Origin: Octopus vulgaris
Taxonomy: Eukaryota
NCBI GenBank assembly: GCA_951406725.2
Contig: OX597816.1
Coordinates: 496,001 to 560,000, forward strand
Reading direction: 5' to 3'
Length of the DNA: 64,000 nucleotides
Position numbers and translations under genes: made by a program. Numbering within the stretch: position 1 is the first letter of the stretch; every line of letters begins with the position of its first letter. The notes beneath the pieces are model-generated. The model had not been told where the DNA came from. It did no database searches and was given only the letters and a program-made list of their open reading frames with translations. Shown in pieces: positions 1 to 64,000 of this stretch.

Positions 1-297
1 TACTATTCTCATTAACCAACTTGAAACTAATTAAGACATTAAGTGAAAACATTGAAAAATGGTAAATCTGTAAAAATAACAACTTGACAAATCAGAGAAT
101 AACTTCACTTTCAGATTCTTGATTTAACCCTTTCATTATTAAATTTTTACTGAAATGCACTGCTTTTGTTGCAATTAATTTTGAAAACAATGTTGAATTT
201 AGTATAATAATTGTCATTATTAATCTTTCGGTTATTATATTTCTGTGGCTTCATTTAATTTTGAAAACTATGAGGAATTTAGGGTTGGGGTAGTAGT

Positions 298-972
298 AGG
301 CACGGTTGTGTGATAAGAAGTTTGCTTCCCAAAACCTGTCTCCAGGTTCAGTCTCACTGCATGGCACCTTGGGCTTATCTTCTACTATAGCATCAAACCA
401 ACCAAAGCCTTATGAGTGGATTTGATAGAAACTGAAAGAAGCTCATCGTATCATCATTTAACGTCCGCTTTCCATGCTAGCATGGGTTGGATGATTTGAC
501 TGAGGACTGGTGAACCAGATGGCTGCACCAGGCTCCAATCTGATCTGACAGAATTTCTACAGCTCGATGCCCTTCCTAACACCAACCACTCCGAGAGTGT
601 TGTGGGTGCTTTTATGTGCCACTGGCACGAGGGCCAGTTTGGCGGTACTGGCAATGGCCACGCTCAAATGGTGTTTTTAATGTGCCACCTGCACAGGAGC
701 CAGTCCAGCAGCATTGGCAACAACCCCGCTCGAATGTTTATATATATATATATATTGTGAGTATGCATGCATATGTATATATACTTGAGTATATGCATCT
801 TTGTGTGTGTGTTGGTGTGTTTATGTCCCTATAATTTATAACAGGCAAAAGAGACTGATAGAATAAGTACCAGGCTTAAAAAGAAAAACGTCCTGGGGTC
901 AGTTCATTTAACTAAAAACTCAAAGGAGAGTGCCCCAGCATGACCACAGCCTGACTGAAACAGGTAAAAGAT
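298..972 (+). mobile_element. tRNA-derived SINE (family C: ..GGCTGTGTGGTAAGAAGTTTGCTTCCC.., CCTTGGGCAAG-type core), interrupted by an RTE 3' fragment
   Basis: Degenerate A/B boxes (GGTTCAGTCTC). Head recurs at ~12555-12690(-), 15685-16110(+), 27990-28380(-), 40900-41032(-), 54860-54990(-) and 62310-62420(-). Tail at 850-972. Confidence 0.75.
450..737 (-). mobile_element. 5'-truncated RTE (GAT-tailed family) 3'UTR fragment
   Basis: (CAT)n followed by TTTAACGTCCGCTTTCCATGCTAGCATGGG, the reverse complement of the 3' end of the ORF-bearing RTE copy at 36086-38570. Confidence 0.9.
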
Positions 973-2674
973 GATATTCACCCATTAATTACTAAATTCC
1001 ACTTAACACACACCATCTTTGTTTCAAACATTCTTGGAATCAATGAAATATTTGGTAAAATAATATCATTATTATTAAGCTGCTACTTTGAAGTAATTAA
1101 CATGAAATTTTGATGGAAAGTTTTAACATGGATAACTTTAAAGCAAGAAGCTTGTATCATAGATTCAGGAATGGTCTTGGTCATGTGGATTAATAGCAGC
1201 ACTCAAATGATGATCTCAGATCAGGGCTGCAGAATGATAAGCCAAATAGTGTGACAATATTATTTATATTGAAGCTATAAAGATAGACATAACTTTCCAG
1301 CTTTCTGTATTCTGGAGGCAAAATTGAGTCTCTTTAATTGTTTGAGGGAAATGAGTATAGTACATTGATGGTATAATCAAATTTGAATATAGTTCCGTGG
1401 TCCAATTTCAATTCCTGATTGGATTCATTTCATTTAAATTTTCTTTGGGAAAAAGAAAAATGTATGTCACAATTAAGAGGAACTGGTGATTGATGAATCA
1501 ATAATTATTTTATAATAATTGAACAGAAACTGCAGATAAGTGACTGCATGAGATTAAGTTTAAATGCATAGTTTTGCAGAGAAAGAGAGGTGACAAAAAG
1601 CCCCTCTTAGCCCAGAGTTCTGAGATAAGATGAGGTTAGTTTGTAGAGGAAGGGAGCTGACCAAGACCCTACATAGAATGGTGTACTGAGGAAAGTTTGG
1701 ATTTTGGTAGAGTTAATAGTTGCTTCCATGAGCAGAACGTGAGTTTTAAGAATGATAAGCTATGCATTAGAAGGATTTGGCTGAGTTTAGAATGGGAATT
1801 CAAAGATTAGAAGGGGACTGGGTAGAGCATAGGTGAATGCAGTTTGGAGCCACAACAGAAGACATTAGAAGATGATGTGAACTGAAATTGAACTCGTGGT
1901 TGAAAGACTTTCAGTTGGAAACATAATCAGGCCAAACATTTTACCCCTTAGACATTATCCACTACATATACAGGTGAATATGATGAGTACATAATTATAA
2001 ATGTAGAAATAATACTACAGTGAGGGACATCTATGACTGGTAGAGTATCAATCTTATTATTAAAAAAGAGCAAAGCTTTTTGTAATCAATGCTTTGCACT
2101 GTATGAACAGCTACAAAGAAGGGCAATTTGGGTGTTTTTAGGTCTGGCATGCGTGGAGAGAATGGTTTGAATTTGCTACGTTTAATAGCAACTCTTGCAA
2201 GAGAATGGGACATTATTTTAGATAGTAAAATGCAAAATGGTACTTGCAACAAATTTATACTTAGGAACAGACAGTGGAACCCAATGCAGACTTCTGATAC
2301 GTAAGATCTTACCGAACCGTCCTATCCATACCAGCATTGATGACGGACGTTAGATTAAGTTTTAAGAAGCAAAATATATCAAAGAAGCATGTGCTGATAT
2401 TTGTCAACGACAGAGTGTTTGTAGACAATGTCAATGGCGTGTTATTCAATGTGAGAAACAATTACAAAAATTCCTAAAATAATTAATCGCAATTATTATG
2501 GTGGTATATCGGCATCAATCAATGTTTATTTACATGAAAACTAAACGCGAAAATTCGTCTCCTAAAAATAAATGCTGACACAGCCCGCTAAGCCTAATTC
2601 TTCATAACGTCTTTGCCAACATTGTAACAAATATTTACAAAGATAATGCTGTAATTTCCGATGTCTTTATAGAG

Positions 2675-2713
2675 GGCCTTCACTGAGGATCGAACACACG
2701 ATCTCTAGTTTAC

Positions 2714-2715
<2 letters not shown>
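2675..2715 (-). pseudogene. 3' half of a tRNA-Thr(TGT)-like sequence; 5' half missing
   Basis: Minus strand reads TTGTAAACTAGAGATCGTGTGTTCGATCCTCAGTGAAGGC (anticodon loop, T-arm GTTCGATCC, acceptor 3' strand); the 5' side is poly-T/(CT)n. Confidence 0.5.
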
Positions 2716-2748
<33 letters not shown>

Positions 2749-3992
2749 ATAAAAAACAGCAATCAACGAAACAGTTAAAGGTTTATCTCGTTATTTGCAG
2801 ATAAGTATTGTTGTTTTCCCGTAGTTTCATTGCAGCTGTTAGCTAATTGTCTCATTAAGTTAGTAACTTTATAAATGTCAATATTAAAAAAAAAAAAGTG
2901 GGGGTTGAATGACCAACCAAAATATATTGTAAATGTTCCGTATTATCCAAGTGCACATTTGGTCAGCTTCCAAACCTTGAAACAAACTAACCGCCCCTAA
3001 TGGTCAAAATAACGACGGAATTTCGGAATAGTATTACTATTACATGGGGTATGACAAGGGCAAGTATTAAGGATCAAAAAGTTTTTTGAATTGAACATTT
3101 TTGAAGGCGGAAAATATTTTCATAATCGTAATTTCCGTTGTAAGAAAAAGAAGAAAAAGAAATGCCTCCTAATTCCTAGCCCTTTTCCTTCCCTATGAAT
3201 TAATGTTGGCTATTCCGAAACTCCAAAGATTAAGGAAAGGTTGAACGAAATCAGGAAGTTGATACTCTATAGCCCCAGGTCAGCCCTGATGAAGCAGACC
3301 TACAATCAAATGCATTCGAACCGTCAGCACCGTGGAGTACTTTTTTTTTTTCTAAGCATGGTGTACCAAAGAATATATTAGCCTATGACAACTCTGATTT
3401 TTTAAGATAGCTGAAGGTATCATAAGGGAGCTTTGGTAACTATTTCAAGCAGCTCGATTCACCACGTATGTCTGCGCCTCATCTCTTTAATAAACAATAT
3501 TATTTTATCTCGATTTGTTATGTTTTAAAAAATTGAGGTTACTTTAAATTTTATTTTACTTTGTTGTTTGATGCGGTTAAATTACTTGTACTTTAAATGT
3601 AATGTTTTAAAATTTTATTTTAATATCAATACATATTTGTGAAACATCTTTATTTTAAAGAAGAAAATTGGTTCATTTCAAAGCTTTTATTTATATTTTA
3701 AAATTTTAAAAAATAAGTTTTAACAAATATATTTTCAGTTTAAAATCTAAACTTAAATGTTTAAGTGTTTACCATTGTAATATTGTTTGTATTTTGATCA
3801 TGAAAAACCCTGTCTTGAAACTAAATGAATGAATTCATATTTAATTTCCTTTCAAGAAATACGCATATTTCTGAAAATAATTTTGGGATTGGAAACAGGA
3901 GTGAGCCAGAAAAATAATGTATGTTTTTGTGGAATAAGATACTTAAAAGGTGAAAGGGGTGAGAAAAAAAGGTTCCATAAAATCTATCTTAC

Positions 3993-4335
3993 CATCAACC
4001 CCAACCACAGGCGTAGCAGGGCGTCGATCTTTGTACTTTGGGGAATAAGTTTGGTGCCGATGTTTTCGGTGTTGGCGATGACGGGAACTGATGGCATGTA
4101 CTTGTGTGGACAGTATACATAGGATGGAAAAAATGAGAATGCAAGACATCAGCAGATGAGGGAATCGCCTGGCATTCTTCGTAAAATGCCTGCCGTGTTT
4201 GTTGTAAATGCTGCTGCGATTGTTGTCATCGGTCGTTGTCTCCGTTCTCTGATCGCCGACAACACAAATATCTGCACTTTCTTTGCTACTATCAGCAACT
4301 CCAAAAATGTATTTAGCCCTTTCCTCTACAGCCAT
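3993..4335 (-). CDS. First coding exon of a host gene encoding a secreted or type-I membrane protein (family not recognised); phase-1 intron follows towards lower coordinates
   Basis: ATG at 4335. Non-repetitive, CpG-retaining ORF with a hydrophobic signal-like stretch (LLMSCILIFSILCILSTQVHA) followed by a basic His/Arg segment. Canonical donor GATG|GTAAGA at 3993/3992 after ...VVGVD-G. A second in-frame Met at 4149 would give a ~19-aa signal peptide. Confidence 0.72.
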
Positions 4336-4679
4336 AATTTAGGGCTGCCAAAGTAATAACAGCATCAGAAAAATATTAATTTCCAAGTTTGGCCTCCTCG
4401 GTTTACTTTATGGAATAAAATTTCCTCTAATTATCGATTTTCTTCATTTCTTTCCAGGTTTCCATTGATTCAACTGGTTGTCTTTGTTTTTCTTAATTCA
4501 GTGCAAAGGATTATCGTTAGATTTCAAAGAAGTTCCTTATTATTTTTCTCTCTTTAAAACAGCCCCCTTCGAAAAAGGCATAGACATCAATTCACGTTGT
4601 ACACGTGCAGAAGAAGATAATAAAAGTGTAAAAGGTGTTCGAGTCTCGAACTTTTGTTTGGCCACTCTCTAAATAGCCA

Positions 4680-4935
4680 TCCACTTTCGCCGTCTCCCTT
4701 GCAGGAACTGAATTTCGCAAGAAACTATCTGACAGTGCGGAGGAGGCCGAATGCCTACACACTCACACATCATACTACCCAACTTCTGCACACCCTTCCA
4801 AACAAGCTCGAATTACCAACAACTTTCCAATTTTCTGCCAGGCTCCACTCTCTCACTATCTCTCTCTCTCTCTCTCTCTCTTTACTCACTCATCCTCTTT
4901 CTCTCTTCTTCACTATCTCTTTCTCTCACTTTCTT
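4680..4935 (-). promoter_or_regulatory. Probable core promoter/5'UTR of the minus-strand gene (Inr-like TCAGTT, GA-repeat tract)
   Basis: CpG-retaining segment; TCAGTT on the minus strand at 4706-4711; (GA)n tract on the minus strand at ~4850-4935 upstream of it. Confidence 0.35.
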
Positions 4936-6869
4936 TCAATTTGTAATAGTTTATGAAGACACATAATACTTCTAGTATAAACTACTTAATCCGTTTTGCA
5001 CGTATCATCTGGTATAACTTAATCCCTTTTGCAACTGTTTAATCCCCCTAACACTTCGCTACTATTTCCTCTTTCCAATATCCAAAATATATTTTCTCCG
5101 ACTTCAATAATCTCCAAAGTTCATTGCTTGTATTTTTTATAACTCTCTCTCTTTCTTCTTCTCTACGAGGCAACAATGAAATGTCATTTCTCTTCTCTCC
5201 TTCCATTCATTCAAATCCTTCCTCACCAAATATAAACTATTTCATTTTCTCTCTACTTCTCCCTTTTTTTATTTCTATTTTTCTATAATATATCCCAATC
5301 CGAGCTGTTTTTCCTTCGGTTGGGAAAGGAAATATTAAAAACGGGGAAGGTGTTACAGATAAAAGCGAATGTTGTATTTTTGATATTAAACTAGATATGA
5401 AATCGGTTGTTTTTTTTTTACATCTTTTTAGAAGGAATTTAACACAAAAACATATTCCTGTACAAAAAATTTATTTTTGCATCATAAACCTCAGCTTATT
5501 CTTTTATATGTTTAATCTCTCGCTGAAAAACAAGCTGAAATTTAAATTTATGCCGTAAAGCAGCGAATATATAAATGTCTTTGCTATGGTCTATTAGTGG
5601 CATTTAATTTCTTGAACTGAGACAGATTAGAAGAGAAATTGACTTCGAAACCTTAAATCCGAATCACTTGTACGTGTGCGCGGGTCTGAAATAAGGTGAG
5701 AGCCCGACTTTGAGAAGAATCAGTACAAAAGAAGAACATAAGAAAGAAAATATTTAACAAATGGAATTTAAAATGAGAATAAAAACAATGAGAGAGATTT
5801 GAATAAAAATTCTCTCGACTGTGAATGTTGAGGGAGGAAACTGAACGGTTAAGTTTAATCCTTATAAGAGGTCAGCGAACTTAAAGAGATGTGATAGGAA
5901 TAAGGAAACGGTAAAAGAGGCAGGAAGAAATAGAAAGAAAAAGAAAAAGTGAAACCTATGTACGAAGAATATGCGGGTTGGCTGGCTTTGGAAAAGAATA
6001 AAAATAAGAGGAAGAAACGATGGAAAGAATTATTTCGAAGAAAAATAGCCAAGCGAGTAGGAAGGAGGGAAAATATAAGAGATATGGAAGATATATATGG
6101 AAGCAAAAGGGGTTGAAGAAACCGAACAAAATATTGCTTTTGAAGTGGGGGAAGTTAAATTAAAACAAAGACTAGGAATAAAAAGCTGGTGTTGGTTTTG
6201 GAGGATGAAAGAAGATAGGTAGAGGTGAATTATGTAAGTTAATAAGATTAAATCAGGTGAAAGGTCGTTATAAAATCCCAAAATGTGGGGTCAGTGTTTA
6301 CCTTGTTATGTGAATAAAATAGCTACCAATCCCCAGATCGGATATTCGACTATCACAGAAGATTTTCTCATTTCATGAAATGAACCCAGTACTTAAAAAT
6401 TCTGTGATTTATTTTTTCCGCTTCCTGGTATCTTTTACATGTTCAGCGTTTTTGTAATGGATATTATTTATGTAATGCTGGGGCAAGAGGCTATCTTTGT
6501 GGATTTTTCACCTGAAAACCAACCGCAAAGAATCCTCGACGCCCTGCAGTCATTGTCGCGGCAAACCTGCGAGCATAACGCATTGATGTTCTCCTTTGTT
6601 TTGCAGTTTGCCGAGATTTTGTGGTCGAAATATATTAACTGAAATGAGTAATTGCTTTTGCCTGTTGATTCGGCCATACGTTGCTCTGAGTCAAATGCGA
6701 AACTTAAGAACAGTAGCCGGGGGGGGGGGGCACGCCTTCTATGGAACGACACCTTTAGGTCTCCTCTATAAGGTTGCATCCGCTTGGGGGGGGGGGGCTC
6801 GCACTCTGGTTACGTCACTACATAACAAAGCGTGACGGGAAAAATTAATCGAGACACTAATATAATCAG

Positions 6870-7085
6870 CATGAGCACCAGTAGAATTGTTTGAGCGGTG
6901 GACAGAATGCTTAATGACATTTTTTCAACTCTCGACGCTCAGAGTTCAAATTCCATTCAGGTCGACTTTGCCTTTCATCCTTTCGGGGTCCATAAAATAA
7001 GTACCAGTTGAGCACTGGGGATCAATATAATCGACTTATACCCTCCCCTAAGACTGCTGGCCTTATACTAAAAATTAGAATAGTT
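6870..7085 (+). mobile_element. tRNA-derived SINE with Meta-domain-like core (family A)
   Basis: GAGTTCAAATTCC B-box followed by GTCGACTTTGCCTTTCATCCTTTCGGGGTC..AAAATAAGTACCAG; same family as 15370-15621. Confidence 0.85.
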
Positions 7086-7160
7086 ATTGCCAGCTATTTT
7101 CCCATGTTTCAAGAAATAGGTTGAACGGGTTCTGCAAAACATTGTAATGGCTTTGCAAAT

Positions 7161-7230
<70 letters not shown>

Positions 7231-9022
7231 TTTTAAGAAAAAGTCTAATGACTTTCAAGTGTTGTTCAGTTTAATCTCTGAGATTTTGTTCTCCTTTCAC
7301 CTGATCCCCTACTTTGAATATTTCCTTTTTTTGCATCGTTTGACCAAGCCAACAATGTTGTCTTTCTTGTATTTATTGGTCAATATAATAAGTGGTAGAA
7401 TTGGTGGGGTGCCCAGTACACTCTGTAAAGTGGTTAGTGATAGGAAGGGCATGCAACCAGGGGTTGTAAATAATTGATTGGAACCTTTCCAATCAATTAA
7501 TTTTAATTGGAATACAGGCCAATCAATTACTGCAATTAATTGTCAATTATTTTGCCAAACATAAAAACACCATGTATTTTGGAGTGTTAGTTTTGATTTA
7601 GATAAGAACCAAAATGATAGGAAAATAAAAGGCACGTCTTATAGTCTCGAAAATGTTCAAAGTTCAATCTTATTGATTTAGAATAGGGAACAAACAACAT
7701 GTATTCTCTACATTGTACAGTAGTTGAAAAACAAATATTGTTTTATTGAAAGAGTTTCTCAAACGAGTTGCACAATTAAAATGTTCTAATATAGCAAAAG
7801 GTGATGAACAATCGCAGGTTTCTGAAACTAGGTCTTCATCCCAGAAAGTGCGATTGACTTTTAGAAAAAAATTGCATTTCTAAATTCATTGCTGTTAAGT
7901 ATTGCCAAAAATTATTAAAAGCGTAACCTGCTGAGCTGAAGAAATGTTCCGAGATGTTGGTAACAAAAATCTACAGTTCAGATATTGCTGAGGTGAAATT
8001 TTATCTTTTTTGTGTTTTTCAAACAAATTGAAGCAAAGCTAACACTCCAAAATCATCATCTTCTACAGGTAAATCACACTTCTGACGTGTCTGTCACCAC
8101 TTTCAGCTGATGTAGAGCAGTCATTTCCTCTGCAGTTAACTCTGCTTTTGCATGTTGCAACATTTTCACAATTCCACTTTCAAAATTTGGGCTGTGCACA
8201 ATGGCTCGCACTGGGAGCAAATATTTTTTAAACTCCTCGTAAGGATACAATGCAAGAATTTGAACATTTCCTGAATCTATTTCTGTTCTTTGCAAGGTGA
8301 CTGTTACTGAATGTAACTTTCCTAAATTGTCTTTTAGTCTGCAGATCATTATGGTTGTGTGAAGTCAACAGATAATCAACCAACTTTGGATCATCTTGAA
8401 AAGAGTTTAAAAATGGCTTGAGCTGGATATACCTCTCAATCATATCATAAGTACTGGACCGATGGGTTTTATTTCTTTGTATAGGTTGCAAAGGCATTTT
8501 TTCTTGAAGTTTACCAACAAGTTTTAATGATTTTATCTGGCCCATCAATGCATTAATTTTATCAAGCAGAACTTCCTGCTTGTCAAGATCAACAGAAACA
8601 GCTTGATTGAATTTATGAGAGGCACATCCAATCAATGGTATTCTACACAAATTTGCTATAGATTGTTCAGTATTATCTCTGGTAACAGCTACAAAATTTT
8701 CAAAATTTTTGTTATAAACACTTAACACATACTCAATAAATTCAACATAATCAGAAGCAGTGAATGATGTTTCACTTGCCTTTGGCGAAAATGCCAGCAA
8801 AACAGTACAATAGCCATGTTGATAATTGCACAAATAAGATGCAAAAAGTCCAATGAAATGTGTCGGACCCTTAGTCTTTGAAGTTCAACAGATATTTTTT
8901 TCCCCAATTCTTGAGCAAGTTTCTCCATGTATTTCTTTAAGATCACACTTGTCATACTTCCCAAGTTTTGTGTATTTACGAGTCAGTGGGTCTTCAGTAA
9001 AGGAAAATGGTTTTAAACCAAC

Positions 9023-9796
9023 ACTTAGGCATCCACATGGGAACCAACCTAAAATTCAGAGAACACCTTGACTCAGTCTGTCTTACTGCAAGAAAGTACA
9101 GCGGGTGGATCTTGCGCACCTTCAAATCAAGAGATACCTCAACAATGAAAACCCTCTGGAACAGTATGATACTTCCGAGGATTGACTACTGTTCTCAGTT
9201 GTGGTCACCAACAACAAAGGGCCAACTATCTAAGATAGAATCGCTCCAAAGAAATTTTACCTCATACTTCTCAGAAACGAGGGACCTGGACTATTGGCAA
9301 AGACTCAAAACCTTGAGGATGTACTCAATAGAAAGAAGATTTGAGCGATACCGAATTATATACATTTGGAAAATGATAGAGCAGAAGGTGCCAAACTTTG
9401 GTATCAAAACCTACCACTCACTGCGCCACGGAAGACGTTGCCAGCTGCCACCAATCAACAAAAAGGCTGGCCAGGCAGCAAAAACCCTGCGAGAATCAAG
9501 TCTGTTGGTTCGAGGAGCACAACTGTTTAACTCCATTCCGGTACATGTCAGAAATCTATCAGGATGCAGTGTGGAATCATTCAAATTGCAACTGGATAGA
9601 TACTTAAGCACCATTAGAGATGAACCCCATCTCCCAGGATATACACAACGAGCACAAACTGACTCAAACTCGCTCCTACACATGTCAAATTTAAGCAGAG
9701 AATACAACCTGGCAACCACACCAGACTCTGAGGGTGGAGTCTTCGACTTGGCCTGAGTATGGACTCAAACCCAAATGAAATGAAATGAAATGAAAT
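9023..9796 (+). mobile_element. 5'-truncated CR1-clade LINE (RT C-terminus) nested in the hAT transposase
   Basis: ORF 9007-9756 (LGIHM..GWILRTF..PRIDYCSQLWSP..YSIERRFERY); (GAAAT)n tail ending 9796; the hAT peptide ..WIEWV/VGLKPFSF resumes on both sides. Confidence 0.9.
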
Positions 9797-10194
9797 ACCC
9801 ACTCAATCCAACCATAAACATTTAAGGCTAAGTAACTGACCAAACTACTTCTTGGTAAAAGAAAACTCAATAACGATGGTTGTCCAGTTGCTCGTATAAT
9901 AGGATAATCTGGATGCTGGTTTTTTTATATGATTCATAATATTTGTCCATCCAGTTCCCTTTTTCTGGGTCAACTTTTTTCCATACATGTCGACTGTCTG
10001 TTTGATTAAAATATTTTCTGATGATTTGCTTGTTTTCATGTGGCATGAGTTAGTTTAAAACAAAAGATATTTCACCGCAATTTAAAATAGAAGATATTTC
10101 ATCACTCAACGGATGAAAGTCTGATTCAGGTAATATGCTGGAGTGGAATTCAAGATGCAGCTACGTTGTAGGCGAATTTACGATTTAATGACTT

Positions 10195-10470
10195 GAAGTG
10201 TGAATCCTTCTCGGCAGTCAGAGCCAAGAATCACTCGGCAGCGATTATTTGACAACATACACAATAGCCAATACCCAAACATGACAGAATATGTGAATCA
10301 TTCTCGGCAGTCCTAACTAAGCGTCAACAGTGGTTATTTGCTAATTCCCAAGCATGATAGAATGTGTATCATTCTCAGCAGTCCAAATCAAGCATCAACA
10401 GTTAACAACATACACAATGGTCAATTCCTAAGCACTACAAAATGTGTGAATCATTCTCAGCAGTCAGAAC
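10195..10470. repeat. Four degenerate 60-90 bp internal tandem units of the hAT element
   Basis: Recurrent core TGTGAATCATTCTC(G/A)GCAGTC with ACAACATACACAAT linkers. Confidence 0.7.
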
Positions 10471-12899
10471 AAAACAACAGCACAATACCTCAAATAATAA
10501 TAGAACACTGTATTTGCCAATTGAACGCCGAATGAAGTATGAGCCATTTGAAAAACTTTCCCTGACAATGTTGCAATTAATTGATATGATAGCAATCAAT
10601 TATTTAATTAGCAGTACGACTCCAATCAATTAATTGGACCAATATATTGCAATTAATTTTGTACAATTCCTGCATGCAACCGTAAAAGTGATGCCACCAA
10701 TCCATCAGGTCCTCTAAAACCATCCAAATCATGCCAGTATGGAAGACAGGCATTACAAGATAATGATGATGCCTGTTAGGAAGCCCATTTCACCACTGAC
10801 CACTCAACTACGACCACAGGGTACTGGACTGCATGACCAAGAACGAGTTGGCATCAACCAGAGATGGAATACATCCAGATTTCAAATAATAAAGATGTCT
10901 AAAACAAAAAATACTAAATCTGATGAGTTCAATTTAAATGTGATGCGGGGAAGAATAGGGATGAAAACAAGAGGAAAGTGAGGAAGTTGAAGAAAAACAA
11001 CAGATGAAAGAGATTGTAATGGATGTATGGAATACGTTTTTATTTGTAGACCAGCTAGCATTAGACTTGAAACCAAATCACTAGTTTTCCTCCTAGCTAG
11101 GTAATGCTATAGATTTTAGTTAAGAACAATAAGACCACAAACACGCTATCCTTAGCTGGTTAATGTTTTCACCACTTGATCTCTAACCCCACTAGATTAG
11201 ATTCACCTGAAATAACAAAACCAGTAGATTACCTTGCCATTATTCTCACATAGATAATACAATATAGCTCTTTGCATTGCTTGTCAGTTTTCCTATCTAT
11301 ACAAGCCTTTTTAGCCTTGCTACACAGAGTTCAACATGCGATGAATGAAGTCATGTCACACACACTGAGATCGACACTAAATGTCCTAAGACATCTTGTC
11401 TTTGTCCCTGTCGCACACACACAGTCAAGAGAGATTGATAGAACTTCGCTTTAATACTGACTGCACACACGCAAAATCAGTGGCCAACTATATCTTTCCT
11501 TTACCACCAAAAATTACAGCTAGCTGATATTTCTCCAACAGATTGCTGACAAATGAGACAATTAGTCACTGCTGCTATAATATCAATTTGTCTGTTTCCT
11601 CTACCAAACTTTCAACCAAGAGATATCTTAGTTAACCAAATTAGGGAGCTATAAACACAGCTATCTTCACCTGGTAAGGTAGTTTATCTCAGTAATATTT
11701 TGAATACTTTAAGGATTGCAAACATAAATTTGAGCACACATCCTTTTCTTCATCTCATTCTTTCACTCTGACATCTATACATTCTATAAGCAACGGTTTG
11801 ACAGTATAAATGTAATTTTAATTGGATCGATGTAGTGGGGTAATGTTTATTCAACAATTTCTCCTAACATCAACCAACTACTACATCCCTACATACTGGT
11901 GACTCCGACATGAAATGTGTTGGAAGGAAAATTCTTAAATGCAGAGAATTTTCATCTCGTGTATCAGAGTATGAATAATACTCATGATATAAGGGATTCT
12001 GATGTAGCACTACATGATAACAAAAACAGACACCTATTGTTTGAAAATGTGGCACATTTGGAACATATTTACATCAAGATGGACTGGACCATTTGAAACT
12101 GAAATGCCATGGAAATAGAGAATACAGCACACCAAAAATGGAATGTGAATTGCAACTGTTAAAACAGAACATGAGTTAAAGAGCAGCCCCATGGTGAACC
12201 TGATAGATGAATAAAATCAAAAGTAAGGGAAATATAGTAAAAAATCAGAGGAAGCATAAAAAAATTGTAATCCTCCTCCTAATCATCGTCATCATTGTTT
12301 TAACATTCACTCTTCCATGCTTACATAAGTCAAATAGAACTAGTTGAGGTAGATTTTCTCTGACCAGATAATGCCCATCCTGTCGTCAACCACTGCCTGC
12401 CTATTGCCAAGCAAACTGATATTTCCCTGTAGCTGGACATGTTTCATGGAAGATTGAAAATAAACATCATTGCTTGTATGATGATGATTGTTTAACAAGC
12501 ATCATTCCATGGTGTCAGCACAAAACAAACACACACATACATATATGTATATATGGTTAGCTTCTTTCGTTTACTAAATTTACTCAAAAGACATTGGTTG
12601 ACCTGAGGCTATAGTTGAAGACACTCGCATAAAGTGAACCCAAAACCAGAAGAGATGGTCAGGAAGCAATCTTCTAAACCAAACAGCCACCATGAAGAAA
12701 TAAAATAGAATAAGAGGAGCCCTAAGTAGAGAAATTGGGAATGGGATTAAGTCTGGTAGGTAGGAATCAGAGAAGTTTGGGAAGTCATTGTTTAACGTCC
12801 GTTCTCCATGCTAGCATGGGTTGGACGGTTCGACCACCGGGGATCTGGGAAGCCAGAAGGCTGCACCAGGTTCCGGTCTGATCTGGCGTGGGAATACCT

Positions 12900-13260
12900 T
12901 GTGTCCGTCACCATCTCTTGAACATGTCACTTTCCTGGCCATCAACACTCTACAATTTCCTTGTGTTGTAGTTGTCTTGATGGAACCCAACAACAACTTT
13001 GGCTGCCTTTTTGAATTCAATACCTCTTTGGATATGTTTATAAAATCAAAAAACAGGGCAATAACCATGATTTTCAAACGCATATTTTTATGCCCAGAAT
13101 TGTTGAAGCATGGAATAAACTACCCTCACTGACTGTCAACTGCTAAGGACACTTTTTCAAAAATTCCACGCTTCCCTAAATTCACCAACACTACTCCTGA
13201 CATGCCCATCCATCTTTATGGCTTTATTGACGTTCACTTTTCTCAATTTTTGTGTTTTAA
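12900..13260 (+). mobile_element. Old CR1-clade LINE 3' fragment (preceded by a short RTE tail at 12790-12890)
   Basis: Residual FMPRIVEAWNKLP motif typical of CR1 ORF2 ends. Confidence 0.6.
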
Positions 13261-13404
13261 CCTGAGCACAGTGCATATACCTCTAGCTTTCATTGCTCTT
13301 TTCTTTACTTGACTTTCTGCTCCTACTTTTACTCTTTTCAGCAGTTATTATTATTATTATATCTGCCCCGCACTCTTACAACCTTCCCAACCATATGTCA
13401 TCTT

Positions 13405-13405
<1 letters not shown>

Positions 13406-13496
<91 letters not shown>
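13406..13496. repeat. (CT)n microsatellite (another at 7164-7225)
   Basis: Direct reading. Confidence 0.95.
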
Positions 13497-13498
<2 letters not shown>

Positions 13499-13714
13499 CA
13501 ATCTTCTCCCACTTGTCCTCTATCTACTGTATCCTGTTTCTGAGTTCAAATTCCATTGAGGTCAACTTTGCATTTCATCCTTTCAGGGTCAATGAAACGA
13601 GAATCAGCCAAGCGGCTGGATGGATGTAATCAACTGGCCCCTCTCCACAAATTTCAGGACTTGTCCTTACTGTTGAAAGGATTATCAGTATTAATATTAC
13701 CGTTCAACGTGGCA

Positions 13715-14065
13715 AGCTGGAAGAATTGTTAACAGTGGCATTGCATGCATCTTTACATTCTGAGTTCAGATGCCACTGGAAGTTGACTTTGCTTTTCATC
13801 CTTGTGGAGGCTGAACACTGAAATTGCTGCAACTGACTTAGCCCCTCCCCCATAATGAATCCATAAGCACATAGAAAACATCCAAAAGTATATTTTTCCC
13901 CCACTGAAGATATTATGCTCAGGTCATATAAATATAAATTTGATATTTACTTAATATTTACTGAGTATTCACTGAAACAGCTGTAAGGGAAGATGATGAA
14001 TTTGCTGGCATGGGTTGGACTTGATGGCCTTGTGCCAAAATTAGAAAGCATTATTATTATTACTA
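13715..14065 (+). mobile_element. Degenerate family-A SINE containing a 171-bp templated insertion
   Basis: TTCTGAGTTCAGAT..TTGACTTTGCTTTTCATCC core; tail CCCCTCCCC|..|TTGATGGCCTTGTGCCAAAATTAGAA split by sequence copied from 17689-17973. Confidence 0.75.
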
Positions 14066-15369
14066 TTCTGCTGCTTTTCACTTCCTCCACACCCTTTTCT
14101 GCAATCATTCATCTCTTCTCCTATTTTAATTACTTGTAAGGACACTGTATTTCGTTATGCAGCCATAACATACTACAAAGACGGAGTCAATACTGTGTCC
14201 TGCTGTGTTAGCAGTGCAATTAAATCACTTTTTAAGGTTATTTTTACAGATTTTCTAAAGAATTTACAGCCAACACTGATTTGTATGTACCAGTTGCCAG
14301 GAATGTGTTTAATGTATAAAACTGGTCTGTCCAATATTGTGTTACACCACTATACTTCATAGCTATTTAAGCCATGTGTGTTTGTGGATGCTGAATGAGT
14401 TGGATGTGGTGCTTAATAGAAGGGGCAAGAACTCCTAAGATATGTATATACACCCCATTACCTATTTTCTCATCATCGATCACTTTGTTCACATGAGATG
14501 CAGTTGGATATGAAATGCCATAACAAATCAGTGCCGGCCAGAGATAATCTCTCTACCACCCCTCAACTCAGGTACCATTGGCCACCTCTTAATCCTACCC
14601 AATTTCAACAGTTTTCACCTGCTCTTCCCCTTCCCTACTTATCATCCTTCAACACTTGTTCTTCATTCTATTCACCCTCTCATCCATTCCTTATCTACAA
14701 CCATCCCCAATTCTCCCATACACGTTTATAAGCTCTGCTTATCCACACTTTATATTCTCCTGTCCCCCATCACATACTTTGTTCCTTGAGTGTCAACCCT
14801 GACATTTCATTGCCATTATTTTTATCTTTTTCCACCTCTACTCTGACCACTCTTCTATAATGTGAGTAGCCATGTAGCTCCTCTACTGCAAGAAATCTGA
14901 TGCTGATGGCATTAAAAAAGCACCCAGTCTACACACTGTAAAGCAAATGGTTTTAGGAAGGGCATCTGACATAGAAACCCTGCCAAAGTAGGCAATGGAG
15001 CACCATGTGGTCCTCTGACCTGTCAGATTCTGTCAGACCATCCAACCCATGGCAACAGTGAAGACAGATGCTAAAAGATGATGATGATGATGATGATTAT
15101 GATAATGAAGATGACGACGATAATGATGATGACAATGAGAGTAATGCTGACAATGTTGATGATGATTTGTGCACATCAGTTGTTGTCTCCCAATATGCCT
15201 TCCAGCAAATCTAATTGCTTCCATTTCATCAAAATGCCCTTCAACGTACATTCGTTATTATCTGCCATGACCTTCTCTGCTTCTGTTATCAAATGATAAA
15301 TTCACTTCAGCAGACAACTACTCAACACTGTTCAGCTTATCTTCTTTCTCTTTCTATTATATCTGTTTG

Positions 15370-15621
15370 GGCGGCGAGCTGACAGAAACGTTAGCACGCC
15401 AGGCAAAACGTTAGCACTCCGGGCGAAATGCATAGCCGTATTTCGTCTGCCATTACGTTCTGAGTTCAAATTCCGCTGAGGTCAACTTTGCCTTTCATCC
15501 TTTCGGGGTCGATAAATAAATACCAATTACGCACTGGGGTCGATGTAATTGACTTAATCCGTGTGTCTGTCCTTGTTTGTCCCCTCTGTGTTTAGCCCCT
15601 TGTGGGTAGTAAAGAAATATA
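15370..15621 (+). mobile_element. Full-length family-A tRNA-derived SINE (Meta-domain-like core)
   Basis: GGCGGCGAGCTGACAGAAACGTTAGC head, B-box GAGTTCAAATTCC, 15-bp TSD TATTATATCT(G/C)TTTG (15355-15369, 15622-15636); small internal duplication of the head. Confidence 0.9.
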
Positions 15622-16639
15622 TATTATATCTCTTTGGAGCAGGTGCTTGGGTCAGGCATGAGGTCAGACGTAGCTCCAGCATGGGCAGGCATGGATGGAT
15701 GTTCACTTCCCAATCATATTGTTCCAGGTTCAGTCCCACAGCACAGTACTTTCAGCAAATGTCTCCTTACAATATCTCTGAGCCAACCAAGGGCATACAA
15801 AGTGGATGAGTGGATTTGGTAGATGGACATTGAAAGGCCATTGTTTGTGTGTGGGTGGGGACATGTCTAACTGTTTCTCTGTTTGCTTGCACCTGCAATC
15901 ACCTGTACAATAGATTTATCTGTCAGTGTTGTTGTTCTCAGTCATCCACCTAAAAAAAAAAAAACATCCAGTCACTTTTGTACCTTCAAAGCCATGTGGG
16001 AAACAGGTCAGGGTTAGCCTCAGAATGGGTATTCAGCAGTAAAACAATGCCTTAAATGGTATAATCATCCAATCAATGCAAGCATGAAAAACAGATGCAG
16101 AACAAAAACAATGAGATTTCAGTCATTTGAACTTGAGTCAGCTTCAGTCCACAGCAGCAAATTCTTCTCTCTTGCTGTTACAGATTTTCAGTATACAGAA
16201 TTGTTTCAAATATTTTTTGTTTTGTTTTTATCCCCAAAGACGTCTTGATTCTTTCTCATGAACCAACTTGCTCTTTTGAAACCTCAATACTTCTTCTCAT
16301 CCTCCCAGCTCAAAAACATTCCAAACTTCTAATGTTGATAGCACACTTGGCTGATCATTCAAATCCTATTATTCCCACCAGCTTTTCCTGACAATTTGAT
16401 AACAAAAATCTCTCGGGCTATATAATGTCATTTGTCCAACTGCCTTAACAAAAATATAGACATAATGTATATAATACATAATTTTTTACACTACAACAGC
16501 AAAAAAGAAGCTAAAATTAAGAGCAGAGAGAAATATATATATATATATATTCACATACCGTCCAACACATGCCAGCATGGAAAGCAGACGTTAAATGACA
16601 ATGATGATGATGACATACACACACACATAGATATATGCA

Positions 16640-17030
<391 letters not shown>

Positions 17031-17454
17031 TACTATTTACCCTGCTGCTTAACAGAGCAAAATATTGGTAGATGGAAAGTGTGTGGTGGGGTTGTAGCTA
17101 ACAGTAAAGTGCTTAGTATACTAATGGGAAAAAGCAGAAAAAGGCACAAGAAAAAAGTATTTTTTATTCAAGAAATGTGCTAGTTTATAAGGGAGAAACC
17201 TTATTGGAGCAATGTCAGGGCTAAATACCAGGACAAAAGCCTCCTTTAATTGAGTTGTTTATGGGTTTGTCACTCCTTAATCTGTTATTTATAAAAACAA
17301 TTATTCATTTCCATTCTTTTGGGGGGGAAATTATTGAAACTTTACTGGGTGCCAAGTTGTTCAATTGGAAGTAAGACATTGTTAAAGGGAAGGATGTGAA
17401 GGATTGCTTATGTACATATGTATGTATATATGTATATGTAAGTATGTATATAGG

Positions 17455-17492
<38 letters not shown>

Positions 17493-17570
17493 TGTATGTA
17501 TGTATATGTAAGCATTTGTGTATGGATGTAGGTAAATAAGTAGGTATGTATGTGTAGGAATGTATGTGTT

Positions 17571-17602
<32 letters not shown>

Positions 17603-17611
17603 GTTTATAAA

Positions 17612-17896
17612 AGAAGAAAATGAAAATGGGGATTGGGAAGTTAATAATTGTTTATTACTAACAGCAAATTAATCATCTTCTGAGTCAGCCATAATGAATC
17701 CATAAGCACATAGAAAACATCCAAAAGTATATTTTTCCCCCACTGAAGATATTATGCTCAGGTCATATAAATATAAATTTGATATTTACTTAATATTTAC
17801 TGAGTATTCACTGAAACAGCTGTAAGGCAAGATGATGAATTTGCTGTTCATAATAAACAGTTATTAGCTTCCCAATCCCCATTTTCTCTTTCTTCT
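17612..17896. mobile_element. MITE/foldback element with ~68-bp imperfect terminal inverted repeats
   Basis: AGAAGAAAATGAAAATGGGGATTGGGAAG..AATCATCTT (17612-17679) is the reverse complement of AAGATGATGAATTTGC..CTTCCCAATCCCCATTTTCTCTTTCTTCT (17829-17896). Confidence 0.75.
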
Positions 17897-17920
17897 CTAA
17901 ATGAATATAAACAGAGTGTT

Positions 17921-20900
17921 CATCATCATCATCATCGTTTAGCGTCCGCTTTCCATGCTGGCATGGGTTGGACGGCGCAACTGGGGTCTCGGAAGTCAGA
18001 AGGCTGCACCAGGCCCAGTCTGATCTGGCAATGTTTCTACGGCCGGATGCCCTTCCTAACGCCAACCACTCCATGATTGTAGTGGGTGCTTTTTATGTGA
18101 CAGATGAGGCTGGCAAATGACCACGGTCGGATGGTGCTTTTTACGTGCCACCGGCACGGAGGCCAGGCGGGGCTGGCAACGGCCACGATTGGATGGTGCT
18201 TTTTACGTGCCACCGGCAGGGAAGCCAGTCGGGGCAGCACTGGCAATGGCCACGTTCGGATGGTTCTCTTATGTGCCACCGGCAATGGTATTACAGCTAC
18301 AATTTCCATTGATGTTGATCAATTTAGCTTTTGATTTCACTTGCCTCAACAGGTCTTCACAAGTAGAGTTTTGTGTCCCAAGAAGGAACGGTATGCATAG
18401 GTGGACTGAGGTCATGGGTTATGGTCTCACTTGTCCTGCCGGGTCTTCTCACACACAGCATACTTCCAAAGGTCTCGGTCTCTAGTGATTTCCTCGGTGA
18501 GACCTAAAGTTTGAAGGTCGTGCTTCAGCACCTCATCCCAGGTTTTCCTAGGTCTACCTCTTCCACAGGTTCCCTCAACCGCTAGGGTGTGGCACTTTTT
18601 CACACAACTATCTTCATCCATTCTCGCCACATGACCATACCAGTGCAAACGTCTCTCTTGCACACCACAACTGATGCTTCTTAGGCCCAACTTCTCTCTC
18701 AAGGTACTTACACTCTGTCGAGTATGAACACTGACATTACACATCCATCGGAGTATACTGGCTTCATTTCTTGCGAGCTTACACATATCCTCAGCAGTCA
18801 CAGCCCATGTTTCACTGCCATGTAGCATGGCTGTTCGTACACATGCATCATACAGTCTGCCTTTTACTCTGAGCAAGAGGCCTTTTGTCACCAGCAGGGG
18901 TAAGAGCTCTCTGAACTTTGCCCAGGCTATTCTTACTCTAGCAGTTACACTTTCAACACACCAGCTCCCGCTACTGACTTGGTCACCTAGGTAATGGAAG
19001 CTATCAACAATTTCTAGTTTTTCTCCCTGGAACATGGTAGACGTTGGTCTCTGCACATTTTCAGTGTTAATTGCTCCTGAGCATCTGCCACATACAAAAA
19101 CGATTTCCTAGTTAGCCTTCCCTTGGCATTGCTGCACCTCTTATGTGTCCATAGCTTACACTTGGTGCATCTGATAAAGTTTGTACCTACGCTTTTTCTA
19201 CAGATCGAGCAAGGCCATCTACCTGAAGGCATTTGTGACTTGTCTACCTTGCTACTTTGGTTTTAGCTAGGTTGACTCTAAGGCCCTTCGATTCTAATCC
19301 TTACTTCCACACCTGAAACTTCTCCTCCAGTTCTGATAGTGACTCAGCAATTAGAGCAAGGTCATCAGCATAGAGAAGCTCCCAGGGGCATCATGTCTTG
19401 AATTCCTTCATTATTGCCTGGAGCACTATGATAAATAGGAGGAGGCTGAGGACTGAACCTTGGTGGACCCCTACCTCTACCCGAAATTCTTCACTGTACT
19501 CGTTGCCAACCCTCACCTTACTAGCAGCATCCCTGTACATGGCTTGCATAGCTCTCACTAACCATTCATCTATCCCTAGTTTCCTCATTGACCACCAGAT
19601 AAGGTTACTGGGGGACCCTGTCGAAGGCTTTCTCCATGTCAATGAAAGCCAGGTACAGAGGCTTATCTTTGGCTAGATATTTTTCCTGCAGCTGTCTTTC
19701 CAGGAATATAGCATCAGTGGTACTTTTCCTTGGCACGAACCCAAACTGCATCTCATCTAAACTAACTCTCTCTCTAATTAGTTGGGCTATGACACTCTCC
19801 ATAACCTGCATTACCTGATCCAACAGCTTGATACCTCTGTAATTATTTGTATCTAGGGCATCACCTTTACCTTTGTAGCAGTTGACTATTATGCTGCTAC
19901 ACCAGTCATTGGGAATGACTCCTTCGTGTATCACCTGGTTAACTATACGGGTGACAAGGCTATAGCCGACACTGCCAGATATTTTGAGCATCTCTGCAGT
20001 GATTCCTGATGGGCCTGGGGCTTTCCCTGTCTTCATACTTCTAATTGCCTTAACTACCAAGGAACTGTCAACTTGGATAGCTGGTCCCTCTGTTGGGTCG
20101 ACATTCGGCAGACTCTCTTTATCCCATTCATTTTCTTTATTCAGCAACCTTTCATAGTGGCATCTCCAAACCTCTCTCTTTGCATCCTCATTTAGCGCAA
20201 GTGAACCATCATCCATGCGAACACATTTCTCTCCTACCACATCACGATTCTCTCTCACACACTGTCTTGCAACGCGATATACCTCAAGTCTTTGGTCCTC
20301 ACGGTGCAGAACATTGGCAATTTTTTTCTTATCTGCTTCCCCTCTGGCTAGATAGACCTGTCTCCTAGCTTCTCTTTTGGCAGTCTGATACAATTCCCTG
20401 CTACCCCCATTCTTCCAGTGCTTCCAAGTCTGTCTCTTTTCTCTAATAGCCCTGTCTACAACACTGTTCCACCACCACGTTATTTTAGGTCGAGAGGGGA
20501 CTTGGCACCAGCCACAGATCTGGTCAGTGACTTTCAGCAGGTTGTCCCTTAGAATCCTCCAGTTGTCTTCTACCCCATGTGAAGCTATATCCCCTTCTAC
20601 TTCGTCAAAGGTTTCAAGTAATATGTCCCTAAATCTCTGTCCAATTGCAGGATCTTTAAGCTTCCAGATCCTTCTTCTCCATGTTGGTCATCTTCTGGTC
20701 GTCCTCTTAGTCCTGATCCTAAAGTCACTAACTACCAGTCTATGTTGTGGGGTACATTCTTCGCCTGGGAAGGTTTTGGCATTTATAAGCAGCCATCTTT
20801 CCTTTTTCCTGGCAAGGATGTAGTTAATTTGGCTGGTATGTCGACCCGATCGGTAGGTGACTAGGTGGCTGGTAGGTTTCCTGAAGTTAGTGTTGCAAAC

Positions 20901-21320
20901 CATAAGATCATTTGCATCGCAGAACTCCAGCAGCCTGGTTCCCTCCTCATTGCGGGAACCATAACCATAGCCTCCATGTACGCCATGGAAGACCCAGCAT
21001 GTCGTCCAACATGCCCATTGAAGTCACCAGCCACAAAGAGAAGGTCTCTGTCGTTCGTCAACGAGGTAGTCTGCAGTAGGGCGTGATAGAATCGGTCTTT
21101 CTGTCCATCGGGTAGCCCTGGCTGAGGGGCATAGGCCAATATATCATCATCATCATCGTCTGGTTGCTAATCCATGACGAAGCACTAATCTAATTTTAAG
21201 TATTCTGTCACATACTCTGATTACCTCAATTACCTTATCTACCCATTTTTCAGCGAGAAGTATACCCACACCTCCAACCCCGTCAGTGTTCCCTGCTCAG
21301 ATAGTCTTGTACCTGTGTTG
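17921..21320 (-). mobile_element. RTE-clade LINE (GAT-tailed family), 5'-truncated within the APE domain, frameshifted
   Basis: APE motifs (AYAPQ, AGDFNGHVG, QHRLV); RT motifs (GKAPGPSG, NYRGIKL, DMEKAFD, GVHQGS, LYADD, FHYLG); PHD-type insert; 3'UTR unit array; (GAT)n tail at 17921. Confidence 0.95.
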
Positions 21321-21360
<40 letters not shown>

Positions 21361-21490
21361 ATACCTATTATTTTAAGGAAATTAATTCCCCCCAAAATAC
21401 TAGGTATTGAACCTGCATTTCCTTGGATGAAACCATCCTTTCATGAGGTTAACATAACATCTAATCAAATATATATATATATATATATAT

Positions 21491-21803
21491 GTGGAGGCGC
21501 AATGGCCTAGTGGTTAGGGCAGCGGACTCGCGGTTGTAGGATCGTGGTTTCAATTCCCAGACCAGGCGTTGTGAGTGTTTATTGAGCGAAAACACCTAAA
21601 GCTCCACGAAGTTCCGGCAGGGGGAGGTGGCGATCCCTGTTGTACTCTTTCGCCACAATTTTCTCTCACTCTTTCTTCTGTTGGCCTGCTCACTTAGCCA
21701 GCGGGGTGGCATCATTTGAAGGCTAAAACAATGCAAAGCGCATTGTGACCAGCGATGTGTAGCAACATCTGATAGCCTGGTTGGTCATGGTGATCACGGT
21801 GAT
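21491..21803 (+). mobile_element. tRNA(Arg-like)-derived SINE (family B, tail type 1)
   Basis: GGAGGCGCAATGGCCTAGTGGTTAGGGCAGCGGACTCGCGG..GGTTTCAATTCCC head with A/B boxes; flanked by (TA)n. Confidence 0.85.
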
Positions 21804-21814
21804 ATATATATATA

Positions 21815-22224
21815 TACCAGCCTCCCCTGGCACGTATGCCGGTGGCACGTAAAAAACACCAACCATCCATGTGTGGTTGACTGGCTTCCATGCCGGTGGC
21901 ACGTAAAAAGCACCCACTACACTCTCGGAGTGGTTGGCGTTAGGAAGGGCATCCAGCTGTAGAAACACTGCCAGATCAGACTGGAGCCTGGTGCAGCCTC
22001 CTGGTTTCCCAGACCCCGGATGAACAGTCCAACCCATGCTAGCATGAAAAACGGACGTTAAACGATGATGATGATGATGATGGCGTTAGGAAGGGCATCC
22101 AGCCGTAGAAACACTGCCAGATCTGACTGGGCCTGATGAAGCCTTCCAGCTTCACAGACCCCAGTTGAACCGTCCAACCCATGCTAGCATGGAGAACGGA
22201 CGCTAAATGATGATGATGATGATG

Positions 22225-22225
<1 letters not shown>
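21815..22225 (+). mobile_element. Two tandem RTE 3'-end fragments, each ending in (GAT)n
   Basis: GGCGTTAGGAAGGGCATCCAGC..CCCATGCTAGCATG..GGACG(T/C)TAAA(GAT)n occurs twice. Confidence 0.9.
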
Positions 22226-22249
<24 letters not shown>

Positions 22250-22258
<9 letters not shown>

Positions 22259-22449
22259 GTCTGGGGAGAGTCTTTCTCTATTGGTGCTTTATTATTTAAC
22301 ACACTCACTGGTAAAGTTTCCACTCATTTACTTATTTATTTTCCCTAAAATTTTCGTTGTGACTTGCAAACTTTTCAATAGTTGTTGACTCTGTCCGTTA
22401 TCTGAGCTGCGTTCTTTTTGCTTGTTTGTGCACAAGTGTGTGTGCATAC

Positions 22450-22480
<31 letters not shown>

Positions 22481-22599
22481 TGCATGTATTTACCAGTGAG
22501 TGTGTTAAATAATAAGGCAGTAAAAGAGAATGACTCTCCCCAGTCACAACAAAATATGCTTCAACATACAAACTCACATAAAGAATCTAAAAAACCAAG

Positions 22600-22600
<1 letters not shown>
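22250..22600. repeat. Inverted pair of a dispersed repeat (possible Penelope-like pLTR remnant); longer copy at ~58700-58985
   Basis: TTGTTGTGTCTGGGGAGAGTC..ACACACTCACTGGTAAA (22251-22316) is inverted at 22489-22553; homologous to 58770-58830. Confidence 0.55.
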
Positions 22601-22640
<40 letters not shown>

Positions 22641-23387
22641 TGTTGTACTTCAGGATGGTCATTTTATTTATTATTCTTTTTTTTCTTTTGCCAAATAAAC
22701 ACATGTACAATATATATTTTTTTCTTCCCTTGTATATTACTGTTATTTTATTATTTTAATGCCTGTCCATTGTCTGGAAATGTTTTGTCACACATCTGTG
22801 ACCTCTTCAGAGTGACACTTTTCGTTTCCATGAATGTTCTTGCTCCACTCACTCCATTCTGTTCTTCTTGCAAAATGAATTGATAAACACACATATATAT
22901 ATATATATATATATCAACGAGAGACATTCAGTAACAGTATTCTAAAGTAATGGTTATTTGCCAACATAATGACATAATGTGGCAATCCCAGTTGGGACGA
23001 ATATTTCTGTTACAGGAAACATCATTTCCAGCTGGCGATATGACACACAATCTGTGTCTTTATATTTTCAAATGGGGGAGTTTAGCGTGCTCACTCAGCA
23101 TAAAGCAATATCTGTGGACCGTGTTTTCTGGGTTATTTCTCTTTCTTAGCACAGAATAACTGCTCGGCTGGAGGTGGTGCTGTCAAATTCCCATTTGAAT
23201 ATATGTATAATTTTCAAAGTGACACACAGTCACTGATTCAATAAATAGAAAAATTATTATTTCTAAGTCTCTTGAGAGACATTCAGTAACAGTACTCTAA
23301 AGTAAAGATTATTTGCCAACAAATGTGACATCCTGGATAGGACGAATGTTATATGAAAATATATATATGTACATTTTACATGCATAT

Positions 23388-26300
23388 CAATATTCTAAAG
23401 TTGGACCTACTATTCCTTATCCTAAAGCTGCTTCAGACAATTAGGAAGGGTTCCCGACTCGTTTCACCGTCTGCTTTCAGTCTTGGATTGTGATTCGGTT
23501 CAGCCCAAACTCTCTTAGTTTTTGTCTGCTGTTGCCTACTCCTACAAGGATTGCAGCTGTTTTTGTTCCTGCTTTAACTCAGATTTGTCCTGGAGCCCAT
23601 AGAAGATTGTTTTTGGCAACCATCTATCATGTCAGCTACCTACATATCGAAACTGAGATCTGCGAGAAGGGCTCGCTCTGCTGACCCTTTTTTGGAGAAT
23701 TCAGTTGGTGAGGTGATCGGTGATATCAGGCTTTCACATGGGGGCCCTGAACTCAGGACTTCTCATCAGGATGATGGTCCTACCAACAGTCATCTCAACG
23801 AGCAGTTGCTGTTGCTCAAACAAGAGGTAGAGCACCTAAAGTCTGTTGTTGCTCATTTACTGAATAAACAGTCTCCTATTGACGCAGAGCCACCCTTGAT
23901 TTCTTCCCTGAAGACGTCCAAACCGAAGGGAACAAAATCGAAGCGGCCAAGGAAGGCGAAGGAACCGGCGGTCGTTTCCGCACATGATCGTTCCTGTTCG
24001 GATTCTTCCTCATCTGTCTTTTCGGTCCCGGAGGTTCCCCAATCTAATTTGAGGAGCGTAGACTCAAACCCACCTGAAGACCGTTGTTCTCCCAAAAAGA
24101 AGAAACGTAGTCAAAACTCCAGTGGGGCGGATTTAGCTACGAAACCTGATCACGATAAAATCTGTTTGGATTCTCCCTCACTTGTCCTTCCCATTAATGC
24201 CATTGCTCAACCAATTCTGAACGATCTTGATGTGTGTTCATCTGGGGAGTGGTGCTCCTCCAAACCGAAGAAGAGGCAGTGCAGTTCCAAACCAGGCGGG
24301 AAAGTTATGACCACTAAACCCATTCCAATCGACCCCAAAGGCCTACATAAGTCTGATGGCTATGAAACCACCCTTTCAAAATCATCCAACGAAGAATCGA
24401 ATGCTGCAGCTCATAGTAGAGAACAGAAAGACCATTTTGCCCACTCAAGATCAGCAATCATTTATGGTAAAGCTGAATCCACCTGTGATACAGGCATAAA
24501 CCGCCTAAAAGAAGACATAAATTTTGCTTACGTTTTAGTTGGAGAATTGTTCTCTGTCAATGAAAATGTCAGTATCCATAAGGTCGCTCAGCTAGGAAGA
24601 TTCCAAGCGAACTCAACCTCAGACACTAGACCACACCCAATAAGAGTAATCTTTTCTTCCGATCAAGAGGATTCAACCTTTCTGAACAGAGCTCAGATGC
24701 ATGCCTGGGAGGACCCCAATATGGGTTTTCGTGAGGAATACTCACTGTGAGAGAGAATTCGCCGAAGAAACCTAATATCCGAACTGAAGATGAGAAAACA
24801 GATGGGAGAGAAGGGTTTACACATCCAAGATGGACAAATAATCAAGTCCTACCTCTGGTCGCATGCTGTAGTGCTGACAGGGAAAGTGAATTGAGGGCGA
24901 ATCAAAGTAAAGTAGATACCCCCGTCAACGATGCTATCTCTGATACCCCTTATTCTGCTTGTTCCCCAATTCCCGCCCCTCAAACTTCACATCTCAGCAT
25001 CGTCTATACCAACTCGTGCTCCTTATTTCCAAAGTTCAGCGAACTATTTACACTGGCTATGCGTGATTCCCATGATGTGATAGCTATCACCGAGACTTGG
25101 CTGACTCCAGCAGTAAAGGACTCGGAAATCTACCTACAGGGCTACGCCCTCTCCAGATGTGACAGAGAAAAAAAGCGAGGTGGAGGTGTTGCTGTGTATG
25201 TTAAATCTGATCTCAAACTGTCCAGCGGTATTCTACCCACTAATGCTCAACCTACAACAAAATTCGATGCCGTCTATTGCAAGCTGAGCCTATCCGAGTT
25301 TTGCCTGCCCGTGTTAGCTGTCTACAGGCCGCCTCTTGCCGACCCCCAGGACGATGCTCATTTACTCCAAGCGATAAGATTCGTTTCAGCTTCTCATGAC
25401 TGTTTGATATTAGGAGACTTCAACACTCCCACGATCGATTGGCCCGCATCAATTTGTACATCATCTTCCTGGTTCAGCCAGGCCCTTCTTGACGTGGCTG
25501 AAGATTGTTTTCTATCGCAACATGTTGAATATCCGACAAGGCATCGGTCTGGGAAGCAGCCATCTATGCTGGATCTGGTATTCTACCGCTATCCAGTGTC
25601 AGACGTATCTGTGTCAGACGTATCTGTGTGCGCCCCTCTTGCCAAGAGTGATCATGCGGTCCTGAAGTTCATCATGCACACAACTTTTTCTACGCCCATG
25701 ACTACTTCGCTGCCACATAGAGTCTTCTCTGCAATTAATCTTGAAATTCTAACCGAGGCTTCTGCACTTCTGGACTGGCGATCCCTGATGATGTTGTCCT
25801 CAGTTGACGAACTATGGTCGTCCCTCAAAGCATATGTAATCTGGTTGACTGACCAAGCAGTTCCCGTTGGGCTTCCCAAGAAGAAGAAACACAAGCCCTG
25901 GGTGACAAAGAAGGTTAAACGAGAACTTCGACTCAGAGATATTGCTTGGACTGAATTCAAAAATCTGGATTCAACTGCAGCTTTTGAGGTGTACAAAACT
26001 CAACGAGACCGAGCCGTGAAAATTGAAAAGGAAGAACGCTTCAGTTATGAATACAAAATCGCGGCAAACACCAGTAGCAATCCCAAAACCTTCTTTGCCC
26101 ATGTCCAACGGAATTCCCGCTTGAACAACCAAATTGCAACGTTGGTAGACTCAACAGGTGTATCGATTGAGGACCCTTATCACAGAGTCAATTATATGCC
26201 GAGGCTTTTTCAACTATTTTCAAACAAGATGATGGTCGTGAACCCCCTCCATTTGATAGATCGGTACCTCCGATGCTTCGATTGGTCATCATGCGGGACG

Positions 26301-27835
26301 AAGTCAAACATGTTATTCAAGGCCTCGATGTCAACAAGGGTCACAGCCCTGACGGCATACACCCACGGGTTATCAAAGCGTTGGCTCCGGTCATCTGTGA
26401 TCCCTTAACACGTCTATTCAATATGTCATTGGCGACGGGTGTTATACCTGCGGACTGGAGAACAGCGATAATCTGCCCAATCTTCAAGAAAGGGAGCCAC
26501 GAAGACCCACTTAACTACCGACCGGTTTCCCTTACATCAATAATCAGCAAGATGTTCGAAACCATCCTTAAGAAAAGTATGATGCTCCACCTCCAAAACA
26601 CAGCCTCTATCTCTGATTCCCAACACGGCTTCGTGCCGAAGAGATCATGCTTGACCAACTTACTGGTAATGGAAGAATTGGTGACGTGCATCCTCGATGA
26701 TAGTGATGCTGTTGACATCGTTTTATTGGACTTTGCCAAAGCTTTTGACTCGGTAAACCACCGCCTATTACTTGTCAAGCTTCAAGCATATAGTTTCCAT
26801 CCGGATATTGTACGATGGGTTGGTGCCTTCCTCTCAGATCGCTCCTTCCAAGTCCAAGTTAATGGTTCACGGTCCGACGTTTCCAGTGCAAGCAGTGGCG
26901 TGCCTCAAGGTTCAGTGCTTGGGCCCTTATTATTCTTAGTCTTCATAAATGACTTGCCCGACGACCTCATGCAACACACCCTTCTATTTGCCGATGATGT
27001 CAAACTGGTCGCTCCTCACGGTGATATAGAGGATCTTCGTCGATGCCTCCACCAAATTTGGAGATGGTCTAATGAATGGGACCTGTGTCTAAACGTGTCA
27101 AAGTGCTGTCATCTGCCTGTTGGCTCTTCTCCTGCAACTCAACCTGATTTCGAGCCGGGTCGTCTGCTCCTGGAGAGGACCGACCAGGTAAAGGACCTGG
27201 GTATCTTGGTGGATTCCTCCTTTTCGCCTTCGCTCCAGTGCGTCCATGCTGCCAACAAAGCACACGGAGTTCTGTTCTTGATTCGACGGTCATTCGGAAT
27301 GCTCACAGCAGCCATATTCCTACCGCTCTATGTCACACTGGTGAGACCCATATTGGAGTACGGGATTCAAGCCTCTTCTCCTTAACTCCTCAAAGACATA
27401 CATCATCTCGAAAGAGTCCAGAAGCTGGCTACCTGCATGGTTCTTGGTCTCAAGCATTTGTCTTATGAAGAAAGGCTGAAGACACTCGACCTTTATTCTC
27501 TAGAAAAACAATGACGCTCACAACATCATAAGTGGAAAGTGTAAACTCTCGAAAGAGCTGTTCTTCACTTCTGCTCCAGAGCATTGGCTGCGGGGTCACT
27601 CCGAAAAGCTCTATCTGCGATGATTTCATCTCAATCGAAGGAGAGGGGCTTACTCCGTCCGGGTTGCGGATCCGTGGAATAAGCTGTGGAATAAGCCGAC
27701 GACCGCTCGGTTCAAAGTCTCCCTTGACCAGAAATGGCCTGAACTCTTTACATGAACACCACCCTGTACATAACTCCATGTCCCCCTACATGGCCTTGCT
27801 TTTTGCTTTTTGAGCCAAAAAAACTAACTAACTAA
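23388..27835 (+). mobile_element. Near full-length CR1-clade LINE: 5'UTR, ORF1 (23629-~24894, one frameshift), ORF2 APE-RT (~24800-27773, frameshift/stops), (CTAA)n tail
   Basis: ORF1 with SAIIYGKAES..LGRF..RPHPIRVIF and, in a shifted frame, ELKMRKQMGEKGLHIQDGQII. APE motifs ITETWL, GGGVAVY, GDFN, SDH; RT motifs NYRPVSL, DFAKAFDSV, GVPQGS, FADD. 3' hairpin CCATGT/ACATGG. Possible CATAT TSD (23383-87, 27836-40). Confidence 0.95.
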
Positions 27836-29404
27836 CATATGTACAAGTATGTACGTTTGTATGTATGTTTCAAATGCATGTATACATGATGGATGGAGGT
27901 ATGCATGTGTATGTGTGTGTCTGAATATCTCTGTATATTGTCCTTCTCACTTCACTTTCTACTTTCTGTTTCCTGTATGGCTCAGAAGATATTTGTCCAA
28001 GTACATTTTCTGTGGTCAGATACTCTTCCTGGCACCAAACAAAGTAATATTTCTCTGTCACCAAACGTATCTCTTCAAAAATTGAAAGCAAGACACCACT
28101 TGGGTGACACTGACACTTGTTTACAACTACTGTACGATTCAAGGCATGGAGACACACACACACACATACCCACATATACACATGTGCACATGCATGCACA
28201 CACATATACACACACATGTGCCCACATCTACACAAACACATGCACATATGACAGTCTTATTTCAGTTTGTGTCTAAGAAATCTACTCAAACGTCTTTGGT
28301 TGGCACAAGACTATTGTAGAAGAGACTATCCCAAGATGCCATACAGTGGGGCTGAACCTGAAACCACAGGGTTGGGAAGCATTGGTCATTAAGCAAGAAT
28401 ATGCAGTTTTAGAAATCAAAGCCATATAACTGAAGTAGGGCAACGCAGCCTGAATATAGTCTCCTTCCAGCTACCTTCATGAAAGTGAAACAGGTATATT
28501 CAAAGCAGAATTGTTATTTGCATTATCTTAGGTATGCAGTGAATACCTTGCATTTATGCAGGAAATGCTACTGAATCCTAAACACACACACACATACACA
28601 CACACACATGCAGGTGCTGTGCAAAACACAGTAGAGAAAATAACATTCAAATTCCAAAGGCAGAGTTAAATAACATAACATTTTATTGAAGATGGAAAGA
28701 CTTCACAGACTCTGATGCAAAACAAATAAAAAAACAAAGAAATAGAAAACTGCATAGAAAGAGAGAGGGAGAGGGAGAGGGAGAGGGAGAGGGAGAGGGA
28801 GAGGGAGAGGGCTATTGACTAAAGTCAGATGGATGGATGGACAAATAGACTGTATATATAAAGATGCACACATCTGTGTGTCTTCTCATATATGGTTGTA
28901 TTGTATGTGTAGCATATCAGTGAGTATAAATACATATGTCTGTGTGGATGCATTTATGAACATAGGCAGGTATGAATATTTAGGAGAGAATAGGAATGTA
29001 TGTATTGCACCTGCAATTAAAGAAAAGCGAGGAAATTAAAAGAGAGAGGGAGGATGAAAGAAAGGAAGAGAAAAAAGATTGGGGAAATGTAAGAAAGTAA
29101 GGAGCAGGATGAGAGAAATGAGGGGACTGATAAAGAAATAGAAAAAAAAGGAAAAGATAGAATGGGAGGGTAAAAATGTACAAAAACAATGGCGGTGCCC
29201 CAGCATGGCCACAGCTCAAGAGCTGAAACTGGAAAACATAAACATAAAGTCATAGGAATGTGAGAAAAACAATGAAAATGAAGAAAAGGATTGAAAAAGT
29301 CCTATAATCAGGGGTATTTTGTGTATATGTGTGTGTGCCAGAATGGATAAGTGTATGTGTTTTGTAACCTTGAGCAAGATACTTCAGTTCACATTGCTCT
29401 AGAC

Positions 29405-29592
29405 CAGTGCTCCACAACTGGCATGCTGTGGCACACTCATGTGCAATGAGACAATGCTAGGTGTGCCACAGTATAACCTAAATATAATTTTTTCTCCTGT
29501 ACTTTTAATTAGGTTTTTAGTTCAGGTGTGCCGCCGGATTTTGAAAAGAATACAAGTGTGCTGCAAGTGAAAAAAAAGATTGTGGAGCACTG
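29405..29592. mobile_element. hAT (Charlie-type) MITE
   Basis: 13-bp perfect TIR CAGTGCTCCACAA/TTGTGGAGCACTG; 8-bp TSD CTCTAGAC/CTCTGGAC matching the NTCTAGAN preference. Confidence 0.9.
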
Positions 29593-29912
29593 CTCTGGAC
29601 GACTCGTTGAAAATGAGGAGCAGCTGAGGGCTGGCACAGGCCTCTCTCCTCCTCCCAGCTGTCACATCCTGGATGCTCTACCAAGTCAAAGGTAGGAGGA
29701 CTAAGATTGTGTTGACATCTCATGGCAACTACATAGGTACTTAACTACGTAGGTTTTAACTACATAGGTACTTAAAATAATCAGTAAAAGCTTAGTATAG
29801 GTTACCTTGTCATACTAACAGATGACAACTTTCACGCACACACACTTGAATATGTATAAATAGATATATATATCTGGGTTTGTATGATTGTGTAGAGAAG
29901 AATATATTAATC

Positions 29913-30179
29913 AATGAAATTCCAACTTAATCTGATTTTCACGTTTTATTATTTGCAATTTTTACAATTTTACAATATTAAAATAAAACAGTATTTTCAT
30001 GTATTACACACTCATCAGGTTGATGTAGTGACAGTCATGTTGCACAATTGACAACTGTGGAACACGACTGTCACTACATCAACCTGATGATTGCATAACA
30101 CTTGAAAATACTGCTTTCTTTCAATATTGTAAAATTGCAAATAATGAAACATGAAAACCAACCAAGCTGGAATTTCATT
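29913..30179. repeat. ~270-bp palindromic foldback with a 25-bp perfect core stem
   Basis: TCATCAGGTTGATGTAGTGACAGTC (30012-30036) pairs with 30066-30090; arms pair imperfectly out to the ends. Confidence 0.9.
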
Positions 30180-30193
30180 CAATGTAATATATA

Positions 30194-30224
<31 letters not shown>

Positions 30225-30228
<4 letters not shown>

Positions 30229-30905
30229 TCATCATCATCATCATCGTCGTTTAACGTCCGTTCTCCATGCTAGCATGGGTTGGACGGTTCGACCGGGGTT
30301 CTGGGAAGCCAGAAGGCTGCACCAGGCTCCAGTCTAAATTTGGCAATGTTTCTACAGCTGGATGCCCTTCCTAACGCCAACCACTCCGTGAGTGTAGTGG
30401 GTGCTTTTTACGTGCCACCTGCACAGGTGCCAGGCGGGGCTGGCAACGGCCACGGTCAGATTGGTGTATTTTATGTGCCACCGGCACGGAAGCCAGTCGA
30501 GGCGGTGCTGGCATCGGCCACGAGTCGGATAGTGCTTTTTACGTACCACCAGACCAGGGATCCTGGCTGGTTCAATTCGATTTCGATTTCGCTTGCCCCA
30601 ACATGTCTTCACAAGCAAAGGGGGTTGGCAAGGGTGCCTGTCGTATGGTCGCATTGGAGTATTTTACGTGCCACGGCCACGAGTCGGATAGTGCTTTTTA
30701 CGTACCATCAGACCAGGGATCCTGGCTGGTTCAATTCGATTTCGATTTCGCTTGCCCCAACATGTCTTCACAAGCAAAGGGGGTTGGCATGGGTGCCTGT
30801 CGTACGGTCGCATTGGAGTATTTTACGTGCCACGGCCACGAGTCGGATAGTGCTTTTTACGTACCACCAGGCCAGGGATCCTGGCTGGTTCAATTCGGTT
30901 TCGAT
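30225..30905 (-). mobile_element. RTE 3'UTR fragment with internal 159-bp tandem repeat (~2.5 copies)
   Basis: GGCCACGAGTCGGATAG recurs at 30516, 30675 and 30834; (CAT)n end; (TA)n on both flanks. Confidence 0.9.
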
Positions 30906-31001
30906 ATATATATATATATATATATATCTTCAGTTCCATTGCCGTTTAACTCATTATAAACTCTCTCCCTTTCTACATACATACATACATATATATATAT
31001 T

Positions 31002-31554
31002 ATCATCATCATTTAACGTCCATTTTCCATGCTAGCATGGGTTGGACGGTTCGACCAGGGTTTGGTAAGCCATGGAGGCTGCACCAGGCTCTGGTCTGAT
31101 CTGGCAGAGTTTCTATAGCTGGATGCCCTTCCTAACACCAACCACTCCGTGAGTGTAGTAGGTGTTTTTTACATGCAACCGGCACAGGTGCCAGAGCAGG
31201 CTGGCAAACGGCCACGATCGGTTGGTGCTTTTACATGTCACCGACACGGATGCCAATCAGGCGGCGCTGGCATCTAACACGTTTGGACAGTGCTTTTTAT
31301 GTGTCACCGGCACGGGTGTTTTTAACTACAATTTCCATTTGAATTTTTGTTTTGATGTTGATGTACTTGACTCAATAGGTCTCCTCAAGAACAGCGGGTC
31401 ACTCTATGATCCAAGGTTAGCACAGCAGGCCATCCTGCGAGCCATGAACTCACTTCATTTGTCGGGTCTTTGAAGTCACAGCATATCTTCAGAGGCCTCG
31501 ATCTTTCGTGTGAGACTCAAAGTACGAAGGTCATGCTTGACCACCTCGTCCCAC

Positions 31555-31555
<1 letters not shown>
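31002..31555 (-). mobile_element. RTE 3' fragment (ORF end WDEVVKHDLRTL plus 3'UTR)
   Basis: Homology to 37985-38570. Confidence 0.9.
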
Positions 31556-31621
<66 letters not shown>

Positions 31622-31833
31622 AAAAAATAAGTTCAAAAGAGAACAATTCAAATTTTTTGAAGTCCAAAAAGAGAGAAAGAGTGATTTCTAATAAAGATTC
31701 ATTATATTCATAAAAAAACAGCCAGAGCAAGTAATACGAATATGAAAATAGTAGTTGAAAAAAACAATTATAGAAAAATGGAGGAGAAAAAGATGTTGCA
31801 TCAAAATTAGATTCAGTACAAAATAGAATTCAA

Positions 31834-31932
31834 TACATATGCACGTTTCAATGGACAATACAAATATGTAAGAAAAAATTATAATCATAGTAATTATAAT
31901 TAAATTTATGCGTTGTCATTCTCATCAGTGTG
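31834..31932 (-). ncRNA. Degenerate Penelope-type hammerhead ribozyme motif
   Basis: ACA-CUGAUGA-GAAUGACAA..UUGUCCAUU-GAAACGUGCAUA-UGU; stem III carries CpG-type mismatches. Confidence 0.45.
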
Positions 31933-32329
31933 AAGAATTTTGCAAGGACATCAAAAAAGGTTTAATAAATTAAATTAAATTAAAATAAGATACAATAAGG
32001 GAGAATACAAAAGCGGTAATAGGGGAAAAAATTGGATATTTACAAGAAAGTTTTAAAAGGGAAAAAATAACAGTAATAATAATAAAGAGAGAGACGGAAG
32101 AGAAAAAAGGACAGACATATCAATGTGTAAGCACGTCTATACGTGTAGTAAACAATAACATAAAAATAAGAACGAAAAGCTAACAGGTATGTTTTAAAAA
32201 TGGTAACTGGCCGAGACAAAGTATAATGTAGACAGGGCCACGTGTGTATAGTAGAATATAACATAACAGGGGCACTAGCAGAAAAAAGCTATAGAGAGTT
32301 ATGCAAATATATATTAATATTGGAAAATA

Positions 32330-34900
32330 AAAAATATATACATACAAACCATCAACATGTTATTGAAAGGGCAGCTGCTGAACAAGAATCTTTTTTGTGC
32401 ATGGCACAAAAGATTGTACAGCAGCTAACCTGGCTCCATCAAGCTCAAACTCACAGATGGGACTATCCACAATACACAAGACCGCCACAGCAAATAGATC
32501 CAAGGTGGACACTGCCGGCAACAGTATACACCTCACCTCGATGCTCATCAGAGGACTGCTAACACTCAGTAACAGGACAAAAATCCCTTTCTTGAGAGAC
32601 CTTGTTGCATGCAATCAAGCCTTATGCATAGCACTTACGGAAACACACCTGAAACCGGACATAGCGGATGCGGAAGTACACATACCACAGTATGTTGTAC
32701 TACGGACCGACAGAAAAGAAAGGTGTTATGGTGGAGCTGCTATGTACATCCGCAAGGACCTCACACTCCAGGTCCTTTTGTCATACTCAAATTCGGTGTG
32801 TGACACATTAATTGTACATATAAGGCAACTCAGTGTAGTTATATGTGCTACATATCGCCCTCCAGATGCTCCAAGCCATGTGGGCAAGTTTGAAGACTGC
32901 CTTATAAAAATAGAAGAAGTTCTAGTCACATTAGAACAACACATAAGTGTGCTTCTTATGGGAGACTTCAATCTGCCCAATGTCAGATGGCCTGAGGGCC
33001 TTTCTCTCCCAGGAATGACACAATGCGAACGAGGACAAGCGAGATCCCTCCTGAACCTCATCAACACTTTGTACATGGAGCAAATAATACTCCAACCAAC
33101 CAGGGCAGGTAACATACTGGATCTCTGCTTCACAAATAATATGGATCTCATCCATAATGTGAAAGTGACACTGACACTACTCTCGGATCACAACATGGTA
33201 GAGTTGACCATGTACGGACCAAAGGAAAGCATGAACATGCAGTCTACAAGAAACTCTCAGAATCTTTCCAGCTTGAACTTCCATAAGGCAAACTGGAAAC
33301 AAATTGAGAAAGAGATCCTCAAACAAAACTGGCCTGAATGTCTCTCCTCGCCAGACATCGACATGAAACTTCAACAATTCATGTCTGTAATGCAAGCCAT
33401 ATGCTACAAATGTGTCCCAGAGAGAAAGGCCACTGTACACAAGAACAAAATCCCTAGAGAGAGGAAAATTCTTATGAGATGGCGTACAAAAGTTTCAAAT
33501 CGCCTAAACAAACAAATTGAAAGCAGTGAAAAGTCCTGCCTGAAAATAAAACTGTTGGAAATCGAAAAATGTCTGCAACTCTCCCATGAAAAAGAAAGAG
33601 CAGACAAAGAAGCCTGGGCTATAGACAACATAAAATCTAACCCCAGAGCTTTCTACAAGTTTGCCAAAGAAACAGCTACAGTGCACTGTAGGATAGGGCC
33701 ACTCCTTGAAAAAGACGGTTCACTCACAGGAAATCCAATGAGGATAAGTGAAATACTAAATGAGCAATTCAAAAGTATTTTCACTCCACCCCTAGGGCAT
33801 TTTCAAGTCAGCAATCCAACTGACTTCTTTACCACTGCAGATATAAAATCAGAGGCAACGATGATTGATTACATCAATATAAAGGAAGACGATGTAATAA
33901 AGGCTATAGATGAAATGAACCCAAACTCAGCTACTGGCCCCGATGGATTCCCAGCAATCCTTCTAAAAGTATGTAAGAGAGTCCTAGCAAGACCACTGCA
34001 GTTCCTCTTTCAGAGCTTCCTTGCAACTGGCAAACTTCCAAGAAAACTGAAGGAAGATAAAATATGCCCTATTTATAAAGGAAGTAGCAGAGTGGAGGTC
34101 AAGAACTACAGACCTATCTCTCTGACCTTACACATCAGCAAGGTCATGGAACGAATAGTCAGAAGGAAACTAATTGCCTTTCTTGAAGAAAATAACTTGC
34201 TGCCTGACACCCAACATGGTTTCCGACCAGGAAGGAGCTGCTTAACTCAGCTCCTACAACCCTATGACTGGGTGCTGAAACAACTGCTCAACCACTCAAA
34301 TGTGGAAGTGATATATCTCGACTTTGCAAAGGCCTTTGATAAAGTCGATCATGGAATGATATGTCACAAACTGCGTGATCTTGGCATAGTTGGAAAATTG
34401 GGAGAATGGCTTCATGACTTTCTGAAGGATAGAAGTCAGGTGGTAGTAGCCAATGGGGTCACCTCCATTAACACGCAAATAGTGAGCGGTGTTCTGCAGG
34501 GCACTGTTTTGGGACCACTACTGTTCATAATGGCCCTCTCGGACATGCCCTCAGCCACGCAGAGAGCCACGATCACAAGTTATGCAGATGATACAAAAGT
34601 TTCACAGGTAATACAGAACCCCGAAGACACTATGCATCTGCAATGTGAGCTGGACAAAATATACAAGTGGGCTGAAAAGAATAGCATGCAGTTCAATGCT
34701 GAAAAGTTTCAAGCTTTATGCTATCAGCATGCAAAACTAAATGCAATACCCAATAAATATACTGGACCTGTAGGGATTGCAATCCCAGAGGCACAATCAG
34801 TGCGAGACCTGGGTATTTACATGAGTAATGATGCAACCTTTCATGTGCATGTTGCTAAATTGGCAATGAAATGTAGGCAGCTGACCGGATGGATTCTTAG
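32330..34900 (+). mobile_element. CR1-clade LINE (second family): long open APE-RT frame, 3' end replaced after GWILR
   Basis: ORF 32397-34991 with ALTETHL, YRPPD, GDFNLP, SDH, NYRPISL, DFAKAFDKVDH, YADD, DLGI; related to 9023-9796 and 56530-58685. Confidence 0.95.
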
Positions 34901-34936
34901 AGTGGATTTGATAGAAACTGAAAGAAGCTCATCGTA

Positions 34937-35284
34937 TCATCATCATCATTTAACGTCTGCTTTCCATGCTAGCATGGGTTGGATGATTTGACTGAGGACT
35001 GGTGAACCAGATGGCTGCACCAGGCTCCAATCTGATCTGACAGAATTTCTACAGCTTGATGCCCTTCCTAACACCAACCACTCCAAGAGTGTTGTGGGTG
35101 CTTTTATGTGCCACCAGCACAGGTGCCAGACGAAGCTGGCAATGGCCTCGATCGGATGGTGCTTTTTATGTGCCACCAGCACGGAGGCCAGTCGGGGCGG
35201 TGCTATGGCCACGTTCGGATGGTTCTCTTACGTACCACCGGCACTGGTATCACAACTACAATTTCCATTGATTTTGATCGATTT

Positions 35285-35319
<35 letters not shown>

Positions 35320-36058
35320 GTCTATATATATATATATGTGTGCGTGTCTATATATATATATGTGTGCATATATATATCATCATCATCATCGCTTAACGTC
35401 CGCTTTCCATACTAGCATCGGTTGGACGATTTTGACTGAGGGCTGGTGAACCAGATGGCTGCACCAGGCTCCAATCTTGATCTGGCAGAATTTCTACAGC
35501 TGGATGCCCTTCCTAACGCTAATCACTCCGAGAGTGTAGTGGGTGCTTTTTATGTGCCACCGGCACGGGGGCCAGTGAGGCAGTACTGGCAACAACATCA
35601 CTTGAATCTTTTTACACATGCCACCAGCACAGGTGCCAGTAAGGCAACGTTGGTAACAATCATGCTCGAATGGTGCCTTTTACGCGCCACCAGCACAGAA
35701 GCCAGTTAGCCGCTCTGGCAACGATCATGCTTGGATGGTGCTCTTAGCACCCTACTAACACAAGCACAAGTGCCAGTATGGCAATGCTGGTAAGGATCAC
35801 ACTCGTATGGTGCTCTTTTCACCCTGCTAGCACGGATGCCAGTCATCAAATTTGATTTTGATTTCACTTGCCTCAAAAAGGTCTTCCCAAGCAGAGTTTA
35901 GTGTCCAAAGAAGGAAAAGGCATGCATAAGTGGGCTGGTTACGCCCCTGGCATAGGCCATGAGGTTATGGTCTCATTTGGCTTGCCAGGTCTTCTCAAGC
36001 ACAGTCTTGGTCACTAGTCATTTCCTTGGTGAGGCCTAAAGTCGAAGGTCGTGCTTCA
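34937..36058 (-). mobile_element. Two RTE 3' fragments (34937-35285 and 35378-36058), the second with ~6 array units
   Basis: (CAT)n ends, conserved terminal domain, repeated GGTGCTTTT(T)A(C/T)GTGCCACC cores. Confidence 0.9.
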
Positions 36059-36085
36059 TATATATATTTATAGATATATGTCTAT

Positions 36086-38570
36086 AGGCTTGGAGGGACT
36101 GGAAGAACGGAGGTAGCAGAGATTTGTATCAGACTGCCAGAAGAGAAACTAGGAGACATGTTTATTTAGCCAGAGGGGAAGCAGATAATAAAAGATTTGC
36201 CAATGTTCTGCACCGTGAGGACCAAAGACTTGAGGTATTTCGTGTTGCAAGACAGTGTGTGAGAGAGAATCGTGATGTTGTAGGAGAGAAATGTGTTTGC
36301 ATGGATGATGGTTCACTTGCACTAAATGAGGATGCAAAGAGAGAGATTTGGAGATGCCCCTATGAAAGGTTGCTGAATAAAGAAAATGAATGGGATAAAG
36401 AGAGTCTGCCGAATGTCGACCCAACAGAGGGACCAGCTATCCGAGTTGACAGTTCCTTGGTAGTTAAGGCAATTAGAAGCATGAAGACAGGGAAAGCCTC
36501 AGGCCCATCAGGAATTACTGCAGAGATGCTCAAAATATCTGGCAGTGTCGGCTATAGCCTAGTCACCCATATAGTTAACCAGGTGATACACGAAGGAGTC
36601 ATTCCCAATGACTGGTGTAGCAGCATAATAGTCAACTGCTACAAAGGTAAAGGTGACACCCTAGATACAAATAATTACAGAGGTATCAAGCTGTTGGATC
36701 AGGTAAAGAAGGTTACGGAGAGGGTCATAGCCCAATTGATTAGGGAGAGAGTCGACTTGGACGAGATGCAGTTTGGTTTCGTGTCAGGGAAAAGCACCAC
36801 TGATGCCATATTTCTGGTAAGACAGCTGCAGGAGAAATACCTAGCCAAAGATAAACCTCTGTACCTGGCTTTCATTGACATGGAGAAAGCCTTTGACAGG
36901 GTCCCCCGATCCCTTATCTGGTGGTCAATGAGGAAACTAGGGATAGATGAATGGTTAGTGAGAGCTGTGCGAACCATGTACAGGGACGCTGTTAGTAAGT
37001 TGAGGGTTGGCAACAAGTATAGTGAAGAATACCGGGTAGAGGTTGGGGTCCACTAAGGTTCAGTCCTCAGCCTCCTCCTATTTATCATAGTCCTGCAGGC
37101 AATAACGAAGGAATTCAAGACAGGATTCTCCTGGGAGCTCCTATATGCTGATGACCTTGCTCTAATTGCTGAGTCACTATCAGAACTGGAGGAGAAGTTT
37201 CAGGTGTGGAAGCAAGGATTAGAATCGAAGGGCCTTAGAGTCAACCTAGCTAAAACCAAAGTCCTAATAAGTAGGAAGGTAGACAAATCACAAATGCCTT
37301 CAGGTAGATGGCCCTGCTCGATCTGTAGAAAAGGCGTAGGTAGAAACTCTATAAGATGCACCAAGTGTAAGCTATGGACACATAAGAGGTGCAGCAATAT
37401 CAAAGGAAGGCTAACTAGGAAGATAGTTTTTGTATGTGGCAGATGCTCAGGAGCAATAAACACTGAAAATGTGCAGAGACCATCTTCCGCCACATCCCAG
37501 GGAGAAAAACTAGAAGTAGTTGATAGCTTCCGTTACCTAGGTGACCAAGTCAGTAGCGGGGGCGGGTGTGCTGAAAGTGTAACTGCTAGAGTAAGAATAG
37601 CCTGGGCAAAGTTCAGAGAGCTCTTACCTCTGCTGGTGACAAAAGGCCTCTCGCTCAGAGTAAAAGGCAGACTGTATGACGCATGTGTACGAACAGCCAT
37701 GCTACATGGCAGTGAAACATGGGCTGTGACTGCTGAGGATATGTGTAAGCTCGCAAGAAATGAAGCCAGTATACTCCAATGGATGTGTAATGTCAGTGTT
37801 CATACTCGACAGAGTGTAAATACCTTGAGAGAAAAGTTGGACCTAAGAAGCATCAGTTGTGGTGTGCAAGAGAGACGTTTGCGCTGGTATGGTCATGTGG
37901 CGAGAATGGATGAAGATAGTTGTATGAAAAAGTGTCACACCCTAGCAGTTGAGGGAACCTGTGGAAGAGGTAGACCCAGGAAAACCTGGGACGAGGTGGT
38001 GAAGCACAACTTTCGAACTTTAGGTCTCACCAAGGAAATGACTAGAGACTGAGACCTTTGGAAGTATGCTGTGCATGAGAAGACCCGGCAGGACAAGTGA
38101 GGCCATAACTCGTGGCTTCTACCTGGGATGTAGCCAGTCCACTTATGCATACCTTTCCCTCTAGGTACACAAAACTCTACTTGTGAAGATCTGTTGAGGC
38201 AAGTGAAAATCAAAATCAAAATCGATCAACATCATTGGAATTTGTAGCTGTGATACCAGTGCCGGTGGCACGTAAGAGAACCACCCGAACATGGCCATAG
38301 CCAGCCCCACCCTGACTGGCCTCCGTGCCGGTGGCACGTAAAAAGCACCGTCTGATCATGGCTGTTGCCAGCCTCATCTGGCCTCCGTGCCGGTGGCACA
38401 TAAAAAGCACCCACTACACTCACGGAGTGGTTGGCATTAGGAAGGGCATCCAGCTGTAGAAACACTGCCAGATCAGACAGGGCCTGGTGCAACTTTCTGG
38501 CTTCCCAGACCCCAGTTGAACCGTCCAACCCATGCTAGCATGGAAAGCGGACGTTAAACAATGATGATGA
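36086..38570 (+). mobile_element. RTE-clade LINE (GAT-tailed family), 5'-truncated; single frame to stop at 38100 with two nonsense changes (37054, 38050)
   Basis: ORFs 36124-37056 and 37204-38052 are in the same frame; RT motifs, PHD-type insert, GRGRPRKTW end, three 3'UTR units, (GAT)n tail. Confidence 0.95.
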
Positions 38571-38585
38571 TATATATGTGCATAC

Positions 38586-38626
<41 letters not shown>

Positions 38627-39211
38627 AAAGAAATATTTTACAAAAAGAAAATAGAAACTACACGTGGAAATGTAAGGGGAAAGTAAGAAGAAAAAAAGCG
38701 AAAATGCACATTGGAAATAAAAAAAAGTAAAGGCTTTTTATGAAAAGTAACGATAGATATATAAATTTAAATGAACTGAGGTAGGAATAAAAGTAATAAA
38801 AGTCATTATTGGGAATTGTTAAAGAGATTCAAAAGCATACCAGTTTCATGAATTTACTAATCATTGCTTTGAATGCACACCGATTAATGAACGGTGTCAG
38901 GTCTACTAGTCCCTGAGTAAAACAATTATGTGTAAAGGAGGTAAGTAGTTCTGGATTTGGTGCAATTAGGGTAGATATAGATGTGTAATGTGAATGGTGT
39001 ATGGGATGTATGGGGGTTAGTGGTACTAATTGTTCTGTGAACATTGATAAGAAGGGAAAATTAGGAAATTCTCTGAGTTCACTTACCTGTATATATGTGT
39101 GTGTGTGTGTGTGTGTTTGTATGTATATGTGCATGTATATATATGTGTGTGTGTATATGTGTGTGTATATATATATGTGTGTATATATATGTGTATATAT
39201 AAATACACACA

Positions 39212-39266
<55 letters not shown>

Positions 39267-39344
39267 AAATGTAAAAAAATACAAACTGGGACAAGAATGT
39301 GAAACATTTAGAAGACGATAAAAGAGTTATTGGTATCCCAAATT

Positions 39345-40132
39345 GCTATCTCATTTGGATGAGGATAGCTGTGTGAAAAAGTGCTACACCCTTGTGGTTG
39401 AGGGAACCTGTGGAAGAGGTAGACCCAGGAAGACCTGGGATGAGGTGGTGAAGCATGACTTTCGAACTTTGGGCCTCACCGAGGCTATGACTAGTGACTG
39501 ACACCTTTGGAAATATGCAGTGCTTGAGAAGATCCGGCAAGCCAAGTGAGACCAGAAGCCGTGGCCTATGCCAGGGGTGTAACCAGTCCACTTATGCATA
39601 CCTTTCCTTCATTGGACACTAAACTCAGCTTGTGATTTCACTTGACGCAAGTGAAATTGAAATCAAACCAAATTTGTAAATTCGATGACTGGCACCCATG
39701 CCAGCGGAGCGCTAAGAGCACCATCCGAGCGTGGTCGCTGCCAGAGCAGCTGACTGGCTTCCATACCGGTGGAATGTAAAAAGCACCATTCAAACATGAT
39801 TGTTACCAGCGTCGCCTTACTGGCATTTGTGCCAGTAGCACATGAAAAACATTCGAGCAAAGTCGTTGCCAGTGCCGCTGGACTGGCTCCTGTGCAGGTG
39901 GCACATAAAAAACACAACTTGAGTGTGACTGTAGCCAGTACCATCTGACTGGCCCTCATGCCGGTGGCACATAAAAGCACCCACTACACTCTCAGAGTGA
40001 TTGACATTAACAAAGACATCCAGCTGTAGAAACTCTGCCAGATCAGATCTGCCATCTGTTTCGCCAGTCTTCAGTCAAATCGTCCAACCCATGCTTTCAT
40101 GGAAAGTGGACGTTAAACGATGATGATGATGA
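39345..40132 (+). mobile_element. RTE 3' fragment with ~6 array units
   Basis: EDSCVKKC..GRPRKTWDEVVKHD, 3'UTR array and (GAT)n tail. Confidence 0.9.
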
Positions 40133-42669
40133 TATATATATATATATATATATATTACTTGTATGAATTTGATACACAAATGAAATTTTCATCAATGTCT
40201 TTGTTCCTTTTCTTCTCTGAAAGCTATAAATAAGAACCTTAAGAAAAGAAAAGAATAATATTATGTCCAATAATGTATGCATTCATCCTCAATATGATTT
40301 GGAAGATTCAAATGTGAGTATGTGATCAATGTTGCATTAAAGAAAGCATCAGCTTCTTTACATGATGTGTGTTCCTATCACACACAATTCACTGGTGTGA
40401 GGGGACTTTGAGACACTTTTGGATCTGTGTGTCATCTCAATCAAAATTACCCCCACCCATTGTCTAAATAGAAGACATGCTCAAAATGTTCGCAGATAAT
40501 GAAAAACAGTGACCGCATGTTTCATGTTCATGTTTGAATCTGCCAGAAAGTATTAAAAGTAACTGGATATGTTATTGTTAGGATTCTTGCTCTTCCACGT
40601 GCATTCCAAGAATGAACTCTTATTTACAGAAATCCTCAAACAAATTATTTGCTGATTCATGCTGACGTCTGCCAAACAGACATTAGTCGTAAAAATGAAT
40701 TTTGCCCATGAATTCCTCTTCTGTGTTGTTATTTCCATGACTAGAGTTGGCCAGTAACATATTGGGGATTTGAGGTGTCACTGAATTTCATATTCATATT
40801 GTGTGGCCATAAACAAATTAATATTGGTCGTCAAGTGCTGGGATGGTTGTCAGGGGGTGGGGACGGGAGAATAAAGCACACACAACAGCTTTTTTTTTTC
40901 AATTCCCATCTTCCAAATTTACTCACAAAGCACTGGTCTGCCAAAAGACACTTTACCCAATGTACTATGTAGTGGGACGGAACCAGAATCCCATGGTTGT
41001 GAAACAAACGTCTTAGCCACACAGCCATGCCTGGAACCTAAAGACTAAGATCTTTCACCAATTCAGATAATATTTCTGTTTTTATTAGATTAATATGTCT
41101 GTGTCTTAAAGTAACAACAATCTTATGTTGATGATATTTATTCAATGTTAGTGGGGGGTGCAGTGTGCTTTGAAATTAAATCTGTGAAATGGCCACCATG
41201 CTTTTTGAGCAAAGACGCCTTGAATTTTCTCTGGGGCAATTAAATATTTTCTTAAATTGTGTGAGTATTTCTATATACATCTAAGTACCATTGTGCATGT
41301 TTGTGTGTGTATGTTGATGATAGTGTGTATGATGATTCTATTAATGTGAAGGTGGAGCAAGCCTAACTGCTTCCTCAGTTTCTTTATGTTGGTATGCATA
41401 TAAATACTACTTTGATCTCTGTGAGGCTGGTTCTTAATTTCTGCAAACGTTTTTAGGATAGGTTCTTCTAATTCTATTCACATGTTCATAATTGTTCTTC
41501 TATAACTGCTTTGTCTAATTGCTTTTTATTATTTTTTTCTTTGATACTGAAATTGAGTATTATCAGGTCAATTTTGGGGACTCTGCTTTGGAGTTTTGCT
41601 AGCAAAGAAAATATGACTCATATCATCTCTTCCTCTTTTGCAGTTTTTTTTCCTTCCTTAAAATATATTTCAAACATTATTCCTAAATTATATGAATTTG
41701 TCCACCAAACAGACAGCAACAGAAATACATTAAAGAGATGATACTTATTAAGGCAGAAACACATGTCCACGTTTCTCTTATCTTCAGATGATAAGCTTAT
41801 CCTTTTCTGTAATGTCATATCAACTTGGAGAAGTGTTGATTCTTGAGATTCTTTCCACTTCTCATGTGGAGCAGGTCTCAATTGCTATTTGCTAATTATG
41901 ACATGTCCTCTACAGGTGGAAACAATTTTAATAAATCAAGAAGTTATCTTGTATGGTATTTGATAAACCTATCTATGTCCCTTGGCTGCCAGGGAAAAGG
42001 TTGGAAAAGAGAGAAAGAATTGTTTCAAAGAATCAGTGAGCAGATGTCTTGCTCTGACGACATTCTACCAAAGAATATTAACATGTTTTTTGTTAGAATT
42101 TCCACAGCATTTATTTCAATTAATTTGAAACTAATGAAAAATTTAGTAAAATTGTTATTAACCATTTATTCACCATATTTCTGTAAAATTACATTGTCTT
42201 TGTTTCAATGAACTCTTAAAATAATGAAGAAATTAGCTGGTATCAAAAAAGGTTAATGATTAAACCTTTACGTGGTTGTATGAAGGTTGCTTTCTTCTCA
42301 CTATAAGTAAAATAAGCTGGCCTTTCTATGCCAGGAGAGTAGATTTAAATCAGCGAGTCACTACCATGCAGGGATAAATTCTTGTATATCATCCAGAGTA
42401 TTGGGGGGGGGGGGAATGCACGCAAGAATGTATCATGATAAATGTTAATCACATGAGATTTAAACAATAATCTTCTTAATACAATTGACGCATCCATGTT
42501 CTAACAATAACCCAGACATTCCTCACTTAAGGTAATTAGTTAATTGAATCACACAGAATTAATGAATGACTAGAATAGAAGCAATTAACCAAACTGTTTG
42601 TCACAATGTTTCTGTTGTCAATTACATCACATTTCTGTACATATGGGCGTCTTTTTTATTACCATATCA

Positions 42670-43170
42670 ACATCATCATCATATCGTTTAACCTCTATTT
42701 TCCATGCTAGCATGGGTTGGACGGTTCAACCGGGGTCTGGGAAGCCAGAAGGCAGCACCAGGCTCCAGTCTGATCTGGCAGCGTTTCTACAGCTGGATGC
42801 CCTTCCTAACGCCAACCACTCCGAGAGTGTAGTAGGTGCTTTTTACCTGCCACCGGCACAGGGGCTAGAGGAGGCTGGCATCAACTATGATTGGTTGGTG
42901 CTTTTTACGTTCCACCGGCACAGGTGTCACAACTACAATTTCCATTTGATTTTTATTTTGATGTTGATGTACTCAATAGGTCTCCTCAAGCAAAGCAGGT
43001 CTCCCCACGATCCAAGGTAAGCACAGCAGGTCATCCTGCGATCCAAGTTTCTTGTAGGATACAGCCATGAACTCACTTTATTTGTCAGGTCTTTGCAGTC
43101 ACAGTACATCTCCAGAGGTCTTGGTCTTTCGTCATTGCCTCTGTGAGGCGCAATGTTCGAAGGTCATGCT
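42670..43170 (-). mobile_element. RTE 3' fragment
   Basis: Same terminal domain; subfamily resembles 31002-31555. Confidence 0.85.
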
Positions 43171-44384
43171 TAATATTAAATTTAGTCTTCTATAATACTA
43201 CCTATTTCATCGTTACAAGGAAAATGTATTAGCTACATCTAAGTAGTAACAATCTTGTTGGACTAGAATATGCTGACTGTTTTGGACTGTTGCAGTAGGT
43301 TGAAACAGTGAGATATTGGATAAACTAGCCCAAAGCATTGCAAAAATATGAAACCATAGCCCTGGCTATGTGTTGAGCCTCAGTAGACACTTTGAGCAAT
43401 TAAAAATCTCAAATGAAATTTGGTTATCCTGCCCAGATTTTGGAGACAAAATGTCAAAATACACAATCAAGCCCCTTGCCTAATTTCCTCAGCAAACCTG
43501 CCCCCCCCCATCCGACTCCTTATTTCCCATCATTGATCTCTCCACCTCTTTACTGCAGTTTTCTGCTGTTGTAATTAAATGAGGACAGAACTACATATTT
43601 TATCATCTTTTCTGTGATAGCTCTTATTTTTCTCAATTCTCATAACCACTTCACCTGATATCCATCCTTCATTCTTAACATTGTCCCTTACCACCATTCC
43701 CTGTGGTCACCATTAATGCCCTTCCCAATCTCTACTCTCCATCTACTCTCCTCTTCCTTCCATCCTACTCATACTTAATTTAAATTGCTGTCACCTCAAC
43801 CTTTGATCATCGTTCTGTATATTTGCACCTGTATTTCATCTCTTCCCATTCTTCACTCTCGCCATACACTCTTATTACCTCTTCCCAGCGACCTTTTCTT
43901 TCTCTAAAGCCTCCTGTCCCTACAGGCCATCCTGACAGCTCATCACTACCACATTTCTCTCTCTTTCCAGCTCTGCACTGATTAATCCATCCACTCTTTG
44001 TATAATATGAGTACCATGTATCTCTTCTTCTGCAATAAACCAGTTTTAGCCCTTACTTGAACCTCTCATCCCCTAGCATCTCTATTGCAGCCCAACTGAC
44101 TTGATGGGAGCTTTTTGCTTTGTGGCCTACATGGAGGCCTTGCTAATACTGATGCATTATGCATGAAAAAAGCACCCAATACAATGTGGTTGGAGTTAGG
44201 AAAGACATCCACTCACAGAAACCATACCAAAACAGACATTGAAGCATAAGGCAGTCCTCTGACCCATTAGAACTCGTCAAACCATCCAGCTCATGCCAGC
44301 AGGGAAGATAACATTACAAGACAGTAATGATAATTACAATGATGACAATATATGTGATGATAATATATGTGTATGAGTAATATA

Positions 44385-45612
44385 TCATCGTCATTTAATG
44401 TCCATTGCTATCTACTATCTCTAGCTTACCCACCTGACATCTGATGGAGCCTATTTTCAGTACATTTGTGGTGTTTACTGAACTTGTGCACCTTCCACAC
44501 ACAAAACTATTTACCCTGTTAACCTTCCTCTTTCTCTTCTGTGTCCATAGCTTTACACTGGGTACATCTTATGAAGTTTCTACCTGCTCTTTTTCTACAG
44601 ATCGAGCAGGGCCATCTACCTGAGGGATTTGTGATTTGTCCACTTACCTACTTACTAAGACTTTGGTTTTTGCTAGGTGAACTCTAAGGCCCTTCAATTC
44701 TAGACCTTGCTTCCACACCTGAAAATTCTCTAGTTCTGGAAATGATTCAGCTATAAGAACATGGTCATCAGAATAGAGGAGCTCCCATGGGCAACCTGTC
44801 TTAAATTCCTGTTATTGCCTGGAGGACTATGATGAACAGGAGAGGATTGAGGACTGATCCTTGATGAATCCTTACTTGTACCTTGAATTCACCGCTATGC
44901 TCATTGCCACCCTCACCTTATGGCATCCCTGTACATGGCTTGTACTGCTCTCACCAACCACTCATCTAACCCTAGTTTTTGCAGTGACCACCAGATAAGG
45001 AATTGAAGGAACCTGTCAAAGGCTTTCTCCATATTAACAAAAGCCAAGTACAAAGGTTCTTCTGCAGCTGCCTTACCAGAAATATAGCATCAGTGGCACG
45101 ATACCAAACTGCATCCCATCTAGACTAACTCTGGTCTTAATTAGTTGGGCTACGACCCTCTCTGTATCTTTCATCATCCAGTCTAAGTTTGATACCTCAG
45201 TAATTATTTCTATCTAAAGCAACTCCTTTTCCTCTGCAGCAGTTGACTATGATGCTGCTAAACCAGTCATTGGGTATGACTCCCTCGTGTACAACCTGAT
45301 TTACTATATGGGTAACTAGTCCACTATATGGGTAATATCGCACACCACCAGATTTTTTAAACATCTCAGCTGTGATTCCTGAGGGGCCAGGGGCTTTCCC
45401 CAGCTTCATATCCTTCATGGCTGTCCCTCTCTTGAATCTACATTAGGAGGACTCTCCTTCTCCCATGAGTTCTCTACATTTAGTAGCCTTTCACTGTGGT
45501 GCTTCCAAGCTTCTTTCTTAGCAGAGTCACTGACTGCAAGTGAACCATCATCCATGTGAACACACTTCTCTCTCACAACATCACAAAGCACCTCAAGACA
45601 CTGGTCCTCATG
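44385..45612 (-). mobile_element. Older, internally deleted RTE copy
   Basis: GKAPGPSGITAEM, VHEGVIPND, NNY motifs; homologous to 19000-20310. Confidence 0.85.
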
Positions 45613-46146
45613 TCTTTTTCTTTTTATTCTTTTATTTGTTTCAGTCATCTGATACCATCAACTCTGCCGGTCACACTAAAGCTGAGCTGGTGGCCAAGAT
45701 GTTTGGTGACCTTCCTAGAGACAGTGAGAAATGTATGCATCAGGTTCTGGAGTCATTCTAAGCTCATAGTGGAAGCTGAGAGCAGCATCTTTGAATAAAC
45801 TGTTATCTCCTAGCCATAATCTAATTGATATTTTTCTGACTCTTTAGAATACTTTTAGTTTTGGATGGGATATCATGTTTATGCAAGCCATTAAATTTAG
45901 CCAGCACACACATATATATTTGCAAAACTCATGCAGTACACATATACACACACAGACACATGCACAAACATGTGTACAATGAACATACATACATGCATAC
46001 ATACACACACCCACCCACACACATACCTGCATGCATGCATGCATACATACCAGAACCAGAAAGGAGAAAGCTAATTCAAAGACTACCGATCCAATCCATC
46101 ACTGGAACTGTAAAAATCTGTAAAACTTTCCAGAAGTTTATCATTT

Positions 46147-46573
46147 GGATCTTTTCGGTTTGAACGGCAGTATTTTCTAGCGGTGTCATATGAAATTGTC
46201 ACCCATAATTATGACCCTAGTATCGATCTATTGCATTTCAATCTATTTTAGGGTTAAGGTTAGAGTTAGGGTTAGGGGTGGGGGAAGGGTATCGTTTTTT
46301 CTTCAGAAATGTAAATAAACCCAATCTGTTTCTTAAACGAGGGACATTTTCATACGGCACAGAATGTTTTCACCTCAATAGACATCATTGATTGGTTGAA
46401 ATTGCAGAAATTGAAGAAAAAAACAACAAATATCTTACAAACTATAGAATTTTCTCAATAAAGCCAAGAGAAAAAGACGTTTTATAAACACATTCTACCA
46501 GTATACGAAGTTTAAGAGTGTTTAGTTATGTGGAAATTATTTTTAAAAACTGCCGTTCAAACTGAAAAGATCC
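46147..46573. mobile_element. MITE with 25-bp TIRs starting GG, ~8-bp TSD and internal TTAGGG-like repeats (Merlin-like)
   Basis: GGATCTTTTCGGTTTGAACGGCAGT / ACTGCCGTTCAAACTGAAAAGATCC; TATCATT flanks both ends; TTAGGG variants at 46248-46277. Confidence 0.8.
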
Positions 46574-46580
46574 TATCATT

Positions 46581-48601
46581 GATTTTTTTTTTTATGGCAA
46601 TCCCTCAAGGTCGAGGATGATGGTCTTCGCACAAATTTACTGGTGAGTCCGTAGGTGACCGATAAGACCAGTTCTTGCTTGAAAAGATCAGACGCAGTGC
46701 GGACATCTAGTGCCAGAAAGGAGAGTCGCACGTGGTTGTTGTTGGCGCTCCTTCCATCGTCGTCTTTTCTCCTCCAGCTCTGCAGACCTTTTCGACTCGA
46801 AAGTCGCCGCTCCCTCATGGATGGTGGTTTTCCAGAGTGGTCTGTTTTTTGCCGTTTCCTCCCAGTTAGTGAAGTCGATGTCACACTTTTTGAGGTTCGT
46901 TTTCAGGGAGTCCTTGTAGCGTTTCTTCTGGCATCCTTTTGTACGCTTGCCGCCTTTGAGTTGAGAGTAGAAGATCTGTTTGGGAAGTCGTTCGTCAGTC
47001 ATTCTAACCACGTGGCCGCTCCATCTTAGTTGGCCTTTGATGACACAGGCTCGATGCTGGTCATTTTTGCTTCTTGTAGCACGCTGACGTTTGTTCTTCT
47101 GTCTTTCCAGCTGATGTTAAGGATCTTCCGAAGACAGCGTTAGTGAAATTTCTCGAGCGTTTTCAGGTGGTGACTATATGGGGTGCAGGTTTCGGATGCG
47201 TAAAGGAGGGTTGGAATAATGACTGCCCTGTACACCATAAGTTTGGTTTCGGTTCGGATGTCCCGATCAGCAAAAATTCTTGTTTGAAGCTTGCTGAAAG
47301 CTGTTCCTGCACACCTCAGACGGTGTTGGATTTCATCGCTGAGGTCTACCTTTGCTGACAGATGGCTCCCAAGGTAGCAGAAATGGTTCACATTTTCCAG
47401 TGGAATTCCTTCGAGTTGAATCGATGGCGGGTTGTCAACACGGGCATTGGGAGGAGGTTGGTAGAGTAAGTGAGTCTTCTTGATGTTGATGCTCAGTCCA
47501 AGTTTAGTATATGCATGATGAAAAGCATTTAGGATCTGTTGGAGGTGATCTTCTCTGTAAGCTGCTACACTGTTGTCGTCGGCATATTGGAACTCTAGCA
47601 AGCTTCGTGCCATTGTCTTTGACGTACTTTTGAGGCGAGTGAGGTTGAAAAGCTTGCCGTCCATTCTGTACGAGATCTCGATGCCAGGTGGAAGATCATC
47701 TTGTATGATGTGCAACACTGTCGCGATAAAGATGGTAAAGAGAGTTGGCGCTATCACGCAGCCTTGCTTCACTCCGGAGGTGACTTTAAAGGGCTCAGTA
47801 CTGCCTCCGTCGGTCTGGACTCTGGCGTGCATATTGTTGTGGAGGAGTTTGAGGATCCGGATGAACTTATCTGGGCATCCATACTGGGTGAGAATATCCC
47901 AGAGGAGCTCTCGCGAGACACAATCAAAGGCTTTGGATAGGTCGATAAAGGCCAAATAGAGCGGTTGGTGTTGCTCACGACATTTTTCTTGTAGCTGTCA
48001 CAGCGTGAAGATCATGTCGGTTGTGCTTCGTGATGGCCAAAAGCCGGTCTGCGTCTCAGGAAGGATCCTCTCTGACAGCGTTTTGAGGCGGTTGTTCAGG
48101 ATGCGTGCAAGAATCTTCCCAGCAGTTGCTAATAAGGAAATACCCCAGTAATTTCCACACTCAGAACGTTCGCCCTTTCGTTTGTAAATGGTAATGATGT
48201 TGGCATCCCTGAAGTCGGATGGTACAACTTCATTTGTCCAGATTTTGACCAAGAGTTGGTGGAGCTGATGTTGGTCTGCTAAAGTTCAACCCCTCCTCCA
48301 CGAGGTGCAGACTGGGCAACGCGAGCACAGCAAGCCAGCTGTGCTAGCGGCAAATGGGGCTCTGACAGTCATCAAGTCCTCAACGGTGGAACAGGCGGAT
48401 GAAGTTGCCTTAACAACTCAACAGCTGTGAAGGCGGACAAAGGCTGCAACAGACCATCGACTCCAATCGTCTCGGTTTACCTTGCCATTGGGTCAAGTTG
48501 GTGATCTGTCAAGTTTACGTGTGCTTTACTGGGCGTACGACCTCAAGCACACGTTAAAAAATTTCACGTACAGGCGTCTTCGCCACCACTCTTCTTATTC
48601 T
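46581..48601 (-). mobile_element. BovB-like RTE insertion: RT/3' body on minus (46581-48272) plus inverted 5'UTR on plus (48273-48601)
   Basis: RT motifs DLSKAFD, GVKQGCVIAP, QYADD, YLGS; C-terminal CPHC..H..H; A-tail; 11-bp TSD ATCCTATCATT (46570-46580, 48602-48612) encloses both parts. Confidence 0.92.
48273..48366 (+). ncRNA. HDV-like self-cleaving ribozyme (partly decayed) at the RTE 5' end
   Basis: P1 GGUCUGC/GCAGACU; L3 UCCACGA; P3 UCC/GGU (one mismatch); P1.1 CC/GG followed by GCAAC; P4 AGCACAGC/GCUGUGCU; J4/2 GCAAA with candidate catalytic C at 48351; P2 CCCC/GGGG. Confidence 0.75.
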
Positions 48602-48696
48602 ATCCTATCATTAGAATGTCTAGATATGCAACAATATACATGAGAATATATACATAAAGCAAAACATACAAACCTGCACACACACATACATACAGG

Positions 48697-49091
48697 CATC
48701 ATCATCATGGCTCGGCTTCGCGAACGAAGATCGTCCACGTCGCGTGCATGCACGCTCATGACTGACAAGTCCGATATGGGAAAGGCAGGTCCGTGAGCAG
48801 TGTCCACAGACGAAGGTAACATCCGGTGTGGTGTCAGAGGCGGCTCGCACCTTCCTCCTGCGTCTCTTCTTTGTTCCTCAAACTTGCTGTCTGCGTTGAA
48901 GATCGTGTGGCGCCAGACATCACGGTCCGCAGCCAGGTCTGACCAGCATTGGTGGTCAATATGACATACTGTTAGAGGCTTCTTCAGGCAGTCTTTGTAG
49001 CGCTTCCACGGAGCTCCTCTCACTCGGTGACCGGTGGAGAGTTCGCCAAACAGGGCAATCTTTGGAAGGCGATGGTTCTCCATTCTGGAGA
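48697..49091 (-). mobile_element. 3' fragment of a second BovB-like RTE subfamily, (ATG)n tail
   Basis: RMENHRLPKIALFGEL..RGAPWKRYKD..CGHCSRTCLSHIGLVSH. Confidence 0.9.
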
Positions 49092-49639
49092 CATACATAC
49101 ATACATACACACACACACATACATACACACACACACACATACATACACACATACAGACAGACAGACATAAATACACACACACATACATACATACATACAT
49201 ACATACATACATACATACATACACACATACACACATACAAACAAAAATACCCTGTTGTTGACGTTGAAATTCCGATGAAGGAGCCTTGGATCTAGGTCAG
49301 AAACCGACTCTTTTTCTATTGGCAAGGAATCTTGAAATAAAACTGAACAACGATATACATGCATACATATGCCCACACGTACCTATAAACGCACATATCA
49401 CCCATACTAACACATACAATCATACATACGTACATGAATAAATAAATAAATGTGTGTGTGTGTGTGTGTGTGTGTATTGGTGCCAAAACAAATCCCAATC
49501 GGACCGTCACGCATTTGTTTTGAAAAACTTCTGTTTCGGACAGTAAAATTCGCGATTCAATGTTTTTAAGGAAAGTCTTCCTCGCCAGAGAAAGTTTCTT
49601 TCTTTTACTTTGTATTTGTTTATTTGTTTATTTATTTAT

Positions 49640-49960
49640 TGGAGCAGCAACAAAATGGAAAGGAGCGCCCTCGCACGGCAATCTGCGAATGTAGGGTTAC
49701 GTAACTCCGATCTATTTACTCGCAAGCCGCGCCCATTACGCCGTGTCCCAAACCCGTTTGTTTATCATTTGCACATGACAACAGAGCGAGAGGCGCTGAA
49801 CAATGTCGACCGTAACTTGCACTGTACTCGATAGTAGCCGGTTAGAATTAAATTGCAGCGGGATCATATACACTGAAGCTGAGCCCATCCTTACCTACCA
49901 CGATAAAGCGTTTTGGATCAATCTAGGAATTTATTTGGCGTTGATATTGATTGCCGGTGA
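49640..49960. promoter_or_regulatory. Unique CpG-rich segment; candidate enhancer/insulator
   Basis: High CpG density with no repeat homology within the window; CAAAATGG (YY1-like) and an inverted pair of GCGAG(A)GGCGCT motifs. Confidence 0.35.
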
Positions 49961-50059
49961 GTGAAGCAGCTGAGCCAATATTATTATTTATGAATTTCAT
50001 TTGATATACCATAGTCTGAGGTTTGAAATAAGCTTATCATCACTTGTTTACACAGAGAT

Positions 50060-50475
50060 TGAAGCGAAATGTGTTGTCAAAGCGCCGGGTAAGATGCTTT
50101 GTTGAGTTCATGTGCGACTGGAAATCGACTTTGCCTCTCATTCTTTCGGGGTCGATGAAATAAGTTCCAGTTACGCTCTGCGGTCGCAAGCCTTGTGCCT
50201 ATAGTAGAAAGGTTTATTATTATTATTATTATCATTATTATCATTATGAGGGCAGCGAGCTGGCAGAATCTTTCGAGTGTTAAGAAAAAAATGCCCCGGA
50301 GTATTTACTTCTGCCTCTTTACATTCTGAGTTCAAATCTCGCCGAGGTGAAGTTTGCCTTTCATCTGTTCTGGGAGTCTGAAATAAAGTATCAGTCAGTT
50401 TTAGGGGTTCGAAATAATCGACTAATACTTCCCCATAAAATTGCTGGACTTGTGCCGAACTTTGAAATCATAATT
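50060..50475 (+). mobile_element. Two tandem degenerate family-A SINEs separated by (TTA)n
   Basis: GACTTTGCCTCTCATTCTTTCGGGGTCGATGAAATAAG, and GGCAGCGAGCTGGCAGAATC..GAGTTCAAATCTC. Confidence 0.8.
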
Positions 50476-50879
50476 GTTCAGTCCTTTTCATTCGATTTCA
50501 ATGAAATCTTTTCCTCCACTTTTCCTGTTCCTTAAATGCCATCGCATCCGTCTTTCTTGCAGCAAATAGAATTATCATTAGGATCCTCTCAAATGTCAGA
50601 AACAATTAAATCGGAAATACACCTTTGTCTTAATATTTGTGGAATTCTTCAAAATGTTAGAAATCATTCTTTACGTATAGGTACTATATTTAAAAACCAA
50701 AAAAAAAACTTTCCTTCTGTCTTTTTATAAGTGCAGCTATGATGAGAAGGAACGAAATAAGGCAGACAGCGGAATATAATCTATCTCTATATTGCTTGCG
50801 AGATTCGATGATTTATTCTTTAGTATTATATATATATATATAACTGATTTGCCCTACCAAGTCAGACTTAGGTAAATTG

Positions 50880-50881
50880 AG

Positions 50882-50912
<31 letters not shown>

Positions 50913-50940
50913 ATACATACATATATATATTTATATATAT

Positions 50941-51026
<86 letters not shown>

Positions 51027-51045
51027 CATATATATATATACATAC

Positions 51046-51078
<33 letters not shown>

Positions 51079-51286
51079 CATACATATATATATATATATA
51101 TACATACATATATATATATATAATACATATATATATATATACATACATACATATATATATATATACATACATATATATATATATACATACATATATATAT
51201 ACATACATATATATATATACACATATATATATATATATACACACATACATATATATATATACATACATATATATATATACATACAT

Positions 51287-51332
<46 letters not shown>

Positions 51333-51360
51333 AGTTGGTATATATATATATATATATATA
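50880..51360. repeat. Long (TA)n/(TACA)n microsatellite
   Basis: Direct reading. Confidence 0.95.
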
Positions 51361-51825
51361 TGTTATATTTCGGGTTGGTTTTCTATTTTCTTTTTTCTTT
51401 GCCAAATAAACACACGCTCTATTTAGCAAAAAAAAAAAAAATTGACCATCCTGAAAATAACAATATCTGTTTCCATACATTATTTCACACCAGATTCTTG
51501 CAAAACAAATACATAAATATAGGTGTGTGTGTATAAATCTTTAGTTAAATATATTCAATGAGGATATTATATACTGAATTTATATTAAGTGCTCTATTGT
51601 ATCAAAGTATTTATATATTTAATACGAGCGATTATATATATTTTATAATATATTATTATTAATATCAGGAAATCAATATTAGAAAATTCTTCAGAAAGAT
51701 ATATACGTGTGTAAAATAATTGTTGTATTAAAAATATAAATATATATAAAATATATGTAAATATGTATAAGTATAAATATATAATGTATATGACAGTTTA
51801 CAAGTTTTGAATTAAGTTTTTAAAG

Positions 51826-51917
51826 CATCTTACGATCGTTTCACAGAAGTGCTATCCCTATAATGAAATTCTATATTGATAAGCATTTATAGACAACTCT
51901 TCTGCTCTTCAGAGATA
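51826..51917 (-). ncRNA. Type-I minimal (Penelope-type) hammerhead ribozyme motif
   Basis: UAUCU-CUGAAGA-GCAGAAG..CUUCUGU-GAAACGAUCGUA^AGAUG; palindromic stem III ACGAUCGU, GUA triplet, extended stem II. Confidence 0.7.
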
Positions 51918-52237
51918 TAAAATTTGAATTTTGTATAACATATCGAATGGTACTTTTTTAAAAATTTGAAGTAATACTATAGATTGGTGTTTGTTTGAAT
52001 TCTGTTTTTAAAATGCTTGCTTCGAGAGTTGCATTCCCTCGAATTCGGTACAATGTGCTTATTTCTTATGGTAGTTTTGACTTTAAGAGTCCCTCCTAGC
52101 ATGAGGCATTTATGTATAGTAATATGCTTAATATAAGTAAACATATTTAAGAGGAAAAATTGATGGATTTTTCACGCTAACTACTTGATAAATTCTTATA
52201 AAGATTTTATCCTATTTTTCAATTATATATATATATA

Positions 52238-54810
52238 TTAGCAGAGATACCTGGCGTTGCCCAGTTACATTCAGTTGAAGAATTAGACTTTTCTGTTATA
52301 TATATATGGATACACACACACACAAATATATGTATATTAATATAAATACATGAAAGTACATGTAGTTTGTTAAAAAAAAAGGGGATCATGTATATACCTC
52401 CTGGCTGTTGAGATTATAACACCTCGTTGTAAACAATGTTCCTTGCTTTTCCTTGTGGAGCATATACAAAAAGGTTTCTTTTGGTTCCTACTCTTGAGCA
52501 GCCAACATACAGTTGCCCATGTGAGACCCATATTGGAGTACGGGATTCAAGCCTCTTCTCCTTATCTCCTCAAAGACATACAGCATCTCGAAAGAGTCCA
52601 GAAGCTGGCTACCCGCATGGTTCATGGTCTCAAAAATTTGTCCTACGAAGAAAGGCTGAGGACGCTCGACCTTTATTCTCTTGAAAAACGACGCCGCCGT
52701 GGTGATCTCATTCTCGCCCACAACATCATAAGCGGAAAGTGTAACCTCTCGAAAGAGCTGTTCTTCACTCCTGCTCCAGAGCGTCGGCTGCGGGGTCATT
52801 CCGAAAAGCTCTACCCACGACGATTTCATCTCAATCGAAGGAGAGGAGCTTTCTCCGTCCGGGTTGCAGATCCGTGGAACAAGCTGCCAGACGAGATGGT
52901 GAAGATGCCGGCGACCGCTTTGTTCAAAGCCTCCCTTGACCTCAAGTGGCCTGAACTCTTTACAGGAACACCACCCTGTACTTAACTCCATGTCCCCCTA
53001 CATGGCCTTGCTTTTTGCTTTTGAGCCAAATTAACTAACTGACTGACTGACTAAGAGAAGACCAGCTACTGAGACTTGTTAATGGAGATGGCAAAGCTGA
53101 CACGAAGGGGGAATTGCAGTCTTCTGAATGTAAATGGAATTTCTGCTCCTGCTGGAGTAAGAGGAATTCTTGGAATAAAGACATCATCACCTTTTCTACA
53201 TCCAGAAAGAATGATCGCCTCGATAACGTGTGACATCATTTTCTTTATCACCAATCGTGTTCCATTGCAAAGTCTTGGTGGTTCCAGATTGCGGAGTAGC
53301 ATTACAGGAGTTCCAACTTTAAGTGCTAATATGTGTGGGGGTAGTCCAGGAGGCTCCAGTGAATTGAGAAATTCAGGAGGATAGTTCACAACTTCATTTA
53401 TATCTGAAATTGTATCAACAGACTTGTAAGTGTGTATAGTGCCGGGAAGAGAATGCATTAGCTGTTGATTAATTTTGTTAACAGTGACGTTTTTTGGAGC
53501 TAATATTGCTCTTTCACACAGCCATTTGTGATTTTGGTAGTTTTGTGTGAAGTTGGGAAAGACTTTGTTTTTGAGGTCATCTACAAAACTAACAACAGAG
53601 GAAAATGACCACACTTCGATTTGTCCTGCAGCATCGAGAGGCATCTTGCCTTCACCAAGTGTCAAAATGTCCTGTGCAAACTTTGTGGACATTTTGTTGC
53701 CGTGTAGCTGAGCTCTCATGTTTGTGGTGAGACTGAGGATTGTAACATGATGCCACAGGGTAGAGGACTTTAGGCATGCTTGGACTTCATCTGCTCTAGT
53801 GCCTTTCGGAATGACAGGAAGAGTTTGCCTGAAATCACCTGACAACAGAAGCGTTACACCTCCCATTGGAGCCTGACAGTCTCGGATGTCTTTCAGGGCT
53901 CTATCTAATGCTGCCAAAGCTCCCTTGTGAGTCATAGTGCACTCATCCCAGACAATTAAATGACACATTTTAAGTACTTGTCCCTGATCTGAGCTTTTGT
54001 TGATGTTGCATGAAGGCATTTCGGATGCTGCTAAATTGAGAGGGAGTTTAAAAGTTGAGTGTGCTGTCCTGCCACCGGGTAACAAAGTAGCTGCAATGCC
54101 AGAGGAGGCTACAGCTACTGCAATGTTCTGATGCTGCCCAACTTCTGCAAGGAGAAGCTTCGTAATAAATGTTTTTCCTGTCCCTCCAGGAACATCGAGG
54201 AAGAAGATTCATCCCTCGCGTTGGTGTACACTGTTAAGAATAGTTCTGTAGGCCTGCAGCTGGTCCGGAAGTAATTTAGGCTCATTTTCAACAATGTACT
54301 TTGAAAGCGCTTGAGTGTCGTAGGTTGTTTCACGAATGACAGCAGTGGGAAGGCTATTTGACCCTGACCTGAATACTTGTGGCAGGCCATACGTCGATAA
54401 TTCATTTCCACCCAGTTTTGAACATATGCTGTCCTTCAAGCATGGTGAGTTTATGTTGAATCCACGCCCACATGGACCATGTACCATGTTTGCTTTAACT
54501 ATTTTGTATAGTTCTTTGTCTAAAGCTGGATCAGGAAGCTCTGCAGAGATTATGTTGTCGATGTCATTGGAATTGATCTTCGCTGAGAGCCAAAGCAGGA
54601 TATGAGCATATGGAAGGCCCCTTTTTTGCCACTCGATTGTGTACATGTCACATTGTATGGGCCCAAAGACTTGCCCTTTTTGTATGAGCTCCATGAGAGA
54701 GATTAACTTCAGATGGAAAACTCGGGCGTTGAGATTCCGGTTCGAATGTAAGGCAGGTTTGAAAGTGTTCCCAACAGTTATTAGTTGCAGTGGTAGAGTG
54801 TTTATGCCGA
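52238..54810 (-). mobile_element. Internally deleted Helitron (Rep HUH fragment fused to Pif1 helicase), interrupted by a CR1 insertion
   Basis: EWQKRGLPYAHILL, MVHGPCG; PGGTGKT, GRTAHS, WDEC, GDFRQ, LCNGTR, FAISINKSQ; C-terminus SHGQLYVGCSRV..NIVYNEVL* at 52414-52525; 3' hairpin CTGGGCAACGCCAG followed by CTAA|T at 52238. Confidence 0.92.
52521..53054 (+). mobile_element. 5'-truncated copy of the 23388-27835 CR1 family
   Basis: Near-identical to 27341-27835; VRPILEYGIQASSPY..WNKLP; (CTAA/CTGA)n tail. Confidence 0.95.
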
Positions 54811-55909
54811 ATATGTACGTATGCATGTATATATATGTATGTATACCTGTATATATGTACAAAATCCACTGAGAAGGCTTTTGTTGGTCTGAGGCTACAG
54901 CAGAAGACACATGCCAAGTCACCACACAGTGGGATTGAACCCAGGACCATGTGTTTGGAACGTAGTTTGTTACCACACAGCCACACCTGCCCCTATGTAT
55001 GTGTGTGTGTGCGTATGTGTGTATGGGTTGATATATTATGCATGTATATATGTGTATATATATATGTATACATATTACATGTACATCTATATATATACAT
55101 CTACACATAAAATACAAAATACAAAGTTATATCTTGATATCGCTAGTGATAACAATACTCAAAATACGTAACAGACTGGAATTGTAGGCCCGTCTCTTGC
55201 AATTTCGATCAATTGGATCTTGTCCTCCCTCTTGTATAGAAGTGTATGGCTGCAGCAAAATTCATTTTTGGACTTTCTTCTATCAAAGGCATTCTAACAA
55301 AAATGCTTCCGTAAAGACAGTGAAAATATTATCAATTTCCCCAAACAGGGACAAAATTCAATTTTTAAACAATAACCAAAGCCCCTTCTCCGAAAGGGGG
55401 AGGGTTACAGTTTACAATTATTTAACAAATGCAACAGAACAACGTTTCTATGATGAGGAACCAACAAACGTGATTACAATAATCAAACAGTAATAATAAT
55501 AACAACAAACCTTTTTAATTTATCCCCATTTATGTGAAACCACTTATTCAAGTTCAAGTCATTGATGCAATTTTATACGAATTGCTAATACACACACACA
55601 TAATAAGGGTGAAAAATTGAATATTAATTTGATTAATATGAATTGAAAACCAGTGGTGTAGCATATAAGACCATAGCGGATCTTCTAGCAAAATGGATGA
55701 CCACTTGTTAATGGTTCATCCCTGTTATATAATACTTTCACTTTAATAGTTTCAGTATTAAAGTGAAAGTGTCTGCATTACAAAAGAAAGATGTTTTTGT
55801 TTCACTTTTAACATGAAATACTGAAATAGTGGAGAAGATATGATATTGCTGTGGGGTCGCCCTTGGGAAAAAGTTAAGATTGATGAAGTTGATATGTTAC
55901 AAACTGATA

Positions 55910-56407
55910 AGTTGGGCATAAGAGCCATCAGATGTGGTGTGCAAGAGAGATGACTGTGCTAGTATAGCCATGCAATGTGTATGGATGAGGACAGCTGTGT
56001 AAAGAAATACTGATCTTTAATTATGGAGGGAACTTGTGGAAGAGGTAGACCCAAGAAGACATGGGATCAGGTGGTGGAGCATGATCCTCAAACATTGGAC
56101 CTCACGGAGGTGATGACAAGTGACAGACCTTTTGTGATATGCTGTGCTTGAGAAGATTCATCAAGCCAAGTGAAATCATTGCTGTGGTTGATGCTGGTGG
56201 CACATAAAAACACCTGTGTCAGTGGCACATAAAGAGCACTCATTACACTCTTGGAGTTGTTGGTGTTAGGAAGGGAATCCAGCCGTAGAAACCAGGCCAA
56301 ATCTGACGGGAACTCAGTGCAGTTCTCTGGCTTACCAGTTTCAGTCAAACCATCTAACCCATGCCAGCATGGAAAGCAGATGCTAAATGATGACGATGAT
56401 GATGATG
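55910..56407 (+). mobile_element. Older RTE 3' fragment
   Basis: CGVQER..GRPKKTWDQVVEHD plus terminal domain and (GAT)n. Confidence 0.85.
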
Positions 56408-57478
56408 TATATATTCTTTTACTGTTTTTAGTTTCTGCCAGAGGCTGGGGCCAAGCCAGAGCACCACCTTTCAGTGTTTTGGGGTTTCCCTTCTATACTG
56501 TTTTTGACAAAGAATCAAATTGGACAAAGCTGCTCTTCTTAGTGCCTCCTGCCACAATGTAGGTTCATCTGGGATTTCAGACAGAAATTTGTCCAAGTGC
56601 TTTTAGAATAGTTCCACATCTTGCAGATTTCTTTGGTTCCTTGGTAGGATGTTAAACAGTTGTGGTCCCTGAAACCTAAGCTGTTGCAATACTGGCTCCT
56701 TATCTGCGATGAAGGTGATGGTGCCATCCAGTTCGGTGGTTGGTATAGCTTTTAATTCCAGAGTTAGACCTTCCAGCATCTTCCATATGTATATTACTGC
56801 ATGTTTTTTACACCTTCTCTCCAGTTCTTGTAGCCTCTCCCAATAGCTCGTGTTTCACCAAGTCAATCTTCTTTGTGTAGTAGTGCTGGATTGCCTCAAG
56901 TTACACCACCAATTTGATGCTCTGTGGCAACCACAGTTGGGAGCATTAATCCAGATGACTGAGAACAAAAGTCCTCCATAGGAGTAGCAAGGTATCTTTA
57001 GTTCTGAATGTATTCCAATTGTAATCTCTTTGTGGGCCAATAGTGGAGTGCTTGAAACTTATTGTCATTGAACTGCATATTATTTTCATCAGCCCATTTG
57101 TATATTGTATGCAGGTTGTTTTGCAGTTTTACTATCATCAGAGTCCTTGATTACCTGAGATGTCTTTGTATCATCAATGTAGCTGGTGAGAGTGGTTGAC
57201 TGTACAACTGAGGGCATGTCTGAGTGAGCCACTACAAATGGTAGTGGTTCCAATACAGTTCCCTGAGGAATTCTACTTTGAATTGATGTCTCCCCAGAGA
57301 GAGCACCATTGGCTGCAAATATCTGACTTCTGTCTTTTAAAAAGTCATGCATCCACTTCAAGGTCACGTACTTTGTAACATATCAACTTCATCAAAGCAT
57401 TGGCAAAGTCGACATATATCACATCCACTTCTGAGTGGTTGAGCTGCTGTCTCAGTACCCAGTTGTAATTTTGTAGTA

Positions 57479-58452
57479 TTAGGTTGTTTGGAAAACATTT
57501 TTTTCAAACTCAATTTAATTTGTTAATTTTGTAGTGTTTTAGATAAAATTTTTCATGCTTAATAATTGATATGTACAAGGTGGTGAGATGGCAGAAATGT
57601 TAGCACACCAGGCAAAATGCTTAGTGGTATTCCATCTGTCTTTATGTTCTGAGTTCTAAGTCTGCCGAGGTCGGCTTTGCCTTTCATCCTTTTGTACCAG
57701 TTGCATACTGGGGTTGATGTAATTGACTGGCCCCCTCACCAGAAATTTTGGGCCGTGTTCCTAGAGTAGAAAAGAATAATTGATATGTACTCTTTAATAA
57801 ATTTTTATTGATTTATTTTGAAGTGCAGAAATCCTTAATTTCAAACATGAAAAATGATAAAATGTGTTTGCTATTTTTGCATAAATTCAAATTAGGACAT
57901 AATGCTTCCCAAACAGCTGGCAATGTCAACAGAGCATGGCATGGGATGAAGGGTCCACTAGTGATCAGCCAGTAAAATGGTGGTTCAAGAGATTCCATAA
58001 TGAGGATGAGAGCCTTGTCCATCTACCTTTGATAATCACTGTTTGAAAACAATACAGCTTTTCTGGAACTTAACCAAAGCATTACATCAGAAGTTTACTG
58101 TAAGCAACTGGAAGAAATACATGCTCAGACTTGGGTTACAAGACTTTACCACATCTTCCATGTTCTCTTGCTCTTTCACCCACTGACTACCATTTTTTTC
58201 AAGCATCTAGACACTTTTTAAGGCAAAAACCCTTCTGTTCCAAAACCAAGGTTAAAATTGAATTCAAGGATTTCTTGGCATCAAAACCTTTCGATTTTTA
58301 CTGAAGAGGCATAAATGGCCTTGTTAATTGATGGGAGAAATGCCTAGCTGTTGAGGGGTGGTATTTTGAATAATTAAACCCTTGTATAAGTTCAGTTTTT
58401 CAAGAATCAAGGCTTATTTTTAAAATCGGCCATTATTTTCTGAACAGCCTAA
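57479..58452 (+). mobile_element. Internally deleted mariner-family DNA transposon
   Basis: TIRs TTAGGTTGTTTGGAAAA / TTAGGCTGTTCAGAAAA; TA TSD (57477-78, 58453-54); transposase relics ITSEVYCKQLEE and LSPTDYHFF..GINGLVN*WEKC..EGWYFE*. Confidence 0.88.
57577..57774 (+). mobile_element. Family-A SINE nested in the mariner
   Basis: 16-bp perfect TSD AATAATTGATATGTAC (57561-57576, 57775-57790). Confidence 0.92.
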
Positions 58453-59017
58453 TAGCTGTGTAAGGCAGCTCCTTCCTGGGTGGAAGCCATGTTGTGTGCT
58501 TGTGGGACCAGTCTCCTTCTGACAATAGTTCTTGTGACTGTGCTAACATGTGAAGTCAGAGAGATTGGTCTGTAATTTTTAGCATCTGCTCTGCTTCTTC
58601 CTTTATAGACAGGGCACATGATACTCTCTTTTAACAGTTTGGGAAGTTTTCCACAAGCAATGAAACTCTGGAAAATATCTGCAGAATATATATATATATG
58701 TTTGTATACTTCATTTTTGTATCTGCTTTGCAAGATTCTTTATTTGAATTCGTATTTTGAAACAAATTTTTGTTGTGTCTAGGGAGAGTCATTATGCCAA
58801 TATAATTAACACACACACTGGTTCAATTCCACTCATTTTCTTTATTATTAGTCGATTGGTTAAATATCCTACTAAATAATTTGTTTCGTTTTTGTTTGCC
58901 AAAGCTCTTTCATTGCTGCTTACAACCTTTTCAATGACTATCGACTTGATACATTTTAGAGGCCGCATTTGTCTGTTTGAGACTCATTGCATGCTAGTGT
59001 GTATGCGTGCTTGTGTG

Positions 59018-59365
59018 TGCACTCCATCAGTTACGATGACAAGGGTTCCAGTTGATCTGATCAACGGAACAACCTGCTCATAAAATTAACGTGCAAGTGG
59101 CTGAGCACTCCACGGACATAGTTCTTGGAGAGATTCAGCATGACACAGAGTGTGACAAGGCTGGTCCTTTGAAATACAAGTACAACAGAAACAGGAAGAA
59201 AGCGTGAAGTTGTGGTGAAAGAGTAGAGCAGGAGACGAAACCACCTCCTGCTGGAGTCTCGTGGAGCTTTAGGTGTTTTCGTTCAATGCTCGGTCTGGGA
59301 AGCGAAACCACGATCCTATGACCACAAGTCCGCTGCCCTAACCATTGGGCCATTGCATCTCCACT
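59018..59365 (-). mobile_element. Family-B tRNA-derived SINE with a different tail (type 2)
   Basis: Head and core (GCAATGGCCCAATGGTTAGGGCAGCGGAC..CGAAAACACCTAAAGCTCCACGA) match 21491-21680; tail unrelated. Confidence 0.85.
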
Positions 59366-60794
59366 ATGTATGTATGTATGAATTCTGCACATTCATGTGT
59401 TTTTGTGTGTGCATGCTTGTACTGTTGTATATGTATGAGTGTTTGTGTGTGTGTGTGTGTTTGAGTGTGTTTATGCATATGAGGAAGCAGAGGTACACAC
59501 ACATACATACATATACAAACACACACACACACATGAATATGCAGAGTACACACACACACATACACCTATCCTTGTACATCATTAACCTCTACTTTGTGTA
59601 ACCACCTGTCATTCTCCTCTCGCATTTTCAGGCACTTATCCACCTGCATCACTCCATCCTCAGTTTGTGTTTTCTTATACTCATCTTCTCTTGAAACCTT
59701 GAGAGTATGCTTTGACATCTTGTCACCATCATCTTTATCCTTTTTTTTTTAAAGCTACTTTCACCCACTCCTATTATAATGTGAGTTAGACATGTATTTC
59801 TTTTATTGCAAGACACCTCTGCCAGTCCCTATTTCATGCTCTGGCCTTTTCACATGTAGCATAAAGACACCTCCCTCTCTACTACAACCCCACTTAGTTT
59901 CAGGAGCAGGGCTCTTCTCTTTCTTTGTCTTGCAAGTTATTTGGTGTCCTTACTGATGCCAGTATCGAGCCCACTCTGTAAAGTGGTTGGCAGTAGGATT
60001 GGTATTCAGCTGTAGAAACCATAACAAAACGAACATTGGAACTTGATGCAGTCCTGCAGCTTGTAGGATCTTGTCAAACTATCCATTTTTTGCCAGTATG
60101 GAAGGTGGACATTAAATTTTGATAATGAGGATGCAGAGAAGGAGGAATTTTCTAATAACTTGCATGTATAAATCAATCAGAAAGAATGAATTTAAAAAAT
60201 GGTAAACTTTGCATTTATTTTATCATATTTTGTGACATATTTGTTTTTATTATTGCATAGAGATGATGGATGTAAAAAAATTTAATCTGACAAAAAGGAA
60301 TGTCAAATAAAAAGCTGAGCGAAAATTTATTTTTATGAGGTTTTTAACACAAACCAAGAATTTAGTGTTGTATGTAGTCCATGCTGAAAATTTGATTTCC
60401 ATGTCAGTGGAACTGATAAGCACTGCTCATTCCCTTCATCTCATTTTGATAGTATTAAAAAACTGGTTTTTGACTTGCAGTTTAAAGAACAACTTCATCT
60501 TGGTGTTTCTGTTTTATGGAGGGGTTTGATTAAAGTCATCTGTTTTGAGTTTGGCTACCTCCTCCTCCTCCTCCTCCTCACACCAACCACTTTATTAAAA
60601 GTGAGATTAATATCTATGTTTGAAGTAAGGTAAATTAAGTCAGCTAATGTGGCAGCAACACAGCTTGAACCCAAGACCTGCAGACTGTACCTTATCTGCC
60701 TAACAACATGGTTTTAGCTCAGATTTGGGTCATTTCCAGTGCCAGTAGTAATCATAGATGTCTTTTAGTTTGCATGACATTATCCAATCTTAGA

Positions 60795-61196
60795 ACTTTA
60801 ACTCATTTCATATGAGATTGCTTTTGTTTTAATCAATTTTGAAAATAACAAATTATTTTGTAAGCTTTGTTATTTATTCCTTTTGTTACCATATTTTTGT
60901 TGAAATACGCTGCTTTTGTTTCAATTAATTGTGGAAATAATGAAGAATTCTATAAAATATCTTTGTCGTTATTAAACCCTTTTGTTACTATACTTCTGGT
61001 GAAATTCTGCTTTTATTTTAATCAGTTTTGAAAATAATGAAGAATTTGGTAAAATAACTTTGTCATTAATAAACTGGTGTTTGCAATATAAATCAAATTG
61101 AAATTTCAAGGGAAGGTTTTAATCTAGAATACTTTAAAACAAGAAGTTTGTATCCATAAAACCAGGGTGTTCTCAAGAGGAGGCAGTCTAGTTAAG
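60795..61196 (+). mobile_element. TTAA-ended (piggyBac-like) MITE with tandemly repeated left end; relatives at 125-280, 980-1192 and 42100-42256
   Basis: Recurrent TTAA(A)CCCTTT..CTGCTTTTGTTTCAATTAATT(T/G)TGAAAATAATGAAGAATT units; GTTAA right ends. Confidence 0.5.
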
Positions 61197-64000
61197 TGCA
61201 TCTCTTTTAAATTGTGGCTAATAAAATAGAAAAAGTCAAAGGAGTTAATCTCAGAGGAATATGGATTAGAGTTAGTAAAATCCTATGGGGAGCATATTCT
61301 AGTTCTCTATCATTTCCAATGTTCTTCCCACATTACATGGAGTCAGACTGTTCAATAATTTTCAATAATTCACTAATATTACTAATTTTCCTTGTAATTC
61401 CAGCTCAAGCATTCTAGATCTTAAAATTAGTCAGATAATCATTATCCCTAAGCATCATTAATTCAGTGCTGGATATCCATGGCAACAAATGCATTTCATG
61501 CTTCATCCCTCTGAAACTGTTAAGATCTCTAACAGAAAAGAATCTGGCTTCTGTAATTATTTTTCCCTATTCCTTAATTTATTATCCAATCTTATTCAGA
61601 TGCTCCTTTCATCATCATCATCATCACCACTTTAACCTTCACTTTTCCATGCTTGCATTGATGGAATTCACTTTATTAGGAAATATTTTCAGAGGCTCTC
61701 CTGTCACTAGTTTTTCACATGTTTCTAAGCAGGGATAATGTTTCCCTATGGTCAGACATGTTTTCCACAGAATATTGCGAATGAATAACACTGCTTGTAT
61801 GACAGTGGCAGTCATTTACATCTATTGGGGTCATGTCAAGACAAGGAGATTAATGGGGCTTAAGCAAACAGAAGAAAACAACTCATGCTCCCGTTTCCCA
61901 CTGAAGAAAGGAGCAGCAGGTTACACCACAAAAATAATGCAGAAGGAAAAGTCTACGCCCTGTGAAGCCCATGATTTCTCCTTCACTTGTCCCTCACTTT
62001 GCCAACACACTGGTATCACCTCCTTCTGGCTAGAAAAGGGAAGCCCTCCCCCTACACACACCTCGTCACCTCCTTTCTCACCTCACCTGCCATCTTAGCT
62101 CATAACATCACAGATGCAAACACATACAGACCAACAATACATAGTTCACTCTGTAAAGTGATTGGAATTAGGAAGGGCGTCCAGCTGTAAAAACCATGCC
62201 AAAACAGACAGTAAAGCTTAATGGAGTCTTTTGGCTATTAAACCAACCCTAGCCAGTGTGTAAGGCAGATATTAAATGGTGATGATGATAATGGTATACA
62301 TATACAATTAGCTTCTTTCAGTTTTTGTCTACCAATTTCATTCATAAGACATTGGTCAGCCTAGGGCCATTGTAGAAGATGCTTGCTCAAGGTTCTGTGC
62401 AGTTAGACTGAAACCAAGACCACATATATATTTGGTCATGCCCATTTGTCTCTGTGCTCACATGAATGGAAGGTTTTGATTGGATAAGATATTTTTACAG
62501 CTGAATGCTCTTCCTGCTCCTAACCACTCAATTGTAAATTCGCACTCAAACTTGTTCTTGTTTGTCATGCAGATTGAAGCAACCACAGTTAAGTGCCCTT
62601 TTATGGAATTTAACACAATATAGCTCTAATAAGAACTGAATTGACATCTATTTAGTTGCTAGTCTTCATGTTCCACAACACATGTATATGAATCATTGTA
62701 TTCATATATGCAACATGTTAAATCTCTTCTTACAAGAACATATTGATCACCTGACAACTCTACTTTGATTGCAATTTTCATCCATCTTTAGAATAACAAT
62801 GAGCTAACTTTTGTAGTATTGGCCGAAAGCCACATGTGTTTGAGGAGAGTGTTGGGGGGGGGGGTGCAGTCAATTGAAACGACCTTAAGAATTTTGAGAG
62901 ATGAAAGACAATATTGATCTTAACAAGATTTTGAACACAAAACAAGGTGGCATAACTAAGTTCTAGAAGGTTTTTAATCTGTTGTTCTGCTATTTCTATT
63001 GACCACCCTCTGTGATGTCATTAATAATAATGTTCATGTTGTGCCATCATCAATTTGCAACATAATCCACTCTTACTGTTAAGAAGGGCATCCAGCTGTA
63101 AAAACCCTGCCAAAACAGACACAGACATCTAGTGTAGGCTCCTGCCTAACCAGTGCCTTTTAAACAGTCCAACCTATGGAAGGGCGCACATTACATGATG
63201 ATGGTATGTCGTATAACTACAGATTCTTTATTTGTTTAAGTTCTGATGCTAGAATGCACATATAATTTGCATTTAAGTAGCAAAATAGATTTAAAACTTA
63301 TGTTGCTACTAGCTGATATGATGCTGTTGAACTAGTGACTGACTAATGGTTGACAGTGTGTACCCTTTTACGAGACTGGGTGGTTTCTCTTGTAAAAATA
63401 CTTGACTCTTTATTGCCTAGTCTCAATGTAATTTACTACCATGAAGAGATACAGTGAATGGCAGTGGTAACTGCAGCAGCAAAGATGGTTCTGCATAATT
63501 ACTGAACAGCAATTATACAAATGATAATGATAAATCATTCTAATGTATTCTCTCTTGAATTCTGTAGGGAAACATCTTTAATAGTAGACCTTTGACCCAA
63601 TATATTCTGGGTCAATGTATTTCTGTTTTATGTGCGTTATTCAATGATTCTTTGACTCTAGTAATTCAATCTCATCAACCATTGGGAAGTCATTCTAGCA
63701 TACACAAAATGCCATGCAGTGGACTGAACGCAAAACAACGTAATAGAGAAGTGAACTTTTTAACCAAATAACCATGCCCACATATGCGTGTATGTATGTG
63801 ATTCTCTTTTTGCTAGAGATGGATTACAATTCCATTGTGTTGTCAGAAATATTTCTGTAAACAAAGACAAACAATCTAAAATAAAGTAAAACAGTATTAA
63901 TAAAAAAAAGTTAAAAAAAAATGTTTCTTCATTTTGCTTTGTTTTTTTTTCTTTTACAAAGCTCGTTTGTGAAATATTAACCCAAACTGCTTACAGTATA

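Follow-up and report, generated by a model that had tools for sequence, protein, structure and literature searches.

The 64,000 nucleotide stretch of the Octopus vulgaris genome analysed here (GenBank assembly GCA_951406725.2; contig OX597816.1, positions 496001 to 560000 of the forward strand), referred to as the window, was found to contain a dead copy of an RTE-like LINE with a 5′ inversion inside one TSD. The inversion and an accompanying 1.86 kb deletion were probably (an estimated three chances in four) produced by twin priming on a single RNA, the 5′ end of which would have been set by self-cleavage of a predicted HDV-like ribozyme immediately before its first G (G+1). Taken alone, the locus unites two phenomena that are both known; more notable is the frequency of 5′ inversion in the family to which this copy belongs.

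An 11 bp TSD (ATCCTATCATT) is present at coordinates 46570–46580 of the window and as an exact repeat at 48602–48612, and no third copy was found in the 64 kb. Positions in the element (ref) are those of L033, a natural collinear copy of ~3.9 kb, and the insert was mapped onto it in two parts, a minus-strand part running from ref 2191 to the 3′ end and a plus-strand part covering ref 1 to 329/333. The minus-strand body (46594–48274; 96% identity to L033), interpreted as the first-strand product, includes the RT, the C-terminal region and a 43 nt 3′ UTR, and a 3′ tail of A11 and two bases lies at 46581–46593 on the same strand. An RVT_1 match was obtained at 47140–47997 (E value 4e-22), and the list of open reading frames showed that the frame of the body is interrupted by stops and a frameshift. 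The plus-strand arm (48273–48601; 95% identity to L033), interpreted as the cDNA of the second primer, is the element 5′ UTR (ref 1–329); it is tail-less and directly adjoins the TSD. Ref 334–2190 are missing, and this gap of 1.86 kb includes the APE domain (about ref 656–1334).

The two parts overlap at the inversion junction in a 2 nt microhomology (48273–48274), where G+1 and G+2 of the ribozyme coincide with body positions 2191–2192. A 3 nt sequence match between the TSD end (48603–48605) and ref 331–333 is the likely annealing site of the second primer. These microhomologies, 3 nt at the 5′ junction and 2 nt at the inversion junction, are short enough to be due to chance in one copy. One TSD around a minus-strand RT/3′ body and a plus-strand segment, with the APE region absent, is the twin-priming architecture described in the original prediction, and each of these features was recovered when both parts were mapped to L033. 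The window tail (46583–46593) is the only A-run among 100 copies, most others having (CAT)n or (AGT)n. The pyrimidine-rich spot at ref 329–333 in the 5′ UTR is the site of three independent breakpoints (window, L050 and L047).

The insertion target was the right end of a MITE (46147–46573; 427 bp with 29 nt TIRs), which is hAT-like in its 8 bp TSD. A first look at the genome gave 3739 candidate copies of the MITE, and 11 of 11 other copies are flanked by 8 bp duplications, exact or nearly so. As the RTE TSD spans, and so duplicates, the final 4 nt of the MITE TIR together with 7 nt of the MITE TSD, the RTE was inserted later than the MITE, the order of events that had been proposed earlier.

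With the arm as query, 30 matches were obtained in the genome (227 contigs, 2.8 Gb). The same arm and the same RT body are joined in six near-complete collinear copies of ~3.9 kb (including L031, L033, L034, L036 and L037), hence arm and body are parts of one element, and the segment is linked to the same RT family elsewhere, as the original prediction had assumed. APE (PF03372) and RT (PF00078) are encoded in one 639 aa frame in L036, and the ORF maps of six copies agree. The 3′ UTR is 43 nt, tails are (CAT)n or (AGT)n, and the TSDs of the family are mostly 7–16 nt. The RTE clade is described in PMC1291365 as having a single ORF and a 3′ UTR that is very short and terminates in short repeats, and RTE TSD lengths are cited in PMC4245944 as peaking at 10–12 bp. 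The single APE-RT ORF, the 43 nt 3′ UTR and the microsatellite tails therefore fit the RTE description and, with the TSD length, support the earlier assignment of the element as RTE-like.

RTE-2_OV, reported from Octopus vulgaris as a brain-expressed element with a single ORF encoding APE, RT and a C2H2 finger and with a microsatellite tail (as described in PMC9115989), resembles the element studied here in these structural features, and is in the same genome, where four of four tested primers match L315–L319 exactly. Besides these primer matches, a protein match of 83% identity labelled Octopus vulgaris points to an octopus host. The two are not the same, as these primers are off by 5–7 bases in the element and its RT is 44% identical to that of RTE-2_OV, versus 26–32% pairwise identity to the other LINE fragments in the window. 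Copies of RTE-2_OV (L315–L320) are full-length, 95–99% alike and have sharp 5′ ends, several with an intact 1123 aa frame; no ribozyme match was found at these 5′ ends with Rfam or our own model, and a long hairpin near the 5′ tip was seen by eye. Fragments of other LINE families in the window are located at 18442–21142 (−), 26300–26947 (+), 33891–34526 (+) and 36283–38085 (+), and share 28–38% protein identity with the element.

The arm begins with a predicted HDV-like ribozyme fold (48273–48365, plus strand), identified from Rfam model RF00094, a pair table and covariation. The RF00094 match (48271–48363) scored 43.6 bits (E value 3e-4), below the gathering cut-off of 50. In the predicted fold, P1 (48273–48279/48307–48313) has 7/7 pairs with a G-U first pair, L3 (48297–48303) is of the YYC type, P1.1 (48298–48299/48314–48315) has 2/2 pairs, and P4 (48320–48349) has 8/8 pairs in its inner part. 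C48351, which corresponds to the J4/2 C in the RF00094 alignment, is the predicted catalytic cytidine (C75 equivalent). All of these elements lie where they had first been placed. For P2 and P3, the formation of which had been put forward for checking, the outcome was divided: P2 (48290–48293/48356–48359) forms with 4 bp and a 3 bp extension (48286–48288/48363–48365), but P3 (48294–48296/48304–48306) has only two of three canonical pairs, its first pair being U·U. An alternative P2 register (48283–48287/48357–48361) can form and is 4 kcal/mol worse, and the covariation sits in the 4 bp register.

The cytidine corresponding to C48351 is conserved in 18 of 19 copies, and the two C-G pairs of P1.1 are kept in 17 and 18 of them. 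Among 19 non-duplicate copies, each of the four P2 pairs is intact in 15–18 and U·U occupies the first position of P3 in 18. The window copy differs from the family in J1/2, L3 and J4/2, and its stems are unaffected. The suggestion that a P3 mismatch and a short P2 may make this particular copy inactive was thus correct as to the features and incorrect as to decay of the copy, since both features are family-wide and the departures of the window copy lie outside the stems. By eye, the two subfamilies are also distinguished by a pair in P4, G-C in one and A-U in the other.

Further support for the helices, which had been fixed before this relative was found, came from L276, a metagenome relative with 49% protein identity that has the same layout 546 nt ahead of the protein match, including the 4 bp P2. 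In the alignment with eight close copies, both sides have changed in 6 of 22 pairs, two in P1 and one each in P2, the P2 extension, P3 and P4, all six compensatory pairs coming from this single homologue. None of 500 shuffles equalled six, and slid controls gave at most two. Covariation across P1–P4, suggested as a check at the outset, was thus seen against this one homologue. Of 80 metagenome relatives, 59 have 400 nt or more of upstream sequence; a descriptor matched five of these, but none of the 59 when the reverse strand was scanned, and in an Rfam scan of 19 metagenome relatives L276 was the sole match. HDV-like folds lie 550–810 nt upstream of related ORFs in the metagenome contigs L222, L227 and L276, with weaker ones in L208 and L261, and in L222 and L227 J1/2 is long, at ~100 nt. 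An older related family in the octopus genome is also headed by an HDV-like core, decayed, in which A-U closes P3 (L161, coordinates 3444–3526 on the plus strand; L162, near 3290–3330). No relatives of the element were found in viral and prokaryote collections, and a genome-wide RF00094 search returned no match but was run without a positive control and is uninformative.

HDV-like ribozymes are known to head R2, R4/Dong, RTE, Baggins and L1Tc elements (Ruminski 2011; Webb 2009; both after the summaries in PMC6765202 and PMC3774820). The fold modelled at the 5′ end of the octopus family is a new member of this known kind and, if it cleaves, would act as a 5′ processor. It shares with the known non-LTR examples the nested double pseudoknot, the G-U first pair and the J4/2 C, and, as in those, the first base of copies is the P1 G, preceded by unrelated flanking sequence. 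It differs in the family-wide U·U in P3, in a P2 of 4 bp with a short extension, which is shorter than the 5 bp P2 given for the R2 ribozyme in PMC3774820, in an extra base in J4/2 and in its cephalopod host. The first P3 pair is A-U in L276 and in L161, a decayed older relative in the same genome, so the U·U is likely to be derived and activity may therefore be reduced. As a P3 mismatch has been recorded in an R2 ribozyme (PMC3774820), the U·U lowers the likelihood of activity and does not exclude it.

The position of the 5′ end was examined in other copies. As G48273–G48274 also match body positions 2191–2192, the window junction is ambiguous over +1 to +3. Among inversions with an arm reaching the first 10 nt, 7/7 independent cases end at +1 (window and L042), +2 (L085, the L040 group, L043 and L048) or +3 (L039); between +4 and +144, the inversions examined contain no arm end. 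These seven came mostly from the search with the 5′ arm; 4 of the 41 inversions in the sample selected by 3′ end reach the tip, the window included. Of 13 collinear 5′-complete copies, eight begin at G+1 and five at +3 to +9, and no two of the 13 have an upstream flank in common. In two collinear copies, L034 and L036, the TSD is joined without microhomology and the 5′ ends are base-exact.

From the 5′ ends of the collinear copies and the tip-reaching inversions it follows that the template RNA ends at G+1. This supports the proposal that the second cDNA ran to the RNA tip, and the full-length copies, checked as had been suggested, start mainly at the same base. The further claim, of a record of cleavage exact to the nucleotide at this locus, was not upheld, as the 2 nt microhomology blurs the window junction and L034 and L036 are a cleaner record of the 5′ end.

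It is likely, by analogy with known HDV-like cleavage chemistry (described in PMC4908430 and PMC3774820), that the RNA end at G+1 arises by cleavage. Genomic junctions would be identical if twin priming had occurred on an RNA for which G+1 is the transcription start of an internal promoter, the ribozyme being slow or vestigial with its U·U in P3. The replacement, in 18 of 19 copies, of the A-U seen in two relatives and the RF00094 score below gathering would fit this explanation, which is nevertheless rather unlikely. The fold has been maintained with compensatory changes, RTEs are without promoters of their own according to the review PMC6765202, and the jewel wasp (Nv) R2 ribozyme has a P3 mismatch, with Nv templates cleaved up to 32% (as given in PMC3774820). 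An extra, cap-type G ahead of G+1 was looked for in the eight exact-start copies and found in none, which is weak evidence against a transcription start, as the RT may not copy a cap. Cleavage before G+1 is hence the preferred source of the RNA end.

The frequency of inversion in the family was determined using a 25 nt 3′-end pattern, which gave 191 exact matches. All 100 matches listed were examined as a first sample; from the other 91, all on different chromosomes from these, 62 were drawn in the order listed as a second. An opposite-strand arm was present in 31 copies of the first sample, and once one atypical case and three duplicates had been set aside 28/97 were inverted (27/96 without the window); the second sample gave 13/62. 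Combined, the two samples contain 41 inversions among 159 independent copies, or 40 among 158 without the window (25%, 95% confidence interval 19–33%), a count in which arms shorter than ~25 nt are missed and only copies with the exact 25-mer are represented. L099, with an atypical arm, was scored as not inverted, as were L365 and L381, in which the opposite-strand matches share 67–74% identity, belong to other families and do not adjoin the body. Duplicates L083, L112 and L149 were dropped, and L049 and L158 were counted as duplicates within the L040 group; L040, L049 and L158 (C29) are one inverted copy, with a 2.7 kb arm to +2, that occurs three times with common flanks.

An exact TSD of at least 7 nt was found in 32 of the 41 inversions, several of them in microsatellites, and was looked for and not found in the other nine. 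The junction overlaps by at least 1 nt in 34/41, the two breakpoints are at most 35 nt apart in 26/41, and gaps of more than 800 nt, as in the window, occur in 10/41. Arms that stop internally had a median length of 134 nt in the first sample. A preferential capture of a tethered 5′ end was considered and rejected, as priming in the first 350 nt among large-gap inversions was seen in 3/6 of the first sample and 0/4 of the second, or 2/9 overall without the window. A first-strand stop hotspot at ref 3600–3619 (15/97 copies in the first sample versus 2/62 in the second) was not replicated.

In the preferred reading, a read-through transcript would be cleaved immediately 5′ to the P1 G, and the element endonuclease would nick the MITE end with an 11 nt stagger. 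One 3′-OH would prime at the 3′ tail and copy to ref 2191, and the other would anneal by ~3 nt at ref 331–333 and copy until the RNA end is reached, after which the two cDNAs would be joined via the 2 nt microhomology. The same route would give rise to the inversions in about a quarter of the family, the ribozyme G being reached whenever the second primer lands near enough to the RNA tip.

As gaps of more than 800 nt are atypical (10/41), the window copy could also be explained by two RNAs, with another RNA of the family, primed from the top strand, serving as template for the inverted arm, which would account for the 1.86 kb gap. Twin priming between snRNA and L1 RNAs has been proposed (in a passage of PMC4476161). 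However, arm and body are of the same subfamily in 7/7 testable copies, divided between three with a long P4 and four with a short P4, which makes a second RNA improbable, though subfamilies active at different times would match too. A normal full-length insertion altered later by recombination (inversion and deletion), or two copies lying head to head, is very improbable. Internal deletions without inversion do occur (L035, L041, L045, L046, L047 and L127), but the tail-less arm adjoins the TSD, one TSD surrounds both parts, and the same layout is seen in 41 independent copies with mostly adjacent breakpoints. Twin priming on one RNA is the more probable route for the window copy. The ribozyme tip with the middle deleted is present, non-inverted, in these six copies and in L156, which consists only of ref 1–245, a tail and a TSD, and these non-inverted copies are reminiscent of the R2 SIDEs in PMC3774820.

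Twin priming was described for human L1 by Ostertag and Kazazian in 2001 (as described in PMC2912911, PMC12016303 and PMC4245944), and the proportion of L1 insertions inverted is given as ~30% of young insertions in PMC2912911 and as 18–22% in PMC12016303. The octopus inversions resemble those of human L1 in that a single TSD is adjoined by an arm without a tail, microhomologies are short, most breakpoints are adjacent and the rate is similar. They differ in that the element is a single-ORF, RTE-like LINE of an invertebrate with a microsatellite tail, and the RNA tip is a predicted ribozyme cut and not a cap. In the relevant passages of PMC4245944, inversions are recorded only for L1 in human cells and one Nimb-2 insert and are tied to overhangs of 10–20 bp, and in those of PMC6007223, PMC4476161 and PMC6895275 twin priming is mentioned only for L1.

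Both HDV-like ribozymes heading RTEs and the reading of cleavage from genomic junctions are already published. Cleavage by R2 ribozymes was inferred from genomic junctions (PMC3774820), and in the RTE Perere-3 of Schistosoma mansoni, which carries twister variants, TSDs beside the cut site were taken as evidence of cleavage in vivo (as reported in PMC8501958). The octopus case is like Perere-3 in that cleavage is deduced from TSD junctions, and unlike it in that the Perere-3 ribozyme has a twister and not an HDV fold and its activity was assayed (same source). The word "inversion" is absent from that paper, and "ribozyme" and "inversion" are absent from PMC9115989 and PMC13282606. No report of twin priming in an RTE or of the present ribozyme in octopus was found in the literature searched; Ruminski 2011, Webb 2009, Ichiyanagi and Okada 2008 or supplements may already describe RTE inversions or a U·U-closed P3. 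As far as checked, the newer finding is frequent inversion of the twin-priming type in an invertebrate RTE, a variant of a known mechanism.

The 25% rate in the family bears on the open question of what decides 5′ inversion in LINEs. In a minimal RTE with TSDs of 7–16 bp and this rate, the possible factors are separated, and overhang length becomes a better candidate than ORF1p, poly(A) or the host. In the broader interpretation, for and against which we consider the odds to be even, twin priming would not be a quirk of L1 in mammals, ORF1p, poly(A), the cap and a mammalian host would all be dispensable, a stagger of 10–15 nt may suffice, inversions reaching the tip would map the cut, and a ribozyme with a U·U-closed P3 would work in vivo. 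The overhang idea predicts that inversion rate rises with TSD length across LINE families, and the octopus family offers a naturally occurring HDV-like fold with U·U in P3. Repeat annotation may split inverted copies into two elements.

An older, second RTE-like family, the copies of which are 85–93% alike, is represented in the window by a 3′ fragment at 48700–49088 (−) and elsewhere by L189 and L191. An adjoining inverted arm was seen in at least 2 of 30 loci of this family in a screen of up to 1.5 kb upstream, one of them with a visible TSD.
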